A stretch of DNA of 64,000 nt from Histomonas meleagridis 2922-C6/04-290x (lineage: Eukaryota > Protista > Parabasalia), in assembly GCA_020184695.1 (NCBI GenBank), contig JAANOX010000130.1, forward strand, positions 124,001-188,000, given 5' to 3'. Below the pieces are notes generated by a model that saw only the letters and a list, made by a program, of their open reading frames with translations, was not told where the DNA came from and did no database searches. The position numbers and the translations under genes were made by a program. Shown here one piece after another: positions 1 through 64,000 of this stretch (the stretch's first letter is position 1; every line of letters starts with the position of its first letter).

Positions 1-1204
1 AAATCGAAAAACTTCAAGAAATATCATCACAAGAAAATTTCGATTTTAATCAAAAAATTGAACCATCACTTTATGAAAGATGTTCATTTGTTAATCATGA
101 AAATGTTAGATTAATTGATTATGCAGCATTTTTTGGATCTGTTAAATGTTTTAAATATTTATTTATGAATGGAGCAAATATAAATAATACAGGTAAATAT
201 GCAGTTGCAGGTGGAAACGAAGAAATTATTCATTTATGTGAACAGAATCATTCATCATTTGAAGGTGCATATGAAACAGCAATTGAATTTCATCTAAATG
301 ATATCTTTAAATATATTTATGAAAATGAATCAGAAAAAATACAATCAACGCCAAAAATGTCTGAAGAAATACGACCAAAGTCAATGCTTCAAACGCCTGG
401 AGATAGAACTAATCATTTGGTAAGTTTTTGTATTCAAAAAGATAATTATGAAATTCTAAAATATTTTGAAGAAAAAGGAATTAATGTTGATGTTGATAAT
501 ATAAATGAATCAGCAAGAAATGGAAATTTATATCTCGTGAAGTATTTCCTTCAAAATAATCAAATTCCAAAAAATATTTTGCCATTTGCTTCAGAATCAG
601 GAAATATTGAACTTGTGAAATATGTTTTAGAACAAAAAGGAATTGATGTTAATGAAAAACATATTCATTTTAATAATTTTGGATTTATTTTAATAATTTT
701 ATATATGTTTTAATAAATTGGAATATGTTTTAATAATTTGGAATATGTTTTAATAATTTAAAATATGTTTTAATAATTTGTAATATGTTTTAATAATTTG
801 AAACAGCACTTCATATATCAGTTAGAAATAATAATATAGAAATATTAAAATTACTTTTAGATGAAGGAATTGATGTTAATGCAAAAAATATTCATTTCAA
901 TAATTTAGAATATGTTTTAATAATTTAAAATATGTTTTAATAATTTGAAACAGCACTTCATATAGCAGTTAGAAATAATTATATAGAAATAGTAAAATTA
1001 CTTTTAGATAAAGGAATTGATGTTAATGCAAAAAATATTCATTTGAATAATTTAGAATATCCTTTAATAATTTGGACTTTATTTTAATAATATTTTACTG
1101 CAATTCAAATTGCACAACAAAAAGGTTTCATAGAAATAGTAAGTTTCCTTCATGAAAAAAGAATAAATGAAAATTTTAATTCAGAATCTCCCAATAAATA
1201 TTAA
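1..1204 (+). CDS. DUF3447-like/ankyrin-repeat protein (locus A), 5'-truncated by the window, interrupted by three loop inserts (663-799, 890-946, 1037-1093)
   Basis: Open frame from nt 3 (IEKLQEISSQENFDFNQKIEPSLYERCSF...LIDYAAFFGSVKCFKYL) to ..GIDVNEKH at 662. Then stop-free ankyrin segments 800-889 (ETALHISVRNNNIEILKLLLDEGIDVNAKN), 947-1036 and 1094-1204. Confidence 0.8.
661..800. repeat. 20-nt tandem repeat, about 7 copies, consensus AATATGTTTTAATAATTTGG, forming the first ankyrin insert
   Basis: Directly visible: gaatatgttt taataatttg repeated with a 20-nt period. The same unit recurs at 899-946 and 1046-1093. Confidence 0.95.
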
Positions 1205-3028
1205 ATCATCATTTTCAATAAGAAAAGAAGTATATTTTACTAATCATCATAAGCAACTCGAAGATCAAATGTACTCAGAAAACAATAGAAAGAAAAGTAC
1301 CAAAACAAATGTTGATATAAACACTCAAGCATGTGAAAATCATTAAAATCACAATACACGAAAATATATCAGCTGAACGATGTAATATTTTACAATTTTC
1401 ATTATGTTCCACTCGTAATTATAATTATTTTATAAAATCACATTTCCGTTTTCATTACCACAAGAACTTGACAAGAACTTTTTCCAGGTAAGAATAATTT
1501 TAAAATCATATATTCCATCAATCAAATCTATAGCTTCTTTAAATCACATGAACAACTCCATTTTACTCATGATTCAATAGCTAATTTGATTATTGCCTTA
1601 TCGACAACATTGAAAAAGAATATATTGGCGCCAAATCCAGAGGCGTTGTTAGATGAAATCATTGAATATCTTCTTGATTCAGATAATGCAAGGTCACAAC
1701 TTGAATAACATTTTCCTAATGAACTGATCCTTTACAAACACTTAAAGAAATTACTTCTTTTAATAACAAAACAGATCCAACACAAGCCAATTTCGTTTGT
1801 TGGTTTACACCAAACAATAAAATCGACACATATTTCTTGAAGGTACACTTTCGACGTGATGACCCATACAATGAGATACCCAAACTGAGAAAATAAACAT
1901 ATTTTGATGAATTTTTTGATTTTTATTGATTCTCTATCGTCACTTAAGTAAAAATCTGTTTTCAAATTGAGAGAAAAATATGAAGATCAAAATGGGAATT
2001 TCGAAATCAATTTTTTCAAATATATATATTTTTTGAGTCAAATATTGATGTATATTATATTTTATAAAAGGTAGTTCTTAGATCTTATCTTCAGGATGAT
2101 TTTTTCATTAAATTTACTTCATTTTTTTATCAAGTGGCGATGGTCTTTTTTTTCTTGTTAAAAAATTAAAATAAGATAAATATTAATATATATATGATGA
2201 TTTATCAAGAATTTAAATTTCGATGCCATAAAATTATCGTTGAAAAAGAGGATTTGAAGTAGCTCTATAAACTATTTAAATTTGGTGCAATTAAACGGAA
2301 AGAAACCACATATTGGAAAAAAAGTGAAAGAAAAAATACTCATATTATCTTGAAAGATTCTAACTATACCTCATCAGTGAAAGAAAAAATCAATCATATA
2401 AAATTACCAAAAAAATAATTCAAACATAATTGTTCAAATAATGATTTCATTGCGAGCCACATGACGGAGTTTCTTTAAGAAGGCAATCTCATGAAAAAAA
2501 AAAATAATTATTTAATTAGGGTAAGAAATAAAGAAAGAAATGAAATTAATGTGTGAGACGATCATACCTCGGACCACGAGGACACAAGGTGCTTGAGAAT
2601 CACATGTGTCGGTATTGTCTTATAGAACAGAAGAACCATCTTCCATACCCCAATACAATAACATTATGGCCCAACAATTGAACAGCTCTGTTTGACATTA
2701 AAATAATCGCCATTTGAAGTCGAAATAGCCAAATAGAAGAAATATGATATACAATTACGTGCCAGCAAACAAATATAAAATTATAAAGTAACAAAATTTG
2801 ATTATCATAATAAAACATGAAAAATTCTATCGATGGAATTTTTATAAAGATTTTAAAATACACATATGAGTATTCAGACAAAATTGAGCAGAATATCAAA
2901 CGTAATTAATTAAAGGCTTACAAAATTCCTTTTTATATAATGTTTTGCGATTTCGAATCTTGCTCTTGATGAAAAAGTGATTGAAGTTTATCGTTTGAAA
3001 ATTGACACCAATCGAGCGATAGGTTCTG

Positions 3029-4420
3029 ATGCTTGGATTGTTTTTGTTATGCTTCAGGATAAAATTGCCTATAGGAGAGAGCACCAACATTCCTCTTTTT
3101 GATGGAAAGGAGCTTAAAGAAAAATTAAGAAAAACAAAAAGATCGATTGTATTTTTTACAGACACGACTGATAGAATGGATTTTACAGATTTTGCAATCA
3201 AAAAATTCAAAAGGCAAATTAAATTTTTCCGGTCTAATGAAGAAAATGGAAAAGAGTACAATTGTTTGATTTTCCCATGTTTTATTGCTTTTGCAAACGG
3301 AAAGAAAACTAGTGGATACTATGAACTTCCTAAGCCTACTTCATTTGCTCAATGGGTAGAGACTACTTTAACTCCAGGATATGTTAAAATCAAAACATTA
3401 GAATCACTTCGCCAAATTATGGAAGGATTTGCACCTGCTGTAATTGGTGTTGACATTGACGAGAAGCCAGAAGATTTACCAAAAGAACTTAGTTTTTATT
3501 CAGTTAATAGTGATCTATTTTCTAATTTCAATATCACTGTCGAAAAAGGATATTATTTTTATAGAACATGCGACCATGAGTTAGTTCCAGTTCAAGACAT
3601 GGCAGACATCAAAAAAGCAAATGAATCAATTTATGACATGGTTTCCATTAGCATGTTAAACACAACTTTCTTTGGCGGCTATTACATTGGCTTTGTTAAC
3701 GAAACATCATCACAACTTGAATTACAAATTTTGAAGAAGATTGCACCTCAATTTCCAGACGTTGCATTTTCGATTTTTTATGGAAAATATGCCCACAAAC
3801 ACATCCAAAGTGCAGATTTATCAAACTTAGAAGCTCCGTTTTTCTTTGTTTTGTCTAGAGAAGACACTGATGGTGGAAGATGGATTATCTACAATACCTC
3901 AAAAATTCACGACGAACAATATATTTCCGAGTTTGTCAATGGAATTGTTAATGGAACGGAACCATATTCAATAATTAGTGAACCAATTGAAAATGATTCT
4001 GATGTCGAATTCAAAAAAGTTGTTGCGCTTAATTTCCACGAGAGAGTCATAAACAACACAAACGATGTACTCATTACGTTCACTGCACCTTGGTGTCATC
4101 ATTGTCAACATTTCAAGCCTATTTTGAACGAAGCTGCAAAATTGGCATCTGGAACAAATGTTAAAATCTATTGGATTGATGCAACATCAAACGATTTGCC
4201 AGAGGAAGTTCCCTCGATTGACGGATATCCAACTTCTTTCTTTTGGCCTGGTAACGATAAAAAGAATCCAATCCCTTATGACGGTGCTCGCACTGTTACA
4301 AGCATATTCGAGTTCATCAAGAAACATAGCTCATCCCCATTTGAAATACCTGAATTTGATGAAAAAGAAATTAAGAGCAAGATTAAGATGCAGCAAGAGG
4401 CCAATGAAAATGGAGAGTAG
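3029..4420 (+). CDS. Protein disulfide isomerase-like thioredoxin-domain protein
   Basis: 463-aa ORF with an N-terminal hydrophobic signal. C-terminal Trx domain FTAPWCHHC...IDATSNDLP...IDGYPT...YDGART. Confidence 0.85.
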   Translation: MLGLFLLCFRIKLPIGESTNIPLFDGKELKEKLRKTKRSIVFFTDTTDRMDFTDFAIKKFKRQIKFFRSNEENGKEYNCLIFPCFIAFANGKKTSGYYELPKPTSFAQWVETTLTPGYVKIKTLESLRQIMEGFAPAVIGVDIDEKPEDLPKELSFYSVNSDLFSNFNITVEKGYYFYRTCDHELVPVQDMADIKKANESIYDMVSISMLNTTFFGGYYIGFVNETSSQLELQILKKIAPQFPDVAFSIFYGKYAHKHIQSADLSNLEAPFFFVLSREDTDGGRWIIYNTSKIHDEQYISEFVNGIVNGTEPYSIISEPIENDSDVEFKKVVALNFHERVINNTNDVLITFTAPWCHHCQHFKPILNEAAKLASGTNVKIYWIDATSNDLPEEVPSIDGYPTSFFWPGNDKKNPIPYDGARTVTSIFEFIKKHSSSPFEIPEFDEKEIKSKIKMQQEANENGE

Positions 4421-4776
4421 TGTGTATAAATAGTATTAAGGAAGATATTACCAATAGGACATTCTTTTATCTAACTAAAGATTTTGATAACTGTTAGCGG
4501 TGTTTCAAAACATGGATTTTGTATCATTGATTCTCTTAATAGAGCGCTGGCTCACGGGTTAAGTTATTTTTTTAATTTGAATTAAGATTATTTGCTTATT
4601 ATTGAAATTTGTGTGGATGACGTCAATGGTTTTGACCATAAAATAATCGTATAATTGAATTTTCAGATACTGGACAACCAGTGTTGAATTCACTTTTTGA
4701 TTATTTTCAATTCAAAAGTGTCTTTTAAAGTGAAAAATATAAATAAAATTGAGTCAGTCGGCCAAATACTTTTAGA

Positions 4777-4786
4777 TCATATCACA
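4777..4786 (+). promoter_or_regulatory. Trichomonad initiator (Inr, TCA-Y-W), tandem
   Basis: TCATATCACA lies 8-17 nt upstream of the profilin ATG and is repeated at 5838-5847. Confidence 0.6.
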
Positions 4787-4793
4787 TCTACAA

Positions 4794-5168
4794 ATGTCTG
4801 GTTGGAACGCATATCTTGCTGATGTTAAAGATATCTGCTCAGGCTGTGCCATTGTTTCACTTCAAGGAGCACTTTGTGGCAAAGAAGGTAAGTGGGAAGC
4901 AAAACAAGCTGAAATGCAAAACTATGCAGCATGCCTTAACAACATTTCATCAGCACAATCAAAAGGAATTACATACAATGGTAAGAAATATATCATTGTT
5001 CGTGCTGTTGATGATTCTATTCTTGCACAACTTGGAAAAGAAGCAGTTGTTCTCCAAAAGGCCAAAACAGTTTTAGTAGCAGCCAAATGTGTTGATGGTC
5101 AAGTTCCAGCAGCAGCAGCGGCGGGTGTTTCTAAATGTGTTGCTAAGTTAATGGCAGCCAATTGCTAA
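4794..5168 (+). CDS. Profilin (copy 1)
   Basis: MSGWNAYL...GITYNGKKYIIVRA...AVVLQKAKTVLVAA profilin pattern, 124 aa. TCATATCACA initiator just upstream. Confidence 0.9.
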   Translation: MSGWNAYLADVKDICSGCAIVSLQGALCGKEGKWEAKQAEMQNYAACLNNISSAQSKGITYNGKKYIIVRAVDDSILAQLGKEAVVLQKAKTVLVAAKCVDGQVPAAAAAGVSKCVAKLMAANC

Positions 5169-5854
5169 ATTCTCTAAAGAATTTTCCCAACTTTCTTTTC
5201 TTTTATCAAAATTTTTATGTAGTTTCACTTTCGCCAAGAAATGTATACCTTCAACCTCTTAAAAGATGGATATCCACCATTTTCGTAAGTAAAACGTTTA
5301 GGTTTTATCCTGTAAAATCGGTACTTTTTGAACGTCAGTTTCTGGAAGAGAAATAATTTCCAAGTTGCCATGACTTGCTTAATATGATGACTTTACAAGA
5401 ATTGTAAACAAATAGAATGTGATAATGTTGTTATATATTCATTGTTTTCAAAGAAAAAACATTAAATCATATACAATCTTTAAACAATTTTTCAAATCGA
5501 AAATTATTTTTTATAGTTATAAAAAAAATATTGTATTGTTTTGTAATGCCATATAATAATAGTATAGCTTTTTTACTTGAATATTGTAGTTTCGTTCTGA
5601 TTGAAAAGAAAATCAATAAAAAAAATCAAAAAGATTAAGAGAATTTAAACATCAATGCATATCACAAAACTTAGCATCTATTACCAAGTTTTTAATATTC
5701 AAAGTTTAATAAAATGATTTTTGATAAGATTATCTCCTTCACCTTTACATTTACATTTTATTTTTATAAAACCGCTACTTTTGAATGAATTCAAATATTT
5801 GAAATAAATCTACAGAATTGAGTGGCTGACAAACCAATCATATCACATCTACAA

Positions 5855-6229
5855 ATGTCTGGTTGGAACGCATATCTTGCTGATGTTAAAGATATCTGCT
5901 CAGGCTGTGCCATTGTTTCACTTCAAGGAGCACTTTGTGGCAAGGAAGGTAAGTGGGAAGCAAAACAAGCTGAAATGCAAAACTATGCAGCATGCCTTAA
6001 CAACATTTCATCAGCACAATCAAAAGGAATTACATACAATGGTAAGAAATATATCATTGTTCGTGCTGTTGATGATTCTATTCTTGCACAACTTGGAAAA
6101 GAAGCAGTTGTTCTCCAAAAGGCCAAAACAGTTTTAGTAGCAGCCAAATGTGTTGATGGTCAAGTTCCAGCAGCAGCAGCGGCGGGTGTTTCTAAATGTG
6201 TTGCTAAGTTAATGGCAGCCAATTGCTAA
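5855..6229 (+). CDS. Profilin (copy 2), protein identical to copy 1
   Basis: Same sequence at offset 1061. The real ATG is at 5855; the ORF-track start at 5822 is a GTG. Confidence 0.9.
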   Translation: MSGWNAYLADVKDICSGCAIVSLQGALCGKEGKWEAKQAEMQNYAACLNNISSAQSKGITYNGKKYIIVRAVDDSILAQLGKEAVVLQKAKTVLVAAKCVDGQVPAAAAAGVSKCVAKLMAANC

Positions 6230-6698
6230 ATTCTCTAAAGAATTTTCCCAACTTTCTTTTCTTTTATCAAAATTTTCTATGGTGTCAAATATTTTTGAGT
6301 TGAATTTCTATTAAATATTTTACGTTTCAATAGTTGTAAAAAAATCGAAAACTTTTCCTCTATTTAAATCTCCAATTTTTTCCAAGCAAATTACGAATGA
6401 AACTTATACGCTATTCTTATGTGTCTTTAAATATATCTAAAACATTCCGTTATGATTCATCATTTTTCATTCTTATACATTCTTTATACTTAAAGCCATC
6501 AAATTTTAGACTAAATTTCATAGGATGAATATTCGTCTGCACGCTGAACTGTTAAAGAAAAACATTTAACCTAAAAATCAAATTTGATAATAAATTTGTT
6601 CTAATTTTTGAAAATAACAAAATAACCAACTTAACAATACCCTTGATTAACACAAAACAAGTGTTTGTATTTTTCATAAAAATTTATGAATGAGATAT

Positions 6699-7199
6699 TT
6701 ATGTGCAACTTCCTTTCTTTGTGTTCAAAATGATGGATACAATGAAACCGTATAGACCTAAAACTTCTCCAAAAATGAGAATAAGCATTGCACCCATAAT
6801 TAATCTTGGTTGTTCTGCAAGAGCCCTTACAGCAACATTTCCTGCAACACCAATACATATACCTGACGCCAATCCTGTGAATCCAACACTTAATCCGCCA
6901 GCAAAGTTTGCATATGCATTATATGATGGATATGGGATATTGATTGTAGGTGCTATGATAACTGATGTAACAAGACCGTAAATACCTACAATACCTGCCA
7001 TAATGATTGGCAATATGCATTTAAAAACCATATCTGGATGAACAGAGCAAACAGTAAAAAGACCAATTGCAGATTTATATGTACCCACAGCACTGCCAAT
7101 AGATGTTAACGCGAGCGCAAAAGCAACTCCAAGATATGAAAACATTGGTGCAATTGGTGGGCAGTCAGCTGGATAAGTTGGGGCTCCTTCTCCTCCCAT
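6699..7199 (-). CDS. ATP6V0C: V-type ATPase 16-kDa proteolipid subunit c
   Basis: APMFSYLGVAFALALTSIGSAVGTYKS...IIMAGIVGIYGL...LILIFGEVLGLYG, with the conserved proton-carrying Glu. Confidence 0.95.
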   Translation of the reverse strand: MGGEGAPTYPADCPPIAPMFSYLGVAFALALTSIGSAVGTYKSAIGLFTVCSVHPDMVFKCILPIIMAGIVGIYGLVTSVIIAPTINIPYPSYNAYANFAGGLSVGFTGLASGICIGVAGNVAVRALAEQPRLIMGAMLILIFGEVLGLYGFIVSIILNTKKGSCT

Positions 7200-7591
7200 T
7201 TGTTGATAAAAATTTGAGATGTTTGTTTGATTTGCTTGAATCGTATCTAAACGGTCTCCATATGGACTTTTTGGTTATTCTATGAATTACATTTGGTTTT
7301 GGGGTTGGCGTGTTTACCCGATTCAAATTTCATGGGTGTGAAGATTTCGACGATAATTTTCCCCACTTTTGCATACAATTGATCCGTTTATTGGGGTTAC
7401 CCTTTGCTGTATCGGCGGTATTTTTCTGTATCGTAATGACAGTATAAAGCATTCAATTTTAATTCAAAAAGTTTAAATTGTTAAACGTACACTTTAAAGT
7501 GCCATATAAACAGACCCAAAAGTGAACTTCACTTCCTTTCAATTTTGATGCCCTCTATGGTTGATGGCCAATATCCCGACCACTTTTCACA

Positions 7592-8623
7592 ATGTGCTTT
7601 TCCTTTCGGCAGCCTTTCCAGCCAATCCAACCTAGGGTTGTGAATGATGTTGAGACTTCTCGGACTTTAAAGCTTAATCAATACCTTTTAGCTGCAAAAA
7701 TTGAATCGACATCAAATGCAAAAGTATATATAGCTATTGATGTTAAAGGTTCAAAACAGTTTGCAGCAAAGGCCATAAAAATTAACCAACATATAGAATT
7801 AGGGGGCAGTACGAGTGGCTTGGAAAGAGAAATTCGATTGATGAGAGTATTAAATCATCCAAACATAGTTAAGTTGCATGAAGTCCTTTATCGTAGCGAA
7901 ATAGAAACAGCTTATTTAATAATGGACTATGCAGATTGTGGATCTTTAGCTAACGCAATTAAAACTGGAACGAATTTTACAGAGGCCCAAATCTTTACTA
8001 TAGCTTATCAAATAGCTCAAGGTCTTAATTATTTACATTCCAGGGAAATTGTTCATCAAGATATCAAACCTTCAAATGTATTATTGTTTAAAAACGGAAC
8101 AGCTAAACTTAGTGACTTTGGAATAGGCCATTCATTCCAAAGTGCTGAAATGGTGTTTGGCACACCTGCTTATCAAGCTCCCGAATATTTCGATGAAGAA
8201 TCAGAACTTGATCCTATCAAAGAAGATGTGTGGAGTTTAGGGGTTACGTTATATGAGATGTTAACACATCGCCTTCCATTTATTGGTAACTCTGCATATG
8301 AAATTGCATTTAATGCGCGTGAAAAAAAACTTGAAATTCCTCAAAATATATCACAACAACTCAAAAAACTTGTTCAAATGATGTTAGAAATTGATCCATC
8401 AAAGAGATGTACAGTTGATGAAATTATTGATTTCTTGACACCACTCGAACATAACGATTTCCCTAAGTTACCACAAATTAAGCCAAACTATAAAAACTAT
8501 AAAAAGTTTACAGACGTCTCGGCCGAAATTTGTGGAGAAAATTTCTCTTTTTCAGCAGGCCATCTTCGCTTGTCCAAAGATGGCTGCTCTCCATTGGTTC
8601 GATGTAGGAACCATTCCTATTGA
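7592..8623 (+). CDS. Ser/Thr protein kinase (CAMK-like)
   Basis: AAKAIK, HQDIKPSN, DFG, GTPAYQAPE and DVWSLG motifs. Confidence 0.92.
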   Translation: MCFSFRQPFQPIQPRVVNDVETSRTLKLNQYLLAAKIESTSNAKVYIAIDVKGSKQFAAKAIKINQHIELGGSTSGLEREIRLMRVLNHPNIVKLHEVLYRSEIETAYLIMDYADCGSLANAIKTGTNFTEAQIFTIAYQIAQGLNYLHSREIVHQDIKPSNVLLFKNGTAKLSDFGIGHSFQSAEMVFGTPAYQAPEYFDEESELDPIKEDVWSLGVTLYEMLTHRLPFIGNSAYEIAFNAREKKLEIPQNISQQLKKLVQMMLEIDPSKRCTVDEIIDFLTPLEHNDFPKLPQIKPNYKNYKKFTDVSAEICGENFSFSAGHLRLSKDGCSPLVRCRNHSY

Positions 8624-9372
8624 AAGGTGCTGCAGAAAGTGCACATTTGAAACCAATGAAAATTTTATATAGTAAATTATAATTGAATTTCGTTTATTAA
8701 TAAATCTTTGAAATGAGGTTCATCGTTTTCGTTATTCATAATTTGTGATTTAACATAAAGTACGAAAAAAAAATATTTCTGAAATACATGATGTAATTTG
8801 CTGCATCAGGTCGTTCTTTTAGTCTCTGATCAGCTTTGGGCGATGTTAAAAATAAATACATATAAGAAAAGTGTTTGTTGTGATAAGGAATTGTGGAATT
8901 GGAGAAGCACTTTAATGTTTCATCATGCGTGATTTATACATTATATGAAAGTTATTACAAATGTGCACACATGATTAAATTATGAAATCTTTTTATGACT
9001 ATAGTCACGCGATTTTTTCTTTTTTTAAATTGAGATTTTGATAGTTAAAGCGAATAAAAAGACTTTTACTAAAGCAATCATGAAACGTTAATGATAGCAT
9101 TAAACATTCTTTTGCCAAAAAAGCATGCTTTATTTAAAGAAACCTTCATCATTAAAAGAATTTTGGAAAAAATAATTTTAAAGTTCAATTAAAACAGTAA
9201 AAATTTAGAATAGCATTTCAAATATGATAAATTCCAAAAATTGATTCAAAACTTCATTCTTGAGGGAAACTTCAGATTCGAATCGCTAGAAGAACGTTAC
9301 ATAAAGTATTTAAAAAAAATGAAAACTTTTTCAGGCGAAACATATCGTACCATTCAGGATTTTTTGTGCTAA

Positions 9373-12333
9373 ATGAAGAATCTGCACACTCATATTTGTG
9401 TTCATAATTCTTTATCACAACTCCCAACAGATTTCGAATTTACTGTTCTTTGCAGAATTAGAGCATTTAAATATTTCTCAAAATATTTTTTTTCATCACC
9501 AAATATGATTGCAGCAGGTACAAAAGATGGTCCAATTGTACTATTTACAGACTCAACCCAAAAAATTGAACAAGTTTGTATTTTATGCTCTCATATTGAT
9601 TCGGTAACTTCTATTGTTGAAATGCCAAATTTCGAACGTTTTGTTTCAGCATCAACTGATGGAACAATATGTGTTTGGTCATCTGTAGATTGTACGTGTT
9701 TATGTGAATATCCAAATATTGTACCTAAAGGAGAGATCCATTTGGAATTTAATAATGATGAAGTCAATACACTATTTGTTTGGACACTAGGTTACTCATT
9801 TATGTTATTAAATATTAATACAGGAGATATCATACAAAAATTACCAATATTTGGTATTACAGGATTTTCATTTTTGTCTCCAAAAACTTGTTCCTTCATT
9901 GAATCACCATCTATTATTTGTACTCAGATAAATTGCATTCGTTCATTTAATGAAAACTTTCAACAAATTAAAGCAAGGCCAACAAATTTAAAACACAAAT
10001 ATTATATAAATCAATATGGTATAATTAAAACCACAGCAACCACATGGAGTTTAATATCTCCAACACAATTCTTTGAAATGACAAATTATGAGCTCCAAAA
10101 TCTTCGAAAAAATGACTTCATATCTGATGTAAAGTGGTCAAATCCCACATCGTTCTGCATTGGCACTTTTATGGGGACCTTTAACGTCTTTTCGTTCAAT
10201 CCCCTCACATCACAAGACACTAATGTTGAATTTAAAAATGTTTTTTCTTTAAAAATTAGAGGCTCAAATTATATTCGAGCATTTTCATTTTATGATAGTA
10301 AAATTATTTATTCACCTAAACATTCAATTGTTGAATGTCAAACATTTCTCGAACCAGGTAATAAAGCAACATCAACATATACAAAGCAACAAAAAATATT
10401 TCATTCGCCTAATGATAAATATTTGGGAATTCTATTTGAAGCCGAAAATAATAATTTTTCTATAATTGATTTAGAAAATAACAAAAAAAATACATTTCAA
10501 TCAGAATCAAAAATCACATCAATGACAACACGAAAGCTTAATGATAATAAAATTAATCAAATTATCATTGGATGTGAAGATGGAACTATTTCGTTTTATG
10601 CGGAAAATATGGAAAACCCATATAAAACAATTGTTGTTCTTCCTTCTCCTATTATTGGATTTGCTCATGTTCCATTTATTTATAATGGCCGTCAACTAAT
10701 GTTAGCGATTGGAAGAGATGGTTCTCTTTCATTAATTAAACATAATGATGTTTTAGTGCAACTTGCAAATTCTGAATTTCCAATTACTAATATTTATTTT
10801 CATGAGTCTCTTCGTTTAATAACAATAAAACGGATTGACGGCCTTTTTATTGTATATGAATTTAATAGTACTCAACCTGTTTATAGAACAACACAGCTTC
10901 CAATTGGCTCAAAACTTATTTGGTCATTAAATGAAACAAAAATTGGACCCGATCCCATTTCACTTAACATTTCCTGTTTCAGAAGCATTCAAATTCCGTT
11001 TATTTCATTTAACATGTCTTCTTTTGAAAGCATTGAATCAAATGTTATTGAAGAAGTTGTGGAACAACTTTTTGAAGTTCCTGTTAAACATAAAAATCAA
11101 ACGCACCAAAAAACTACATCTGTTATAACTCGTTTTCATGAACGAAGTAATGATAAGAAACATTCAAGTAGTATAATTTCTATGAAAGCAATTGAGGATA
11201 TATTAAGTGAAGGATTTTTATCATTTGTTTTTCTTGGCATAAATCAACATCCAACATTTTTTTATCCTAATTTCTTTGTTAATTATTCTGCAACAAGTTA
11301 TGCGTCACCTCTCATTGCGACGTTTCATTATTTATCTCGTTCGCTTTTTATTAGTTCTGTTAATACTGAAAAACGTTTTGAATTTCTTCCATTTTTATGT
11401 GAATATATATTTTCACCTGGTAAAATATCATATTCAGCATCACGTGAATGTGAAAACATAATCCAAACAATTCCGTCATCAATTGCTGAGACAATTGTTT
11501 CTAATATTAATTTGGAATCACAAAACATTGAGCCGAATAATATGTTTCTGTTGTCGATGATATCATTAAAACATAATTCACTTTTCACAATTAATTTCCT
11601 ACAAAAAATTTATAAATTTCTTTTGGAATATACAAGTAATGAAAATGAAATTGCTTGTCTTGCAATAACAATTATAATTCAAGGAATTTCGATTTGGTCT
11701 GAAGTTATTCATTCGAAAGTTAAAGTGTTTTCTGATTTAATAAAATGTTTCGCTGGAAAAGAAAGAACTGAATCTGTTGAAGCAATTTTCTTAAAATTAG
11801 CTGCTTCACAGATTGAAACTTACTATGAGGCTACGTATGACTTAATAGTAAAAGCACATTCAGAAAATGAAATTCGTGAAATTTTAGCGCTTTCAACTAA
11901 AATCGCAATAGAAAATCCTTTAGTTAAAAGTGGATTAAATACAATTTTAATGATAAAATTGGCTGACATTAAGGCAAACTTAATAACATTCATTAACGAT
12001 GAATTAGAAATGCATTCATTATTGTTCCCTTTCGTAACGAAAAAAAATGATTTCATTGCAATTGGTTTGGAAAATGGTTCTGTAAAAGTTTTTAAAAAAT
12101 TTAAGCAGACATGTGATGTGAAATTGTTCAACACAACGATAACAACGGTTTCTATCGGACCTGGAGCAAAGTTTTGCACAGCTTTATCTGTTGTTGATAA
12201 AAAGGCAAAAGTGTTTGCTCTTTCGGGAAGGAATAAAGTTGTTGGTGAAATAGAATTGGCTGAGGAAGGTAAAAATTATGGGATTTATTGGGAAGGGCAA
12301 AAGCATTGTTATTGTACAGTGCTTCAGGAATAA
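9373..12333 (+). CDS. Large WD40-repeat protein, WDR7/WDR72-like architecture
   Basis: 986-aa ORF. N-terminal WD repeats (HIDSVTSIV...FVSASTDGTICVWS), a helical middle and a C-terminal WD-like segment. Confidence 0.7.
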   Translation: MKNLHTHICVHNSLSQLPTDFEFTVLCRIRAFKYFSKYFFSSPNMIAAGTKDGPIVLFTDSTQKIEQVCILCSHIDSVTSIVEMPNFERFVSASTDGTICVWSSVDCTCLCEYPNIVPKGEIHLEFNNDEVNTLFVWTLGYSFMLLNINTGDIIQKLPIFGITGFSFLSPKTCSFIESPSIICTQINCIRSFNENFQQIKARPTNLKHKYYINQYGIIKTTATTWSLISPTQFFEMTNYELQNLRKNDFISDVKWSNPTSFCIGTFMGTFNVFSFNPLTSQDTNVEFKNVFSLKIRGSNYIRAFSFYDSKIIYSPKHSIVECQTFLEPGNKATSTYTKQQKIFHSPNDKYLGILFEAENNNFSIIDLENNKKNTFQSESKITSMTTRKLNDNKINQIIIGCEDGTISFYAENMENPYKTIVVLPSPIIGFAHVPFIYNGRQLMLAIGRDGSLSLIKHNDVLVQLANSEFPITNIYFHESLRLITIKRIDGLFIVYEFNSTQPVYRTTQLPIGSKLIWSLNETKIGPDPISLNISCFRSIQIPFISFNMSSFESIESNVIEEVVEQLFEVPVKHKNQTHQKTTSVITRFHERSNDKKHSSSIISMKAIEDILSEGFLSFVFLGINQHPTFFYPNFFVNYSATSYASPLIATFHYLSRSLFISSVNTEKRFEFLPFLCEYIFSPGKISYSASRECENIIQTIPSSIAETIVSNINLESQNIEPNNMFLLSMISLKHNSLFTINFLQKIYKFLLEYTSNENEIACLAITIIIQGISIWSEVIHSKVKVFSDLIKCFAGKERTESVEAIFLKLAASQIETYYEATYDLIVKAHSENEIREILALSTKIAIENPLVKSGLNTILMIKLADIKANLITFINDELEMHSLLFPFVTKKNDFIAIGLENGSVKVFKKFKQTCDVKLFNTTITTVSIGPGAKFCTALSVVDKKAKVFALSGRNKVVGEIELAEEGKNYGIYWEGQKHCYCTVLQE

Positions 12334-13519
12334 ATGTTTAGTATTAGTTTTAATGTGTTCAAATTTTCCATTTCTTTTTTATTTTTTTACATGTTAATTT
12401 TAATCACGAAAATTATTTTAATCTAGTGTATCTTTTAAATTGTACCTGCATTTAATTAAGAATTCTTTGAAAAATGTGTTGTGAACAAGAGAGGAGTTTT
12501 AGAAAAAACTTGAATTAATTTGGAATGAGAACCGCCTTTTTGAAGGAATAAAATAAAAATATATTATTCCACAACTTACTTAATTCTGTAGCCTAATATA
12601 TGGAAATAGTTTTATTTAGTATAAATATATTTCCTGAATGATGGTCTAATTTTGCTGTAATAAATAAAGTTATCATAATCATTAGTTTCAAATTTTTATG
12701 TGTATGATTTGAAGTATATGCATATCTTTCACCTATTAAAATATATTGAAATCTTTTTAACATATCAATAAAAAGAGCAAATCATAATGTAGCATGTCAA
12801 TAACTCAATCTGCATTGATAATATGTATATTAATTCCATGTTAAAATTGTAAAGTTAAAATGAAATTGCTGATATTGTGCATAGTTATTCCCAGGAAAAT
12901 ATTCTGCATTTAAAAATCTATTTCAAATTTTTAAACTTATTTGCTATAAAATTTATTGAATAAATTAAGGATGCAATAAGATTTCATTATTATAAATCTG
13001 AGTGCTGTTGCAGTTTGATTCCTCAGTTTACTTTGTTTGATGGGCTCCTTCCTCATCTTTTTATGTAAAACAAATAATTCACAATAAGCAATGATTAACA
13101 AAAACAGAAAAAATATTTTATTACATATCAATATATTATTACTCAAATCCATTGGTCCTCATCTTCTGTTATCAATTTATTAAATTCATTGGCCACTTCT
13201 TCGTGATTTCCTCCCGTAGTTGATGACGTATTATTATTTTGATTCGACAACGACTTTTTTTCTGTTGTTTGTTTCTTATTTCTCTTCAACATAATATTAC
13301 GATTCCGACAATTATCAAAACTATCACAATAGAGCCGCATATAATACCAATTAACAATTCATTTGATTTCGAATTATCTTTTGGTGTAACATCAGTTACA
13401 ACTAATGTATGAAAGTCATAATAATAACTATAATACGAATAATAATTTTTTAACATTAAATCATATTTTATAGGTCATTAATAATTAATCATTAACGAAA
13501 ATTTATTGAACAATGAAAT

Positions 13520-15067
13520 TTATACTTTTACAAATGTTTCTTCTTTAAAATCATTTGCAAATGGATCATCTTCGACATAGTTTGTACTAAATACAGACTC
13601 AAAATTGTTTATTGAACTTCCTTCCTCATATTGTTTTGACTCTTTATTTTCGTATTCACTTTCATCTCCTGAACTAATCGTTTTATTATTTTTATTGTGG
13701 CGAATTACATAAACAATAACAATAACAATTACTATTAAAATTAAAATACAAACTACGATAACAATTATCATATTTGTATTCATATTATTGTTATTTTGTT
13801 CCTTTAATGGATTAATTAATGTAAAGAAATTTGAATAAAAATTATAAATTGTTGAATAGTATATAACAGTATAATTATAATAAATTATATTGGTATAAAT
13901 ATAAGTTGCCTTTGAATTAATTATATAAAATGTAATAGTGCTAAAATAAAATGTTTTTTGAATAATTGTTTCTGTAATTGAATATGAGCTATAATAAATA
14001 ATTGAATTTGTTAATATTAAACCAAATGGAAAAGAATTCGTAAATGTATTAGAATTCGTAAATGCATATGAGTTAGTAAATGAATTCGAACTTGTAAATG
14101 TATTTGATTGTGTAAATGAATTCGAAAGTGTGAATGGAATGGACTGAGTGAAAGTGAGTGTTGGCGGAAGACATTCATCAAGAATTGTTCCCTTAACAAC
14201 AGCTAAATTACCAAATTTGGTACCATTATATGATTCCAGTGTCATAACATATTGAGCTTTAATACCAAAAAAACCCATTCTAATAAATGGTTCTTTTTCC
14301 CCTAAAAAATAAATACATTGAAGATTGTTACAAAATTCAAAAGCAAGATGATAAATTGCCTTAACGCTTCTTCCGATTATGATCGATTCTAATTGCGAAC
14401 AAAAAGAAAAAGTAGAGATTTCAATATTACTAACTTGGTCAGGAATTGTAAAATTTAATAATGAAGTACAATAACCAAATGCACGAGAGTCAATGGATGT
14501 AACAGAGACAGGTATTATTATATATCTCAATGAAGTACATGAGCTAAAAGCACCAGAACCAATGGAATTAACGGAGTTCGGAATTATCACATTTTTTAAT
14601 GAAGTGCAAGAACTAAATGCACTTGAACCAATAGAAGTTAATTGAGGTGGGATTAAAATATTTATTAAATTTGTACATGAAATAAATGCAGATGATTCAA
14701 TTGATTTTACCGATATTAAAATATTAAGTGTTTCAATTGAATTTCCTGGTGGAAAGCATACGATTGAAGTAACTTCCTTATTATAAACAATTCCGTCATT
14801 TTCATAATTAGAATATTTTAGGTTTTCATCAGAAACATTAATAAACACAAGATTTTTGCAGTTTAAAAAGGCTCCGGCTCCAATTGATGTTACTGAGTAT
14901 GGAATCGTGATATTTTCTAATGAAGAACAGGAAGAAAATGCTTCAAACCCAATTGATGTTACTGAGCTTGGAATTGTGATATTTTCCAATAAAGAACAGG
15001 AAGAAAATGCTTCATCCCCAACAGAAATAACTGTATTAGGAATTGTGAAATTTGTAAATGATGAGCA
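13520..15067 (-). CDS. BspA-like leucine-rich-repeat surface protein with stalk, TM helix and acidic tail; 5' end disrupted
   Basis: TpLRR repeats (F..C..L..I.IP.SV.SIG..AF), S/T-rich stalk, TM helix IIVIVVCILILIVIVIVIVYVI, tail DDPFANDF. The frame is open from 15067 but preceded by TAA, and upstream LRR remnants are frameshifted. Confidence 0.8.
   Translation of the reverse strand, partial: CSSFTNFTIPNTVISVGDEAFSSCSLLENITIPSSVTSIGFEAFSSCSSLENITIPYSVTSIGAGAFLNCKNLVFINVSDENLKYSNYENDGIVYNKEVTSIVCFPPGNSIETLNILISVKSIESSAFISCTNLINILIPPQLTSIGSSAFSSCTSLKNVIIPNSVNSIGSGAFSSCTSLRYIIIPVSVTSIDSRAFGYCTSLLNFTIPDQVSNIEISTFSFCSQLESIIIGRSVKAIYHLAFEFCNNLQCIYFLGEKEPFIRMGFFGIKAQYVMTLESYNGTKFGNLAVVKGTILDECLPPTLTFTQSIPFTLSNSFTQSNTFTSSNSFTNSYAFTNSNTFTNSFPFGLILTNSIIYYSSYSITETIIQKTFYFSTITFYIINSKATYIYTNIIYYNYTVIYYSTIYNFYSNFFTLINPLKEQNNNNMNTNMIIVIVVCILILIVIVIVIVYVIRHNKNNKTISSGDESEYENKESKQYEEGSSINNFESVFSTNYVEDDPFANDFKEETFVKV
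14030..14160 (-). repeat. 18-nt (hexapeptide FTxSxx) stalk repeat of the BspA gene
   Basis: TFTQSIPFTLSNSFTQSNTFTSSNSFTNSYAFTNSNTFTNS. Confidence 0.85.
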
Positions 15068-15897
15068 TTACAGATTTTTTGGAACAAAGCATTACAATCG
15101 TACTTACAGATTGCATTGTTTTTATAACAGTTATCAAACATATATTTTATTTACCATAATGGGCACCATCTACTTTTGTGCTTAACATAATTCATTGGGT
15201 CCTTATCTAAAGATCTTAGATTAGCCACATGTTCCTTCACTGATGCTTCTTCCAATGCTAAAGAATTATCTCCCCATTTTACCATACATGTTACATTTTA
15301 TTCTATTCAACAAATTCTTATCTCTTGTGGTTGTTATTTCATCTTTATCATAACCTTGTAAAGGATCACATAAAAACAAAGACAATTGAGCTGAAGTCAT
15401 GTCATTATTATCTTAAGACCGTCACTACATTTTGAGAGAAGATAATGCTTAAGTTTCAAGTGATTTTCCAAGTATATGATCATATCATAACTTGGGATAC
15501 GAAGAAGAATTTTTAACGAATTCCACATTGGTTTAAAATCCCCGTTTCATAAATTCATAACATTAATTAATTTGTTTTACATAATTAAAAATATGATCGA
15601 AAGGACATTGTAGGACAAAAGTTCTTTCATACTAATTTTCATAAAGCTTTTGATTTTATTCATTGTGATCTTCACATATAGAATGTTATGTATATTGTTG
15701 ATTTTTAACATCTAAATCAACTATTTTAGAATGTACATGTTCGAGTTTTTTTATAAGTTTGAGAATGTTTTGAATCATTTTTTAAGAGATTTTAATGAAT
15801 TTCTTTTTAAATTTTAATGAAGACTTCGCTTTGATAAAACTGCCAAAGTAATCATTGGCGAACGTTAATATCGTTTACACCAAAATCCAGGCAAGGA

Positions 15898-17052
15898 ATG
15901 GGGAATGACTTGAGTTCTCCAAATATAGAGCAAAATTTCTCTGATGTTTTCATACCAATGGGTGGTGTTCGTCTTGATAACGAAAAATCGAACGGAGCAT
16001 ACAAGTTAACTATCCCAATTCCTAGAATTCGAAAAAATTATATCGCTAAAACTGCCTTTGCTGGTGTTTGGTCACTTGAACAAACTGAGTCTGTTTCAGT
16101 TCCACCTCCACGCACAGGTCAATTCTCTTATCATTATAAAAATAAGAATTGGGCAATCACTGGATTTGGAATTGATAGCAATGCAAACTACTACAACGAC
16201 ATATGGATTCTTGATATCGAATCACACCAATGGACCCAACTCAATACATTTGGCGAAATAATATCACCTCGTTCTGGTTCTCTTGTCACTATTTATGAGG
16301 ACATCTTATATATATTCGGTGGCGAATCCATGTCCACCTTTTATAATGACTTCTATGCAGTTAATCTCCTAAATGGCCAAACCATCAAAATTATTTCAAA
16401 TGTAATGCCTACTCCAAGGTGCTCTGGTATATTCGGTTCTTATGATGGGCAACTTTTCCTTTGGGGTGGTTTTAATGGAATTTGGCCATCAGAATTATGT
16501 GTATATGACATCGCATCCAATCAATGGAATATCATTCCACAAGAGATTGGCGGACGCTCAAATGTTGCCTACGAAATTGTAGACAATTTCATTTATGGTT
16601 ATGGCTCATCTAAAACAGGCGGTTTATTAATCATTGATATGTGTGACAAAACTGTATCTATACATCCCACAACTGGTCCAGAGCCATTTCCATCCATCAC
16701 AGATGGCGCTCTTGTTCATTTTGATGAATATCTAATGTTCATTGGTGGAAAAGCGCCTTCACACACAATGTTTATATATGGGTTAAACTTAAAAAGGTTC
16801 CGTTGGTTCGTTTTTCACGTTCTACCTGATGGAACATCGGTTTCGGCTGCAGACGGCACCATAAACGAACTCGGGATGTTCACTTTGCCAAGGATGTATT
16901 CAATGGGGGCCGTTTACGACAACAGGAAAAGAGAAATCTTAACGTTCATGGGACACCCCGCATATGACCGTTTAACGCTATCTGTTGTGAATGTTGCTGA
17001 GGCTTTGGGATTTTTGCATCTAAGAAGAGATATGTATGAAATTATACAATAA
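15898..17052 (+). CDS. Kelch-repeat protein with a probable N-myristoylation motif
   Basis: PPPRTGQ, YYNDIWILD, ISPRSG, LYIFGG and LFLWGG kelch motifs; starts MGNDLSS. Confidence 0.85.
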   Translation: MGNDLSSPNIEQNFSDVFIPMGGVRLDNEKSNGAYKLTIPIPRIRKNYIAKTAFAGVWSLEQTESVSVPPPRTGQFSYHYKNKNWAITGFGIDSNANYYNDIWILDIESHQWTQLNTFGEIISPRSGSLVTIYEDILYIFGGESMSTFYNDFYAVNLLNGQTIKIISNVMPTPRCSGIFGSYDGQLFLWGGFNGIWPSELCVYDIASNQWNIIPQEIGGRSNVAYEIVDNFIYGYGSSKTGGLLIIDMCDKTVSIHPTTGPEPFPSITDGALVHFDEYLMFIGGKAPSHTMFIYGLNLKRFRWFVFHVLPDGTSVSAADGTINELGMFTLPRMYSMGAVYDNRKREILTFMGHPAYDRLTLSVVNVAEALGFLHLRRDMYEIIQ

Positions 17053-17550
17053 TATAAGAAAATAATCTTTTTTATATATGAATCTTTTTGGTTTTGAAAA
17101 AAATAATAAAGAATCTGTCTTTTATATATATATTTTTATCATGTTCTTTGTGGCACTAATGATGGAATTTACACATATAAATAAAATGTTTAATTTAAAA
17201 GAACATTTTTTTAAGATAATTAAAAAAAGCTGATTCTTAATCAAAAGCGATTTTGAATTTATATCTTGGGTATTAGACCAGATATCAATAAAATTTCGAA
17301 ATATAAATATCTCGATAAATAAAAAATATTTTATTCAAGTGATAGTTCAAAATATATTTATTACATCTAATTTCAAAATCCATTTTCAATAATTTGGCAT
17401 ATCAATTTTTTTAGAAATATTACTGAGATTAATTTTGCTCGTTCAATTTGTTCATTGTTATATGTAAAATCCTCTAATAAATATTTTTAATGATATTTCT
17501 GTTTTTTAATATCGGTTATTTAGAACGATAGCTTTGGTAGACTCTTAAAA

Positions 17551-19346
17551 ATGAATGATAATTCCATGCAAAAAATAGGCTCTTATCAAAAATTGATTTG
17601 GAATTTACCTCAAGAAGATTTTGGCGAATTAATCCATTCAACATTAAAAATGTTCGAAGAAACAAATTTTCATTTTTCGCTTAGTATGATTATATGTCAG
17701 TTAATATATATTTCTCTATGTTCCCATATGGATAAAATTGATATATATTTCCAATTTATGTTAAAAATCGAAGAACTAAGTCAGAACAAATATAAAATTA
17801 TGGATTTATTTTATAAATATGTTAAAAAAAAGGTTTCTCAAGAATCACTTTTCATTTTTAACGAAATGATTAAACAAAATATCATTGAACCAAAACATGT
17901 AAAAGAGAAGGTTAGTTTACTTTTTGCTCATTACATGAATGATATGGAACTTAAACATATTGGATGGGTATCATTCCGCAAAGAATTTTTCGATAATTAT
18001 GAAGAACTTTCAAAGAATGATTGGGAACTTCATAAGAAATTAATTGAAGAAGGAGTTAATCCAAATGAAATTGCAAAAATCATTCGAAATGATGAAATCG
18101 AAAAACTTCAAGAAATATCATCACAAACGAATTTTGATTTTAATCAAGAAATTGAACCATCACTTTATGAAAGATGTTCATTTGTTAATCAAAGATATGT
18201 TACATTAATTGATTATGCAGCATTTTTTTCTGCTATTAAATGTTTTAAGTATTTACTTATGAATGGTGCAAATGTAAGGAACACAAGTAAATATGCAGTT
18301 GCAAGTGGAAACATTGAAATCATTCATTTATGTGAACAAAATTATTCACTATTTGATAGCGGACATGAAACTGCAATACAATTTCATCAAAATGATATTT
18401 TCCATTATATTTACGAAAATAAAACTAGAGAAATCAAAAATTTTGAAAAATTGGGAATGTTATGTGTTAAATATCAGAATTATGAAATTTTATTATTCCT
18501 AATTAAAGAAGGGTTGAAAATAACTGATGTTATTAATACATCAGCAAAAATCGGAAACATATTTCTTTTAAAGGATTTTCTTGAAACGAGTCAAATTCCA
18601 AAAAATATTTTGTTATTTGCATCAAAATCAGGAAATGATGAAATTGTTAAATATGTTTTACACCAACAAGGATTTGATATTAATGTTAAAAATATTTAAA
18701 TATTTTGTTTAGGATTTTAATTAATAATTTGATATTCCATAATGTTATTTGGAAAATATTTTTTATATTTCGTACACCACTTATATTAGCATCATTAAAT
18801 TGTTATGTTAATATCGTTAAGTTACTTCTTGAACAAGAAGGAATTGATATTAATGCTAAAGATTTTTATTTGTTTTCTTTATTATTTATTTTATTAATTA
18901 TATATTTCAACGGAATATTTGGAAATTATTTGAATTATTTTTAACAACACTAATGAGAGCATCTCAATTTGGTAGTATCGAAATAGTTAAATTACTTCTC
19001 GAAAAAGATGGAATTAATATTAATGCTAAAAGTATATGTTTTCTTGTTTTGATGATTAATTCAATGTATTACTGTTTAAAAATAAAATTTAATTTTTATA
19101 CAAAATATTTTCTACAGCAATTATGATCGCAGCTCAAAATAGAAATACAGAAATTGTTAAACTGCTTCTTAAACAAAAAGAAATTGATATCAATGTTATA
19201 GATGCGTTTTAATTTTATTTAAATTTTGTTTTAATAATTTTGGGATTAAAAATCATTTTTGGTGTTTATTCATTTAATAATGGACATTACTTACAATTGC
19301 TAAATCAAAGAATTTAAGTGAGATTTGTGAATTACTTACTGAATAA
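17551..19346 (+). CDS. DUF3447-like/ankyrin-repeat protein (locus B) with four 77-nt loop inserts (18694-18770, 18864-18940, 19034-19110, 19204-19280)
   Basis: Coding segments are 17551-18693 (381 codons), three 93-nt ankyrin segments and 19281-19346. All are stop-free and join to a 495-aa ORF if the inserts are removed. Confidence 0.8.
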
Positions 19347-19631
19347 AAAATATATTCTGTTTTTCTTTAGTTTTAATGTTATATTGACCTTTTTATTTTT
19401 TCCTCAATACACTCCCTTTTGGATACCCTTCATTGGAAAAAGCATTCTTCTTACTAAAAGATTGTTATAAAATGATATATGAAGAGATTATTTATCAATT
19501 TACATAACATTTAGCATTCCTTTTGATACACATGATGCAAAGATGGCGCTTTGAAATTCTTTTTAAACAATAAAATAAAATTCAAATTTACCCAAAAAAC
19601 GTTTAAATTTCTCAACAACTTTCCAAATTAA

Positions 19632-20645
19632 ATGCTTGTAAATCTTTTAGATTATGCAAATTGCTCAGCAGTAAATTCAGTTATTCGTCCTCCTCGAGCT
19701 GAGTATAATTTAAGCCGTTTACCAACTCGAAGGGATATTAATGGATACGGACCAGTTTTTCGCCAAGGTGTTTCTTTCGAAAACAACAGAGGCCAAAAGA
19801 TTGTTGGATCTTACTTTGCACCAAATGGAGATATTGCAAATCCTCCATGTGTAATTTATCTTCATGGAAATGCTTCATGTCAATTAGAAGGTTTCTTCCT
19901 TCTTCCAATATTTATTCCATTTGGATGCTCCGTTCTTTGCATTGATTGTTCTGGTTCCGGGAATAGTGATGGTGAAGTAATTTCACTTGGTTATTTTGAA
20001 AGTGATGATGTTCTTTGCGCAATTAAATTTCTTAGGGAGCGCTATAAAGTCGGAAAGATTGCACTTTGGGGGAGATCGATGGGTGCCGCCACATCATTAT
20101 TAACAATTGCAAAAGATCCCACGATTTCAGCAGCTGTTGTTGACTCACCATTTGCCTCTCTGCATGATCTCATATATGAAATCGGATGCAATTTGCCATT
20201 TCCCAAATTCATGGTCAAAATTTATGTTAATTTTATGCGTTTTAAGATCCGAAAAATTGCTAATTTCAACATAGATGATGTTGAACCCATCAAGTATTCT
20301 CCAAATTCCACTGTTCCTCTTTTCTTAATACATGGAGCAAACGATACGTTTATTAATTGCAAACACTCAAGGCGAATTTATGAGGCTTATAGTGGTGAGA
20401 AACACATCGAAATTGTTCCTGGAAACCATAACTCAATACGGCCACAAGATGTAATGATTTTGGCCATTCTTCATATTGCAAATCAGCTCGGCATACAAAT
20501 CGATATCGAAGCAATTCCACCTATAGAAGAGGAAGACAATGCAAATTATCACTTCGAAAACGCAATGGATATGGGCGCGTCAAGAGGAAATAATAATAAG
20601 GAACAACTACATGAAGTTCTCGTGAAAAGTGAAGAAATCGATTGA
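19632..20645 (+). CDS. Alpha/beta hydrolase (ABHD-like)
   Basis: IYLHGNAS, nucleophile elbow WGRSMG, LIHGAND and PGNHN. Confidence 0.9.
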   Translation: MLVNLLDYANCSAVNSVIRPPRAEYNLSRLPTRRDINGYGPVFRQGVSFENNRGQKIVGSYFAPNGDIANPPCVIYLHGNASCQLEGFFLLPIFIPFGCSVLCIDCSGSGNSDGEVISLGYFESDDVLCAIKFLRERYKVGKIALWGRSMGAATSLLTIAKDPTISAAVVDSPFASLHDLIYEIGCNLPFPKFMVKIYVNFMRFKIRKIANFNIDDVEPIKYSPNSTVPLFLIHGANDTFINCKHSRRIYEAYSGEKHIEIVPGNHNSIRPQDVMILAILHIANQLGIQIDIEAIPPIEEEDNANYHFENAMDMGASRGNNNKEQLHEVLVKSEEID

Positions 20646-20947
20646 TAATAAATGTTTTCATGGTGTGCAAACAATTTGTTTTGTATGTATTTCGTTCATT
20701 AGTAATAAAAATAACAAATTCGGTTCTTTTTTGAGATTTAATTAAATTTAATTTTTCACAAGAAAATTCAAAATTAATATATAAAAAGTTGGTAAAATGT
20801 TGTAACTCATGTAACTTAATAACATATGTACATAAATTCATATTTAAAATATACTAAATTTTATAAAATCAAGTTATAACTTGATTTTGAATTTTTTTAA
20901 AACTTCATAACATGTTCAGATTGAAAAGAATTTATACTTAAATAATT

Positions 20948-21490
20948 TTATTGATTATTTTGCATGTTTTCTTGCTTTTCTTGTATCCGCTTTTGTCTTC
21001 TTTCTTCTAATATCATTGCTTTATGTTCATTGATTTCAGCTTCCGCACGTTGTGTCTGTTCTCTAACAACTTCAGGAACGTGTTCGATAAGATTAATGTT
21101 CTGTGCAATATCAAATAATTTCTGTCTTGTTTCAATTGTAGCTGCCGTTCTCATTCTTCTTTCCCAATGTGCAGCTTCACGTTGCTGACGAATTTCATCA
21201 ATCAAACGAATGGAACGAAGTGTTTGAGCAACAATATTACGGTCATATTTGATTGGACGATTTCTTCTTTGTTCGAAGTCAAACGTTGAATCAACAACCA
21301 AATCTTTTCCTTGTGCTGCTCTGTAAGCTTTTGTCCATTTGAATTTACGAGGATTCTTTTTTTTCATCCAAAACTTTCTGCACTTTCCTCGACAGAAACG
21401 AAAAGTTTTGCAATCATTACGAACATACATAGTGCCATGGCCCGGCCAGACAGGTCCTCCACAAAATGAGCATTTTTCTACCCTCACCAT
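20948..21490 (-). CDS. RLP24: Ribosome biogenesis protein RLP24 (L24e family)
   Basis: CSFCGGPVWPGHG...FRFCRGKC...NPRKFKWTKAYR, plus the RLP24-specific FEQRRNRPIKYDR extension. Confidence 0.9.
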   Translation of the reverse strand: MVRVEKCSFCGGPVWPGHGTMYVRNDCKTFRFCRGKCRKFWMKKKNPRKFKWTKAYRAAQGKDLVVDSTFDFEQRRNRPIKYDRNIVAQTLRSIRLIDEIRQQREAAHWERRMRTAATIETRQKLFDIAQNINLIEHVPEVVREQTQRAEAEINEHKAMILEERRQKRIQEKQENMQNNQ

Positions 21491-21593
21491 TTTGCTCGAC
21501 CAAAATCGATTTTTTTCTAAGGAATCGGCGACATATTATATGAAAAATGCCATTTATTTAAACAAACATTGTCAAAATTCCATTTTGGGAAAA

Positions 21594-21878
21594 ATGGAAA
21601 ACCAACATATTGTTTTCCGAATTTACAAACCAGAAAATGAAGAGCTAAAGAAATTGTGTCAACCAATTGAAACAGAGCCACGAGAAGCTCTTGAAACAGT
21701 TGAAAGACTAATCGAGGATTCAAAAAATCAAGCACCAGACGTTGAAGGTATTGACATTCAGCTTGCTCCACCTCGCCAAGACAACGATATCAAGCGAATT
21801 ATGCAACCATCAATTGATGAACTCTTAGATGAGACTAAAGCAGCACTTATTGAACTTCGTAAAAGCAAAGCAAAATGA
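21594..21878 (+). CDS. CCDC12: CCDC12/Cwf18-like splicing factor
   Basis: FRIYKPENEELK...LAPPRQDNDIKR...LLDETKAALIEL matches the Cwf18 pattern (FRNY.P.D..L...LAP.K.DWDLKR). ATG at 21594. Confidence 0.65.
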   Translation: MENQHIVFRIYKPENEELKKLCQPIETEPREALETVERLIEDSKNQAPDVEGIDIQLAPPRQDNDIKRIMQPSIDELLDETKAALIELRKSKAK

Positions 21879-22079
21879 GCCACCAATATTAGCGTCAGAC
21901 TTTCCTTTCAGATATTACACTGTAAACATAGATTTGGATTTTTCTTTTTTTTCTTCATTACTTTCTGCCAGAAAAAAATTGCCATCACAAAACAACACAA
22001 TTTGTAATGTCACCTCAAAGCTCCACGATATCTATCGGATAAAATAAACGTTTCTATTTTTTTACATAAACATAAATTT

Positions 22080-24122
22080 CTATTTCGGAATTGTTTTCAT
22101 GAATTCGATCAATTCCTTTAAAGAATCCTCATCTTTTACATTCTTTATAATTGACAACAACATTTCTGTCTTCTTCGTAGCGTCGATGTTAATTGCTTTC
22201 CACATTTCCAAATAAAATATTTTAATTTCATCGATATAAGCGTAATAATCATTTTTGCAGTCGTCGAACTTCTTTTCGATGATTGCAGCGTCCAAAATAA
22301 TTTGTTCAGCTTCTTCGCTACCGAATTTTGCGGTCGGCGAAGTGTTTCGTACTTCTTTCAAAGCCTTTAACTTGAAGTACAATGCTGCGTCCTTCATCAC
22401 ATTAATAAATTTTTTGCCCAAAGTTTCGAAAAATTTGTTAATGCAATTTTCGCCGATTTTCGTTTCGAACGAAACTTTTTGTTTTAATTTATTCATTTCT
22501 TTTATTATATAATTTCGTAACAAATTAATTATTGACAAAAAAACAGATTTCGCAATGAATTTATCACCGCAAATATTTATAGTTACATTTGAACCAATTG
22601 TTCCATATTCGAATGTTTGGATTTCATCTTCTTCAATCGGAACAGAAAAACAATTTTCAAGAATTGTTGTTGAATTAATTCCATTAATTTCAAGTACACA
22701 TAAATCATTATTTTCAATGTTGTTAATTACGTCGTTATTAACTTTCTTAAATAACCCAAATGGCTTCAAGATAAAACTCTTGTTTTCCATATAATGAGAG
22801 TTCGAAAACATTATAAAACAATTTAACGTTCCGCTTTTCCCGATTTTATATGAAAAATCAAATGCGATGCGAGTCAATGAACCATTCGATGGTTGAATAA
22901 CAGTAGAAAATTGCTCCGATTTATATGATTGACATGGAATTATGACGATTTGGGAATCGTTACGTGGATAATATGTTAATGAGATAGTTGATGAAATTGA
23001 AACTTTGGATATTGGATTTTGACTTTCAATAAGGAAATTGAATTTTTGGTTGTTTAAGTCATTTCGAACTTCAACATTTGTTTTCCCTGAATATGTTACC
23101 AATTGAATGTGATTCTTTTTGGCCTCGATTTCAAGTTGTTCAATGCGAGATTTTAATTGCGATATTTCGGATTCTGTGACTTTTGGAGCTTTGCCACTTA
23201 ATAATGATTTGTCTGATTTAGGTTCAATAAATAGAATTCCTACTTGCCCTGTTTGGGATGTAATAAGTGCTGAAATCATATCGGATGAGTATATTAAACC
23301 AATTCCGATGTTGGATATATTAAAACCAATTTGAATTGTTGAAACAATTTTGGGAGCATCAAGTAATGCAAGAGAAATTAATACTATAGAACAATCTTCT
23401 AATGAAATTAAAAGTTCAGTAAAACCATCGTGATCAAAATCATATGATGAAATTGCTGTAGCTGATGAATCTAATGTTATTGATGAAACATTTTGATCGT
23501 CTTTGTTGTAAAGTCGAATAACGGAATCGGAGCACCCCAAAACAATAAACGTCTCCTTATCGTCTTTTGTACGTTGTATTGTGGTGATGCAATTAATAGA
23601 GGCAGAAAGACGTGTTACAAGTTGAGCGTTATTACCAATTAAAGTATAAAGGGATCCATCACTACATGAAATATATGGAATATCATTTAAACATGAGATA
23701 CCTGTAATTGTGGATGAAAGATTAATAAATTGTGAATTTGGTGTAATTAATGAACACATAGAATAAGAAGCTGAAACAAGTGTGGATTTTTGATAACATA
23801 AATAAGAAATATTATTTTCAAATGGAGAATCTTTGATTTTTGTTTGTTCACCCTTCCTTGAAAAAGATAAGATTTCGCGATTATTTGACATGATAAAAGA
23901 ATTCCCATTTGAAATTAAAGCCTCTGAATTACCACTCTCATTGTTACTAACAAAGCGTAGATTTAATGTTTTGTTATCATATCGATAAGATCTTAATTTT
24001 CCATCAGAACCAACAATTCCCCATTTTTGCGTTTTATGTCCTGATTTATTAAGTAATGCAAGTCCGCAAGGTTTGATTGATGGTAAATGAAGGATTGGAT
24101 AATAAGAGAGATTAATTTCCAT
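22080..24122 (-). CDS. BBS7: BBSome subunit BBS7-like protein
   Basis: 680 aa. HKTQKWGIVGSDG resembles BBS7 ATQKVVIGDHDG, followed by a beta-propeller, a coiled coil and GAE/platform-like regions. Confidence 0.7.
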   Translation of the reverse strand: MEINLSYYPILHLPSIKPCGLALLNKSGHKTQKWGIVGSDGKLRSYRYDNKTLNLRFVSNNESGNSEALISNGNSFIMSNNREILSFSRKGEQTKIKDSPFENNISYLCYQKSTLVSASYSMCSLITPNSQFINLSSTITGISCLNDIPYISCSDGSLYTLIGNNAQLVTRLSASINCITTIQRTKDDKETFIVLGCSDSVIRLYNKDDQNVSSITLDSSATAISSYDFDHDGFTELLISLEDCSIVLISLALLDAPKIVSTIQIGFNISNIGIGLIYSSDMISALITSQTGQVGILFIEPKSDKSLLSGKAPKVTESEISQLKSRIEQLEIEAKKNHIQLVTYSGKTNVEVRNDLNNQKFNFLIESQNPISKVSISSTISLTYYPRNDSQIVIIPCQSYKSEQFSTVIQPSNGSLTRIAFDFSYKIGKSGTLNCFIMFSNSHYMENKSFILKPFGLFKKVNNDVINNIENNDLCVLEINGINSTTILENCFSVPIEEDEIQTFEYGTIGSNVTINICGDKFIAKSVFLSIINLLRNYIIKEMNKLKQKVSFETKIGENCINKFFETLGKKFINVMKDAALYFKLKALKEVRNTSPTAKFGSEEAEQIILDAAIIEKKFDDCKNDYYAYIDEIKIFYLEMWKAINIDATKKTEMLLSIIKNVKDEDSLKELIEFMKTIPK

Positions 24123-24495
24123 TTTTTGAAATAGGGTACCCTAATGATAAAGAAAAAATTAATTTTTCTTTAACTAATTTTTATAGAACAGGGTAAACAA
24201 TCAATCATTAAATATTGAAATATTTATTTCAAATTTAATCTATAGTCTGTTAAAAAAAATCAAATTAATTATTAATATTAATTTTTTTAAACGCAAAATA
24301 AACAAATAATACACATGAACATAGGTCAGATTTAGCATGGCTTTTTAACAGTCTTGTTTTAATATTGATAATCACAGTTCAAAACGGATTAATGTATTCA
24401 TCAGCAAATTGGTTATGACCAAGAAACAGGGGAGCCGTTTAATACAACGTTTGCTGGGAATGGTCGAAAACCTTTTCCATTTTCTTCCGAAGCTA

Positions 24496-26262
24496 ATGCA
24501 AATGTTTATGACAGTCCTAAGCAACCTCATTTTTAATATAAAAAATTATATTTCGAATTTTTTGCAAATTGGAAATACATCAAATAACCAATCACAAAGT
24601 GATGAAGAAAAATCAGAAGTGCCTCCAGAAGAAATTCCGAAGCAACTTAATTTCATTAATTTTTATTTTGCAAAAATTGGTCCAGAATTCTTAAAAGATC
24701 CTATGATAAATTTCGAATCTAACGATCCGAATGATATCTTTGAATATGCGATCAATCTTCAAAGTGAAAAATCAAAAACAAGGCAAGATTTACAATTATC
24801 GGCGGAGATAATCAAATTGCTAGCTGAAAATGGCTACGGCGAAGCTCAAATTGCTTATGCCCAGATATTAGAAATTAGCCAAAAATATGAAGAATCCGAC
24901 ATAATTTTTGAAAATTGCAAAGATCTCTCACCAAATGGTATGTACCACTATGGGCGAATTCTCGAACTCAAAGGCAATTACAACAAAGCCCTTGAATATT
25001 ATCAAAAATCGAATAATCAATTCGCAAATTATCATTACTCTCTTCTTCTCGACCAAATGGAACACAACAACGCTCAAGCCAATCCAGACAGATCTTCTTC
25101 AACACTAGTTCATTATGGCATGAATTATTTACTCATTCAAGATTATGAGTCATCTGCCAAACTTTTTAAAGCCGCTTCCGATCTTGACAATACTGAAGCA
25201 CAATATCAGCTCGGCAAAATGTTATATGAAGGAACTGGTCTCAACCGCAACATCGCACAATCAGCACATTATTTCCAACTTGCAGCAACAAAACATCACA
25301 CTAAAGCACTCGTATACTATGGGCAACAACTTGAACATGGCAAAGGTATTCCAGTAGATCTTGAAAATGCGGCAATATGTTATCGACAAGCCGCACTTCA
25401 AAACGATGCCAAAGCTCAAGTACTCTATGGACAAATGATCGAATATGGGAAACTTTCATCAAGTTTTAGTATTAATCGCCGTTACATTGAAGCCATTTCT
25501 AAGAACAACGAAAGCGAGATCTTTAAATGCGAAATGTATTTTGAGTTTGGTAATGATCGCCAAAGTATTATAGCTACAGCACTTAACTATAAAGAAGCGC
25601 ATAAGAATAATAACATCACATTAATGAATCGATATAAAGAACAACTAATAAAAGGAGAAGAAAAACAATCATCAATATCAAATGCAGCTAAGTATTATCA
25701 TCTTAGTTCATTACAAAATGATTCCGATGGATTGTTTTTGCTCGGAATGTTAAATGAGTTTGGCGACGGGGTGCCCCAAAACTTTACAAAAGCTGCAGAA
25801 TGCTATCAAGCTGCTGCAAACTTAGGCCATGATGGAGCTCGGTTTAATCTGTCACGTTTAGTGAAATATGGAGATGGAATTGAGCAAGACCAAAAGAGAT
25901 ATCTTCAATTGATACAAAAAGATTTCGATTTTAATTGCTTTAGACCATTCATAATATACTATAGGAAAATGGCTGAAGATAACAGAAGTTGGGCATTCGC
26001 ACGATATGGGATTTTACTTCAATATGGAATAGGAATCAAACAAGATGAACATTTGGCGGCTTTATATTATAAATTGGCCGCTGACGAAGGATCTGTAATA
26101 GGTTCTGTGCTGTTCGGTCACGCGTTGGAGTATGGCATTGGCGTGACAAAAAGCCAAAAGGTGGCGGAAATGTGGTATAAAAACGCAAACTATGCAAAAA
26201 TGGCTGAAAGAAAAGGAATTTTGTATGCTATATACGAGTTGCTGAAAAAATACAGTGAATAA
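24496..26262 (+). CDS. Sel1-like repeat protein
   Basis: Repeated AQYQLGKMLYEGTG...SAHYFQLAA and LGMLNEFGDGVPQNFTKAAECYQAAA motifs. Confidence 0.88.
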   Translation: MQMFMTVLSNLIFNIKNYISNFLQIGNTSNNQSQSDEEKSEVPPEEIPKQLNFINFYFAKIGPEFLKDPMINFESNDPNDIFEYAINLQSEKSKTRQDLQLSAEIIKLLAENGYGEAQIAYAQILEISQKYEESDIIFENCKDLSPNGMYHYGRILELKGNYNKALEYYQKSNNQFANYHYSLLLDQMEHNNAQANPDRSSSTLVHYGMNYLLIQDYESSAKLFKAASDLDNTEAQYQLGKMLYEGTGLNRNIAQSAHYFQLAATKHHTKALVYYGQQLEHGKGIPVDLENAAICYRQAALQNDAKAQVLYGQMIEYGKLSSSFSINRRYIEAISKNNESEIFKCEMYFEFGNDRQSIIATALNYKEAHKNNNITLMNRYKEQLIKGEEKQSSISNAAKYYHLSSLQNDSDGLFLLGMLNEFGDGVPQNFTKAAECYQAAANLGHDGARFNLSRLVKYGDGIEQDQKRYLQLIQKDFDFNCFRPFIIYYRKMAEDNRSWAFARYGILLQYGIGIKQDEHLAALYYKLAADEGSVIGSVLFGHALEYGIGVTKSQKVAEMWYKNANYAKMAERKGILYAIYELLKKYSE

Positions 26263-26501
26263 AAATATTTATTGTAAAAAATCTAGGTTTTAAAATTCGT
26301 CCTTTTTACATCTCAATATTGTCCATCAGATTTTCCTTGAGATTTGGGGTTCTTTATTTAGTATAACTCAAGCATGTGTAGCTTTAAAAAAAGCGGTATT
26401 TGAATTGTCACCGCCTGTGTTTATATTTTTTAAATTTGCTGATGAAATATATGTTAAACGGTCGCAAAAATTTACTAGTAAAAAGTGACAGAAATTTCTC
26501 T

Positions 26502-26978
26502 ATGTGGTTCTTCCAGCCATATCCACAGAGACAACTCCAATTTAACTTCGAACCAACAATCCGCGAAATAGACGAAAATGAAGAAAGGTGCCACCAACGT
26601 TATATTGACTCTTTGACACCTGAAGAACAAGCAAATTTCCAGAAAACAGTTTGTCTTCACTGGATACGTACTTTATGCAATAAAGGTGATCATTGCAAGT
26701 TCCTTCATGAAATTGACAGAGATAAAATGACAAAATGTTGGTTTTGGGAAAAATTTCATGAATGCAGTAATTTTGAATGCATTTTCAAGCACGATGATAT
26801 CGAAATGCACAATGAAAAGTGTAAGTTTTATGTACGTGGTTTTTGCAGACATGGAAATAAATGTAGAAGGAAGCATGTTATGAAGGATTCTATATGTTTG
26901 AACTACCTTGCTGGCTTCTGTCCAGATGGTCCTAATTGTATCTTCTCTCATGCCAAGTGGGTTGAAGAAGATAATTAA
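26502..26978 (+). CDS. CPSF4: CPSF30/YTH1 CCCH zinc-finger protein
   Basis: FQKTVCLHWIRTLCNKGDHCKFLHE...CKFYVRGFCRHGNKCRRKH...CLNYLAGFCPDGPNCIFSH. Confidence 0.9.
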   Translation: MWFFQPYPQRQLQFNFEPTIREIDENEERCHQRYIDSLTPEEQANFQKTVCLHWIRTLCNKGDHCKFLHEIDRDKMTKCWFWEKFHECSNFECIFKHDDIEMHNEKCKFYVRGFCRHGNKCRRKHVMKDSICLNYLAGFCPDGPNCIFSHAKWVEEDN

Positions 26979-27784
26979 AATTTGTCAAAATGAACAATAA
27001 ATACGATATGGATTTCACGAAACTTATTTATTCTGATTAAAGAATGAACATTCGTTATAATAAATTTTTTTTCATCATATTTTATTTTTATTATTTTTGA
27101 AATTTCAAAAAGCTTATATAAATTTGTTGTAGAGTGAAAGACTGTCTACCGTGATAAGAATGCCATTCATATAAGCTTTTTTTACAATCAAGTTTAATGA
27201 ATAAATGCTAAATAATAACATCACATTTCACTAGGGTTGCTTTTGGGGAGTCTGTCGTTTGGGGAATTTTCGTTTTTCACAACTTCTGGTTTGGTACAAT
27301 TGTAAAAATATTCTGTATTAAATATCTTGGTACAAGGATCATAATACATTTTTTTTTTTCAAGCAATTCTTTGTGGTTGTATGAAATTAGACAGTTTTTC
27401 AAGGTTTTATTTTTATATATAGAAAAATTTATCTTTATAGCTAATACAGAAAGCAGAATAACTCCTGGAACAAGAAAGAAAATCATTGGAACCTTGGCAT
27501 TTCAAGGAGCCTTTGATAAATTTTCTAAAATATGAATTATGTTGAAACATGTTCCCAAAGGAATAGTATCAATTTTTACAAACTTTTAGTAAGCAAGCAA
27601 ACAACATCATTATTTATTTAATGCATATACAATTCACTAACATATTTCTCAACAGATCAAAAATAACTCTCCCAAAATTCGTGAGCAACTAAAAGACATT
27701 TACAACAACGAAGAAAACATTATATTCAAGAGTATTATAGATTTTTATATATATTCTATTTCTAAAATTTATTTCTTTATTTTA

Positions 27785-28783
27785 TTACTCTATAAAAATC
27801 CCAAGTGCGTCCAGCACTGCGAACCACGCGATTATAATTGGGATGAAGAAAATATTTGTCCAAAATATCATTGTCGAAGATGCTCCAGTACCAATGTTCG
27901 CATTATACGAAAGCAAATACGATGCAACAGCAGTCGGCAATGTCGTGATTACTATTGCCTGTCTCGACTGCCTTCCCGACAAACCCAAAGCTGACGAGAA
28001 TAGCCCGGTCAACAGTGGCATTATAATATGTCGTGAAACTGCGCAAATGATAAATTGAACCCACGAGCAACTCAACAATGAATGATCGGCTAAAAATGAT
28101 CCAACACAAAAACAAGAAAGCGCTAAAACACATTGACTCATAATGATAATTAATCGATCAATGAAATAACAAGTTGGGATCCCAACGCCTGCCCAAAAGA
28201 AGCCGATGATATAACCGATAATAATCGGATTTTTGATGATGCCAATAATTATGTTTAAGATGATTTTAAAGGAAAATTTTTCTTTTGGCTCGCCTTTTTT
28301 AACATGTTCTCGATTATTTGATAGATATGTATTAATGCCTGATAAAATAAGATATATGGGAGCCGCAATTAAATCATTGCACAATGTAATAACTGTAAGA
28401 ATTTGGTTTTCTGAGGCATCCCAAATGCTATCAAAAATTGGAATACCAATGATAACATAATTAACATATGTAGATGGAAGTGTGGTGGATAGATAATATG
28501 CAAGGCGATTTTCATTCTTGAATATAAGGACAAATAACAGAAATACATGTGTGGAAATAATTGCCAACGCACATGCGCCAAATGGCCTAAAATCAATCTT
28601 GGAGAGGTCCTGGTAAACTACATTATTGGCAATTAAGGGAACAAAACAAGGTTTGAATATAAATGTATTAATTCTATCAAAAGCATAACTTTTGATAATG
28701 CGAAACTTGCGGGCAATAAACCCAATGAAGATAAGTGTAATGACTGCGCATCCAACTGAAATAACGTTGGAGTAATCAACCAT
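27785..28783 (-). CDS. Auxin-efflux-carrier (AEC) family membrane transporter
   Basis: About 10 TM helices; N-terminal ILIGFIARKF, NYVIIGIPI, KNPIIIG, LPTAVASY motifs. Confidence 0.8.
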   Translation of the reverse strand: MVDYSNVISVGCAVITLIFIGFIARKFRIIKSYAFDRINTFIFKPCFVPLIANNVVYQDLSKIDFRPFGACALAIISTHVFLLFVLIFKNENRLAYYLSTTLPSTYVNYVIIGIPIFDSIWDASENQILTVITLCNDLIAAPIYLILSGINTYLSNNREHVKKGEPKEKFSFKIILNIIIGIIKNPIIIGYIIGFFWAGVGIPTCYFIDRLIIIMSQCVLALSCFCVGSFLADHSLLSCSWVQFIICAVSRHIIMPLLTGLFSSALGLSGRQSRQAIVITTLPTAVASYLLSYNANIGTGASSTMIFWTNIFFIPIIIAWFAVLDALGIFIE

Positions 28784-28999
28784 TAAATTTTTTGTTTTTC
28801 AAGAACCAGAGAGAGACCGTTTAAAAATGTTGGAGGGCATTGAAAAAGTTCAGGATTTCAATCGATGATAGATTTCTTTTTCAGAATAAATGCTGATAAA
28901 CCAATCATCCATTGAATCAATATCGGCTCACTGAATTTTGATAGAGCAAGTTTTGTTCAGTTTGAATTCAATAAACAAACCAAAAGTTTTGTAAAAAAA

Positions 29000-30125
29000 T
29001 TTACAGTAAGAGCACAAACATTAAATAATCAATTAGATATTCTTCTATTGATCAGATGCTTTATGAACGCCTAAAGAAAAATGAAAAATCCAAAAGCATT
29101 AAGTTATTAAATGATGAAATAGTTTTTGAAAAAAATGGATCCATATCTACAAGTATACAAAATCCTTAAAAAAAAATTAGAACACATAAAATTATGAATA
29201 CTCTAAAGATATTCATACCTTTCGATCAAGACTTTGTCAATAAAAAATATCGGTCAAAACATTGGAAATGTGAGATGATTCTTATCGTCAGATCACATGA
29301 TAAACCGCCTTTTTAAAAAGTAAACTGAAAAAATAAAATTGTTGTTTATGGAGATTCTTATTCAACTTGAGCAAATTATTTTTAATTTAGACAAGGGAAA
29401 TATTAATTTCTCAGTACAAATATTAAATTTATTTGATGAAAATTTGCAATACACATTTAACATAAGTTATGACTCATAAGCAATATAATTTATTAAGCAT
29501 TTTGCTTACAAAGTAAAATATCTGTTTCTTTAGCTAAAGAAAGAAATGATCGAAAAATGCTCAAAAATTATTAAACTTTTTCGATGCAATTATCAAAAAT
29601 TAAATCATAGGAATCATTTTGTCTTCTTGAAAAAAAATGATTGAACAAAATTTAGATGTTTCAAATAAAACAGCAAATATCACATCAAAATATTTTACGC
29701 ATGACAAAAGTAAAAGCGAAAACAAATGAATACTAAATTATGATTCACTGCCAAAACCATTTTCAAATGATTTTGAAGATTCGAATAAATTTTTTTAATA
29801 CATTTTGGAAAACATTGAAGAACTTTCAAGTAATGACTATGAACTTCACAAGCAATATGTTAAAGAAGGAGTTAATGCAATTGCAATTGCGAAAATAATT
29901 CGAAATGCTGGCATCGAAAACTTTCAAGAAGCATGAACGCGAAATTATTTTAATCAAAAAATTGAACCATTACTTTATGCAAGTTGTTCCTTTATAAAGG
30001 AAATCTAGAGGATATATCATTAATTAATTATACAGCATTTTTCAGATCAGTTAAATGCTTTGAACACTTACTTCTGAATGGTGTAAATGTAAATTAAACA
30101 GGTAAATATGTAGTTGCAGGTATCA
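29000..30125 (+). pseudogene. Decayed DUF3447/ankyrin family gene
   Basis: Remnants homologous to loci A and B (ELSSNDYELHKQYVKEGVNA, IEPLLYASCSF, TAFFRSVKCFEHLLLNG) with many stops and frameshifts. Confidence 0.75.
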
Positions 30126-30631
30126 GTAAATTGCAAAAGTATTCTATAACAAAAGGTGTTATATAGAACTCACTGAGTGTTCTTTATGTTCCTTGTGTAG
30201 CTTCTCCAAGTTCTACAGCGGGAACTCTTCGAATTTCTTATTATTTCTCAATTTTTTTTTTATCATAAAATCTAATAAAGCAGTCCGGTTTCGGCATAAC
30301 TTCGAGCTGTGCCGCGTTTTCATATTCCACAACCAAGAATTGTGCAATTATTTCTTTGTGTTTGCAGTGTCCAAAATTGTGTATAACTCACCAACTCTTT
30401 GCCCCTCAGTCCAAAATAGTATAAAAATTCTTCCTTAATCAAACTTAAATTATTTCATCTGAAGCCACAAAAATTGAGGTGTAATTACCTTTAAAGTTTT
30501 GATGAATATTTCAAATGAATTTGGTTTCGTTGATAATATTGGTGATTGGATCAAACTTTAAACAAAAACAGACACTTTCACCAATTAAAGATAAATCCTT
30601 GTGAAGCTTGTTTTCGTCTGTACAAAGCAAA

Positions 30632-30652
30632 AAAAATCCGCGCTGCTGGAAT
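30632..30652 (-). repeat. 21-bp target-site duplication (tRNA-Tyr 3' end plus T-run), distal copy
   Basis: aaaaatccgcgctgctggaat is identical at 30632-30652 and 36509-36529. Confidence 0.92.
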
Positions 30653-33600
30653 TAAGTGTTTATTCACGTATGCTAATGCTCACTAAAGAGAGTTTGCTAT
30701 GTATAACGACGCGTCCGTCTGACCTTATGGCAGGTTGACCCTACTATTATTATCCATATTATTGCTGTTCTTCGGGGTGACCGTAACGGTTTTAACTGTT
30801 TGTAAAAGTCTTGACTGATGTCTAACTTTCATTTGTTTTCGTATTTCATCAATACTTTTTCTTTTAATTATTGAATTCATCTTCGTTAAGGTATCTTCTC
30901 TTTTCTTTGTTTTGTTCTTATCTAATATAAAAGATCTTTTCTTCTATTATAGATTTATGTTTATTACCTTTTTTGATTGTTTTGTTGGGTTCTGAAATAT
31001 TGTACTTATTTTCTGCTTCTTTTAATGTAAATTAAACATATTCTTTTCGTTCTTCTTCATTCGTATCTGAAGGTTCTGGAATTAGAGAAAATATCTGAGA
31101 AAGGTACTTCTTCTTATGGATTATAATTATCTTCATATATGACATTAAAATCTTCTTCTTCTCTTTCTAAATTAATGTTTATATTATTGTTATTATTTTT
31201 ATTTTTATTTTTGTCTTTCTCGTATACTAATATTCAGAATATTAACATTGATTCTCTCAGTGCTGCAATAACACATCTTCTAGATACTTAATGTAATAAC
31301 CTTTTATTTCCATTAAATAATCTTTTCGAATCTTTAGTAGTTTTATTCGGGATAATACCTAATGATGAAATAATAATTATATAAAGGTCGATTTCTATAT
31401 TAAGTTTACGTTTGCATAATTCAACATAATCTTTGTATATATCTTCTTTTTCTTTACTTCTAATAACTAAAGTTAATTCTGGATTGTCATCAAGATTCCA
31501 AATTGTGCCATACGGGGAATTGACTTCAACTAGAGTCAATTTATTGTTATTGATATACCATATGTCCTGTTTTAATGTTCCAATAGTTTTGTGATCTTTG
31601 TCTATTATTTTAGTATTCCTGTTGAATATTATATTATTACCTTTATAATCATTTTCTTTAATTCCTTTAATTATTTCTTCCACTATTGCATTATGTCTTT
31701 TAGTAGTTATATTTCAAATTTTGATGCAACCATTAATTCGATGCATTAATGAATCATTTTGATTTAAGTTACATCTGTTACATTTAGGATTTATATTTGG
31801 ATTATTCTTATTTAGGATTTTATTTGTTGGTAAATTATTGCATCTTGCTAGAATAACGAATTTAATAATATTATTATATGTTGATGCTCTAAAATTAAAT
31901 AAAAGAAGTTTGAATCCGCTGATTTATCTATTGAACAATAAGTATAAGCTTTAAATGATAATCTTTTAAGGATTGCTGAACGTTACTTTCGTATCATTTT
32001 ATTTATATATTTCGTGATATTTTATTCATTGATACATTCTTCTATTTCTTCTTCTTCTTTTTTTATTTGTTTTTAACTTGATAAATAATACAATTGTTTT
32101 CTTTTTAATTTGGCTTAAAACCTACTTCTAGATTATATAATGATTTTGTTGCTCTACATTGTGTACTATTTGTTTTTTTTTTCAGGATTTCGTATGGTTT
32201 TACCTTTCTACTCAGATGGAATTCCAAAATATAGTAAGTTTTCATCTACTTGTATTTTCCTATAATCTAATTCTTTGTACATTGTCATTCTAATAAAATT
32301 CCTAATGTTTATATCATTTGATAATAATAAACCTGTAAAGGTTATTAATTGTAATACATAATTTCTTTTTTCAAGTTTTTTATATCTAATAAATTCATCA
32401 AGTTTTTTTTATTCTTTAATAATACATAAGCCATTTAACATTTCAATATCTAATTGAGGAGTAATTATTCTTTAAATTGCATCTATTATTTGATTGATTT
32501 TTATAGGATAATTGATTATTCATATTATTTTCTGTTTAATTTCATTAATTTTGATTTGTTTTGAGTGTTTTTTACTTTTACGATTTATTGCTATTAGTGT
32601 TCCTAAATATTTAATATATTCCATTATTGGATGATTTGGTATTTCTTCATCATTAATAGTAAAACATTCATTTGGAATTGGTCTTTTGTTATCGAAATTT
32701 ATATAAGATAAAGTCCTATATTTTTGTAAAGCTATTCCAAGTTTAAATATTTTACAAAATTCCTCTACTGTTTTAAGCATATTTCAAGTATTGGTGATAA
32801 CGGACATCCTTGCCTGACACCTCCATCAATATTAATCCAATCCAATTATTCATTTTTCGATTCTATTCGTGTTTTAATATCTGTATATAAATCTTTAATT
32901 GATTTAACAAAATAATCTGGAAATCCTAATTGTTTTAGTGACCAAGTAATAAGTTTATGATATACTGAATCAAAAGCTTTAGCAAAATCTAATGCTGTGA
33001 TATTAATTGAATCTTTTGATCTGACTGATTGTGCGATTATTTCATTTATGTCAGTAATATGTTCTGTTATACCATTTATATTAGTTTTGATTAATATTCC
33101 TAATATTTTTCTATATTTTTACCTTCAAATGAATTAATTATTATTTCATTATCAATATTTTTTAAGGCATCTTTAATTGCTTTTTCTGAATAAGATATGA
33201 AATTATTTCTTGTATCTGATTCTTGTAGTTCTCTATATTTAATTATTTTCTCCATATGTGATATTATTTTAAATAATTGATTTTCTTGTATATATTTTCT
33301 TCTTAGATTAATATTTCGAATATTATCATTACTGTTTATCTTTTTGTTATTATTTGAACTCAACATATGATTTAATGGAATTTTTAAAGCTTTTCTGATT
33401 GTTTTCCTTAATATTGAATTAATCTTACATAAACAAACTTGAAATATTATAATCCATTCTTCTTCTGTTTTATCTTTAGTTTTACATTTTTTAATTGACG
33501 GTATAAATTTTATTTTCGAAAGCGTTACTTATTTGTTTGTGAATTTTATTTTTTATATTTTTATTCATCATTGGTAGTCTAATTATATGTGATTCCTGGA

Positions 33601-36508
33601 ATTCATTCACAAATATCCATTCCTTACATTTGTTAAGTAAAATTTCTCAATCATTAATTAATTGATTTCTTGTAACTATTTTGCCTATTGTTATTAAGTT
33701 ATTGTTATTATTTTTATTAATTTCATTATCTTGATTAGTTTGATTAATTTCTAATTTTTCTGTGTTATTTATATTAGCTTTTTTTAACCTTTTTTCTGAT
33801 TTTTTATTTTCATGCTTTTTTCTTTTTACTATATTATTATTATTTTTAGATTCGATTTCAATTTCTCCTTTTGTTAGCTTATTTAAATTCTCTTTTATTT
33901 CTTCTTCATTACTTTTCATTTTTTCTTCAATTACTTTGATTTTATCTTTATCAGGATAATTAAATACTCTTGATTTAAATTTTACTTGATGCATAGGGAT
34001 CTTAATATTTTTTTTCTTGAAATATTGTGCGCATGACTATTATGTGAAATTATGTTATTATATGTTTATGCTAATGCTTTTTTTACAAAAATCACATATA
34101 TATGCTTTATTTTTTCTTAATAATATTTCTGTTGTTGGATTTATATCATACCTTTGAATATAATTTAATACAAATGCCCACATTAATCCAAAATCTATTG
34201 TATTCTCATTATAATTGGAATGTCTTTTCACTATATAATTATTAAATGTGTTCTCACAATCTGTAATATTGTTACAATTATGTAAAGCACATGCATATAT
34301 AGTTTTCGATAAGTTGAAGGTTGTTTATTATCTTTGTCATATTGTTCCCAATAGGTTTTCTTTTTTAATATCAAACCTAAACAATCATAAATTATATTTC
34401 CATTTCGTCTTTTACCATTATGTGCCAAGTTTTCATGCCTTTTTTAGTCAGTGACCGCATTGAAAGCTTGATAATCACATTTGTGACAAATAAATGGACC
34501 AATGCCTGGAAATTTATGAAAGACTAACATTAAAAAAATGGTTGATATTTTGGTTTCATTCGTTTTATTCGAAAATGAATCTTTGTCAATATTATAATTT
34601 TTCTATTTATTATTGATTGTTAATTTTAATTCTGCAGTTGTTCGAACGTTTTTGAGATTTAAATAAGATTCTTCTGGTGTATGTATTATAATTTCATTGT
34701 TAATGTAAATGTTATTATTATTATTTGGTGGAATATTATCTTTATATTGATTATAGTTATCTATTTTTTAATTCGTTTGTTGTGATTCTTGTATATTTTG
34801 CTTTATTTCATCATTGTTAGCATTTTCTTTTTCATTGTTGTTTGAACCTTTATAATCTTCTTTATTTTTATCTTGAATAAAGTTATAATTTCCGTTCGAT
34901 ACTACTATATCTATATCTTTGTAAATTCAATTAAATTATAATGTTTAAATATTAATTGTTTCATCAGTAAATTTAATTTCTGGTTTTGGTATATTAATCT
35001 TATTTTTAAAGAATGAAAATTAGGTAATTGAATATTTGAGTCTTTATCGATTTGATTCATTCTGAAGGTTGGAATATTAATTGTTTCTTTTATAATTTTA
35101 TAATTTGGTATAATAATATTTTCTTCTACATTTTGAAGATTGAATTTCGATATTAGTACATTAACTTCGGATTTCTGTATAAGATATTTGAGTAATAAAA
35201 TATTGTTAATTTCTTCTTTAAAATTAAATTTTATAATCTTAACATATTGATCTTCTTGTATAAAGTTAATTTTGGGAATTGATAATTCTTCAATTTCTTT
35301 GATTGTTTCTATTTTTGATAATTGAATATTTTCTTTATATTTTTCGATATTAAATTTTGTTATTATCTATCATTTTCTTCTATTATTTTATTAAATTGCG
35401 GTATTATGTATTCTCATTAAAATATTTTAAAATTTGGGATTTTAATGTTCACATCTTGTGAGTTTATGTTAAAATTTGAGTTGTTGTTTGGGTGTCTTTC
35501 TTCATTATCTCCTATAATAGTTCCTAATGTTCGGAATTTATTTTTTTTTTGATTAAATAATAAGAAAACCATCAAGAAAACAGCATTTTCTAAGTATATT
35601 GTCATAGTATACATTTGAATTTGCATGATCAGTAAGGTGTAGTCCATAATCATCTGAATTGTTTAATTTTATTTTTCCACATAATGGACATATTATATTA
35701 GAAATTGTCCCGGGTTCCTCACTTTCTTCTATTTCATTATTATTAATGTCAAGTAGATTAACAATGTCTATATTTCTAAAATTCATGTATGGTGCTAATT
35801 CAATTCGTTTTCCTTTGTGAAATTTGTTTAAATGTATAAATAATTCTTCTTTATTGTCACTCTGTCAAGTACAAAAAGGAAACCATGGACAAAATAATAA
35901 TATTTTTTTTCATATTATTTTGTATAGCTATCGGTAAGTTATAGAACGTGAATCTTATTTCGTTTCTCATTAGATTTATTTCATCTGCTGTGAGTGTTCT
36001 AGATCTAAATGCTGCATCTTCAACTTCTGTTTCAGTACTGGTTTCTTCATCATCTGCATAATATTCCTGTTCATTTATTATCTTCATTGGATTTCTAATG
36101 TTATTTGTATTAGGGAGTACTATTGGTGCTGGTTGTGGTTGTGTTTGGAATTTTGGTACTCGATCAAATCGAAATCTGATTTCGGGATTTTGTTCATGAT
36201 CTGGACTCATATTCTCTCTGAATGGTTCTGGACTGGTGTACGTTGTTTCTGTGTTGCTTGTTGTGTCCTCCGTTGAACTTTCTTCTGCATCCGATCATGA
36301 TGGCCGGACTCAAAAAATGGTCTTTGTACTATAAAAAATATATCACTGTGTCTCCTGATGTTTCTTGTTTTGAGTTTTGTTTCATATCTCGGAGAGATAA
36401 TCTGATATGTTCCGAGATTCTCCGAAAATCATCGGAACTTATATGATTCTGCTCCTCTCAGGGCGCTCTAGTGGTGCACTTTTCCCCTTACTAAGTTGCT
36501 CAGGTGAT
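30653..36508 (-). mobile_element. Decayed RLE-type (R2/NeSL/R4-like) non-LTR retrotransposon inserted in a tRNA-Tyr gene
   Basis: Minus strand in order: C2H2 fingers (CPLCGK...HLTDH at about 35621-35690; CHKCDYQ...RHENLAH at about 34425-34500); RT motifs LDFAKAFDSV and GVRQGCPLSP (32790-33000) and KYLG; CCHC knuckle CNRC...HRINGC followed by RHNAIV; RLE motifs KQDIW, LVEVNSPY, IIISSLGIIP (31288-31683). Many stops and frameshifts. Confidence 0.92.
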
Positions 36509-36513
36509 AAAAA

Positions 36514-36595
36514 TCCGCGCTGCTGGAATCGAACCGGCGACCCTTTGATGACTACTTTTCTACAGTCAAATGCTCTACCACTGAGCTAAGAGCGG
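36514..36595 (-). tRNA. trnY-GTA: tRNA-Tyr(GTA) with a 10-nt intron (36550-36559); one mismatch each in the acceptor and T stems
   Basis: CCGCTCT TA GCTC AGTGGTA GAGC A TTTGA CTGTAG [AAAAGTAGTC] A TCAAA GGGTC GCCGG TTCGATT CCAGC AGCGCGG A, followed by TTTTT. Confidence 0.9.
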
Positions 36596-36941
36596 CGCTG
36601 AAAACTTAGAGGTATATATTATCATAATATTAAATTTGGAACGATTCGATTTTTTACAACGAGTCAAAATCGATATATATAAAAACTTACATGCATTCAA
36701 TAAAATTTACATGATGAGAAATTCAAAATTTGAATAAATAAATAACGTTTTTATTTTCATGACGAACAACCAATTCCAAAAAATAGCATTAGATCGATGC
36801 TATTTTTGGCACGGAGTTCTTACTTTGAATGACGTCGTTGTGTCGTGTATATTTATTTTCTAACATACAGCTTTTTTCGATATCAGAATTCAAAGAACTG
36901 TTCAAGATTCGCCTGATTTAATCGGACTATACACAAACGAT

Positions 36942-37226
36942 GTGCCCCCTATTCCATTTACAATATCTGATTCTATCAGAGTTAATCTATCAATAGAAAA
37001 TAAAATTTTACAAGAACCTTTTAAGTATAAAGTCGTCGAAGCCTGCACTACTGGTATGGAACTTGTTTCTTTGGTTGAAGCAGATGAACAAATGCCACCA
37101 AGTTTGACTATTGAAAATGATGGCGGAAGATGGCATTTCACCTTACAAGACAAAGTTTATATATTGCGGTCTCTTTTAGTCTATGTGCCCTCAGAACAGA
37201 TTAAAAAGTATGTGAAAGATTTATGA
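36942..37226 (+). CDS. Small hypothetical protein
   Basis: 94-aa ATG-initiated ORF with protein-like composition; no motif recognised. Confidence 0.5.
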   Translation: MPPIPFTISDSIRVNLSIENKILQEPFKYKVVEACTTGMELVSLVEADEQMPPSLTIENDGGRWHFTLQDKVYILRSLLVYVPSEQIKKYVKDL

Positions 37227-37546
37227 TTTCCCAAATAAAAATTTGTAAATTAGAAACTTATCACATTCATCTTGTCTTCTCTCTTTTTCATGGACACTTT
37301 CTACTAAAAACTTTCGCATTTTCTAAAATAATTTCCCTATACAAGGAATTGATATTAATTTTATCCAAATTCATACAATATTTCCAAATCCTCGTCTTAG
37401 GGAAGCAAAGGTATTAAAATTCTTTTACTAATAATAATAATTTGTTTTTCATTTCAATTTCTCATTTCGAAATTTTCAATATTATGTCATAATTTGGAGG
37501 CTAAAGCAAAAACAAATGCGCACATAACAATAGTTTTATTTAAACA

Positions 37547-40510
37547 TTAAATGCTCCAAACATTAGTATATCCTAAAGTATCACCTGACACAAATACCTT
37601 TCCACAATGCACTGCTGTTGTTACCTTTCCTTGGTGCATATGTAATGATTGGAAATTTCCCGGTTGCATTCCTAATATTTTATCATTTCTCATACAAATC
37701 AATTTTTGTCCATCATACAATGTTACTGAAGGTCTATCTTCACAAGAGTCTATATATGTCACAGCTCTATCATCAATTGCTAACACTCCACCAAAATAAG
37801 GCAAAATCTGAGTAAACCGTCCGTTGCACGTTAAGCACACCTTCGTAAACGGCTCCTTTATCAATTCCACTTTTTGATCGCTTTGCACAAAAAACGCACA
37901 AGAGCTATCGTCGTTGGTCGCAGCGGGTGAAAGGTTTACAACGGCGCTCGTTTCAGTCATATACATAGGCACGAACATTCGGATGTCAACAAATGAAACG
38001 AGGCCCTCGGAAAAGCCTATAGCTGCTAAGGGCCGATCTGACCAAAAGCAAATGTCGGAAATGTCAGAAATTTGTCGATATTGAAGTGTAGATCGACTTT
38101 CAGGTGAACGAGTATCTATAAGTGATATACTTCTATCAGATGATGAACACAGGAATGTGGAGTTTCGATCAACTGGTCGTATGTTGGTGAAATGTATGTT
38201 ATTATTTTGTGGAGGAATGATAACTGTTTTCTTCTCGTTCTTAAACTCATAGCTTTCAATGGCGCCGTTCTCAAAGCCCAAGAGATAATGCGTGCTGGAA
38301 AGAATGGATGCTGATGAAATTTGGACGCGTAAGATATGAGATCGATATTGTGATGGTTGAACTAATGAGCCATTTTCATTGTAGATACTAAGCCAACGAA
38401 CTCTATTGGCTTCATTGATTGTGATACACATGGTGTTGTCATTGTTTGCAAAGATATATTTGATGGGAGATAAATCAGAATGAAAGGTGGCAACAAAGCG
38501 TGGTGTTAGTCTTGAGGCTATTGATTCTTTGGGTGGTACCTTTAATTTTATAGTCCCTTGTAGCTTTGGTCGTTCAGATTTACTGTTTACTTTTGTATTC
38601 TTTCTAGGGGCAGATATGTTTTGTCTCTTGAAGAAGAAGCAATAGTCATTACATTGTCTAATTTCAGGTGGTAAATTATTGATTAATTTTTGGACGTGAT
38701 AACGAATGATAGTATTTTGAGAAAACATATATTGACTTGCAAGTCTAGAAAGTAAATACATTGTATCATTTTCTAAGAAGCCATGTTCTAATAGATAATC
38801 CATTAAGATTATGGTGTGAATTAACACATTCACCGATGGGCGACCGTTTATGATTCCCTGGGGAATTGGCAAAATATTTGTAGCGGTTATTCGCTTGAAT
38901 TTTTTGATTTCATCCGGTTTGGCACTTTTGAGGTAACACATGATGATTGAAATGATCTCGAGGAAGTACTCATCATTATTATGGTTTAGAGTTGCGTAAA
39001 AAATACCCAAGAAAGAAGAGAACAGTTCAAATCCCCCCTCCTTTGCAAGGTTTTTAAATGAATTTGCGAAAACTTTGAAAATCCGAAAATTTGTCGATGC
39101 GAAAACAGATGAAAATTCTGTCGAAAAATTCTTAGCTGAATCAGGCGAAAGTCTTTTAAATGGGATAAAGAAACTTGGCAATATATCAGCTAAAACTAAT
39201 TTGGTTCCTTCATCACTATTATTACATAACTGTAGAATTGCTGGCTTTAAATAAAATGGTATATAATCGGAGAAATGTTGTGGAATTGATTCGATACTTT
39301 TAAGCATTTGTAATATTGATGATAATGCAGTTCGATGTAACATTGGAACTTGACAATGCAAAAAGCAAACAAAAAATGGAATAACTTTCGCAAGTTTTGT
39401 TTCATCTGAAAATAACTTTGAGAAATCGCTTAAAAAGGCAATTAATGGAAATACAACAGAATTAACATACGTGCTCTTTAATGCTTGGTCTTCAAGATAA
39501 TCAAATAAAAGAATTTTATACTCAACTGGACATTGTTGTTCTAATTGTTTGAACGTTTGGAAGGCGGTTTCGGTTTCGGTTTCAAACAAGTTTCGTTTTG
39601 ATGCACTTTCTTCGAACGTTAAAGATAACCGATGGAAAAATGTGTCGAACAAATTCATGATTTTTTTGGTGGATTCAAAACGTGAATTTGGATCAAGTTG
39701 TAACATGTCTTTAATGTATCCTATAATGGTTTTGTTATCAATGGGTTCAAGTGCTGCATCTAAATCAAAATTTCCATTTTTATACTGTATTAAAGTTTGG
39801 AAACTAAAAAGATGTTTACCATTTAAATAGATGAAGGCAAGTATACAACCAAGACTAAATAAATCGGAACAAATCTCATTAATATTTGTTTGATCTTTCG
39901 TAATACGTTCGGGTGCAATGTAACATCCAGAATATGAATCAGTAACAAAGTAATGATTAAAAATTTGTGGCATTGATGGGTCTACGGTTTTTGGTTTAAA
40001 TGGTGCAGGATCTGTGATATAAACTAGAAGATTTCGTTTCACAAAAATATTATTGGGTTTAAGATCTCCATGTGCAAAATTACATGAATGAAGACTATTG
40101 ACAGTCATAGCTATTTGAAAAAAAACAAACATTTTTTCTGCAGGATCTAATGAAGGCTGTTGAAATGCAGCAAATTGAGCTAGGCTTCTTTCTAGTCTCG
40201 GACGAATAAGGAGAGCCATATTATCTTGAACTTGAATTGTTGTAAAATTAACAATTCTTGAATTTTCAATTTGACGTTCGCTTAAATCTTTAAAATATTG
40301 TAAAGATCGTGGAACTTGTTCCAATCTCATCAAAGGTTCATGATATTGAAAAACTTTAACAATGAATTCTGTTGAATCATTAATTTTCTTACCCGTTAAT
40401 GTCATAAAAAATGTACCAAATCCTTCAAAAGCTTTTGTTGTATAACCTAATTTCTTTAATGGTGCAATATAAGAGTTGTTAAAGGATGTAATTGATAAAT
40501 CGCTACCCAT
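37547..40510 (-). CDS. VPS15: VPS15/PIK3R4-like protein (kinase, HEAT and WD40 domains)
   Basis: MGSDLS myristoylation start, HGDLKPNN, TDPAPFKP, CYIAPER, DLFSLGC; HEAT middle and C-terminal WD40. Confidence 0.85.
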   Translation of the reverse strand: MGSDLSITSFNNSYIAPLKKLGYTTKAFEGFGTFFMTLTGKKINDSTEFIVKVFQYHEPLMRLEQVPRSLQYFKDLSERQIENSRIVNFTTIQVQDNMALLIRPRLERSLAQFAAFQQPSLDPAEKMFVFFQIAMTVNSLHSCNFAHGDLKPNNIFVKRNLLVYITDPAPFKPKTVDPSMPQIFNHYFVTDSYSGCYIAPERITKDQTNINEICSDLFSLGCILAFIYLNGKHLFSFQTLIQYKNGNFDLDAALEPIDNKTIIGYIKDMLQLDPNSRFESTKKIMNLFDTFFHRLSLTFEESASKRNLFETETETAFQTFKQLEQQCPVEYKILLFDYLEDQALKSTYVNSVVFPLIAFLSDFSKLFSDETKLAKVIPFFVCFLHCQVPMLHRTALSSILQMLKSIESIPQHFSDYIPFYLKPAILQLCNNSDEGTKLVLADILPSFFIPFKRLSPDSAKNFSTEFSSVFASTNFRIFKVFANSFKNLAKEGGFELFSSFLGIFYATLNHNNDEYFLEIISIIMCYLKSAKPDEIKKFKRITATNILPIPQGIINGRPSVNVLIHTIILMDYLLEHGFLENDTMYLLSRLASQYMFSQNTIIRYHVQKLINNLPPEIRQCNDYCFFFKRQNISAPRKNTKVNSKSERPKLQGTIKLKVPPKESIASRLTPRFVATFHSDLSPIKYIFANNDNTMCITINEANRVRWLSIYNENGSLVQPSQYRSHILRVQISSASILSSTHYLLGFENGAIESYEFKNEKKTVIIPPQNNNIHFTNIRPVDRNSTFLCSSSDRSISLIDTRSPESRSTLQYRQISDISDICFWSDRPLAAIGFSEGLVSFVDIRMFVPMYMTETSAVVNLSPAATNDDSSCAFFVQSDQKVELIKEPFTKVCLTCNGRFTQILPYFGGVLAIDDRAVTYIDSCEDRPSVTLYDGQKLICMRNDKILGMQPGNFQSLHMHQGKVTTAVHCGKVFVSGDTLGYTNVWSI

Positions 40511-40535
40511 TGAAATGTCACTTTTGCCAAATACA

Positions 40536-41882
40536 ATGGCCGAATCTGTTCTGCTCGAATTTAATGGAGGGATCCAATCATTTTATGGCGCTATGGAAAT
40601 AACAGTTAGTAGTGGTAACCCAGTAATTCATGGCGCTGCGTTATCTCAAGGTTATTCTAATCATTTTTTTGCACCAGTATATACACTTCCAATTACTTTC
40701 GAATCAAATATTCCATTTACATTAAGGATTTCTCCTATACCAAAAGAACAAATCGCACCAACAGAAAGATCATTTTATTTCCCTAGAAACACTCCAGAAG
40801 GATTTAACAAAATTTTCGAAGGTGTTTTTCACTCTCCAATTATAAAAGGTCCTACATATCCACAAGCAACAGATCGGTTTTTAAATTCATTGTCTAAAAA
40901 AAATCCTACAAAAATTTTTGTTGCGGGAAATAAGTCATCCGGAAAGTCAACTTTCTCTAAATACATTATTAACAAACTCATTAACACTCAACAAAGTGTT
41001 TATTTTCTTGACTTGGATCCTGGTCAACCAGAGCTTTTTCTTCCTGGAACAATTTCATTAACAACAATTACTAATTATTTATTTAATCCTCCTGAATTCA
41101 ATTCAATGCTTGCCAAAAAAGTTTTCTTCGTTGGTACAACATCTCTCCCAGAAAACTTAGATTATTATATGACATGTGTTTCTGAACTTCTAAAAGAAAT
41201 TCCAAATGATGCTTTTGTCGTGATTAATTCATTTGGGTGGGTCAAAGACCTTGGTCTTATTTTACATCAAAACCTCATAAAAATGATAAATCCTGGAGTC
41301 ACCTTTATGCTTCATTCTGTAGATGAAGTACCTGCTTCAATTAATAATTTACAATTTCAAGTCGAAATTAACCCTCGATCTGGACCTCTAAAAATATCTC
41401 CAAAAGTTCATCGTGAAACAAGAATTGCCACATTCTTCAGAAGAGGATTTAATGGAATTTCTACACAACAGCCAATCGTTGTTCCACTATCAGATGTACG
41501 TATATGTTTCCTTTGTTGCGAAGTTGCACCTTGCGAAACATTAACCGCGCTTAACGGTTCCCTTGTTGCTTTGTGTAACGATACGAGACCGTTTATGCCT
41601 CCTCGGACAAAAGTGTCACTTTTAAGGATGATCCCTCCAATCGAATGCAATGGAATGGGAATTGTCAGAGCAATAGACAAAGAAAACGGAATTATATATA
41701 TTATTACACCTAATCCGAATATTGAATTTAATACATTAGTACAAGGATTAATATATCTTCCATCAGAAGTATTCACAGAAACTTTAAGAGCTGATGCTAA
41801 TTTTATCGGTGTAGGAATTCTTGATAAAGTAGGTGCTTCAACAGATCCACTTCAACTTAAAAACACACCTGTATTTGACTAA
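40536..41882 (+). CDS. NOL9: Clp1/NOL9/Grc3-family polynucleotide 5'-kinase
   Basis: Walker A VAGNKSSGKST, LDLDPGQPE, VINSFGWV, C-terminal GIVRAID. The start was chosen after the TCACTT Inr at 40518-40523 (an alternative ATG is at 40515). Confidence 0.75.
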   Translation: MAESVLLEFNGGIQSFYGAMEITVSSGNPVIHGAALSQGYSNHFFAPVYTLPITFESNIPFTLRISPIPKEQIAPTERSFYFPRNTPEGFNKIFEGVFHSPIIKGPTYPQATDRFLNSLSKKNPTKIFVAGNKSSGKSTFSKYIINKLINTQQSVYFLDLDPGQPELFLPGTISLTTITNYLFNPPEFNSMLAKKVFFVGTTSLPENLDYYMTCVSELLKEIPNDAFVVINSFGWVKDLGLILHQNLIKMINPGVTFMLHSVDEVPASINNLQFQVEINPRSGPLKISPKVHRETRIATFFRRGFNGISTQQPIVVPLSDVRICFLCCEVAPCETLTALNGSLVALCNDTRPFMPPRTKVSLLRMIPPIECNGMGIVRAIDKENGIIYIITPNPNIEFNTLVQGLIYLPSEVFTETLRADANFIGVGILDKVGASTDPLQLKNTPVFD

Positions 41883-41991
41883 AAATATAGATATATTAGC
41901 AAAGATTTTTTTTAATTTTGAAAATCAAGATTTTTGATTTGAGTGTTTTATATCAAAAGTGTACAATCCCAAAAATTCGTTGTTTCAGAAA

Positions 41992-42558
41992 ATGCATGAT
42001 GCTCGACCTCATTGGTCAATGAGCAATATTTCAAGAAAGATAATAGGGCATTATAATTCACATACACCAAATTCATTTGTTAAATCTAGAATATATCTAA
42101 AACAAAAAAAGCAACGCGCACAAACACAATCAACAAAAAAACCAGTCAACGATGATTTAAATTTAGAATTTTCAGGGTACAAACCAAGTGAGTATCTTGC
42201 TCTTCCTAAACGTCAACCTTTACATGGTTCTGCTCCACCAACCGACTTTAAAAAAATTGATGATGTTTTCGCAGATATGAACACCCCTGTTCAAATTACA
42301 AAAAAATTTAATGGAGGACCAATTTTGTATGTTCCAATAAGCAAAAAAAAGAAACAACAAAACCCAAATAAAAGAATAAACCGCGTTGAAGATTCGCCAC
42401 ATAAATCAAATGAATCATCTATACATGAAATTCTATTTGAACAATCCATCAATCCACCAAAACCTGATCCATCAATTTCGCTTGATAAAGCAAACTCCTT
42501 TGAAACAACATACAAAGGGAAAAAGATTGTAGTTTCTCGTCTACATAATCCTAATTAA
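41992..42558 (+). CDS. Basic low-complexity hypothetical protein
   Basis: 188-aa ORF from ATG 41992; no motif recognised. Confidence 0.55.
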   Translation: MHDARPHWSMSNISRKIIGHYNSHTPNSFVKSRIYLKQKKQRAQTQSTKKPVNDDLNLEFSGYKPSEYLALPKRQPLHGSAPPTDFKKIDDVFADMNTPVQITKKFNGGPILYVPISKKKKQQNPNKRINRVEDSPHKSNESSIHEILFEQSINPPKPDPSISLDKANSFETTYKGKKIVVSRLHNPN

Positions 42559-42719
42559 TTGTTTGTTCATAAATTTGTTTGTTAAATATTTTTATCAATT
42601 CGTTAATGTTTTTAGATAACTATGGAACTAATGGGCCATCTGTATATAGTCGGATGGAATGGAAGATGATTTCGATTAAATTTTACAAACACCAAAATTT
42701 ATTAAACGGTTTTTATTAA

Positions 42720-43505
42720 ATGTTCTTTGATAAAACCCCAGCTAACAACAAAACTTTGGTGACTTCTGGGAAGCAAATGTTTTCTTGTGGTCACGCTGAA
42801 ACGATTGGTGTACGTAATACAATGGAAGATGCTTCTGCAATTATTGGTGAATTTGCAGGAGTTGGAACCCAATATTTTGCTGTATTTGATGGCCATGGAG
42901 GAAGTAATGTTTCTGCCTTTTGTGCAAATAATCTTCATCTTGAGATTTCAAGAAATTTAAAAACTGAAGCTTCTGTTGAAAAGGCTATTGAAAATGCATT
43001 CAAAAGAGCTAATGATGCTGCTTCTAAGTGGCCATGTGAAGGGTGCACAGCAGCTATTGCTATTATCATTCAAAATACAATATATTGTGCAAATGTTGGA
43101 GATTCACGTGTTATTCTTGTTGAAAATGGCCATGCAACACGTATGACATATGATCATAAAGCCAGCGATCCAACTGAGAGAGATCTTGTCAATCAAAGAG
43201 GAGGCGTCGTAATAAATGGAAGAGTAAATGGAATTTTGATGGTGTCACGTGCTATTGGTGATGCTGAGCTTGGCGATGCCTGTAGTTGTCAGCCATATAT
43301 CAAAAAATCTCATCGAAAAGATGGAATGAAAATGGTTATTGCTTGTGATGGCGTATTTGATGTTATGACTGATGAAGATGTTGCTCAAATTGCAAGCAGC
43401 TGTTCAAACACAGCTGAGGCAGCAAGAATAATAAAAGATGAGTCCATCAAACGCGGATCACTTGATAATGTCACATGTATTGTTATTAATCTTACTCCAA
43501 AGTAA
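42720..43505 (+). CDS. Protein phosphatase 2C
   Basis: RNTMEDA, VFDGHGG, ANVGDSR, VSRAIGD, IACDGVFD and GSLDNVT motifs. Confidence 0.95.
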   Translation: MFFDKTPANNKTLVTSGKQMFSCGHAETIGVRNTMEDASAIIGEFAGVGTQYFAVFDGHGGSNVSAFCANNLHLEISRNLKTEASVEKAIENAFKRANDAASKWPCEGCTAAIAIIIQNTIYCANVGDSRVILVENGHATRMTYDHKASDPTERDLVNQRGGVVINGRVNGILMVSRAIGDAELGDACSCQPYIKKSHRKDGMKMVIACDGVFDVMTDEDVAQIASSCSNTAEAARIIKDESIKRGSLDNVTCIVINLTPK

Positions 43506-43591
43506 ACAAATTTTTCACTTTATGTCATTTGTTTATTGATAAAATTATTTTTTTGCTTTCGCAACATCAGAAAACGTTTATCTATTTTTGA

Positions 43592-44731
43592 ATGTTTTCA
43601 GAAACTGAATCTGAAGGCAGAAAATGGTTAACACTTCCTGAATCTACCCAAGAATTAGCTCAAAAAATGTTAAACTTTTTTGATAATGGTTCATCGAATG
43701 TCATCCTTTCACCTTATTCAACTTTTGTGGGACTTATCATGGCATCTTCATTTTCGGGGAACATTTCAAAAATTCAAGTTCTTGAATCCTTAGGAATAGA
43801 CACTGAAATTAGCACAAGCGAGTTATTAGTTTCACTAAAAAACATGATCCAATCAATTGAAAAAGAAAATGAAAGTACTTCCATTGTCAGTGTCAATTCC
43901 ATCTGGCCAAATGAAAATCTGTTCAAAGATATGAGTATTTTCAAACCATTGCTTGAAGTTTTTGATTCCAAAGTTACACCAGTCACATTTCCTCAACCAG
44001 GTCTTGACCAAATTAATCAAAATGTTTTTGAGTCAACGCATGGTCATATTACTAATCTTATATCTCCCGATGCAGTTAATCCTCTCACATCTATAATAAT
44101 CACAAATGCGATATATTTTCGCTCTAAATGGCGTTTAAATTTTGATCCATCGAACACATGCACTGGTTCTTTTACTTTATTTGATGATTCAATTCAGCAG
44201 ATCGATTTCATGAATGAAAGTGGATATTATCCTTACACCGAAGATTCTGCTGCACAAGTTCTTTCCATTCCGTATATTGATAATAATTCATTGATCATTT
44301 TCTTGCCGAAGAGAAATGATATAGAATCATTTAAAACGTTAAGAACCAATTTCCAAAAATATATTAATCAACTTGAATTATCAGACATTAAAATATATTA
44401 TACAATACCAAAGTTTACTCATGAATGGGGCTCAAAATCACTTGTTGAAATGCTTAAATCAATTGGAATCATTGATATCTTCGGGAATTCTCAAAATTTA
44501 TTCTACATATCAGATATATTACATAAAACTTTTATCGATGTAAATGAAGAAGGAACTGAAGCATCTGCTGTAACTGTAGTTATAGAGGAATTAAAAGGCG
44601 AAGAAGATGACGCTGAATTAGATTTTGATTTGGAAACAATCGAGTTTAAGGCTGATCATCCATTTATATATTTGATTAGAAATGAAAATGGATCTGTTAT
44701 ATTTGCTGGAACATATATCATTCCTGAATAA
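43592..44731 (+). CDS. Serpin
   Basis: NVILSPYS, NAIYFRSKW, IPKFT, VNEEGTEASAVT hinge, FKADHPFIYLI. Confidence 0.93.
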   Translation: MFSETESEGRKWLTLPESTQELAQKMLNFFDNGSSNVILSPYSTFVGLIMASSFSGNISKIQVLESLGIDTEISTSELLVSLKNMIQSIEKENESTSIVSVNSIWPNENLFKDMSIFKPLLEVFDSKVTPVTFPQPGLDQINQNVFESTHGHITNLISPDAVNPLTSIIITNAIYFRSKWRLNFDPSNTCTGSFTLFDDSIQQIDFMNESGYYPYTEDSAAQVLSIPYIDNNSLIIFLPKRNDIESFKTLRTNFQKYINQLELSDIKIYYTIPKFTHEWGSKSLVEMLKSIGIIDIFGNSQNLFYISDILHKTFIDVNEEGTEASAVTVVIEELKGEEDDAELDFDLETIEFKADHPFIYLIRNENGSVIFAGTYIIPE

Positions 44732-45075
44732 ATGTCAAAGCTTCGAGAAATTGTTTTTGAGAATGCAATTATTTTTGGTTCTTTTGTTAAATAATACCAA
44801 TAAATTTTTAAGTTTTTTATGAGTAAATAATGTTTTCGAATTGCTTTTAAACAATGTTTTCTAAATGCGATTTTGAAGCAAAAGTTTAAATTAACAATTG
44901 TTAATGTTGAATTTTAAATATTGATGTGTTAATAAAATAATAAATCTTTCACATAAAAGTTATTTATAGAATAATTTCGATTTTAATCTTTAGTTTTTTT
45001 CCAGCAAATAAAAATTAACGTTCACTGCCGGAGAACGTTAATATGTTTCCAAATTGACGGGGTCCGTTTGGTCTT

Positions 45076-45080
45076 CCTTT
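45076..45080 (+). promoter_or_regulatory. CCTTT (motif-5-type) alternative initiator of trichomonad ribosomal protein genes
   Basis: cttCCTTTtcgcacATG lies immediately upstream of RPS19. Confidence 0.55.
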
Positions 45081-45086
45081 TCGCAC

Positions 45087-45536
45087 ATGATTGGAGCCCT
45101 CGCTGGATCAAAAGCAGTCAACGTTCGTGATGTTGCTGCAAACCAATTCATTGAACAACTTTCCAAATATTTCGAAACAAACCACCTCATAGAAGCACCA
45201 AAATGGGCTGATTTAGTTAAAACAGGACATCTCAAACAAATGCCACCATGCTTGATCAACTGGTGGTACATCCGTGCAGCCGCTGTTGCACGTACAGTTT
45301 ATCTTCACCCAGGAACAAGTGTACAATCTCTCCGAAACAAATTTGGAGGAAACAAGAACTATGGTTCAGCTCCAAGACACTTTGCACAAGCTAGTGGCAA
45401 GGTTGTTCGTACCATGCTCAAGCAATTAGAAGAAATTGGATATGTTAAGAAAGATGAAAAGGGTGGTCGTGTTATCACACCAAAGGGCCAAAAGCAGCTC
45501 GATATTATTGCTAAGGAAATTAAGTTACAACAATAA
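45087..45536 (+). CDS. RPS19: 40S ribosomal protein S19e
   Basis: VRDV...PKWADLVKTG...WWYIRAAAVAR...ASGKVVRTMLKQLE...KGGRVITPKGQKQLD. Confidence 0.95.
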   Translation: MIGALAGSKAVNVRDVAANQFIEQLSKYFETNHLIEAPKWADLVKTGHLKQMPPCLINWWYIRAAAVARTVYLHPGTSVQSLRNKFGGNKNYGSAPRHFAQASGKVVRTMLKQLEEIGYVKKDEKGGRVITPKGQKQLDIIAKEIKLQQ

Positions 45537-46038
45537 ACCGATTTCTCTTCTTATTTTCAAATGTGCATTTATTTATTTTCTTTCAAATCCATGCTTTTGA
45601 AAGTTTCAGGCTTCTCTTCTTATTGACTTCAATTATTTTTTAAAAGCTTATAACGACATGTTAAATTTTTGTAAAAAGTTTTATCAGTCTGTTTCTTCTT
45701 GATGATATTTGAATCACTTTTGTCAGCAATAGAATGAATTATCTTACACTTTATTTTTTGATAAACCAATTTGTTCTAAAAATATGCATGAAATTTATGG
45801 AAATATAATGAAATTACTTTTTTTAAACATCAATTTAAACAATTTTATGGTGACTTATATTTGACACGAAGAAGCAAATACGATGATAATAAAAATGCAA
45901 TTTTTTATAATACCATATACATAATAGTTATCCTGTACTATAAACTTGAACAAATGACATTTTAAACTTTGTTACTAAAATATTTAATTTTAAACATTTT
46001 TATTACTAACAATTTATCATATACTATATACGAAACAG

Positions 46039-46935
46039 CTATTCGCCTTGTGTTGCGAACCTGTTCACAAAAGCAGCGACAATAGATGAAATGAGCATAA
46101 CGCCAGAAAACGAAACGTACAAAATGCCGAAGTTTGATGCGCCTGTTGTGTAACTTCGCTTCGATGTGAGGACGATACTCTTTTTACCTCCGAAAGAACT
46201 CACATCGAAGTTGTTCTGTATAATTATCGTAAGGTTCTGCTTGGTGAGAGTGCCTTTTTCTGTCGTAATTCCCCATATTCGGCGAAAAATTGGAAACGCA
46301 GCAGTATCCATCCACATAGAAAAACGGTATCGGACCTGATTACCATAATAGTTTTCGAGCTGCTCGAGCCATTTTTGACCAGTCTGATAAAGATTGTTGA
46401 GATTATGAGGTGATATCCCAACTTCTGGATATCCTGGTCCATCAAGAGACAAGAGACCTTTAATCTCAAATGTGTCATTAAAGAAAGTCATGGCTTGGAG
46501 GCCACATGGTAAAAGCCACTTATTTGGAGATGGATCGTCATCAATTGATCTGTATGGTTTACAGCTAACCATTTCATCATATCTGACATATGTACCCAGG
46601 AGTTGTTTGTCATTTCTAGAGCGAAATGATTTAAGGTGGTTTTGATAAAAACCTTCGATTTCGTACAAAAGAGCAATTGGATACTCAATATCTTGAGTGA
46701 CTTCAATTACGATTTCGCAAGTACTGTTTTTCCCGCACTTTGAGCCATATTCTTCTTTGAATTCAATTTCATTATTATTAGTAAATAAAAAAACAACACC
46801 AATAATTGCAAAAAGTAGACTAAATACGACAAGAATAACGATAAATAGACGAACTGTAATTTCGAAAAGTTTTGATGGAAGCTGTTGAGTTAGAAACAGC
46901 GAAGGAGGGCGAACTTCGTTTCCTTCCCTGATCAT
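46039..46935 (-). CDS. CDC50: CDC50/LEM3 flippase accessory subunit
   Basis: Two terminal TM helices; YEIEGFYQNH...SRNDKQL, PCGLQAMTFFNDTF, WMDTAAFP.FR, GGKKSIVL. Confidence 0.92.
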   Translation of the reverse strand: MIREGNEVRPPSLFLTQQLPSKLFEITVRLFIVILVVFSLLFAIIGVVFLFTNNNEIEFKEEYGSKCGKNSTCEIVIEVTQDIEYPIALLYEIEGFYQNHLKSFRSRNDKQLLGTYVRYDEMVSCKPYRSIDDDPSPNKWLLPCGLQAMTFFNDTFEIKGLLSLDGPGYPEVGISPHNLNNLYQTGQKWLEQLENYYGNQVRYRFSMWMDTAAFPIFRRIWGITTEKGTLTKQNLTIIIQNNFDVSSFGGKKSIVLTSKRSYTTGASNFGILYVSFSGVMLISSIVAAFVNRFATQGE

Positions 46936-47199
46936 TTACATTAAAAGTGTCAGCTTCATGAACCTTTTCAATAAAAAGTACGTTAAATAACCCTCAATCA
47001 TGGCACTTTTATGTACCGAACATCCTCTTCGCTATAAGTATACTGGTATTTTTGAAAATTAACTTCAAAAATGCAAACAAAAAAATGCAGATAATGATTA
47101 AAAAATATTTTTTAAATGAATACAAGCCAAATATTTATTTTCAGTTCTATTTTTTTTCATTTTATGTTTTATAGATTAATAATATTATTTTATTAAAAA

Positions 47200-48816
47200 A
47201 GTGATTGATGACTTAGACATAAGTAATCTTAAAAAGAATAATTAAAAATCCCAATTGGGAACTTCATAAGAAGTTAATTAGAGAAGGACATGATCCGAAT
47301 TAAATTATGAAAATCATTCGAAATGATGAAATAGAAAAATTTCAAGAAATATCATCACAAAGCGATTTTGATTTTAATCAAAAAGTTGAGCCATCACTTT
47401 ATGAAAGATGTTCATTTATCAATCAAAGAAATGTTACATTAATTGATTATGCAGCATTTTTTTCTTCAGTTAAATGTTTTAAATATTTCCTTATGAATGA
47501 TACAGATGTAAGTAATACAGGTAAATATGCAGTTGCAAGTGGAAACATTGAAATCATTCATTTATGTGAACAAAATCATTCATCATTTGAAGATACATAT
47601 GAATCTGCACTTATGTTTCATCGAAATGATATTTAAATATCTATATGAAAATAAATTTAATGAAATCGATTTGAATCACTTAGGAAAGAAATGTATTTCT
47701 TTTTGTAATTATGAAATTTTATCATTTTTACTCAAAGAAGGAATGAAAATTAATGATTTTATTATAAATAAATCAGCGAAAAAAAGAAACATATTTCTTA
47801 CAAAATGTTTGATTAATCTTATACCAAATGATATTTTAGTTTCTTCAGCGAGATCAGGAAATATAGAACATGTTCAATATATATTAAATCAAGAAGGAAT
47901 TGATATTAATGCTAAAGATTTTTATGTGTTTTATTTCAAATCTATTTTAATAATATAGAAATTCAAAATAGTATTTGGAAATTATTTAAATTATTTCAAA
48001 CAGCACTTATATGGGCATCACAAAAAGGTTATACAGAAATCGTTAAATTACTTCTTGAACAAGAAGGAATTTATATTAATGCTCAAAATATTTATATTTT
48101 TTATTTAATATTTATTAAGATAATTTGATATTTCAATATAATATTTGGAAATTATTTAAATTATTTAGGACAGTACTTATGTTAGCATAAGAAAATGGTA
48201 AATTAGAAATAGTTAAATTGCTTCTTGAACAAAAAGGAATTGATATAAATACTAAAAATATTTCTTTTATTTATTTGGAATTTTTTTTGATGATAAAATA
48301 TTTTAAACTAAAATTTGGAAGTAATTTTAAATATTTGATACAGCGCTTATGTTCGCATCTCTTATAGGTAAAACAAAAGTAGTTAAATTGCTTCTTGAAC
48401 AAAAGGGAATTGATATTAATTCTAAAGATATTTATTTGTTTTATTTAATATTTATTTTAATAATTTTATATTTCATAATAATATTTAGTAATTGTTTAAA
48501 TTATTTAATACAGCACTTATGTATGCATCTAGAAATGGTCATACAGAAATAATTAAATTACTTCTTGAACAAGAAGGAATTGATTTAATGCTAAAGATAT
48601 TTATTTGTTCTATTTAAAATTTATTTAAATATTTTGAAATTTCAAAATAATATTTGGAAATTATTTAAATTATTTGATACAGCACTTATATTACCATCTT
48701 ATTTTGACATGATAAAAACAGTATCTGAAAATGATTATGGCCATACAGAAATAGTTAAATTATTTCTTGAACAAGGAATTGATATTAATGATAGCAGCAA
48801 TAATACTGAAGCATAA
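47200..48816 (+). pseudogene. DUF3447/ankyrin gene (locus C), disrupted, with five 77-nt loop inserts (47920-47996, 48090-48166, 48260-48336, 48430-48506, 48599-48675)
   Basis: Frameshift near 47636, an in-frame TAA in repeat 2 (gca TAA gaa) and a 1-nt loss near 48585. The ankyrin segments are otherwise recognisable. Confidence 0.8.
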
Positions 48817-49347
48817 TTATGTTTCCGCATAAACAATTGAGTTAATTCGACAAAAATCGCAAGAAAATAACAAAGATATCAAAAGTAAATAGTTCTGAAA
48901 TGTATATTTGATAAAATATTCGATGAAAATAAAGATAAATGAATTCCACGATTATAAATTTTTTTATATTTGTGTATTCCCTCAACGTAATAAGCCAAAA
49001 TTAATTTTTTAATAATATAATTTGAACACTTGATTAATAATTCAATAAAAATAGAAGATTAATGAACAAACATAACAATATATTATTCCAATTTTATTTG
49101 ATGGCATATCAAATTTTTAAAAAACTATTGTAATATTTTGTAATTAATCGAAATATTGTTATATGAAATACAAACATGTTGAATTGAAGAATTAATTTAC
49201 TCTATGAAAAAAGTAAAAATAAAAAATGAAAAATTACTTCTTAAAACAATTTGTTTTACAATTACATTTTTGTATATTCTTTCCTCAAAGCTAACATTCT
49301 TTTTTCAAGTCTTTCCAAGTATTCAGGCATCCTTGTAATGTAATGTA

Positions 49348-49375
49348 ATATATATATATATATATATATATATAT
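49348..49375. repeat. (AT)14 microsatellite
   Basis: Directly visible. Confidence 0.95.
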
Positions 49376-49458
49376 TCTGTTGAAAACATATTCACATTTT
49401 CTTTATTTAAATATTATTTTTAATTTGATAAACATTTATTTAATAATTATTAAACGCA

Positions 49459-50937
49459 TCATTTCTTTTTCTTCATCAATTCTTTTGTGTTGTGCAGCAG
49501 CACGCCCAAATCCATTTCCTTCTTCACCTTCATATATCTTCTTGTGAATTCCTCGTTGTTTAGTGGGTGCATTTCGAGTAATTTCGGCGCAAGTGAATAC
49601 ATCATCGCCACGATAAAGCATTTCATGAACTCGCGCGAGTCACCGGACGCCAGCACAGAAACCCACAGACGCGTTAAGTCATTTTTATCCACAAAACAAG
49701 TCGAAAACAATTTTTCACAATCCTCTCTCATGAATTCAATTGAATAAACATGTTTCTGGTTAAACAGTTGGAGCAAAACTATGAAGTCTTGCTTTAAAAT
49801 ATCACCTACTTCTTTAAACATTTGTTTAAGAAGTGGTTGTTTAGATGGTCGTATTAAATTCGAAAAGTTATTCTTCTCATAAAAAAGATTAAAAACAGTA
49901 AAAATGTCGGCTTCGACATTCTCTAATGATAATATTTCATCATTAAGAGTTACAACATGTTCTTCATTTGCTTCTTTGATATATGTGATAATGAATGTTG
50001 ATAGAAGAGTTATCAGACCTTCAACATATGATGCATTATCCCAGTTATAAAAAGAAAGAGTAAGAAGGATATTAAAGGATATGCGTTGAACTATTTGAGG
50101 ATTTGGAAAAGATTCGAAAAGTGATGAATATGAGTGAAGATCACGTTCAAGTAAACGAACAATAGATCGTAAATCAGGGTTATGACGCCACTGGTTCTTT
50201 GTTGTTGTTTGCCATTGCTTTTTGACCGTTTTGTAGAGAGAACGTTTATCGGCATCGTATTGAATTCTTTCGGCGGTTGTCATTGAAGCATAACCGTCGA
50301 ACAAGAGGAACTTCCACAACTGAGGCAAAAGTGTGCAATCGATATCGCGATTGTACAGCATGCTTGGGAATTCTGAGTTGGTAATACGGCCATCTGAATC
50401 AAAGAGCAAAGAAAAATCATCTTTGGTAAATTGAGAGATTTCAGATTGTGAGGTAAAAATAAGATTCTGAGATTGAAGATCAGAAAGTAAAATGACTGAC
50501 TGTCTTGGAGGAACTCTAGGGAGAATAGGAACCATATATGAAATAATTTGTGATGTTTCAAGAGAATCAATAAGAAGGACATTTGGATTGAACCTAGAAT
50601 GCTCGAGTCTAGCTTTTTGACAGATGCTATCAAAAAACGTACTAACATCATGGCTATTGTTGAAGTGAAAACGGCAATCAGCATTGGATCCGCGAAGAGA
50701 AATCAACAAGTCATTGTTAGAATCAACTTCTATTAAACAAAAATCACTTAGGTGGTAAACAAAATCTGGAATTTGAGCAATTTTCCGTTTTTCTTCATTT
50801 CCAACTGAAATAAGTTGTTCAGGGTAAAAAGAAACTGAAACATTTCCATTGGTAAACTGGAGCTTGAGGACCCCTGGAGTTTCTTCTGTTCCATCGGGGG
50901 CTAAACTAACATTAATTGTTGAATCAAGGAATGCCAT
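49459..50937 (-). CDS. TBC-domain Rab GAP-like protein (TBC1D15/17/Gyp7-like)
   Basis: LWKFLL...Y..VKKQW...RLLERDLH...ILLTLSFYNWDNASYVEGL...LTRLWVSVL. ATG at 50937. Confidence 0.75.
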   Translation of the reverse strand: MAFLDSTINVSLAPDGTEETPGVLKLQFTNGNVSVSFYPEQLISVGNEEKRKIAQIPDFVYHLSDFCLIEVDSNNDLLISLRGSNADCRFHFNNSHDVSTFFDSICQKARLEHSRFNPNVLLIDSLETSQIISYMVPILPRVPPRQSVILLSDLQSQNLIFTSQSEISQFTKDDFSLLFDSDGRITNSEFPSMLYNRDIDCTLLPQLWKFLLFDGYASMTTAERIQYDADKRSLYKTVKKQWQTTTKNQWRHNPDLRSIVRLLERDLHSYSSLFESFPNPQIVQRISFNILLTLSFYNWDNASYVEGLITLLSTFIITYIKEANEEHVVTLNDEILSLENVEADIFTVFNLFYEKNNFSNLIRPSKQPLLKQMFKEVGDILKQDFIVLLQLFNQKHVYSIEFMREDCEKLFSTCFVDKNDLTRLWVSVLASGDSREFMKCFIVAMMYSLAPKLLEMHPLNNEEFTRRYMKVKKEMDLGVLLHNTKELMKKKK

Positions 50938-51108
50938 TTTAGAAAACTGCTTCAAGAGAAAAAACGCCTGATTTCACTTTTTGATAAAACACATAGAATT
51001 TATTATATGAGATGCATCAAAAAGTGAGCTTTGTAAGGTTTACACCGGGTTTAACACGTGTTGGTAAAATTTTTCTGAGTTTATTTGGCTGGATTCCTTT
51101 TTTTTGGA

Positions 51109-51501
51109 ATGCAAGCAAACACCATAAAATCTGATGAAATCAATAATATACAAGCTTACGATCAAAATGAAGATTATATATCAAAATTAGAGTCACTTGA
51201 AGATATTATTTTTAATATTAATACTCAAAGCATCGATGAATCTGTTTCTGAAGTCTTTGGTTTATTTGATAAAAATTATCCATACACGTTTTTTTGTATT
51301 GTTTGCCGATTATTATATTTTTCATTTTTTTCTCAAATTCGGGATTTTAATGTTGATGCTTGTTTTCTGTTTTTAAAAGAATTTGGAAGAATTTATGAAG
51401 ATATACTTAATTTGCAAATAGAAACATATTTTGCTGATTATATTGTTTCAGAAAGTTCACAAGAATCAAATTATTTATTATTATTTAAATGTAGTAATTA
51501 A
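51109..51501 (+). pseudogene. N-terminal fragment resembling the DUF3447/ankyrin family leader
   Basis: KLESLEDIIFNINTQSIDESVSEVF...FFCIVCRLLYFSF resembles the locus B N-terminus (KLIWNL...MIICQLIYISL). It ends where foreign DNA begins. Confidence 0.45.
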
Positions 51502-51544
51502 ATTAACACAATTACCTATTTGAGTAAAACCATGAGTAAATAAT

Positions 51545-52310
51545 AGTAAATTATTAAATGTAGCATTAATTGAAGAATCTTCTGATAATTCTTTAACTTC
51601 TTTAATTTTACGTGGATATACTTGACACTATACTAAACCATTTTGTTTAACATAAAACTTTAATTCAATATCACCAACTAATCTATTTGTGCATATGTCA
51701 AATGCTTGTAAAGCTAATATATCTTCAAATGGAAGATTCATCTCAAATTCGTTATCATGTTTATTTCCATCTGCAATTGTTTTCAAATCAACATAAGGAC
51801 CACAAACAGATTGAGAATATTATGAAACATTTTCATATAGAGAATGTGTATATTTCCTAGTTTTCTTTTCAGCATTAGGTTTTATTTTATAAAATTGTTA
51901 TAACAATAACCTTCACAAGAACATACAAGTCGTTGATAATTAGTAGAAATATTATTAGACATAATTTGTAATTGATCTAATAATTGATTAGAACTCTTAA
52001 AACCTATAAATATTTTAGCTATAATTACTAGAATTATAAGCTTTTGATAATTGTACAGTTATCCTAATTATATAATTAATAAAATATTCAGTTATTTGTG
52101 AAATCATATGATCATCATGTGTAATTCTTAGTCTAGTTTCTTGAGATTGATTATATCATGCATTTTGATCATGACAATCTTCAGTTCTTAGAAATAAAAA
52201 AACGAGTACCATCATTTTTAGAAATTAAGTCTTTAAGACGAACAAAATAAGCTTCAACATTACCTTGATCATTTTGTTCATTTTTAGATTGCATATTATT
52301 ATAATACATT
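51545..52310 (-). mobile_element. Decayed Maverick/Polinton-type major capsid protein fragment
   Basis: Translated remnants ETRLRITHDDHMISQITEYFIN and YSQSVCGPYVDL...EMNLPFEDILALQAFD...GDIELKFYVKQNGLV resemble trichomonad Maverick capsid proteins (from recall, not searched). Confidence 0.55.
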
Positions 52311-52616
52311 AATAAAAATGAAAATATTTTTTCATAATTTATAAATGGACTGGGGTGTTTGAAATATAATTAAAAAAGGACTGAAAAAATTTCAGTTAAG
52401 TAAAGAACAACAAGAAAAATTTAACAAAAATGTGAAAAAAATGGTTAGAACATTAAATAAATTTATAGGCTAATAAAAATAGAATTTTATAATATAAACC
52501 TAACGATAACATAATATCTAAAGATGTAACAGAAAAAGATAGGAATAAGAAAATATTACAGGATTTAATAAATAGGCTACCTACAAAATAAGAAATAAAA
52601 AATAAAAAAAAAAATA

Positions 52617-53592
<976 letters not shown>

Positions 53593-54195
53593 CAATGAAC
53601 ATATTTTTATAATTATTTATGGCGTGAAGTCTGTGAAACAAATTCAAAAACGGAATGAAGAAAATAGGACGTTCATCGAATTTCGAATAAATAAGGTAAT
53701 CAAATTATTGAGAAAATTGTATAAGTATACGAAAATCAAAAATGATTTTTGTAGCAAGCGGAGCGAGCTGATGGTGGGGTTGGACCCTAGGGTCCCTGGG
53801 ATTGTCCCGACCGCATTATCATATACCTACCGCTAAGCCCCATCTTGCGGGAGACGTTAATGGTACCTCCAGCCAAGATCATACCACCCAGCCGAAACAT
53901 GTTTTGTCACATAAACGGTCTCTTTGCTATTGTAATTGAATACTTTACAAATATAAATTCAATTAATTTTGATCGGTAAAAAACGATACAAGAACGATGG
54001 TTATTTCGTAACATTTTCAAAAAGTGATCGGTGCCTTAGAAACAATTAAAGGAGGTATCTTATTGAGTCAAATGAATTAATCATTGATTAATTATTGATT
54101 GTAATTTAATATAATTAGAATTTTCTATATTTAAAATTAATTTCGATAAGTTGATATATGTATAATTATAATTGCAGATTATATATATTATTATT

Positions 54196-54632
54196 ATTTA
54201 ACCACTTATGAGGGCATTAGAAATAGGTAACATAGAAATTGTTAAATTACTTATTAAACAAAAAAAAAATTATAATTAATTCTAGAAATATTCAATGATT
54301 ATATTTAAATTTTATATTGAGGTATTGATATATCAAAATTTTACTTGAAAATTATTTAATTTATCAAATACAGTACTTATTTTAGCATCTCAGAAAGGTG
54401 AAATAGAAATAGTTAAATTACTTCTTGAGCAAAAAGGAATTAAAATTAATATTAAAAATATTAATATATTCAGTTTATTATTTATCTTAATAATTTGCTG
54501 TTTCGAAATAATATATGGAAATCATTTAAATTATTTAAAACAGCACTTATAGTTGCATCTGAGAATGGTCAAGAAAAGGTAGTTGAATTTATCAAAATGA
54601 AGACGCTTCACCATGAATTAGAAAACTGTTAA
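54196..54632 (+). pseudogene. Ankyrin-repeat 3' fragment (locus D) with 77-nt inserts at 54290-54366 and 54460-54536
   Basis: PLMRALEIGNIEIVKLL, NTVLILASQKGEIEIVKLLLEQKGIKINIKN, KTALIVASENGQEKVV. Confidence 0.75.
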
Positions 54633-54781
54633 TTCATATTTCAATAACTAAGGCCTATTTCAATCCCACTTCTACAAAATGTTTCATATTTATGAAATAA
54701 AAATCTATAGTTATTAATAATATGTTAGTTTTAGGAGATTTTTCTCTCTGACCAGAGTTTCACATCACATGTCATATACAA

Positions 54782-55336
54782 ATGGAAGACGAACAAGAAC
54801 CAAATGAAATTAAAGATAAATCAGGGCTTGTTTATCTTTCATCTATTCCACTTGGTATGAAAGCTTCCAAAGTGCGTTATATTATGAAACAATATGGACC
54901 TGTAAATAGAATTTATCTTCGAAAAGAACCTTTATGGAAGTATAAAAAACGACTGAGTAAAGGTGGAAAAAAAGGAAGAGTTTATGTTGATGGATGGATT
55001 GAATTTGAAAAAAAGTCAGATGCAAAAAATGTTGAAAAAGCATTGAATTCACAGACAACAGGTCTAAGAGGCCGATGGCAATACAATATTTGGAATGTTA
55101 AATATCTCCATGGATTTAAATGGACCCATCTTCAGGAAGCTTTGGAAAAAGAAAGAAAACAACATTTGGACAAATTCAAAGAAGAAGATCAAAAGGCGAA
55201 GGAAACAGCAAAGAAATGGCTTAAATCCACGAAGACATCATTAATTACCAAATCACATTCGAAAGCGCCAAATCTTGAATCAGATGAAACCGAAAGTGAA
55301 GAAGAGGAAGAAGAAATAGAGCAAAATGAAAACTAA
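54782..55336 (+). CDS. ESF2: Pre-rRNA processing protein ESF2/ABT1
   Basis: SGLVYLSSIP...YGPVNRIYL...GWIEFEKKSDAK...WNVKYLHGFKWTHLQE. Confidence 0.9.
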   Translation: MEDEQEPNEIKDKSGLVYLSSIPLGMKASKVRYIMKQYGPVNRIYLRKEPLWKYKKRLSKGGKKGRVYVDGWIEFEKKSDAKNVEKALNSQTTGLRGRWQYNIWNVKYLHGFKWTHLQEALEKERKQHLDKFKEEDQKAKETAKKWLKSTKTSLITKSHSKAPNLESDETESEEEEEEIEQNEN

Positions 55337-55615
55337 ATATTATTAAATATACATAATTGATATTTTAATTTTTGCAAATTGAATTCTGTTTGAAGCAATT
55401 GTACTTTTACACTGAAATGTGCTCAACAAATTAAGCAGAAATTTAAAAAAAGAAACATAATATGAAGAAATGTTATGAAATTATATCCAAAAAAACATGA
55501 ATTTATGATTTCAATTTATGTGATCTTTCTTCCATTAATCTCATACATAGTGTTATGTTTCTAAGTTAAATAAAGAGAGAAATACATTAACATTTTACTA
55601 AACACATAAAAATAT

Positions 55616-57553
55616 TTATTCGATGTTTTCTTCATCATACAATTCCAATAAGCGCGATTCATATTTTGCCCTCAGCACTTGGTTCTTATTTTGTGTTGAG
55701 TCTTCATTTTCCTTTGATACCATTTGTATCAATTCTTGGTTTTCGAGAATCAGATTCAGAATATGTTCAGAACTCCGCAAATTCATTGCAGTAGCACGTT
55801 CTTTAAGGTATCCGAGCATTTCGCGCTTTGCAATTTTACTATCGACAAAAGACGAAATTCCAAGTCGCAAATCCCAATCTTTGATACATCGTTCAGTAGG
55901 AACTACCACTGCAACAGGATGGCTATGATGAGAATCAGCATAGACAAAGATAGATTTAACCCCATAGGCCTTGGAATAAATTTCGTGAAGATTTGATAAT
56001 GATATGAATTCTCCATGGCTAAGTTTAACTACTTGTCTTACTCGGTCAATGATTTGTACTTGGCCGTCGGATGTTAATATACCAATATCACCAGTGGCAT
56101 ACCAGCCATCAATAAAACTTTCTGATGTTTTTTGAGAATCGTGATAATACCCACTAAATAATGGTGGACCACGAAACATTAACTCGCCTGAGGGAGATTC
56201 TGATCGTGGATCATAATTCATACCTTCAACGGCTCGGAATTTCATGTCAATTGAAAGTGAAACAGGCCCTACTGAATTGTTATGTTGTGCACCTACTTCT
56301 TGAACACAACCAGATGCACATGTTTCTGTTAAGCCATAGCCCATTAATATATTGGGCGTAATAGCAGCACGAATCAAATCGAAGACTTCAGAAATCAGGG
56401 GTGCCCCGCCGCAAATTAAAAGCTTTACTCTACCGCCAAGTAAATCTTTGAAACGCTTGAGTAAAACAATATCAAGAAAGAAAGAATGTGGATCACCGCT
56501 CATTAAAGACTCGTTTTTGTATTTAAGAGTCCACGTTATGAAAGCCCTAACTAAGAAAGGTCGTTCCTTAATGAATTCATTGATGGCGTCATAAATGCGA
56601 TTAAATATTCGAGGTACACCGCACATAATAGTTGGCTGAAGTTCCTTACAATCAACAAAAATCTGACTGCTGGTGCCTGTGTAGAAGCCTATGCGAGCTC
56701 CTTGAACAAACATAATAAGCTGAGCGCTATACTCAAAGATATGAGCAAGTGGTAAGTAAGAAAAGTATGTATCTTTGGTAGTAACTGAACATCGAATTGC
56801 TCCCAAGCAAGCTGAGCCTGCAATGATTGATTGATGCGTAAGGATACAACCTTTAGGTTTATCGTCCGACCCATAATTGTACATTATCATGGATGTATCT
56901 TCTGGCGATGGGTAAAATCGTTGGAAATTTTTGTTTTCAATACCCATTTGAATGATATCATCAAATGCGTAAGATTCATTTGAAAAATGAGTAAATGTTA
57001 TTTTTAACTCGACATCAATTTCTGAGAAAATTTCGTTTGTTTCTTTTGCATTTATACCATCAATTATTAATGCTTTGCATGATGCATGGGATATAATGTA
57101 TTTTAATGACTTTCTCAATAATCCAGGAATTACAACTGGAATTGCTCCGATGAATTGAATTCCAAATTGTGAAATTTGCCATGGGATGCAAGACTTGGAA
57201 TAAATTGCAACCTTGTCTCCATTCTTTATACCAAGAGATTGAAGTCCAGCAGCAAAGTTTAAACATTTCTTGTAAAATTCATTATATGAAATCCATTTAA
57301 ACTTCCCAAAAGATCCATCTTTGAATAATGTTCTTTCTCCAACACAATCACGTTCTTTATATTTAAGCGCACCACATTCTATTATTTCTGGGATTGTGCA
57401 AACAGAAGGAAGTGTTTGAAATGTTCTGATAGGTTCTCCAAAATTTTCGTTTAAACGATTAGAGTTTATGTAAATTCCACTTTCGTTTTCGTTAGTGGGA
57501 GGCGAAACTAGTGTACAATATGCATTTGGCGTTTTTGATGGTTCGCTCCCCAT
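55616..57553 (-). CDS. Long-chain acyl-CoA synthetase family (AMP-binding) protein with a degenerate P-loop
   Basis: YLPLAHIFE, ICGGAPL, GYGLTET and GWYATGDIG are present, but the P-loop reads YNYGSDDKPKG. Confidence 0.88.
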   Translation of the reverse strand: MGSEPSKTPNAYCTLVSPPTNENESGIYINSNRLNENFGEPIRTFQTLPSVCTIPEIIECGALKYKERDCVGERTLFKDGSFGKFKWISYNEFYKKCLNFAAGLQSLGIKNGDKVAIYSKSCIPWQISQFGIQFIGAIPVVIPGLLRKSLKYIISHASCKALIIDGINAKETNEIFSEIDVELKITFTHFSNESYAFDDIIQMGIENKNFQRFYPSPEDTSMIMYNYGSDDKPKGCILTHQSIIAGSACLGAIRCSVTTKDTYFSYLPLAHIFEYSAQLIMFVQGARIGFYTGTSSQIFVDCKELQPTIMCGVPRIFNRIYDAINEFIKERPFLVRAFITWTLKYKNESLMSGDPHSFFLDIVLLKRFKDLLGGRVKLLICGGAPLISEVFDLIRAAITPNILMGYGLTETCASGCVQEVGAQHNNSVGPVSLSIDMKFRAVEGMNYDPRSESPSGELMFRGPPLFSGYYHDSQKTSESFIDGWYATGDIGILTSDGQVQIIDRVRQVVKLSHGEFISLSNLHEIYSKAYGVKSIFVYADSHHSHPVAVVVPTERCIKDWDLRLGISSFVDSKIAKREMLGYLKERATAMNLRSSEHILNLILENQELIQMVSKENEDSTQNKNQVLRAKYESRLLELYDEENIE

Positions 57554-57752
57554 GGATGATTAAAACGGTTATCGTCATTTCGGTGATAAAATTTTCATGT
57601 TAAAAAAATACAATAAAAACATCATTAAGCCTAATTTCTATAGTCAACTTGATTTGGTTATAACTTCAAGAAGATCTTAATTTTTAAAATCAATGTGAGT
57701 AAAATTTCAATTGATGAATAATATTCAAAATAATTATATCAATATAAATCGT

Positions 57753-58060
57753 TTAGTTAACAACATTTTTTGCCATCTTTATTAACTTCCAGCTTGCTAC
57801 TAATTTGTACACTTGGTTCAGACGCAAGTCTATGCATACATTTTTAAATAATCTATCAACATTAAGCCCAGTAAGAGCTGATGTCTGGAAAAACGTAAAG
57901 TCATTTTCTTCAGCATATTTAAGAGCAGTAGCTTCATCAACTTTTGATGATCCTTGAACCAAATCAACTTTGTTTCCGACAAGATATAGGACTGAGCTTC
58001 TTCCAACAGAATTTTTGAATGCTTCAAGCCATTTTGGGATTCCTTCAAAAGTACTTATGG
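57753..58060 (-). pseudogene. Rab/Ras-family GTPase 3' fragment (G4-G5 half only)
   Basis: STFEGIPKWLEAF...LYLVGNKVDL...FFQTSALTGLNVDRLF. No G1-G3 motifs upstream. Confidence 0.8.
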
Positions 58061-58074
58061 AATTTACATTTAAT

Positions 58075-59054
58075 TTTGTTAGATGTTATTCATATAAACT
58101 TTTCTTCAAAAAAAATATTCCAAATTATATTCTTTTTCCAGCTACAATTTCTCAAAATATTGAATTTGTTAAATATGTTCTTGACATTAGTAAAGAAATT
58201 AAAGACTATCCGAAAGATATTTTTTTTATTTTATAAAATATTTATTTTACGAATTTATTTTAAAAAAATGCTTTATGTCTATTTATATATTTTAATTATG
58301 TTCTGCTTTTTGCTTGCTCGATGGGTAATGCAGATATTGTTAAAATGCTTCTTGAACAAGAAGGGATTGATATTAATATTAAAAATTTTTATTAGATTTA
58401 TTTAAAATCTATAAAAATAACTTAATATATCATAATAATATTGGAAATTATTCTAAATATTTAAAACGCCACTCATGATGGCATCTTTTAATGGTCACAT
58501 AGATGTTGTTAAATTACTTCTTGAACAAGAAAGAATTGATATAAATGCTAAAGATATTTATTTGTTTTATTTGAAATTTATTTTAATAATTTGATATTTA
58601 AAAATGATATTTCAAAATTATTTGAAATATTTTTTTCATCACTTATGATAGAATCTTTATGTGGTCACACAGAAATAGTTAAACTTTTTCTTGAGCAAAA
58701 AGGAATTGATATAAATGCTGAAGATATTTACTTGATTTTTTTAAAGTTTATTTTTGATAATTTTATGATTCAAAATATTATTTGGATTCTATTTAAATTA
58801 TATTTTATTGCGTTATGTATTGCATGTTTTTATGGTCAAGCAGAAGTAGTTAAAATATTTCTCCAACAAAAAAGTAACGATATCAATTTTAAAACTGTTT
58901 ATATGCTTGATTTAATATTGATTTTAATAATTTAATTTACCAAAATTTTATACGGAAATTATTTGAATTGTTTGAAACACCACTTTCAATAGCATCAGAA
59001 AATGGTTATATAGAAACAGTTAAAATACTTATTTCTCATAAAAAAATTGGGTAA
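58075..59054 (+). pseudogene. 5'-truncated DUF3447/ankyrin gene (locus E) with five loop inserts (58219-58293, 58387-58462, 58556-58632, 58726-58803, 58897-58973; 75/76/77/78/77 nt)
   Basis: Four 93-nt ankyrin segments plus a terminal segment ETPLSIASENGYIETVKIL. Confidence 0.78.
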
Positions 59055-59339
59055 TTGTTTTACCCACTAGTTCATTAAAAGTTTTAAGAGTTGATCGCCC
59101 CCGTAAGGATGTACCATCATATTTAATTCACCTGCAATTAATTTTTAAGATATTATCTTTATTTTTCGGTTTTTCTGATGAAATTTTTTTTTTCTTTTCG
59201 ACCCAGCCCATTAGTGATAATAGTTTATGCATAAACCTATCAAAAACTTCGTATATCCTGCACAAATTGTCCGCGGTTATTATTTGGTCGGAGGTTGAGT
59301 AGTCAAAAAGTGACGGTTATTGTTCGGTCGCATGGCAAA

Positions 59340-62320
59340 CTTTATTTTTTATAAATGCTTAAACCTGTGACTAAAACGTATTTTCGTACTTCACAAAAAG
59401 AAAACCGTTTTTCCCCTGAATTTGTCGATTCACAAAATCCTAGATATATTGTAGTACAACAATGTAAGTGTAAATTTAAGGATTACTTAGTATCTGATGT
59501 TTCAATTCATGCTGATTTCATAGAACGTGATCATTATGAAGATTATTTTTGTATTTATACGAATGAAAATAGAACTAAATATAAGAAATATGAATATAAA
59601 AGTAGAAAACCAAATTTTAAAATATGATTTAAAGAAATGAATGGTAAAGAAATTGAACCAGAATATTTTATGTCAGAATTATTATTGATTTATTAAATTA
59701 AAATCATTTTTTATCAATGTTTAGTATTGAGAATGCTATGAAAGGTATAAAAACTAATGTTGTTACTGCTCCTGAAATTATTGATCAAGATGACTAACAA
59801 GAAGTTCCAGAAAATTATCCAACACATGATCAAATAACAGAAAAATTTGATAATTTAACTTCGATAACAATATTTCAATTATATTATAACATATCACCAT
59901 CAGATGAAAATATTCTACAAAAAGTCATACTCATAACACAATAAATAATGATTTAACAGTAAATGGGGATGTACAAGTTACTTCATTATATGGATTTCAA
60001 TCATCAACTGCAGATAGTGGTAAATGGGATACAAAATTATATGTACCTTCTATTATTACATTACAAGATGACGGTGTTGTAGAAGTTGGTCAATATATTG
60101 ATATGCATTATAATGCAAGTTATGATAAAAATGATACATATAGAATTACTGATAATACTAATTCATTAGATTTTAAATCAAAAACTGGTCCATCATCAAG
60201 TTTTGGAAGTAACGGGAATATTCAATGTGCGACTATAAATAATGTAGATACAACTAAAATATAGGGTGTCCAACCCTAAGTGTAGCATCTCCATATGTGA
60301 GCATATTTAATTATCAATAAATATATATAAATAATATATGAATATAACATTTTATTTTTTATGAATATGAAGTTTCATAAAAAATTAGATATAATAAGAT
60401 ATTTGAACTTTTTCGATAGAAAATTGGCAAAAATATACGTTTAAAATTATCGAAAAGTTCAAAATGGAACTCGATCAGAAATCAATTGCGATTTTACAAC
60501 ACTTACAAGGGAAAAATAAAAAATCAATATATACAGAAATGAAATTGACTCTTCAAGATCAATGTATTCCATCAATGTAAGTTTTTTCCCATTGATCTGT
60601 CATACACATAGTTAGAATGATATAACAGATATTTTTACAGCATCAAATACAGAAAATATAACATGTTCAACAATTAATGGTTTTGCTTCAAATTCATATC
60701 CTTCATATTCGAATGTAGATATTAGTGTACCCTCAATTGCAGTTATTAAAAATGATGGTGTTTTAGAAACAGGTCCATATATAGATATGCACGATAAAAA
60801 TTAATATGGTGCTGATTATACTTCTGATGATAATTTATTGATAAAACCAAATTAACAGATATATGGTTTCAGTTTTATTCAAGAAAAAGATATATTAGAT
60901 TGTAATAGATTGAATGTCACAGAGATAACTTGTTATCACACTTATCCAAGTCTAATAGAAAAATCAGGAAATACATAAAAATTATTAGGGAGAATTTATA
61001 CAGATAATACAATCAATTATACACAATATGGAAGATTATATTTTGATTCAGTGACAAAAAAGAAACAAAATGATGATACTTATGATGATATGAGTGCTTC
61101 ATCATATATTATTGCAACTACATATAGTACGTATGAAGGTGATGGATATATTGAACGAATATATACAACTATTATTCATTATGCTCCTGTTACAGAAGAT
61201 TTAACACAATTTCAAATTGGTTCACCAGTATTTTTAACAGGTAATGTTTATACTATAACCAATAAAGGTAAATATGTTACAAATACTACATCAACTGATT
61301 GTATTCCATCAGTTAAAACTACAGGCACTTATAAAAAATATTTATGTATTTGTGTAGCTAAACATGTAACTGGATATAAAGCTTCAATAGGTGAACTTAT
61401 TAAAAGAGAAGTAGAAATTTTACAAGATACTATTGATTACGCTTCACATGGAGATTTTTATTTTAGAGTAAATAATACCGCAGATTATGAAATTGGTGAT
61501 GTAATATTATTTGATGGTAATAAATTATCAGACGATTTAGTAATAACTACTAAAATATTAAATTCAATGGTTGGTAAAAAAACAGGAAAAATAGATGACC
61601 ATTTATTAAGTGTATACAAATAATAAAAAATAATTTATTTCATTTTTATTCTTTTATATGATGGATCCATTCAATAAAAGATAAAGAGAGATACGAAATT
61701 TATTCGAAACAATAATTAGGAATGAATTAAATAATCAAAATTCAACATCAAAAGGTGATTTGTATCTTCAAAATTTCATTAATTTTCTAGATGAAAAATA
61801 TAATGAGGAGGTTAAATTTACTCCTGAATTTAATACTGGTACAGAGCACTTATTTGATACATACAACAATATAGTTAATTATTTTATAGATAACATTTCA
61901 GAGAGAATAACAGGTTAACAATATAACAATAAAGGTTCTATAAATTATTAACGATTTGAATATAATATTATTAAAAATTATATCGAAAATGAAAAAATAA
62001 CACCTATAAATGGAAAAATTGGGCGAAAATCAATCCCAGAGCATTATGAATTTTATATTAGAACGATTATTATAAAATTGAATGATGTGTTGGCACATGA
62101 AGTTTTTGAAGCTAAAAAAAAGCCTATTAAATTTAATACATATTGTAAAGAATAAAAAAAAATTTATATGGTTATGCTGAAACCACTAAAACAGATGCAA
62201 AATATTGTTATTTATTAGCAGTAGAAGTTATATCCAGATTTTTATTTGCTACTTCTACTAATATAAAAATAAATGATAAAATAACTAGAAAGAAATCAAT
62301 AGAATCTATAGCTAAAGCTT
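59340..62320 (+). mobile_element. Decayed Maverick/Polinton-like endogenous virus segment: minor-capsid-like ORF (59355-59627), fibre-like repeats, conserved hypothetical ORF (61051-61623), integrase-like remnant (62161-62283)
   Basis: Very AT-rich co-oriented ORF remnants. FVDSQNPRYIVVQQCK...HADFIERDHYEDYF, YASHGDFYFRV and YLLAVEVISRFLFA resemble trichomonad Maverick ORFs (from recall, not searched). Confidence 0.55.
60264..60600 (+). mobile_element. Left-end fragment of a Tc1/mariner-like DNA transposon nested in the Maverick-like segment
   Basis: Begins after TA with GGGTGTCCAA. Short ORF 60464-60580 (MELDQKSIAILQHLQGKNKKSIYTEMKLTLQDQCIP) resembles a mariner N-terminal HTH. No right end was found. 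Confidence 0.5.
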
Positions 62321-62534
62321 AATTATAGGGCCATAACCTCATCACACCTGAAGGAAAGAACCAACTTCAGAACCAGTTTGGTGGTCATACCAATGAGTGG
62401 ATTTTCATTGAGAGCTCTTGCGACATCACATCAAGATCTCGAAACCACACTAAAACTTTAACCGTTGGCAAAATCCCAACCATATTGAAGTTAGGAAATA
62501 AATAATATTTTAAAGGAAAATATTCAAAAAGATT

Positions 62535-64000
62535 TTAAGAAGCTTCTTTATACTTGGATAAAAGATTCTCAATATCTTTAGCAACGCTCTTGTCTGCTGT
62601 CTTTGAATGACATACTACATCAATTGGTTGCAAATCATGGTTTTTAAGGTGTGTTGTTGCCTTGTTTTGGAGTAAGTATTCAACAATATCTTTGGCACCC
62701 ATAAATGAAGCATAGTATAATGGAGTTGTTCCTTCATTTGAGAGGGCATTGACATCGAGATGTTCTTGTTCAACAAGATATTGAACAATTTGCAATGACT
62801 GTGCCATTGCAGCTTCGTGAAGGAGTGTCAATCCAGTCTTTGGATCTCTTTCATTCTTATCAAAGTGTTGAACTTGCAACAGGTAATCGACAATTTGGAA
62901 TTGCTTATTTTTAATTGCATTGAACAAAGGACTGTATCCATCTGGTGTTGTCGCATGTTTGTTGCATTTAGTTTTTTCACAGAGATATTTGACAACAATG
63001 ATATCACCTCTTATGACAGCAGCTAGGAATGGAGTGATTCCATTTGAACCAATCTCAGTATCAATAGAATCATATTTAATAAGGAATTTAATGGTATCAA
63101 TGTTTTGATCCTTGCAGGCATTTTCAAACATTGTTTCTCCATCACCCATTTTTGCATTAATGTTAGCACCATGTTTAACAAGATATATAAATGAATCAAT
63201 TCGACCCAAAATATAAGCAACATGAAGAGGGGTGAATCCTTCGTCACTTAAGATTTCAGTATCTGCACCTGATTCAACAAGTATCTCAACATTATCAATA
63301 TCCTCTTCGTTCTTCATGACGGCAACGTGAAGTGGTGTGTTTCCATCTTTACCGACAATATTTGGATTTGCACCATGATCAAGCAAATACTTGACCATAT
63401 CATAAAGTTCAGGCTTTTGGGCTGCAAAGTGGAGGAATGTATACCCTGCGATCTCATTCTGGTAGTTAATATCTACAACCTTATTGTCAATGTAGTAAGC
63501 AAGAATTTCCATGTTTCCACTGATTGAAGCCAAAACAGGTGGGATGTTGTGATTTGCATCAGTGCAAAATGGATCACAGTGCTGCTCTTGATGAAGGTAT
63601 TGAAGAACTTCGACATGGTCTGTGATAGCAGCAATCCAGAGAGGTGTCATATTCTCCCCCGATTTCTTCTCTTTGTCAACCAATTTGTTTTCAAGGAGAT
63701 ATTTAACGATTTTAAGTGAGCCTGATTTGCATGCAATATGGAGGCTGTTAAGACCAACTGGATTTTCAGCGTTTGGATCCATGTGAAGTTTCTCAATTAA
63801 GTATTTTGAGATCTCAGTCTTCGAATAATTGACAGCACACATAAGGGGAGTAATGGACTCAAGTATTTGAATGAATTCATAATTTTGTTGTTCAACGAAA
63901 TATTTGACAATTTCAAGAGTGCCGTACATAGTTGACCACCATACTGGAGTATCGTGACTTTCACATTGAGCATTGACATCAGAATTCTTCTCTTCAACAA
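62535..64000 (-). CDS. Ankyrin-repeat protein with uninterrupted repeats, 5' end beyond the window
   Basis: The frame is open to the window edge. About 14 continuous repeats (e.g. GNTPLHVAVMK, GFTPLHVAYILG) with normal loop spacing. Confidence 0.92.
   Translation of the reverse strand, partial: VEEKNSDVNAQCESHDTPVWWSTMYGTLEIVKYFVEQQNYEFIQILESITPLMCAVNYSKTEISKYLIEKLHMDPNAENPVGLNSLHIACKSGSLKIVKYLLENKLVDKEKKSGENMTPLWIAAITDHVEVLQYLHQEQHCDPFCTDANHNIPPVLASISGNMEILAYYIDNKVVDINYQNEIAGYTFLHFAAQKPELYDMVKYLLDHGANPNIVGKDGNTPLHVAVMKNEEDIDNVEILVESGADTEILSDEGFTPLHVAYILGRIDSFIYLVKHGANINAKMGDGETMFENACKDQNIDTIKFLIKYDSIDTEIGSNGITPFLAAVIRGDIIVVKYLCEKTKCNKHATTPDGYSPLFNAIKNKQFQIVDYLLQVQHFDKNERDPKTGLTLLHEAAMAQSLQIVQYLVEQEHLDVNALSNEGTTPLYYASFMGAKDIVEYLLQNKATTHLKNHDLQPIDVVCHSKTADKSVAKDIENLLSKYKEAS

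Follow-up and report, generated by a model that had tools for sequence, protein, structure and literature searches.

A decayed R2-like retrotransposon in Histomonas meleagridis, probably specific for tRNA-Tyr genes that its insertion leaves whole

Introduction

How might a retrotransposon insert within a tRNA gene and yet leave that gene complete? The question is raised by a locus in the parabasalid Histomonas meleagridis, a parasite of poultry, lying in a window of 64,000 nucleotides (the whole stretch of DNA analysed here), where a complete tRNA-Tyr gene is followed by a degraded element and then by a second copy of the last 16 nucleotides of the gene. In our reading, the stretch is very probably an old, inactivated, site-specific non-LTR retrotransposon of the kind that bears a restriction-like endonuclease (RLE; R2/NeSL-like), with tRNA-Tyr(GTA) as its sole target. 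Below, we consider the junctions in the window, the class of the encoded protein and the distribution of the family across the genome, weighing other explanations where the evidence touches on them.

The target gene and its junctions

The gene ahead of the element scores 51.3 bits over positions 1-71 of the Rfam tRNA model (RF00005; 36595..36514, minus strand), in agreement with ARAGORN. It carries the anticodon GUA and an intron of about 10 nt, and its sequence is the same in five of the six tRNA-Tyr genes of the genome, with a difference of 1 nt in the sixth. Behind it, the element opens at 36506 on the minus strand with CACCTGAGCAACTTAG... and closes at 30653 with ...AATAAACACTTA, without poly(A), joined to ATTCCAGCAGCGCGGA. 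This last piece is tRNA nt 58-73, comprising part of the T-loop, the 3' strand of the T-stem, the 3' strand of the acceptor and the discriminator; it flanks the element on both sides, with the upstream tRNA complete and followed by a T-run, of which the five T's at 36513-36509 are likely to end Pol III transcription of the rebuilt gene (Table 1).

The original prediction described most of this arrangement correctly: a complete tRNA-Tyr and TTTTT ahead of the element on the minus strand, an element end lacking poly(A) and joined to the tRNA 3' end, and an identical 21-mer, here an exact direct repeat, at 36509-36529 and 30632-30652. Its statement that the element directly follows TTTTT needs a small amendment, as AT (36508-36507) intervenes; the resulting trailer, TTTTTAT, is a shortened form of the T6-8..A..T6-8 leader of other copies. 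Its 21-bp duplication is less certain in extent, for the 21-mer includes five T's of the T8 run at 30636-30629, which two T-runs may have in common by coincidence, and the duplication is secure for 16 bp only (tRNA nt 58-73). Both readings rest on one locus, since the window alone offers an array end that passes into unique DNA. The window copy is present in DNA contigs from both sequenced strains. Neither an empty allele nor an orthologous site free of the element was seen, so that we infer the target duplication rather than observe it.

That the repeat arose by coincidence or by an error of long-read assembly is hardly credible. Across the 43-Mb genome there are 14 occurrences of its 16-nt tRNA part against 0 for a reversed-pattern control, and its repetition is therefore not due to chance; whilst the assembly is Nanopore-based, with homopolymer runs beside the repeat and read contigs that break at 30629, short-read-derived contigs from two samples show 0 differences to the window copy over many pieces.

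Table 1. Features of the element and of its target within the window
Feature	Position	Strand	Basis
Complete tRNA-Tyr(GTA) gene with short intron; putative rebuilt copy of the target	36514..36595	-	Rfam, ARAGORN
Duplicated target (tRNA nt 58-73), upstream copy, ATTCCAGCAGCGCGGA	36514..36529	-	
TTTTTAT trailer between tRNA-Tyr and element (TTTTT 36513-36509, AT 36508-36507)	36507..36513	-	
Decayed, internally deleted RLE (R2-like) non-LTR retrotransposon, probably tRNA-Tyr-specific, ~5.85 kb	30653..36506	-	
Conserved 5' untranslated leader, ~130 nt, opening with the 16 nt CACCTGAGCAACTTAG	36377..36506	-	
N-terminal remnant: two putative C2H2 zinc fingers, then IPxFN-type repeats	34747..36117	-	tblastn with C56 N-terminal ORF; motifs
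Middle-region remnant upstream of RT, with one further putative C2H2 finger	33109..34141	-	
Remnant of RT with motifs of fingers and palm, ...ITALDFAKAFDSV...	32771..33088	-	
RT thumb and linker remnant; 11 stops; ~91-bp deletion near 32381	31902..32783	-	
CCHC zinc knuckle CNRCNLNQNDSLMHRINGC, ahead of nuclease	31717..31923	-	zf-RVT weak; aligns to R2 CCHC region
Restriction-like (PD-(D/E)XK) endonuclease remnant	31291..31713	-	
3' untranslated end, ...AATAAACACTTA, no poly(A); ~81-bp deletion near 30801	30653..30800	-	
Orphan copy of tRNA nt 58-73, ATTCCAGCAGCGCGGA, downstream of element	30637..30652	-	
T8, putative original Pol III terminator of the target gene, then unique DNA	30629..30636	-	

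A dead copy of a longer element

The copy in the window is a dead, old relic. It is 75-86% identical to other copies and, aligned by tblastn to an intact relative, has about 40 stops and at least eight frame changes; RT residues 1-131 and 239-287 of that relative are missing from it, the second gap including YADD. Four segments of about 680, 165, 91 and 81 bp, kept by other copies that span those sites, have been lost, and the full-length unit is therefore about 6.9 kb rather than the predicted 5.8 kb, a figure that fits the deleted copy in the window (5.85 kb). The two largest deletions border the RT remnant at about 33091 (~680 bp) and 32786 (~165 bp), the latter having removed YADD. No open frame in this copy exceeds about 150 aa under the standard code, or about 330 aa under three alternative codes; the predicted order of zinc finger, RT, CCHC and RLE can be seen, but only as broken pieces. 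In the 5' leader, two hairpins have 2 compensatory pairs only, and the 130 nt fold no better than shuffled sequences do (z-score -1.5).

Membership of the RLE-bearing class

Better-preserved copies and relatives allow the protein to be classified. In the natural ORF (1033 aa) of the copy on contig C56, Pfam detects RVT_1 at 7.2e-34; it does so weakly in the RT remnant of the window copy. A PDB sequence search returned R2 proteins as the closest solved structures (1.7e-42), followed by L1 ORF2p; the R2 match extends across the CCHC region into the first part of the nuclease, a region that aligns to R2 residues 947-1080 and is weak when searched alone (E 0.003). CX2CX8HX4C, RHN, KPD, IEV and EKY are all present in the intact relative, the nuclease motifs of the window copy being RHN, KQD and VEV. 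Three motifs of C2H2 pattern were found by regular expression (Pfam zf-C2H2_2 weak, 0.07), and no Myb motif was detected in the N-terminal region. Pfam found no APE domain (Exo_endo_phos) in the three natural ORF pieces scanned. No copy of the family with a single uninterrupted full-length ORF was found. The RT type, the combination of CCHC and PD-(D/E)XK, the absence of an APE domain from the pieces scanned and the precise 3' junction in a repeated target are traits of the RLE-bearing non-LTR group (R2 in the wide sense, with R4, NeSL, HERO and CRE), and the predicted assignment to an R2-like, RLE-bearing class is confirmed.

Two other classes were considered and rejected: the strict R2 clade, with its 28S rDNA site, as all ends here lie in tRNA-Tyr instead, and the Pol III-tethered class (TRE5/TRE3, Ty1/Ty3), which uses an APE endonuclease or an integrase and enters at a fixed distance from the tRNA gene, as the junction here falls within the gene and the nuclease belongs to the RLE type. 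A search for an HDV-like ribozyme with Rfam models, which easily miss such ribozymes, found tRNA only (E up to 1).

Target specificity across the genome

In the attenuated-strain assembly of H. meleagridis (281 contigs, 43,133,364 bp) six tRNA-Tyr genes were found, all of them with element DNA downstream in the same orientation. Five are followed by 7-19 T-rich nt and then CACCTGAGCAACTTAG; at the sixth (C159), a 700-nt remnant of the element lies 345 nt downstream, also in the same orientation. The first 16 nt of the element, CACCTGAGCAACTTAG, have 11 genomic matches (at most one mismatch) as well as a variant on C251 with an A-run insertion, and these 12 5' ends all stand behind tRNA-Tyr 3' sequence. 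As for the other end, the occurrences of the 16-mer divide into the six genes and eight orphan fragments adjoining the element; every orphan is preceded by the element end ...AAATAAACAC(C/T)(A/T)A, and at each of the eight intact 3' ends ATTCCAGCAGCGCGG(A/G) follows, the junction being at position 57/58 of the T-loop, inside the B box. None of the 12 5' ends or eight intact 3' ends adjoins sequence other than tRNA-Tyr; the remnants on C1, C47, C90 and C193 are truncated, no longer retain a junction and are uninformative on specificity. A tRNA-Tyr-specific family had been proposed from the window alone, with multiple copies at one T-loop position named as its support, and is well borne out by ends that all adjoin tRNA-Tyr at the same nucleotide.

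Copies also form head-to-tail arrays, their units spaced by the 16-mer and 17-19 T-rich nt. This T-rich stretch, alike at different loci between the tRNA sequence and the element 5' end, may be owned by the element, owned by the target or added during integration. Independent insertion is supported by the low identity of neighbouring array units (81%) and of copies at separate loci (79-86%). The tRNA-proximal units on C61, C188 and C146 are mere 5' stubs of 300-460 nt, which are unusual for elements whose insertion relies on target-primed reverse transcription (TPRT) and need later deletions.

Could such a pattern arise with no target specificity, if an ancestral unit of tRNA-Tyr and element had spread by segmental duplication and unequal crossing-over and selection had kept the tRNA only? 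We consider this very improbable, given that the flanks of the six tRNA-Tyr genes are unrelated upstream of about -12, that array spacers contain the 16-mer and never a whole tRNA, that neighbouring units of one array are 19% different and that related families likewise lie behind other tRNAs. In its favour, duplication is put at 20% in the description of this genome (PMC8529796), C57, C1, C251 and C261 are composite duplicates, 94-98% identical, and 4-9 nt upstream are common to the six tRNAs (AGCG / TTAACAGCG).

The tRNA-Tyr-specific family is itself a branch within a wider group of related elements that stand behind different tRNAs in this genome. On C227, a sister family with 47% aa identity has a 3' end, ...AATAAAC, joined to AGTCCTGGGTGGTACA, which is nt 58-73 of a tRNA-Arg(ACG) gene 300 nt away; the sister thus ends at 57/58 of its tRNA, the same position as the Tyr family. 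Among 26 other related RT loci, at least 11 are preceded on the same strand by a listed tRNA, 1.4-6 kb upstream, against an expectation of 0.11 (P ~1e-18).

How the gene may be rebuilt

Under the reading we prefer, the bottom-strand nick and the TPRT primer site would lie at the 5' edge of the orphan fragment, TTCG/ATTCC, between tRNA nt 57 and 58. By homology with R2, from which we infer the cleavage chemistry and TPRT throughout, the protein would nick the antisense strand at this point, the 3' OH at the nick would prime reverse transcription of the poly(A)-less element RNA, and the sense strand would be cut at or past the tRNA 3' end. A sense cut in that position would duplicate at least 16 bp, allowing the upstream copy to complete the gene, and a target so rebuilt could be hit again, giving rise to head-to-tail arrays.

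An identical final structure would be expected if the 16-nt tRNA piece were instead a read-through 3' tail of the element RNA, inserted at the end or terminator of the tRNA gene with no staggered-cut duplication. R2 co-transcripts carry flanking 28S sequence; here, the 16-mer is perfect in seven of eight orphans while the adjoining 3' UTR varies, and the opening 16 nt of the element show equal conservation, such that its ends may be under functional constraint. The sister family on C227 nevertheless renders this improbable, since its end carries precisely the corresponding 16 nt, from position 58, of the different tRNA that it targets itself, and a fixed nick at 57/58 is simpler than two independent captures of one 16-nt span; moreover, in no copy does the 16-mer stand beside a non-tRNA site. 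The same observation makes it unlikely that the fragment is the element's own end, the case that the original prediction had itself named against its claim.

Staggered cleavage at 57/58 invites a bolder extension, which we offer tentatively and consider doubtful: that parabasalid R2-like elements radiated over many tRNAs with one geometry (a nick at 57/58, nt 58-73 duplicated), element and target becoming interdependent. The T-rich 5' leader of the element would act as Pol III terminator for the rebuilt tRNA, and the rebuilt tRNA as 5' processing signal of the element RNA, which RNase Z would cleave after nt 73, a step that would fill the role of the R2 ribozyme. If true, each tRNA-Tyr gene of the parasite would be a host-element chimera, and natural enzymes, each for another tRNA gene left intact, would constitute a ready panel of safe-harbour insertion enzymes.

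Comparison with known systems

By sequence, the best structural relatives are R2 proteins (R2Bm, R2Tg; PDB 8gh6, 8ibw, 9dou, 9nl2). R2 and the Histomonas family have the same order of N-terminal fingers (putative in Histomonas), RT, CCHC and PD-(D/E)XK nuclease, lack poly(A) and are strictly site-specific within a multicopy RNA gene. They differ in target (28S rDNA as opposed to tRNA) and in the Histomonas protein, which is about twice the length of R2 with a repeat-rich N-terminus; whilst R2 insertion inactivates the rDNA unit, the Histomonas insertion keeps its host gene whole. Rotifer R9, with its long duplication in 28S, and Utopia resemble the Histomonas family in their RLE and in a second cut well downstream of the first. 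Utopia, of the NeSL clade, is described as specific for U2 snRNA, with 20-bp duplications in reptiles and tandem insertions (PMC4640811). In neither does the duplication make the gene whole again, unlike that in Histomonas, which does so because the nick would lie 16 nt from the gene end.

Dictyostelium TRE5/TRE3 and yeast Ty1/Ty3 are tethered to Pol III factors and enter the DNA outside the gene, some distance away from it, whereas the Histomonas family appears to read DNA sequence inside the tRNA gene. For these elements tRNA genes are described as safe harbours in compact genomes (PMC5006619, PMC5911963), and for Dada DNA transposons tRNA and snRNA genes are described as safe target sites (PMC3706591, PMC8869645); Dada differs from the Histomonas family in its DDE transposase, cut-and-paste movement and lack of RT.

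Closest in target are elements surveyed by Kojima & Jurka. NeSL-1_TV of Trichomonas vaginalis is an RLE non-LTR retrotransposon reported to be specific for tRNA-Pro (Repbase; Kojima & Jurka 2015, PMC4640811), its phylogenetic position being left unresolved in that paper; by description alone, it resembles the Histomonas family in parabasalid host, RLE and tRNA gene target, that target being tRNA-Pro and not tRNA-Tyr. The planarian LIN15_SM (tRNA-Arg) and LIN25_SM (tRNA-Glu) of the R5/LIN lineage likewise have an RLE and lie within tRNA genes, their 3' junctions being precise; LIN15 is, in addition, flanked on both sides by overlapping tRNA sequence (PMC4640811, S6 Fig). Unlike the Histomonas family, however, their 3' junction is placed in the anticodon arm and their upstream copy is depicted as ending before the acceptor 3' strand, leaving the gene not rebuilt (PMC4640811, S6 Fig), whereas in Histomonas nt 58-73 are duplicated and the tRNA gene is complete. 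RLE elements specific for tRNA genes are already known, therefore, in NeSL-1_TV and LIN15/25 (PMC4640811), and the Histomonas family is a gene-preserving variant.

The Tyr family and its target site

The window copy belongs to the Tyr family, R2-like non-LTR retrotransposons with a restriction-like endonuclease (RLE) that are specific for tRNA-Tyr(GTA). The original prediction described a complete tRNA-Tyr with its TTTTT followed directly, on the minus strand, by an element whose far end lacks poly(A) and is joined to the tRNA 3' end again; Rfam and ARAGORN confirmed the gene, and the junction at 30653 bore out the rest. An exact 21-mer is repeated at 36509-36529 and 30632-30652. In the Rfam alignment the T-loop of this tRNA reads UUCGAUU and the repeat begins at A58, so nt 57 and 58 flank the junction, which falls within the B box. 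The proposed T-loop position (TTCG/ATT) therefore stands, the nick itself being suggested by analogy with R2.

Features of the Tyr family, its tRNA-Arg sister and related loci in Histomonas meleagridis (plain numbers are window positions; C, contigs of the same genome, G000; L065, a fetched piece of C227; a slash marks the junction)
Feature	Position	Strand	Basis or remark
Complete tRNA-Tyr, anticodon GUA, short intron	36595-36514	minus	Rfam tRNA 51.3 bits, model 1-71; ARAGORN
Trailer TTTTT + AT, then element 5' end CACCTGAGCAACTTAG...	element from 36506	minus	sequence read
Element 3' end ...AATAAACACTTA, without poly(A)	30653	minus	sequence read
Orphan 16-mer ATTCCAGCAGCGCGGA, then T8, then unique DNA	30652-30637	minus	sequence read
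Kinase-WD40 host gene, one side of element	37547-40510		
Membrane transporter host gene, other side of element	27785-28783		
Sister junction ...GCTAATAAAC/AGTCCTGGGTGGTACA + T's	L065:2400-3140 (C227:116813-117553)		AGTCCTGGGTGGTACA = nt 58-73 of tRNA-Arg(ACG)
Complete tRNA-Arg(ACG), ...GGTTCG/AGTCCTGGGTGGTACA	L065:2840-2912, 300 nt downstream of junction		ARAGORN
Eleven tRNA-linked RT loci	C153:274478, C11:479675, C61:356000, C29:225310, C269:4044, C87:138607, C79:133281, C62:102179, C32:230838, C88:41971, C245:84603		

A search of the genome assembly (281 contigs, 43,133,364 bp) found six tRNA-Tyr genes, five identical and one with a single substitution. Five are followed by 7-19 T-rich nt and then an element 5' end. 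The sixth, on contig C159, first looked unoccupied and was rejected as an empty site, as 345 nt of other sequence give way to a like-oriented 700-nt remnant from the part of the element that encodes the N-terminus. Multiple copies at one T-loop position, as anticipated, are thus what the genome holds: all six genes have element DNA downstream, and all readable ends lie at tRNA-Tyr. The last 16 nt of the tRNA occur 14 times, six within genes and eight as orphans outside a complete gene, against no occurrence of a control pattern, and each orphan whose sequence was read is preceded by the 3' end of an element (...AAATAAACACCAA; for the window copy, ...ACACTTA). Conversely, the first 16 nt of the element have 11 pattern matches, and C251 adds a variant into which an A-run is inserted; in every case the tRNA 16-mer lies 7-19 nt upstream. 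No Tyr-family 5' or 3' end abutting anything but tRNA-Tyr sequence was found in the genome; truncated remnants on C1, C47, C90 and C193 have lost their junctions. In metagenome scans, neither the 5' junction nor the 3' 22-mer of tRNA-Tyr had a single match.

Two rival explanations for this pattern can be weighed here. Firstly, there is a negligible chance that it is an artefact, given the control count and the sequencing reads, where many pieces of the window copy recur without a difference in DNA contigs from both strains. Neither an empty allele nor an informative joint was seen in the reads, and two 2023 runs, possibly RNA, gave a few low-depth contigs of the 3' part. Secondly, copies might have spread by segmental duplication only, which is very improbable: the upstream flanks of the six genes have only 4-9 nt in common and are unrelated beyond, and neighbouring units of the array on C160 are just 81% identical. 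As copies diverge by 14-21% (two young clusters are 94-98% identical), the unrelated flanks indicate that diverged lineages inserted separately at one type of site and that the copies are not a single duplicated block.

The sequence immediately 5' of all six genes is AGCG, or TTAACAGCG at three loci (e.g. window 36596-36604), with unrelated DNA farther out; tRNA-Tyr genes may have a short promoter or leader element here.

Duplication, terminator and mechanism

Of the 21-bp duplication originally proposed, 16 bp (nt 58-73) are secure; the extra five T's come from two T-runs, and the window trailer is only TTTTTAT. In the distal flank of the window copy T8 directly follows the tRNA end, as it does in the C159 trailer; because C159 is itself occupied by a remnant, the window flank is the only clean native trailer. 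A bipartite motif, (A)TGGATTTTTTATTTTTT(T) or a variant of it, recurs in proximal trailers and array spacers at different loci, and we lean towards reading this motif as the element's own 5' leader. The rebuilt tRNA would then receive its terminator from the element, and the duplication would be exactly nt 58-73. Alternatively, with somewhat less than an even chance, the tRNA genes natively carry double T-runs and the second cut falls 16-19 nt past the gene.

The sequence itself shows where and in which orientation the elements lie, the position of the junction, the duplication of 16 nt, an upstream gene that is intact and has a terminator, and the arrays. By analogy with R2, insertion would involve an antisense-strand nick at 57/58, target-primed reverse transcription (TPRT) from that nick, and another cut at the end of the gene or beyond it.

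A sister family at tRNA-Arg and the wider superfamily

A family on C227 is 47% identical to the Tyr family in amino acids over the RT and RLE. When its junction is aligned with tRNA-Arg(ACG), identity begins exactly at nt 58; some 40 nt past both tRNA ends are also alike (T7 S A T6 GATGCRAAGT), the T7(G/C)AT6 resembling the bipartite motif of the Tyr family. On these alignments the two families stop at one and the same T-loop position, in two different tRNAs, and carry the 16 nt of their respective targets, as a fixed nick at 57/58 predicts. The same comparison bears on whether the 16-mer could be an element-borne tail, the distal fragment being a constant part of the element's own end. This is improbable, since the C227 family ends with 16 nt of tRNA-Arg, its own and different target.

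A protein search of the genome revealed ~26 further RT loci at 35-53% identity, 11 of which have a tRNA 1.4-6 kb upstream on the same strand, against 0.11 expected (Poisson P ~1e-18; the count rests on 63 tRNAs listed by an Rfam search). Linkage to tRNA genes, of several tRNA species, appears to be a feature of the whole superfamily.

Decay, arrays and rearrangements

All comparisons of copies were made with natural sequences rather than a consensus or repaired one. The full unit of the Tyr family is ~6.9 kb, and the window copy is dead: no frame stays open beyond ~150 codons in the standard code or ~330 in three alternative codes (tables 6, 4 and 10), none of which gives a long ORF, so an alternative code was rejected as the cause and the copy regarded as broken. 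Relative to the natural ORFs of the C56 copy it has ~40 stops and at least 8 frame changes, and is without RT residues 1-131 and 239-287, the latter including YADD. Four segments of ~680, 165, 91 and 81 bp are absent from it and kept in other copies that span those sites; as they are coding there, YADD included, their absence reflects deletion, and introns were rejected.

Units of the C160 array become less intact with distance from the upstream end: the first shares 97% identity with the longest-ORF copy, C56; the next is internally deleted; and the last is a 130-nt stub. Such a gradient fits the arrival of new units at the rebuilt tRNA, and is suggestive only. A low-complexity repeat with the translation LDLSVVLAD... 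(C160:4744-5109) abuts the last stub.

Three tRNA-Tyr genes carry only a 300-460-nt 5' stub followed by unrelated DNA (C61:190824-191447, C188:1020-1639, C146:87976-88288), whereas TPRT elements are not usually truncated from the 3' side. Some copies carry an 85-nt stretch of the 5' region (element nt ~333-422) two to three times in tandem, at C56:4505-4816, C188:1020-1181 and C61:191283-191447. The break-off of several remnants at element nt ~418-427 suggests that this spot is fragile or prone to recombination. A repeated ORF (...LEDWYNAVDDCLKLSEIIPGNYEYTTAT...) without Pfam match occurs at C57:13240-14790 (L030:1736-3286), C1:25456-26973, C251:3510-4883 and C261:218980-217586, where it meets the element within the 5' region near nt 350 (C57, C251, C261) or in the 3' UTR (C1); this ORF is a recombination partner of the Tyr element or else a second mobile element nested within it.

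Protein and distant relatives

No copy has an uninterrupted full-length ORF, the C56 frame being broken between 1262 and 1327. The 1033-aa natural ORF of C56 matches RVT_1 (7e-34), and its best solved relatives are R2 proteins (9nl2 at 1.7e-42, 9dou, 8gh6), ahead of L1 ORF2p. The C-terminal portion of this ORF can be aligned with the CCHC and nuclease region of R2, although the match is weak in a search with that portion by itself (E 0.003), and it carries the motifs CX2CX8HX4C, RHN, KPD, IEV and EKY. Three C2H2-pattern fingers and a series of IPxFN repeats are encoded by ORF pieces farther upstream. The latter comprise at least 10 degenerate repeats around N-I-x-I-P-x-F-N, without family match, at residues ~240-480 (C56:4829-6604; L029:1601-3376); flanked by a zinc-finger cluster on either side, they might take part in recognising the target. 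For a ribozyme or for structured 5' or 3' ends there was no support: an Rfam search found only the tRNA, and an alignment fold gave 2 compensatory pairs, with fold z-scores of -1.5 and -0.2.

A word search returned 1258 relatives, the nearest being metagenome proteins at 30-40% identity and one at 71%. RT ORFs lie head-to-tail on several metagenome contigs (e.g. L069:83-11563 and L070:464-12695, 30-35% identity, the latter with a period of ~6.6 kb); no tRNA piece was recognisable in the spacers of these two, and no full tRNA was found on nine contigs of the relatives at 30-40% identity. On one metagenome contig, carrying a relative at 35% identity, a 58-nt tRNA-Ile(GAT)-like 5' part lies 516 nt past the stop of the RT ORF and stops inside the T-loop (L067:6215-6275; GGTTCGAG/...), and may represent a T-loop insertion without a rebuilt gene.

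Significance and comparison with known elements

The published H. meleagridis genome counts 23-32 retroelement pieces totalling merely 2.5-5 kb (PMC8529796), and the Tyr family was therefore not recognised there; nor did we find any paper on such elements in Histomonas. A repeat class has been missed: R2-like elements of 7 kb that have diversified and that are apparently all linked to tRNA genes. The Tyr family indicates that a site-specific retrotransposon can saturate all copies of an essential tRNA gene family without destroying them, because the element's duplication rebuilds the gene. Together, the Tyr and Arg families, at the same T-loop position of different tRNAs, form a natural experiment on specificity change in R2-type enzymes. 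R2 proteins are under development for targeted gene insertion, and natural enzymes reading different tRNA genes are therefore of practical interest.

That RLE elements can be specific for tRNA genes is a principle known since 2015, when NeSL-1_TV of Trichomonas vaginalis was reported to be specific for tRNA-Pro, and the planarian elements LIN15_SM and LIN25_SM to target tRNA-Arg and tRNA-Glu (Kojima & Jurka 2015, PMC4640811). What is new is the Tyr specificity, the occupation of every target copy and the gene-preserving geometry; in LIN15, by contrast, the junctions lie in the anticodon arm and the upstream copy ends before the acceptor strand (PMC4640811, S6 Fig).
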